A DNA stretch of 12,869 nt from a candidate division WOR-3 bacterium (GTDB lineage: Bacteria; Hydrothermota; Tepidihabitantia; Tepidihabitantales; Tepidihabitantaceae), in contig JBDRUH010000046.1 of the NCBI GenBank assembly GCA_039801225.1, positions 1-12,869 of the forward strand, in the 5' to 3' direction. How positions within the stretch are numbered: the first letter of the stretch is position 1; each line of letters begins with the position of its first letter. Positions 1 to 12,869 of the stretch are shown piece after piece. The position numbers and the translations under genes were made by a program. The notes below the pieces were generated by a model. It worked only from the letters and a program-made list of their open reading frames with translations, was not told where the DNA came from and did no database searches.

Positions 1-147
1 TGTCTGTCTGTGTGAACCTAAGAATAAATATCGGAGGGAAGTGGATAAGGTCAAAACCTCAACAATCACCATCGTTGCAAGTATCAAAAAACAGCCTTTT
101 GTCAAGCAAAATTTCCCAAAAACCTAAACCAAAAGCAAACCTCTGCC

Positions 148-320
148 CCGAGCCCGCAGAAAGAGATTCCTCCACTTCGGTCGGAATGACGGAGCGAGAG
201 ACGCGGTCGGAATGACGGAACAAGGGGCTCGCAATGACTTTTCTCTCGGTGTCATTCCGAGCCCGTCAGGGCGAAGGAATCTCTAACAATGAGATTGCTT
301 TGCCCTCGGAATGACGGAGC
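148..320. repeat. Cluster of GTCATTCC/GGAATGAC palindromic repeats (CGTC-type REP/BIME-like)
   Basis: CGGTCGGAATGACGGA is repeated exactly at 178-193 and 204-219, with a variant CTCGCAATGAC at 228-238. GTCATTCCGAG (251-261) is the exact inverse of CTCGGAATGAC (305-315). GAGATTCC (163-170) is the inverse of GGAATCTC (276-283). CCGAGCCCG occurs at 148-156 and 257-265. Confidence 0.85.
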
Positions 321-336
321 CGGGGGGCAAAACAGG

Positions 337-397
337 GAAGTCAAAAGTCAAATCTCAAATCGTTTTGACTTTTGCAATTTGCATTTTGCCTTTTGAA
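337..397. repeat. Heptamer-periodic inverted-repeat element, copy 1
   Basis: Left arm gaagtca-aaagtca-aatctca, then right arm ttttgac-ttttgca-atttgca-ttttgcc-ttttgaa. CAAAAGTCAAA (342-352) pairs with TTTGACTTTTG (364-374). Confidence 0.8.
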
Positions 398-520
398 TTG
401 AATACAGTGGAGTTATACATACACAAAATTCTGATGGCTAAAATTGAGTTAAGTGTCGTAATTAAATAACTTAATTTGAAGACGGGTTTGCCTGGGGGGC
501 TGTCCACTCCAGCACTAGGG

Positions 521-784
521 TGGTAAAACCCCTTCCAAGTTCGGTTTTGGGTTAGATTCTAAGTTTTATGGTAAAATCGGATTTAAATTCAAAGGGAAAA
601 TCAAATGGAGCAATGTTTATAAAAGGTAGTCTAAATAGTTTCATAGGAGTGGCTTTTCATTTAATCCTAAGTTCAGAACTAAAAAGATGGCTAAAAAGCG
701 GTGGCAGATTTAATTTAAGAGGAAAGGTAAAAAGATAGGTTCTTTCTGATTTAAAAACCTAATGAGGTTTGATTTTAGAGAGGA
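521..784. repeat. Degenerate 12-bp-period array, 22 units, core TARRW
   Basis: Cut into 12-mers from 521, positions 4-6 read TAA in 12 of 22 units and TAG in 2 more. Position 8 is A/T in 21 of 22. No ORF of 60 aa or more covers it in the supplied track. Confidence 0.75.
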
Positions 785-789
785 ATGTT

Positions 790-1266
790 TTATATTTCTT
801 GAGTTTGTTCCTGAACGAACCGAACCAAAACCCGGGCAGCGTCAGCCGCAGTAGGTGCGCTGAGCATTGCTTCCCGAACCGCGGGTAATCGCAAAACCCG
901 GGCAAGGGCAGCGAGAACCTGAAGATAGGTGCCGTAAAGTGAAGGGGGGGAAACCAGGGCAACAATCAGGTTTACCGGCAGTTCGTCTCGGGCTTGCCAT
1001 TTTAGACCAGGGTTGAGCCGAACCACCACCACCACTATGCGGTCAATCGCGCTCGTCGCCGCATGGGGCAGGGCAACACCATGCCCAACACCGGTTGAGC
1101 ACAACTCCTCCCTTTTTTTGAAACCTTCAAGGAGGATATCCTGGTCGGTGGTGATGCCGAACTCCCGCAGCCGGTTGACAATCAACTTAAAAAGTTGCTC
1201 CTGATTGGCAACCGCCCCGGCATCAAAAGCCAACTCGGGAATGACAATCTCCTGTAAGTTAATCAT
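790..1266 (-). CDS. PTS sugar transporter subunit IIA domain protein (fructose/mannitol/nitrogen PtsN-like class)
   Basis: 158 aa with the signature REELCSTGVGHGVALPHA, including the phosphorylatable His. The start overlaps the upstream stop (ATGA). Confidence 0.9.
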   Translation of the reverse strand: MINLQEIVIPELAFDAGAVANQEQLFKLIVNRLREFGITTDQDILLEGFKKREELCSTGVGHGVALPHAATSAIDRIVVVVVRLNPGLKWQARDELPVNLIVALVSPPSLYGTYLQVLAALARVLRLPAVREAMLSAPTAADAARVLVRFVQEQTQEI

Positions 1267-2294
1267 AATCTTTTAAAGAAATCCAATATCGTATTGATGA
1301 TGAACTCCTGCTCGGCATCTGTCAAGTTATGCCGGATTGGCAGGCAGAGAATCTCCTGGCTCGCCCGTTCCGCCTCTTCGGCTCTGGGCTGTTGACTGCC
1401 AGCGGTCGTTGGTTGGGGGTAATATATCATCGTTTCAATCCCTTTACTGGCGAGGAAGGAACGCAGGGCATCCCGGTGCCGGGTGAGGAGGGCAAACTGA
1501 TGAAAGTTGGGCAGGGAGCCAGGGGCGCTCTGGACAATTTTCACCAAGGGGCTCAGCGCCGAACGGTATCTCTCCGCGAGTTGCCGGCGTCTTGCCAGCC
1601 AAAAGTCTAACTGCCGGAGTTTCACCCGTAAAAATGCCGCCTGAAACTCATCCAGCCGGGCAGAGGTTTCACAATTGATTGGCGTATCCCGGGCAAAAAC
1701 TGCGCCGCCATTACCCAAGGCGCCAAGGTTCTTGGTCGGATAGAAACTGAAGGTGCTGATTGCACCAAAACCGCCCAGTTTCCTTCCCCGATATTCCGAA
1801 CCAATCGCCTGTGCCGCATCCTCAATCAAAATCAGATTTTGCTTTTGGCACAGGTTGATGAACCGGTCAATGTTGGCACAGTTGCCAAAAAGGTGCACGA
1901 GGAGAACCGCCTTAGTTTTTGCGGTGAGAAGCGACTGGCAGCTCTCAAAAGAAAGGCAGAGGGTGTCCGGGTCAATGTCACTTAGGACCGGTTGGGCACC
2001 GGTGCGCAAAATGGCGGTGATGGTGCCGGGAAAGGTGAAAGATGGGGTGATTACCTCATCGCCCGGACCGATGCCCAGCGCCTTCATACCGAAATATAGC
2101 GCATCAGTTCCACTCTTGACACAAACCAAAGGTCCAAAACCCAAATAGTCGCTCAATTCTCTTTCCAACTCCTTGATTTCCTGCCCGAGAACAAACCGCC
2201 CGGAGCCAAGGATGCGCTCAAAAGCCTGCCGGAACTCCTCAAGAAACGCCCGATTTTCTCCTCTGACATCATAGAAAGAAACCGGCATTGCCAT
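1263..2294 (-). CDS. DegT/DnrJ/EryC1/StrS-family PLP-dependent aminotransferase
   Basis: Motifs SGTDAL, GPGDEVITPSFTF, VHLFG, IEDAAQAIG, FSFYPTKNLG (PLP Lys) and RLDEFQAA. The start may be the ATG at 2294 or at 2288. Confidence 0.93.
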   Translation of the reverse strand: MAMPVSFYDVRGENRAFLEEFRQAFERILGSGRFVLGQEIKELERELSDYLGFGPLVCVKSGTDALYFGMKALGIGPGDEVITPSFTFPGTITAILRTGAQPVLSDIDPDTLCLSFESCQSLLTAKTKAVLLVHLFGNCANIDRFINLCQKQNLILIEDAAQAIGSEYRGRKLGGFGAISTFSFYPTKNLGALGNGGAVFARDTPINCETSARLDEFQAAFLRVKLRQLDFWLARRRQLAERYRSALSPLVKIVQSAPGSLPNFHQFALLTRHRDALRSFLASKGIETMIYYPQPTTAGSQQPRAEEAERASQEILCLPIRHNLTDAEQEFIINTILDFFKRL

Positions 2295-2364
2295 TTGGTT
2301 TTTAGTTTATAGTTTATAGTTTATAGTTCAACCAAGAACTAAAAACCCAAAACTATATACTATA
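2294..2364. repeat. Heptamer-periodic inverted-repeat element, copy 2
   Basis: tttggtt-tttagtt-(tatagtt)x3 at 2294-2328, an 8-nt spacer, then the inverse arm aactaaa-aacccaa-aactata-tactata at 2337-2364. Confidence 0.85.
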
Positions 2365-2373
2365 AATGTTAAC

Positions 2374-2401
2374 TTGACCGCCAATTGGGTCGGCTTAGAA
2401 T
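2374..2401 (+). promoter_or_regulatory. Sigma70-type promoter of uvrB (probably leaderless)
   Basis: TTGACC (2374-2379), 16 nt, TAGAAT (2396-2401), 6 nt, GTG start. There is no Shine-Dalgarno sequence. Confidence 0.7.
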
Positions 2402-2407
2402 TTCTCT

Positions 2408-4438
2408 GTGAACGGGCGTTTTCGGCTAAAGGCGCCTTTTAAGCCCACCGGTGACCAGCCCGAGGCGATTGAGCGGCTGGTGGAGTTTTTGGCGTCCGGG
2501 GCAAAGTTTTCCACCCTTTTAGGGGTAACCGGTTCCGGCAAGACTTTTGTGATGGCTAATGTCATCGCCCGGCTCAACCGACCAACAATCATCATCTCCC
2601 ATAACAAAACCTTGGCGGCGCAACTCTATGGCGAATTCAAGCAGTTCTTCCCGGAGAATGCGGTGGAGTATTTCATCTCCTATTACGACTATTACCAGCC
2701 CGAGGCTTATGTGCCGGAGCACGACCTTTATATTGAGAAGGATGCCTCAATCAATGAGGAGATTGAGCGGTTGCGCCTGCGTGCCACCTCCAGCCTGATT
2801 GAGCGTCGGGATGTAATTGTTGTTGCCTCGGTCTCCTGTATCTATAACTTGGGCGAACCTTGGGAGTTTAAGGAGTCACTCTTTCCAATAGAACTCAATA
2901 AGGAACTGGACCGGGATGGGCTCTTGGACCAACTGGTGAAACTGCAATATACCCGCAATGACCTGGAATTGAGGCGTTCAACATTTCGGGTGCGGGGTGA
3001 TGTGGTAGAAATCCATCCCTCCCATCGTGATTACGGTGTCCGGGTGGAGTTTGACGCCGAGCGGGTGGCAAGGGTGAGTGTTTTTGACATCCTTACCGGT
3101 GACCTGATTGAGCGCCGCGAGCGGGTGGTGGTTTATCCGGCAAAACACTTTATCACCGGTGAAGAGCGGATTAAACGGGCGCTAGAGTCAATAGAAGAAG
3201 AACTGGTGCAACGGGTGGCAGAACTGGAGGCCCAGGGCAAACATCTTGAGGCGCAACGGCTGAAGACCAGAACCAGGTTTGATTTAGAGATGATTCAGGA
3301 GTTTGGCTACTGTCCGGGAATTGAGAACTACTCCCGCCACTTCCTGGGCAAGGCGCCCGGTGAAAGACCTTACTGCCTTTTGGATTACTTTCCTGCCGAC
3401 TATCTGATGTTCATTGACGAGTCCCATGTTACCATACCCCAGATTCAGGGGATGTTCAATGGTGACCGTTCCCGAAAACAGGTCCTGGTTGATTACGGAT
3501 TTCGGCTTCCCTCCTGCCTTGATAATCGCCCCTTGCGATTTGAGGAGTTTGCAGCGCTGATCAATCAGGTTGTTTTTACCTCGGCAACACCAGGCGACTA
3601 TGAGTTATTCCAGAGCCAGGGGCGGGTGGCGGAGTTGATTGTCCGTCCGACCGGTCTGGTTGACCCAAAGATGACAATCAAGCCGACCCAAAATCAGGTT
3701 GACGACCTGATAAACGAGATTCGCCAGCGGGTAGAGCGAAAAGAGCGGGTGCTGGTAACCACTCTGACCAAAAGGATGGCTGAGGACCTGGCTGAGTATC
3801 TAACCGAGATGGGCATAAAGGTGCGGTATCTTCATTCCGAGATTGAGCCCATTGACCGGGTGGAGATTCTGCGCGGTTTACGGCTGGGTGAGTTTGATGT
3901 CTTGGTGGGCATTAACCTTTTGCGCGAGGGGCTGGATTTGCCCGAGGTTTCGCTGGTCGCGGTCCTGGATGCGGATAAGGAGGGGTTTCTGCGCGACGCC
4001 CGGTCCTTGATTCAGACCGCAGGTAGAGCGGCACGAAATGTCCGGGGTGAGGTGATTCTCTATGCCGACAATATTACCCGTTCCATCCGCAATGCCTTAA
4101 AGGAGACCGAGCGTCGGCGGCAGAAGCAGATTGACTACAATGAGCGGCACGGAATTGTCCCGCGCTCAATTGAGAAAACCACCGAACAGGTTCTGGAGAC
4201 CACGGCGGTGGCCGATGCCCGGCGCGATGAGGAGGAGGTTGATGAGGAGTGGCTGAGCGCAGAAAGTGAAGACCGGCTCGGAATGCTTGCCCGCCTGCAA
4301 CAGGAGATGGCACGGGCGGCGCAGAACTTAGAGTTTGAACGGGCGGCAAAGATTCGGGACAAAATCCAGGAACTGAGACAGAAGATTGATGATGAGGAGT
4401 GGAAAAAGTCACGGCGCAAGCGGCTGAAAGGTAGCTAG
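2408..4438 (+). CDS. uvrB: Excinuclease ABC subunit B
   Basis: 676 aa. Motifs PTGDQP, Walker [29 protein letters not shown] beta-hairpin, [29 protein letters not shown], and a C-terminal UVR motif [11 protein letters not shown]. Confidence 0.99.
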
Positions 4439-4523
4439 GCAAAATTGGTGTGCCTTGCCCACCTGCGTCTTTTAATGTCGGGCACACCTTTAGGTGTGAT
4501 TTCCCTTATGGAGGCTGAATATC

Positions 4524-5117
4524 GTGAAGAGCCAAGAACTAATAAGTATAAAAGGCTGCCGGAAATGCCACTTACCGCCCGAGGTCCATCCAATATTCAG
4601 CAGTTTTAACGGTCAGCGCTGGATGCTGGTGGGTCAGGCGCCTGGTGTAAAGGAGCAGCACTCCAAGGTGTTGTTTATCGGTCCGGCAGGAAGGAGGCTT
4701 TTTAAGTGGCTAAATGCGGCGGGTTTTGAAGAAGAAAAGTTTCGTTCTTTCTGTTATATCACCGCGGTGATGAAGTGCTTTCCAGGAAAAGGAAAACGGG
4801 GTGACTTGAAACCGAGTAAGGCTCAACTGGCTAACTGCGCCCCATTATTAGAGAAGGAACTAATCCTGGTCAAACCCGAGGTGCTAATTCCGGTAGGTCA
4901 ACTGGCGATTGGGTATTTTTTAGGCAGGGTTAAACTTGAAGAGGTCATCGGCAAAAGGTTTATAAGAAATATCGGTGGCAAAGGTGTTTTAGTTATCCCT
5001 CTGCCCCATCCTTCTGGTGCCTCAGTCTGGACAAACCGACCGGAAAATCGGGCGCGAATCGCTCGGGCAATTGGGTTGATAAAACGGGCACGAAATCTTT
5101 TTGGCAAAACTTCTTGA
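4524..5117 (+). CDS. Uracil-DNA glycosylase superfamily protein (family 4/5-like, probable 4Fe-4S)
   Basis: CRKC, motif A VGQAPG, FIGPAGRRL, KCFP, NC and motif B LPHPS. GGAGG at 4510-4514 precedes the GTG start. Confidence 0.9.
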   Translation: MKSQELISIKGCRKCHLPPEVHPIFSSFNGQRWMLVGQAPGVKEQHSKVLFIGPAGRRLFKWLNAAGFEEEKFRSFCYITAVMKCFPGKGKRGDLKPSKAQLANCAPLLEKELILVKPEVLIPVGQLAIGYFLGRVKLEEVIGKRFIRNIGGKGVLVIPLPHPSGASVWTNRPENRARIARAIGLIKRARNLFGKTS

Positions 5118-5152
5118 ACTCAGCCTGAATTGGAGAAACTGATTGGGTAAAG

Positions 5153-5180
5153 TTGACCAGGTTTTATCTTTTAGTAAAAT
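5153..5180 (+). promoter_or_regulatory. Sigma70-type promoter (probably leaderless)
   Basis: TTGACC (5153-5158), 16 nt, TAAAAT (5175-5180), 6 nt, ATG at 5187. There is no Shine-Dalgarno sequence. Confidence 0.72.
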
Positions 5181-5186
5181 TTCCCT

Positions 5187-5573
5187 ATGAGTAAGCACCC
5201 TTTTTTTATTTTTCTCCTTTCTCTTTTGTTTTTATTTTGCCCGGGGAAAACTAAAACCCAGCCGCCGAAGGAAATTAAAGAAGCACCAGCCCCACCAGAG
5301 GTCTCCTTCTCCCGGGATGTTTTACCAATTCTTTTAGAACTGGGCGGCGAGTGCCACAACCCGGAAAATAAGGCGGGCAACTACGCCCTTAACTCCTACG
5401 AGGAAATTATTGCCGGTGGCACCGACTCCATTCCCAATGTGATTCCAGGTAAGCCAGACAGTAGCCTGCTTTACATCTATCTCGTTAAAGGGCATCCATT
5501 CGGAGTAAAGCCTGACTCGGCAAAACTGAAAATGGTTTACAACTGGATTCTCCAAGGGGCAAAAAATAATTAA
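5187..5573 (+). CDS. Exported (probably lipo)protein with a planctomycete-type cytochrome c (PSCyt1-like) domain and a degenerate haem motif
   Basis: Hydrophobic N-terminus ending in Cys, a Pro-rich linker, then VSFSRDVLPIL...GGECH...GG...VIPGKPDSSLL...WILQGA, which matches my recollection of the PSCyt1 pattern. Confidence 0.75.
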   Translation: MSKHPFFIFLLSLLFLFCPGKTKTQPPKEIKEAPAPPEVSFSRDVLPILLELGGECHNPENKAGNYALNSYEEIIAGGTDSIPNVIPGKPDSSLLYIYLVKGHPFGVKPDSAKLKMVYNWILQGAKNN

Positions 5574-5574
5574 T

Positions 5575-6009
5575 ATGGTCCTTAACGCCACTGTTCGCTG
5601 GACAAAAGATATGCAGTTCTTGGGGGTTTCCGGCTCCAAGCACGCAGTGGTTATGGACACCTCACCGGAGCATGGCGGCAATGAGACTGGCGCCACACCG
5701 ATGGAGTTGCTTTTGGTGGCTCTGGCCGGCTGCACCGGTATGGATGTGGTGGCTCTTTTGAGAAAAATGCGGGTTAACTTTAACGGCTTGGAGATAAGAA
5801 TCGGTGGTGAGCGTCAAAAAGAGCACCCGAAGGTCTTTACCCGGATAGACCTTGAGTACCTCATTTATGGCTCTGATGTTAAGGCGGCGGCGGTGAAACG
5901 GGCGATTGAGCTTTCTCAGGAGAAATATTGCTCGGTAGCGGCGATGCTCCGACCTAACTGTCCGGTTAACTACACCTATCGGATAGTGAAAACCAGGTCA
6001 ACCGACTAA
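5575..6009 (+). CDS. OsmC/YhfA-family protein
   Basis: GATPMELLLVALAGCTGMDV and AIELSQEKYCSV with both conserved Cys. It starts 1 nt after the upstream stop. Confidence 0.92.
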   Translation: MVLNATVRWTKDMQFLGVSGSKHAVVMDTSPEHGGNETGATPMELLLVALAGCTGMDVVALLRKMRVNFNGLEIRIGGERQKEHPKVFTRIDLEYLIYGSDVKAAAVKRAIELSQEKYCSVAAMLRPNCPVNYTYRIVKTRSTD

Positions 6010-6417
6010 ATTGGCTTCCTCAGTCGGCGCAAATCGATTTTTTAAATAGTTTATTATTTTTTCGGCATCTTCCGGTAAAAGGAGATGCACGCCGCGAAAG
6101 TTATCCAAGAAGTTGGGTTTAGCAAAAGGGCTTAAAACCACACCACCCGAGGTCAGAAAAAATCGCCGAAAACGGGACCACTCATAGGTATAACTGAAGA
6201 TTCGCTTGTCTATTGTTACCCCAGAGTTGTTTAAGGTGTAGGTGATGGGCAGAAAATAGGTGTGGGTCGCCACCGCCAGCACCAAGAGGGCAACTAAGGT
6301 AAGGATGACCCCCAGAGTTATGAATGTGAAGGTCAAAAATAAGAGAATAAAAAATCCGGTGATTACTGTCTTAACCGGATGCTCTTTTGCCCGATGGACC
6401 GTCCAGGAGAGTTGCAA
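5998..6417 (-). CDS. Small hypothetical membrane protein (two hydrophobic segments plus a soluble, possibly bPH/YcxB-like domain)
   Basis: 139 aa, TTG start preceded by GAGGA. It lies 28 nt downstream of the tRNA, and its 3' end overlaps the convergent OsmC gene by 12 nt. Confidence 0.75.
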   Translation of the reverse strand: MQLSWTVHRAKEHPVKTVITGFFILLFLTFTFITLGVILTLVALLVLAVATHTYFLPITYTLNNSGVTIDKRIFSYTYEWSRFRRFFLTSGGVVLSPFAKPNFLDNFRGVHLLLPEDAEKIINYLKNRFAPTEEANLVG

Positions 6418-6445
6418 ACCGCCGTCCTCTAACGAAAAAATTTAA

Positions 6446-6519
6446 TGGGCCCGGTCCGGGTCGAACGGACGACCCACTGATTATGAGTCAGTTGCTCTAA
6501 CCATCTGAGCTACGGGCCC
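6446..6519 (-). tRNA. tRNA with CAT anticodon, most likely tRNA-Ile2 (lysidine)
   Basis: Acceptor stem GGGCCCG/CGGGCCC, D arm GCTC/GAGC, anticodon arm ACTGA-CTCATAA-TCAGT, T arm GTCCG-TTCGACC-CGGAC, discriminator A, and no encoded CCA. Paired G1-C72 excludes the initiator tRNA. C4-G69 and C5-G68 match the E. coli TilS determinants, favouring Ile2 over elongator Met. Confidence 0.95.
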
Positions 6520-6526
6520 AGGTAAA

Positions 6527-6555
6527 ATATTAGCCCATATCCGAGTTTAAGTCAA
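6527..6555 (-). promoter_or_regulatory. Sigma70-type promoter of the tRNA
   Basis: TTGACT (6555-6550), 17 nt, TAATAT (6532-6527), ending 7 nt before tRNA G1. Confidence 0.7.
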
Positions 6556-6560
6556 GCCTT

Positions 6561-6743
6561 TTACCATTCCGATTCATCCGGTTCCTCAAAATCCGGATTA
6601 AACGGCTCCTCTTCCTGTTCCAGAAAGTCGGCATCAAATTCCTCTCCAAGACCAACCGTCTCCTCTTGCTCTTCCAGCCATTCCGGCTCGGGATGTCCCC
6701 GCAGCCGGCGGGAGCGTTTTTTTCTAATTTTCTTTGATTTCAT
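6561..6743 (-). CDS. 60-aa hypothetical protein with a basic N-terminus and an acidic C-terminus
   Basis: Strong RBS (AAGGAGAGGGAAG) directly before the ATG, an upstream promoter, and it fills the gap on the local coding strand. Confidence 0.7.
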   Translation of the reverse strand: MKSKKIRKKRSRRLRGHPEPEWLEEQEETVGLGEEFDADFLEQEEEPFNPDFEEPDESEW

Positions 6744-6862
6744 CTTCCCTCTCCTTTAAATTACTACCTCCGCAACAGCGCCAAGCGCTCGCCACGAAAC
6801 GCAGACCGCGGCAAGCGAATAACCGGTTCGCCAGCAACCCATTATTAACACCTTTCACACTG

Positions 6863-6890
6863 AAGTTAACAATTTCTCATCCGCTGTCAA
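6863..6890 (-). promoter_or_regulatory. Sigma70-type promoter for the 60-aa ORF
   Basis: TTGACA (6890-6885), 16 nt, TAACTT (6868-6863) preceded by TGn. Confidence 0.55.
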
Positions 6891-6914
6891 GCAGAAAATT
6901 CAATAAGTTTCCAT

Positions 6915-7850
6915 TCATCGGTTTTGCCGGTTTGAAAGAGGTTTTGTTAAAGACCGCACATTGTAATCCAAAAGTCTCAGGTAGGTATCCGTCTGGGGTA
7001 AAGCACCGGTGATAGAACTTAAAACAATAATTTCTCCGTCCGTCGCCCCGGCTAACGCTTCGGCAATGTCCCGGTTGTGGTGCGGTTCAACTACAATCTT
7101 TCTGACCGATTCTCTCTTCATCTTTTTAATAAGTTGAGTAAGGTGGTGGGCAGATGGCTCCTGCCCTGGTAAAGGCTCAACCACCCCGGTCAATTCAAAA
7201 CCAAAAGCCCGGCAGAAATAGGGCCAGGAGTTGTGCATAGCGACAAACTTTCGGTCCGGGCAATTCTCCACCAGTTGCCCGAGTACCGCAGTGGCGCTAT
7301 CCAGTTCCCGGGCATAACGCTCCGCCCGGGTTTGATAAAACTCTTTTCCCCCCGGGTCAACTGCGCTCAGCGCCTCCACGATTAGCGGTAGTGCCTTTTG
7401 GGCGTTAGCCGGGTCAAGCCAGATGTGCGGATTGCCTTCTTGATGAATCCGGTTGCCATCCCCCTCATCACGCAGCGGTTCTACCACATCAGCAAGAGTA
7501 ATCACCTTCAGTTTTGGGTTCTGGGCGTTTGTTAGTAACCCTGTCAACCACTCTTCCAGCCCCATCCCAATACGGACTAAAACCTTTGCCCGGGCGACTT
7601 TTCCCAAATCGCTCGGCTTTGGCTCATAACTGTGAGGCTCTTCAGTGCCACGCAAGATGGTGAAAACCTCCACCCTTTCGCCGCCGACCGCGTTCACCCA
7701 GTCGGCTAAGTCGGGCAGGGTGGTAACCACCACCGGTTTAGACTTTTGAGCAGCCGATTTCCTCCGGCAGAAGGCTAAGGGCAAAAGGCAACTAGGTAAA
7801 ATGATCAACAATAAGCGAAAAATTATGGCTCTCGACCACATACCCGACAT
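6915..7850 (-). CDS. Zn/Mn ABC transporter substrate-binding lipoprotein (ZnuA/TroA family)
   Basis: Signal peptide ending in Cys. Metal-ligand motifs EEPHSYEP, NPHIWLDP and HNSWPYF, plus EPS. Confidence 0.93.
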   Translation of the reverse strand: MSGMWSRAIIFRLLLIILPSCLLPLAFCRRKSAAQKSKPVVVTTLPDLADWVNAVGGERVEVFTILRGTEEPHSYEPKPSDLGKVARAKVLVRIGMGLEEWLTGLLTNAQNPKLKVITLADVVEPLRDEGDGNRIHQEGNPHIWLDPANAQKALPLIVEALSAVDPGGKEFYQTRAERYARELDSATAVLGQLVENCPDRKFVAMHNSWPYFCRAFGFELTGVVEPLPGQEPSAHHLTQLIKKMKRESVRKIVVEPHHNRDIAEALAGATDGEIIVLSSITGALPQTDTYLRLLDYNVRSLTKPLSNRQNR

Positions 7851-8653
7851 CTTTTCCTTTTGGGCGAGAATATCGCCGCTAAAGCAAAAAGTCCTGCCGA
7901 GACAATTACGATTGTCGCGCCGGACGGCACTGCCAGTATGTAAGACAAGAACAATCCAACAATGCAGGCAATAACCGCCACCGCCCAGGAGAGAAAAAAC
8001 ATCACCCCGTAGCGATTGGTAAGTTGATAGGCGGTAGCGGCAGGAATGACCAAAAGCGCCTCAACCAAAATGATACCCACGGTCTTAATAGAAACAACCA
8101 CCGTCAGGGCGATAAGCGCCATTTGAATCGCACCCAGGAGTCCCACCGCCAATCCGCTCGCCTCGGCAAGTTCTTCATCAAAGGCGATAAATTTGAACTC
8201 CTTATAAAACAGGATAAAAACCAAGAGCACCACAAAAGCCAACGCCAACATCAGAATGATATTCCCCCTGGTGATTCCCAAAATGTTGCCGAAGAGATAG
8301 CCATAAAGCCGGGCGTCGTAGCGGCGCATAAGCCCGATAAATAACACCCCCAAAGCCATCGTAAAAGCAAAAAAGATGCCGATGGCGGTATCCTCGCGCA
8401 ACGTCGCCTTTTTTTTAGTCAACTGGATCAGTAGTGCCGTCCCGATGCAAAATAGAATTGCACTGAAAAGCGGGTCAATCCCCAAGAGAAAGCCCAGCGC
8501 CACACCACCAAAAGCGGCATGGGCTATTCCGGCACCGACGAAAGCCAGTCCGCGCAGAATCACCAATACCCCGATAACCGAACAGACTGTACCCACCAAA
8601 AGCGCGCCGAGGAACGCATTGGTGACAAATGGGTAGCCGAAAATTTCAATCAT
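7823..8653 (-). CDS. Zn/Mn ABC transporter permease (ZnuB/ABC-3 family)
   Basis: GIAHAAFGG, EDTAIG, YLFGNIL, FDEELA, VGIILVEALLVIPAATA and PSGATIV. I moved the start to the ATG at 8653, which overlaps the ATPase stop (ATGATTGA). Confidence 0.93.
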   Translation of the reverse strand: MIEIFGYPFVTNAFLGALLVGTVCSVIGVLVILRGLAFVGAGIAHAAFGGVALGFLLGIDPLFSAILFCIGTALLIQLTKKKATLREDTAIGIFFAFTMALGVLFIGLMRRYDARLYGYLFGNILGITRGNIILMLALAFVVLLVFILFYKEFKFIAFDEELAEASGLAVGLLGAIQMALIALTVVVSIKTVGIILVEALLVIPAATAYQLTNRYGVMFFLSWAVAVIACIVGLFLSYILAVPSGATIVIVSAGLFALAAIFSPKRKRCRVCGREP

Positions 8654-9422
8654 GCCGGTCCTCGGTAAACACCAACCTTTTACCCTGGTGTTCGGCAAAA
8701 ACCACCGCTGCGCCATAAAACTCTTCAAGAATTTTTGGACTCACCACCTCGCTAACGCTGCCCAAAGCCCGGATTGTTTTGTTTAAGAGCATTAACCGGT
8801 CAACCCAGGGCAGAATCTCGTTGATGTCGTGGGTAACATAAATGGTGGTAAGACCTCGTTCTTTATGTTCTTGATAAATAAGTTCCACCATCCTCTTCCG
8901 GCTGGCAACATCAACGCCGGCGGTCGGCTCATCCAAAAGGAGCAGTTCTGGATTTTGCATTAGCGCTCGGGCAAGAAGCAGCCTTTGCTGCTGACCACCA
9001 GAAAGGTGTCCGGCGATGTGCAATGCCCACTTTTCCAAACCCACCGCCTTTAGGGTGGCAAGCGCCCTTTCCCGTTCTTTTTTAATAGGCTGACGCAAAA
9101 CACCTATTGAAGGGTAACTGCCCATTAAAACCACCTCCAAGGCACTTACCGGAAAGTTGGGGTCAATCGGCTTCCGCTGCGGCACATAGCCAATTCGGGA
9201 ACGAACCCGGCGGAGCGAGCCGCCATTTCCCCCTAAGATGAAAACTTTACCGCTAACCGGCTTGACAAAGCCCAAGACCGTCTTTAACAGGGTGGTCTTT
9301 CCCGAGCCGTTAGGACCGACCACGCCTAAAAACTCTCCCGATTCCAGAGAGAAGGAGACATCGGCTAACGCTACGGTGTGCTGATAGGCAACGGTTACCC
9401 GTTCAAACTTAACTACGTTCAA
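8646..9422 (-). CDS. Zn/Mn ABC transporter ATP-binding protein (ZnuC-like)
   Basis: Walker A GPNGSGKT, IGYVPQ, LSGGQQQR, LLLLDEP and THD. TTG start. Confidence 0.95.
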   Translation of the reverse strand: MNVVKFERVTVAYQHTVALADVSFSLESGEFLGVVGPNGSGKTTLLKTVLGFVKPVSGKVFILGGNGGSLRRVRSRIGYVPQRKPIDPNFPVSALEVVLMGSYPSIGVLRQPIKKERERALATLKAVGLEKWALHIAGHLSGGQQQRLLLARALMQNPELLLLDEPTAGVDVASRKRMVELIYQEHKERGLTTIYVTHDINEILPWVDRLMLLNKTIRALGSVSEVVSPKILEEFYGAAVVFAEHQGKRLVFTEDRHD

Positions 9423-9435
9423 GGCAATTCCTGCC

Positions 9436-10923
9436 TCAACGAGGAGATACTGCCTGCTGGTTTAAAAACTCTATTAAAGTTCTTAATGGCACCCCGGTGG
9501 CGCCTGGCGGGATATAGTCCCTTTCCTCGGTGGTGAATGCGGTGCCGGCGATGTCAATATGTACCCATTTCACCCCCTTGCCGACGAACTCGGAGAGAAA
9601 TAGCCCGCCGATGATTGTGCCGGCGTTGCGGGGTTTACCGACATTCTTCAAGTCCGCCACTAAACTCCGTAAGTGCGAGCGGTAGCGGTCAATCAAAGGC
9701 AACTGCCAAAACAGTTCGCCCTGCTCCTGACCAATGGCAATTAACCGTTCAATTGTTCGCTGGTCGTTACCCAGAATTCCTGAAACCTCATTACCCAAGG
9801 CGATTACGCAGGCGCCGGTTAAGGTGGCGATGTCAACAATTAGAACGGGATTAAGGGTGGAGGCGTAAGCCAGCGCGTCAGCGAGCAGCAGTCTACCTTC
9901 AGCATCGGTGTTTACCACCTCCACCGTCTTACCGTTAAATTGGCGTATTATATCGCCCGGTTTCTGGGCACCACCACCGGGGAGGTTTTCGGCTAAAGGT
10001 GCTATGCCATGAATCTCAAAAGGCAGGTCAGCCTCACCGAGATATTGGAAAAGTCCAAATACCACCGCGGCACCGCTCATATCGTCCTTCATCAACTCCA
10101 TCTGCTCGGCGGTTTTGAGCGACAGACCGCCGGAGTCAAAGGTAATCCCCTTACCCACGAAGGCGAAAACCTTTTTTGCCTTTCCCTTAGGGATGTAAGT
10201 GAGGTGAACCAAACAGGGCTGATTGTGTGAACCCTTACCTACCCCTAAGATTCCTCCCATTCCCATCTTTTCCAGTTCACACTTGTCCATAATCTGGACA
10301 ACAATTCTGTCCTTAACCGTTAGCGCCCTTGCCCGTTCCGCAAGCATCAGCGGCGCCTTGGTCCCTGATGGTTCATTCACCAGATCCCGAACATAACACA
10401 CCGCCTTGGCCCTCAGCAGCGCCTCCTGCAGCACCTGCTCTATTGACGGCGAGGATGCGGTTGGACTAATCACCGTCAGTTCCTCAACCGGCGGCGTCTC
10501 GTCACACCGCAACTTTCTGTACCGTAAATCCCGGTAGCCGGCAAGAACCGCTCCCTCAATTACGCCAGCAACCCAATCTTTAAGGTCTTTTCTTAATTCG
10601 TTAATACCGGGCAGGAGAATACCCAATGATTTCGCGCCAATTCCCTCAGCCCGCCGCAGCGCCTTTGCCATAGCCACCCTGATGCGGTCGGGCGCAAACT
10701 CGGCTCGTCTACCCAAGCCAGAGAGAATGAGCCTTTTGCCATCCTCATAATGTAAAAGTGCCGTCCTCCTGAACTCCCCACCAAACCGTTCTTCAAGCGC
10801 CAGTTTTGCCAGTCGGAACCCCTTTTCTTTCTCAAACCCTAAAAGCCGGCTCTCGCCTTCAAACATAAACACCGTTAGGGTCTTACCGTGCCACTTCGGT
10901 TTGGTTGTTAAGGTTATATTCAT
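9436..10923 (-). CDS. pepA: Leucyl aminopeptidase (M17)
   Basis: GKGITFDSGG, MKDDMSGAA, NTDAEGRL, DIATLTGA and HIDIAG. I prefer the ATG at 10923 because AAGGAG lies 5 nt upstream of it. Confidence 0.97.
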   Translation of the reverse strand: MNITLTTKPKWHGKTLTVFMFEGESRLLGFEKEKGFRLAKLALEERFGGEFRRTALLHYEDGKRLILSGLGRRAEFAPDRIRVAMAKALRRAEGIGAKSLGILLPGINELRKDLKDWVAGVIEGAVLAGYRDLRYRKLRCDETPPVEELTVISPTASSPSIEQVLQEALLRAKAVCYVRDLVNEPSGTKAPLMLAERARALTVKDRIVVQIMDKCELEKMGMGGILGVGKGSHNQPCLVHLTYIPKGKAKKVFAFVGKGITFDSGGLSLKTAEQMELMKDDMSGAAVVFGLFQYLGEADLPFEIHGIAPLAENLPGGGAQKPGDIIRQFNGKTVEVVNTDAEGRLLLADALAYASTLNPVLIVDIATLTGACVIALGNEVSGILGNDQRTIERLIAIGQEQGELFWQLPLIDRYRSHLRSLVADLKNVGKPRNAGTIIGGLFLSEFVGKGVKWVHIDIAGTAFTTEERDYIPPGATGVPLRTLIEFLNQQAVSPR

Positions 10924-10963
10924 TCTCACTCCTTTCTTAATTGTCGCTATTCCTCACCAATAG

Positions 10964-11024
10964 TATGCAAAAGTCAAATCGCAAATCTCTTGGGTTCTTC
11001 TTTTTGACTTTTGACTTCTGCATA
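10964..11024. repeat. Heptamer-periodic inverted-repeat element, copy 3
   Basis: TATGCAAAAGTCAAA (10964-10978) and TTTGACTTCTGCATA (11010-11024) form a 15-bp stem. Units are tgcaaaa-gtcaaat-cgcaaat and ttttgac-ttttgac-ttctgca. Confidence 0.8.
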
Positions 11025-11034
11025 TCTTTAGACA

Positions 11035-11063
11035 ATGTTAACCCTCTCTTATAAACCTGTCAA
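11035..11063 (-). promoter_or_regulatory. Sigma70-type promoter of the pepA-ABC operon
   Basis: TTGACA (11063-11058), 17 nt, TAACAT (11040-11035). Confidence 0.7.
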
Positions 11064-11072
11064 AATTTAACC

Positions 11073-11981
11073 TCACTCCAGTAATCTATTCAATATCCAG
11101 GTAACCAAGACCGCCAGAACAATTCGGGGCACAACAATCCAGAAAAAGTTTGCCCCCAGCACCAGAAAGATTGCCGTATCCTCAAAGAGACCATGGCAGA
11201 GGGAAAGAAATGTTGCCACTAAGGTCACCTGCTTTGGTGTCAACCGGCTCTCCTTGACCGACTCAACAATCAGTCCGGCCCCGAAGACAATCCCAAAGAC
11301 ATTCCCGGCAAGCCAGGGCATCCCCGCCTCATCAGAGTAGCCCATAAAACCGATTACTCTTTTCAAACCGCGCAGAACCTTCTCCAGAACACCATAACGC
11401 CTTGCCAGTTCCAGAAGGATGAATATCCCGACCAGGACCAGAACCATCTTCACCCCGGTATTTACTAAACCGAGGGACCAGGACTTTAATGCCGGCACGA
11501 GTAAAAACTTTTGTCGCAATGAGGTAAAGTCAAGAAGGGTTTTGCCATAATCACCGCCGGGTACAATCAGGGCTGACAGCCCGATTCCACAAGCAAATGA
11601 AACCAAAAGCCTGATAAACCACAAAAGCCACCACTTCGCCTTTATCTGAAAAAAGACCGCGGTCTCAAGAATCTGCGAATGGGAAAGCAAGACCATCAGA
11701 CTCAAAACGGTCAACTGGGCGCCGGTAATCTTTAAAGCGGTGATCGCCCCTAAGGAGGCATAGATATTGACAAAATTTCCTAAAATCAAAACCATCGCCG
11801 CCTCACCCGGCAACCTAAAAAACCTCATAAAAGGCGCCATAAAACGGGCAAAAGCCTCAAGAACCGGTGTGTATTTCAGGAGGGTAACAAAGGTATAAAC
11901 CGGGGCAACAATCATCATCAATTTCAGAAACGCCCGGAACCCCCGCCAGGCACCTAAGCCAACCGTTCGGAAAAAACCCAT
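11073..11981 (-). CDS. Nucleoside-recognition (Gate) domain membrane protein, SpmA/SpmB-like, two repeated halves
   Basis: Very hydrophobic. Paralogous halves: PFMRFFRLPGEAA...LSHSQILET and FMGYSDEAG...LCHGLFEDT. Confidence 0.8.
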   Translation of the reverse strand: MGFFRTVGLGAWRGFRAFLKLMMIVAPVYTFVTLLKYTPVLEAFARFMAPFMRFFRLPGEAAMVLILGNFVNIYASLGAITALKITGAQLTVLSLMVLLSHSQILETAVFFQIKAKWWLLWFIRLLVSFACGIGLSALIVPGGDYGKTLLDFTSLRQKFLLVPALKSWSLGLVNTGVKMVLVLVGIFILLELARRYGVLEKVLRGLKRVIGFMGYSDEAGMPWLAGNVFGIVFGAGLIVESVKESRLTPKQVTLVATFLSLCHGLFEDTAIFLVLGANFFWIVVPRIVLAVLVTWILNRLLE

Positions 11982-12679
11982 TAGAACCGTTCCAGACTCA
12001 CCCTGCCGTTTTCAACCAGACCGTAGGTAAAACTCTTTACCCAGTCACCGATATTCAGATAAACTCCCCTTTCAAACTCAACCCGCTCGGGAATGTGCGA
12101 ATGTCCCATAATCACAAAGTCATAGCCCGCATCTATCTTCTCTTTGGCAAACGAACGCATCGCCTCAACTAAAGAAGGCTTTGCCCCCTTTTCCCGGCTC
12201 TTCCTGGCTATCCATCTTGCCAGCCCGACCCCGACATCCGGGTGAAGCAAAGAAAATAGCCGGGCATTAAACCGGTTTCTCATCAAACTGCGAAAAACTT
12301 TTGGCACAAACCCTTTATCCAAGACATCACCATGCATCAGAAAAATTCTCTTGCCATCAATCTCAATCTCAAGTTCATCATAAAAACCCTCAAAACCAAG
12401 CTCCTCTTTCAGCCTCCCGTCAAACCAGACATCATGATTGCCCTTGAACAAAACCACCTTTGTGCCATTCCGCCTCAATTCCGCAATCTGAGAAAGAACC
12501 CCCAAACCGGCGCTGGGCACCACCCGCCGGTAACTAAACCAGAACTCAAACAAATCACCAAGGATATAAAGCGAACTTGCCCTGCCCTTGATGCTTGAAA
12601 GAAAATCAGCCAGCCGCCTTTCAGCCGCTGGCGTTCTTGACCCTAAGTGTGCATCAGAGATAAAAAAATACCCGCTCAA
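11981..12679 (-). CDS. lpxH: UDP-2,3-diacylglucosamine diphosphatase-like metallophosphoesterase
   Basis: FISDAHLG, LGDLFEFW, GNHD, HGD, GHSH and YLNIGDW. TTG start. The stop overlaps the next ATG (TAATG). Confidence 0.8.
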   Translation of the reverse strand: MSGYFFISDAHLGSRTPAAERRLADFLSSIKGRASSLYILGDLFEFWFSYRRVVPSAGLGVLSQIAELRRNGTKVVLFKGNHDVWFDGRLKEELGFEGFYDELEIEIDGKRIFLMHGDVLDKGFVPKVFRSLMRNRFNARLFSLLHPDVGVGLARWIARKSREKGAKPSLVEAMRSFAKEKIDAGYDFVIMGHSHIPERVEFERGVYLNIGDWVKSFTYGLVENGRVSLERF

Positions 12680-12688
12680 TTAGGCAAA

Positions 12689-12716
12689 ATTATACTTAGA
12701 TATGAGGAATTATCAA
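12689..12716 (-). promoter_or_regulatory. Sigma70-type promoter of the lpxH-like gene
   Basis: TTGATA (12716-12711), 16 nt, TATAAT (12694-12689), 9 nt, TTG start. Confidence 0.65.
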
Positions 12717-12790
12717 TAGAAGGTTAGTAGTATAATTAGTCCGTAGCGCGGTCCATTAAAAATTTTAACTTTCTGATACCCAGAAATGTG

Positions 12791-12869
12791 CTAATTGGGT
12801 TCTTCTTTTCCCAGGTTACACAATTCTTCAACTAACCTGACTAACGTTGCCTCATCCATATCTTTAATG
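12791..12869 (-). CDS. Probable 3' end of an unidentified gene entering from the right edge
   Basis: Open frame ...IKDMDEATLVRLVEELCNLGKEEPN* with TAG at 12793-12791. It looks helical and protein-like but is too short to identify. Confidence 0.5.
   Translation of the reverse strand, partial: IKDMDEATLVRLVEELCNLGKEEPN

Follow-up and report, generated by a model that had tools for sequence, protein, structure and literature searches.

What would keep a run of mutually dissimilar 12-mers in phase over 264 bp of DNA? The question is raised by positions 521 to 784 of the window, the stretch of 12,869 nt from a candidate division WOR-3 bacterium that was analyzed here. This segment is filled by 22 consecutive 12-mers, exactly as listed in the initial annotation, and the hand counts given there are all exact: T at unit position 4 in 17/22 units, A at position 5 in 18/22, a purine at positions 6 and 7 in 20/22 each, and A or T at position 8 in 21/22. 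The seven linker positions are variable, as had been stated, but they are not unconstrained (position 1 is A or T in 18/22 units and position 2 is T in 12/22). The mean unit-to-unit identity is 39%, and the interval between the array end at 784 and the EIIA stop codon at 790 to 792 is 5 bp, as claimed. The array was compared with 2,000 dinucleotide-preserving shuffles, and the expected period-12 peak proved significant (z = 12.4), with a column information of 101.3 bits versus 24.8 ± 6.2 bits in the shuffles, none of which reached the observed value (0/2,000). In the same test, z was 10.6 for period 6, 7.4 for period 4, and 1.8 for period 3 (reached by 115/2,000 shuffles), and periods 10, 11, and 13 gave no signal (z = -0.3, -0.9, and -1.6, respectively). 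Tandem Repeats Finder reports just 2.1 copies of a 12-mer within the array, at 585 to 609; standard repeat finders therefore miss the array. Across the genome as a whole, AA/TT has no 12-bp periodicity.

The array is not a singular element. With its head (window 403 to 790), it is one copy of a dispersed noncoding repeat, referred to here as family A, of about 27 copies; blastn places 27 copies on 22 contigs of the 1.5-Mb genome at 64 to 88% identity. The scan for further 12-bp-phased arrays that the initial annotation had proposed was run on the genome and returned 50 loci with the same signature, 26 of which belong to this family. The copies are dispersed and intergenic, and each consists of a conserved head of approximately 120 nt, followed by 22 degenerate 12-mers that run contiguously, head to tail and without spacers (in the window, the head at 403 to 520 and its 22 12-mers). 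Open reading frames of at least 90 amino acids overlap only 5/27 copies, and the same frames are stopped in the remaining copies. Several family A copies sit at contig ends, and such repeats therefore break metagenome assemblies. The features of the window copy and its surroundings are collected in Table 1.

TABLE 1 Features of the family A copy in the window and of its immediate surroundings
Feature	Position	Strand	Basis
Heptamer-rich module (AAGTCAA x2.1, TTTTGCA x4.3), a different dispersed repeat	338..402	+	TRF, blastn
Head of the family, with a mean pairwise identity of 87.7% over 118 columns	403..520	+	Alignment of 21 copies
Palindrome box, family consensus GTGTAT-N6-ATACAC, degenerate in the window copy (GTGGAGTTATACATACAC)	407..424	+	Alignments
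Weak sigma-70-like pair, TTGAGT - 17 nt - TAACTT	444..472	+	Read from sequence; putative
G-run and small GC hairpin (GGGG CTGT CCAC)	494..507	+	Alignments
Body, 22 degenerate 12-nt units, core T-A-A-R-W at unit positions 4-8	521..784	+	Counts, shuffles, alignment
Head-terminal box = array unit 1 (TGGTAAAACCCC), nearly invariant among copies, in array register	521..532	+	Alignment (invariant columns G117-A126), entropy
Promoter-like sequence (TTGATT - 16 nt - TATATT) at the body's distal end, directed toward the 3' terminus of the convergent EIIA gene	769..796	+	Promoter scan
PTS EIIA_2 family gene, convergent with the element and outside it	790..1266	-	Pfam PF00359, E = 1.3e-23

The head is the better conserved part of the element, with a column entropy of 0.30 versus 0.79 for the body in the aligned copies. 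Its palindrome box was also detected in two other copies and in the heads of the related genome G046. The sigma-70-like pair overlaps an invariant inverted repeat, GTTAAGT (448 to 454) and ACTTAAT (469 to 475), in which six of the seven pairs are invariant and none covaries, and the small GC hairpin appears in relatives as a clear GGGGG-loop-CCCCC. The heptamer module precedes the head in only three aligned copies (C46, C12, and C33), and window 300 to 400 matches several contigs as well as window 10968 to 11023 by blastn. Separate REP-like repeats are also present in the genome, e.g., at window 1 to 340. At the other end, a short tail is common to only some family A copies, and no terminal inverted repeats of at least 9 nt (seed 7) spanning the element ends were found in the three copies scanned.

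Across the 21 aligned copies, the 12-nt register is preserved between bodies that have diverged in sequence. The bodies are 67.9% identical in pairwise comparison over 264 columns, versus the higher identity of the heads (Table 1). The initial annotation had asked whether indels come in multiples of 12; in this check, which was run on paralogous copies, the aligned bodies showed four 12-nt deletions and one 1-nt deletion, versus eight 1-nt indels in the heads, five of which lie in the G-run; outside this set, another copy is short of 24 nt. The body is 264 nt long in 19 of the 27 copies, 252 nt in two, 240 nt in two, 263 nt in two, and 251 nt in one, and is cut by a contig end in the last. Individual unit positions are conserved across copies even though the units differ from each other. 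The core is more conserved between copies than the linker (entropy of 0.70 versus 0.84; permutation P = 0.011), a small gap for which the test over all 12 phases gives P = 0.036. The array thus does not behave like a freely decaying tandem repeat, as had been argued; a tandem 12-mer origin is nevertheless probable, given that the head closes with an invariant 12-mer that both resembles the units and keeps their register. The array would have grown by tandem duplication of this 12-nt box. The signal is unusually clean (copies 68% and units 39% identical to one another, with an almost perfect register) and is common to several unrelated arrays. Drift of the letters with a kept register is the trace expected of a spacing-dependent cooperative binder, and at this level the sequences hint at one.

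The same period recurs in arrays of unrelated sequence. A second family in this genome, family B, has eight core copies and is also of period 12 (z = 13.9 and 15.2, against 12.6 for the window array in the same comparison), as are the arrays C55 (z = 15.9) and C36 (z = 8.1) and two arrays in G046 (z = 9.8 and 6.2); in array C45, period 12 is also found (z = 8.3), but period 6 is stronger (z = 10.0). None of the eight arrays compared gives a signal at period 11 or 13. In one family B copy, C20, the register is restored by a pair of indels, +1 and -1, separated by 32 nt; the exceptions in family B are a +4 insertion in C1 and an uncompensated -1 in C3. The heads of families A and B have no significant similarity (the score is reached by 144/500 and 18/500 shuffles in the two orientations), and how family B is oriented with respect to family A was therefore taken from the architecture only. 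The 12-mer profiles of the families correlate weakly (0.3 to 0.5). The body that follows the head is G-rich in family A, C-rich in family B, and GT-rich in the G046 arrays; a shared RNA motif is unlikely because the composition of the corresponding strands differs this widely. A unifying core of the form T-N-A every 12 nt was considered and rejected, since it fits family A, family B, and C55 but fails for C45 and the G046 arrays.

The distribution of the element among related genomes is patchy. With a sequence-only model built from the 21-copy alignment and at most 32 candidates scored per genome, the head was found in 3/43 other genomes of the bacterial family, and a window-type array was found in none of the 43. 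One of the three, G005, has only one match, a weak one (E = 0.004). No match was obtained when the element was compared with 40 relatives by BLAST. In the related genomes G046 and G047, the head is present mostly without the array, which lies beside 2/20 of the G046 heads examined. There, the 12-mer that precedes the array in register matches the column consensus at 5/9 (L045) and 7/11 (L052) specified columns by hand count. One orthologous site has a head, an array of approximately 300 nt, and a promoter in G046, and a head, approximately 20 nt, and the same promoter in G047; the array is dispensable at this site. It would thus be an optional module, present or absent beside the same head. 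Upstream of smpB, the head is found in G046 and G047 and not in G000, G011, G020, or G045; neither a clean empty site nor a target duplication is readable at smpB, because the upstream DNA is not alignable. The exact 22-mer of the head is absent from the genome and metagenome contig collections, from which the records of the source genome are possibly excluded. A degenerate head pattern gave 50 loci in the genome collection, nearly all of them single chance matches in unrelated organisms; four of the degenerate matches fall in one metagenome-assembled genome. A gapped pattern gave six loci in the metagenome collection, comprising three G047 duplicates, two coding chance matches, and one fragment, none with an array.

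The reading that we place first, tentatively and with a probability of roughly 0.4, is that family A combines a lineage-specific head with a cryptic minisatellite, the register of which is kept because the units serve as phased docking sites that tune nearby promoters. After growth of the array, selection would keep the register, each unit being a docking site for a cooperative protein on 12 bp of duplex DNA, and the same protein would also recognize the head-terminal box. An indel of 1 bp would break such a lattice, whereas one of 12 bp would only shorten it. The initial annotation had suggested a lattice of sites for a cooperatively polymerizing protein; this is the best reading of the register constraint, with the docking of a protein read from the indel pattern only. 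Duplex DNA is favored over RNA as the level of action, because no structure, covariation, Rfam match, or terminator (21/24 copies) was found and the composition of the strand differs between families. The points counted against the lattice include the small core-linker gap, an orientation bias that is not significant, the indels that family B tolerates in C1 and C3, and the absence of the array at an orthologous site. Furthermore, 12-nt deletions are mechanically possible by slippage between TAAAA cores, and the scarcity of small indels could be due to selection that acts on the few master copies that propagate rather than on each inserted copy.

In the proposed lattice, the head and array would tend to lie upstream of strong sigma-70-type promoters of the neighboring genes, so that the lattice would modulate or insulate these promoters. 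In 15/21 copies, the gene next to the body is directed away from the element, which is not significant against the approximately 0.565 expected from the intergenic classes (rough binomial, P ~0.12). Nine of these 15 copies have a sigma-70 match of at least 10/12 in the interval that separates the body from the gene (a raw count without a shuffle baseline). The distance from array to promoter ranges from 3 to approximately 350 nt, and a fixed regulatory geometry is disfavored because of this variation. At 14/20 G046 loci, the head and the gene downstream of it run in the same direction, and 9 of these 14 genes have their own near-consensus promoters, again as a raw count without a shuffle baseline. 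The promoter-like match at the distal end of the window body is not above chance, since one site compares with 0.9 ± 1.0 in shuffles. A sigma-54 promoter in the tails of some copies was rejected by eye, since in every copy except one, either the spacing or the GC dinucleotide does not fit. No recurrent neighbor or linked binder gene was noticed among the flanking open reading frames, which were listed by position and length only.

A parallel for such a lattice is tubC of type III plasmid partition, likewise an array of direct repeats in DNA that advances in steps of 12 bp; along it, the small DNA-binding protein TubR forms a continuous protein-DNA filament. It is the only 12-bp-step lattice that we can cite. 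The tubC array has seven well-conserved repeats on a plasmid beside its own tubR and tubZ, whereas family A has 22 degenerate units at approximately 27 chromosomal intergenic sites. We know of no bacterial chromosomal protein with a 12-bp step, and 12 bp is no helical repeat. In a bolder and rather unlikely version, a novel DNA-binding protein would nucleate at the head-end box and polymerize with the 12-bp step off the helical repeat, winding around the DNA, to form approximately 40 filaments of approximately 260 bp that insulate or tune promoters. If true, plasmid centromere lattices such as TubR-tubC would have a counterpart on the chromosome. The 264-bp body offers a concrete bait for seeking such a protein; if no binder exists, the family is an example of a minisatellite that is invisible to repeat finders yet in phase.

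REP/BIME and BOX elements are lineage-specific, dispersed, noncoding intergenic modules built from submodules, and some of them bind host proteins. Bacteria of the FCB group commonly carry dispersed intergenic repeats that contain tandem arrays, and to our knowledge, no role has been established for these. A purely neutral account of family A, which we regard as possible but on balance unlikely, would make it a selfish or neutral MITE-like mosaic with an internal minisatellite and no host role, its period being a fossil of tandem duplication; the register would follow from the copying of intact masters and the 12-nt indels from core slippage, with no selection per locus. The multicopy, intergenic nature of the element, the many copies at contig ends, the head in 3/43 genomes (at most 32 candidates scored per genome), the presence or absence of the array at an orthologous site, and the lack of a significant orientation bias relative to genes in the source genome are all in line with this account. 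So is the architecture, which is that of BrickBuilt, an MITE containing a minisatellite from Porphyromonas gingivalis (PMC4596501). The initial annotation knew of no named element that fits; BrickBuilt comes close and is the closest described kind (PMC4596501).

BrickBuilt belongs to a Bacteroidetes host group, and promoter elements are reported in parts of it (Klein et al. 2015, PMC4596501). BrickBuilt is like family A in being dispersed, intergenic, and multicopy (19 elements versus 27), in having a conserved leader followed by head-to-tail short units without spacers, and in mixing conserved and nonconserved positions within the units (PMC4596501). It differs in unit length (23 nt versus 12 nt), in unit likeness (near-identical, with 0 to 11% mismatches, versus 39% identity), and in unit number (1 to 22.8 versus 22 units in 19/27 copies and 21 or 20 in four). 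Indels are 0 to 6% within a BrickBuilt element, whereas small ones are almost absent from the family A body, and BrickBuilt ends in small inverted repeats and a tail, whereas no terminal inverted repeats were found in three family A copies. There is no sequence similarity between the two. Our search of the literature on 12-bp or 12-nt periodicity and on prokaryotic minisatellite-in-MITE elements found nothing closer than BrickBuilt. Against the neutral account stand the lack of terminal inverted repeats of at least 9 nt in three copies and the age of the copies: bodies that are 32% divergent have almost no small indels, and the better-conserved head has eight. No connection with a transposase was noticed in the course of the analysis. 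The compensated +1/-1 pair in family B and the period of exactly 12 in unrelated arrays also count against it; selection for a lattice would explain why unrelated arrays in two genomes all keep exactly 12.

An action at the level of RNA appears improbable. Here the head would be a promoter and the body an unstructured RNA of approximately 270 nt with 22 A-rich motifs, which would scaffold an RNA-binding protein or act as its sponge, each subunit covering 12 nt, or 6 nt. The putative TTGAGT/TAACTT pair is followed by the GC hairpin at the place where a 5' stabilizing hairpin would sit, and the co-directional heads of G046 (14/20 loci) and the strand asymmetry of the core (purines in 20/22 at positions 6 and 7) would suit such a transcript. 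A body without predicted structure is also what a single-stranded binding platform would have. Thermodynamic folding gave z = -0.9 on either strand, and no covariation was detected in 14 predicted pairs (0/14, none of the pairs being in the body; consensus energy of -8.7 kcal/mol over 391 columns). Ten loci were searched against Rfam and had no match at E <= 0.1; the array has none even at E <= 1. Contigs of three sequencing runs provided scattered, shallow coverage with nothing of use over 403 to 790, which counts neither for nor against a transcript. The body is not a folded RNA, and a structured noncoding RNA family was rejected on the lack of covariation and of an Rfam match. What weighs against the unstructured transcript is that its promoter match is weak (7/12 of the consensus) and does not reach the cutoff of the promoter scan, that downstream genes have their own near-consensus promoters (9/14 in G046 and 9/15 in the source genome), that intrinsic terminators after the body are absent in 21/24 copies and weak in the other 3, and that the base composition differs across families (C-rich in B and GT-rich in G046). 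The sponge RNAs CsrB and RsmZ are a few hundred nucleotides long and carry many short motif copies, with GGA in hairpin loops at irregular spacing; family A differs from them in its TAARW core at strict 12-nt spacing and in having no hairpins.

A decayed or recoded four-residue protein repeat, in a few-stop frame or with TAA as a sense codon, is close to refuted: the period is divisible by 3, stops are few in two frames (+f3, open in 3/27 copies, and -f3, open in 5/27), and the variants at the TAA position are CAA, GAA, GAG, and TAG, but substitutions between copies have no 3-periodicity (entropy of 0.82, 0.79, and 0.76 at the three codon offsets), the TAA-bearing frame has 9 to 18 stops of mixed kinds, no frame is open in most copies, indels are of 12 or 24 nt and never 3, 6, or 9 nt, period 3 is not significant in the array (z = 1.8), and the flanking genes use the standard genetic code. 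Over 521 to 784, the three plus-strand frames contain 16, 4, and 4 stops, and the minus-strand frames contain 4, 13, and 3. The array is thus noncoding, as the initial annotation had held, and a four-residue coding repeat or a pseudogene of one was rejected.

Three further identities were considered for the array. REP/BIME units are palindromic and hairpin forming, whereas the family A body has no palindromic units or predicted structure; this identity was rejected on the lack of palindromic hairpin units, the folding z of -0.9, and the lack of consensus pairs in the body. An iteron or centromere array was rejected because the units are degenerate and the flanks are ordinary chromosomal genes (UvrB, UDG, ZnuABC, and others). 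Nothing was found in favor of the mini repeat-spacer array that had been suggested, and a CRISPR array was rejected, the core being 5 nt and the linker 7 nt, with no Rfam CRISPR repeat match in the array. Elsewhere in the window, a single subthreshold Rfam match to a CRISPR repeat lies at 1258 to 1283.

The period-12 array read from the sequence at positions 521 to 784 of the window is real and highly significant. The 264 bases divide into exactly the 22 dodecamers listed in the initial annotation, all five of whose column counts are right. Summed over columns, the information at period 12 amounts to 101.3 bits, versus 24.8 ± 6.2 in 2,000 dinucleotide-preserving shuffles (z = 12.4), none of which attains the observed value, so that the expected peak at 12 is present. 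Periods 6 and 4 (z = 10.6 and 7.4, respectively) are harmonics of 12, period 3 falls short of significance (z = 1.8), and periods 10, 11, and 13 lie at or under the shuffle mean. The mean identity between units inside the window copy is 39%. Tandem Repeats Finder reports merely 2.1 copies of a 12-mer (585–609), and thus "hidden" was a fair word for the array, which does end 5 bp from the stop codon of the convergent PTS EIIA_2 gene. The window is the entire contig, with no DNA to the left, of a 1.50-Mb genome assembled in 72 contigs (48% G+C).

The proposed search for further 12-bp-phased arrays was carried out as a genome-wide scan in 192-nt windows (n = 124,158; mean statistic 31.2, sd 8.7), taking loci that combine a strong signal at period 12 with a weak one at period 3. 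It returned 50 loci, i.e., 26 of the window's family (family A), 10 of a second family (family B), 1 singleton on contig C55, and 13 unassigned loci of mostly ordinary G+C. A 12-bp rhythm across the whole genome is absent. A BLAST search with window positions 406–790 finds 27 family-A copies including the window's own, to which the other 26 are 64–88% identical. Five copies are cut by contig ends (C5, C22, C31, C62, and C64) and a contig of the related genome G047 ends within a head, so these repeats evidently break assemblies and all copy numbers are lower bounds. The aligned copies consist of two parts, a head followed by a body (see the table), and the window element is a non-coding repeat, dispersed in the genome, that joins this head to a degenerate dodecamer minisatellite.

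Features of the window element, of other period-12 arrays, and of neighboring repeats (z values from the nine-array comparison with shuffles)
Feature	Position	Strand	Description
Head	window 403–520		palindrome box, AT-rich stretch, G-run, small GC hairpin, in this order
Palindrome box	in head		family consensus GTGTAT-N6-ATACAC
AT-rich stretch	in head		invariant inverted repeat GTTAAGT/ACTTAAT and weak TTGAGT-17-TAACTT pair
G-run and small GC hairpin	in head, after AT-rich stretch		
Unit 1 of window array	start of body		invariant box TGGTAAAACCCC
Window array	window 521–784		period-12 z = 12.6
Family-B module			perfect 18-bp palindrome, ~70 AT-rich bases, C-rich block; then ~230-nt period-12 body
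Family-B palindrome TTCTACCTATAGGTAGAA	e.g., C10 29816–29833		
Two family-B copies			period-12 z = 13.9, 15.2
C55 array	C55 7331–7594		period-12 z = 15.9
C36 array			period-12 z = 8.1
Two G046 arrays			period-12 z = 9.8, 6.2
C45 array			period-6 z = 10.0, above period-12 z = 8.3
C6 array			period-12 z = 3.3, weak
G046-type heads in the window's genome	C42 about 2889–2992; C6 15140–15529		
REP-like motifs	window 1–340		upstream of element
Heptamer-rich module	window 338–402 and 10968–11023		AAGTCAA x2.1, TTTTGCA x4.3
Heptamer microsatellite	window 2298–2328		GTTTATA x4.4; divergent promoter region
DegT-family aminotransferase gene	window 1263–2294	minus	one side of GTTTATA microsatellite
uvrB	window 2408–4438	plus	other side of GTTTATA microsatellite

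In family A, the register is preserved far better than the sequence. Across 21 aligned copies, the head has a pairwise identity of 87.7% (118 columns) and contains eight indels, each of a single base and five of them within the G-run, whereas the identity of the body is only 67.9% (264 columns). The length changes of the body are, in full, four 12-nt deletions (one each in C47 and C4b and two in C28) and one 1-nt deletion close to the 3′ end of C58; the test for multiples of 12, applied here to paralogous copies, therefore yields four exact cases and one exception. At the indel/substitution ratio of the head, a rough estimate from the same counts would give the body ~18–47 small indels. Of all 27 copies, 19 have a body of 264 nt and 4 a body of 252 or 240 nt, and a diverged copy outside the alignment is 24 nt shorter. 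Every unit position has its own identity, which is conserved from copy to copy, and core positions 4–8 are slightly better kept than the linkers (entropy 0.70 versus 0.84, permutation p = 0.011; p = 0.036 when tested across all 12 phases).

Family B comprises eight core copies, and six further loci carry the same conserved module with different bodies. Its length is well kept (359 nt in six of the eight core copies), its indels being 4 nt gained in C1, 1 nt lost in C3, and, in C20, a +1/−1 pair whose members lie 32 nt apart and restore the register. The heads of the two families show no significant similarity, so their common plan of palindrome, AT-rich stretch, GC block, and array is an architectural resemblance. 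The top period is 12 in seven of the nine arrays compared with shuffles, none of which gives a signal at 11 or 13. Base composition varies widely: the window array is A-rich with TAARW, family B has T(A/T)AYY, the C55 array is G-rich, with a TGA or TAA recurring at 12-nt intervals, and the G046 arrays are GT-rich. No long ORF spans the arrays, in which stop-free runs reach 95 codons. This strict 12-nt register, held across diverged copies and sequence-unrelated arrays, is an unusual and testable trait.

The C55 singleton, of 22 dodecamers and GC-rich (54%), has a TGA or TAA that keeps one phase in 15 of the 22 units, with G-rich Shine-Dalgarno-like runs between them, no spanning long ORF, and a GGGGGG-loop-CCCCC hairpin at one end. 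The 18-bp palindrome of family B occurs at 13 places in the genome and is invariant across all modules, including the six with differing bodies; it could serve a dimeric regulator as an operator, and the T-run that follows it on one strand makes it also resemble an intrinsic terminator.

A BLAST search of 40 relatives with the element found no match. A sequence-only covariance model built from the 21 copies and applied to 44 genomes of the family detected the head in two genomes of the same genus, G046 (at least 26 matches) and G047 (at least 30), and gave a single weak match in G005; with at most 32 candidates scored per genome, the counts are minimum values. In the 20 of 26 G046 loci that were fetched, the head is ~140 nt long and well conserved, with a clear GGGGG-loop-CCCCC hairpin and a box such as GTGATTTTGGTC at its end, and only two are followed by a period-12 array. 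Two heads of this type also occur in the window's genome, one without an array and one with a weakly periodic body (z = 3.3).

One orthologous site shows the array present and absent. Upstream of a putative Mur-ligase-like gene, G046 has the head, a period-12 array of ~300 nt, a perfect TTGACA-16-TATAAT promoter, and the gene, whereas in G047 (86% protein identity) only ~20 nt separate the head from the same promoter and the orthologous gene. The comparison leaves 296 nt of G046 unpartnered and is limited to the array side, as the G047 contig ends within the head. The array, which sits exactly between the head end and the downstream DNA, is thus optional and evolutionarily labile as a module. 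The head-final 12-mer of each G046 array is in register with the units and similar to them (GCGGTTTTGGTC and GTGGTTTTGGTA match their array consensus at 5/9 and 7/11 specified columns, respectively, by hand count), and in family A unit 1 is the invariant head end, from which we infer an origin of the arrays through tandem duplication of the head-terminal box.

A co-directional open frame begins 30–260 nt past the head in 14 of the 20 G046 loci, with diverse products, three of whose N termini read by eye like SmpB, GyrA, and ribosomal protein L9. In 9 of these 14, counted without a shuffle baseline, the interval from head to start codon contains a sigma-70 match scoring at least 10/12, which places the head upstream of promoters rather than as the main promoter. 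The window's genome shows the same arrangement: the body-side gene is directed away from the element in 15/21 family-A copies and 8/12 of family B. Likewise without a shuffle baseline, sigma-70 matches of at least 10/12 are found between body and gene, at variable distance, in 9 of the 15 family-A copies, and four of the eight core family-B copies have an 11–12/12 promoter 100–166 nt past the array. Near-consensus sigma-70 promoters (TTGACA/TTGACT, 16–17 nt, TATAAT) are very frequent at genes of this lineage, as in loci L041–L062 (G046) and L113–L121 and in the flanks of the window genome's copies, again with no shuffle baseline, and the smpB promoter is conserved across six genomes. Such abundance would be unexpected if the organism used Bacteroidetes-type promoters.

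We tentatively favor, at a probability of roughly 0.4, a function of the units as sites for a spacing-dependent, cooperative binder on duplex DNA, which would constrain the register without constraining the sequence. Duplex DNA is preferred over RNA because arrays differing in strand composition share the period, RNA structure and a terminator are absent, and the arrays were apparently seeded by a conserved head box. The main rival, which we consider somewhat less likely, is a selfish mosaic repeat, in which the register would come from the duplication origin, slippage between cores, and propagation of intact masters. A transcribed RNA acting as a protein sponge ranks third and is improbable. 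The element is not a folded RNA: on either strand its minimum free energy differs from that of shuffles by no more than 0.9 sd, and the 14 pairs given by RNAalifold are confined to the head and show no covariation (consensus energy −8.7 kcal/mol, 391 columns). Rfam has no match to the array, the other copies, or the relatives' heads. No terminator consistently follows the body, a weak one being present in only 3 of 24 copies. Coding is essentially excluded by column entropies of 0.82, 0.79, and 0.76 at the three codon offsets, by every frame being closed in most copies, by 9–18 stops of mixed kinds in the frame with TAA, and by indels that are never 3, 6, or 9 nt.

Among described elements, BrickBuilt of Porphyromonas gingivalis comes closest; it combines a leader with a 23-nt minisatellite and a tail, is present in 19 intergenic copies, and has promoter elements in segments of its sequence (PMC4596501). 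BrickBuilt shares the architecture, intergenic site, and multi-copy habit of the window element but differs in its near-identical units of variable number and its terminal inverted repeats, which were not found flanking our element in the three copies scanned. Literature on 12-bp or 12-nt periodicity and on prokaryotic minisatellite-in-MITE elements yielded nothing closer. The sole citable protein-DNA lattice with a 12-bp step is formed by TubR on tubC, which has seven 12-bp repeats (bioRxiv 10.1101/2022.04.29.490116); the window element does not belong to that system. It is a previously undescribed variant of known but unexplained bacterial intergenic repeats, with a candidate function only.

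Other repeats accompany the element. A GC-rich REP-like motif is present several times ahead of it, as CGGAATGACGGAG and in the complementary form GTCATTCCGAGC, and also precedes many other family-A copies. The heptamer-rich module holds an 11-nt perfect inverted repeat (CAAAAGTCAAA/TTTGACTTTTG) and is a separate dispersed repeat family, with a second occurrence in the window and others, 70–98% identical, on 10 or more further contigs.
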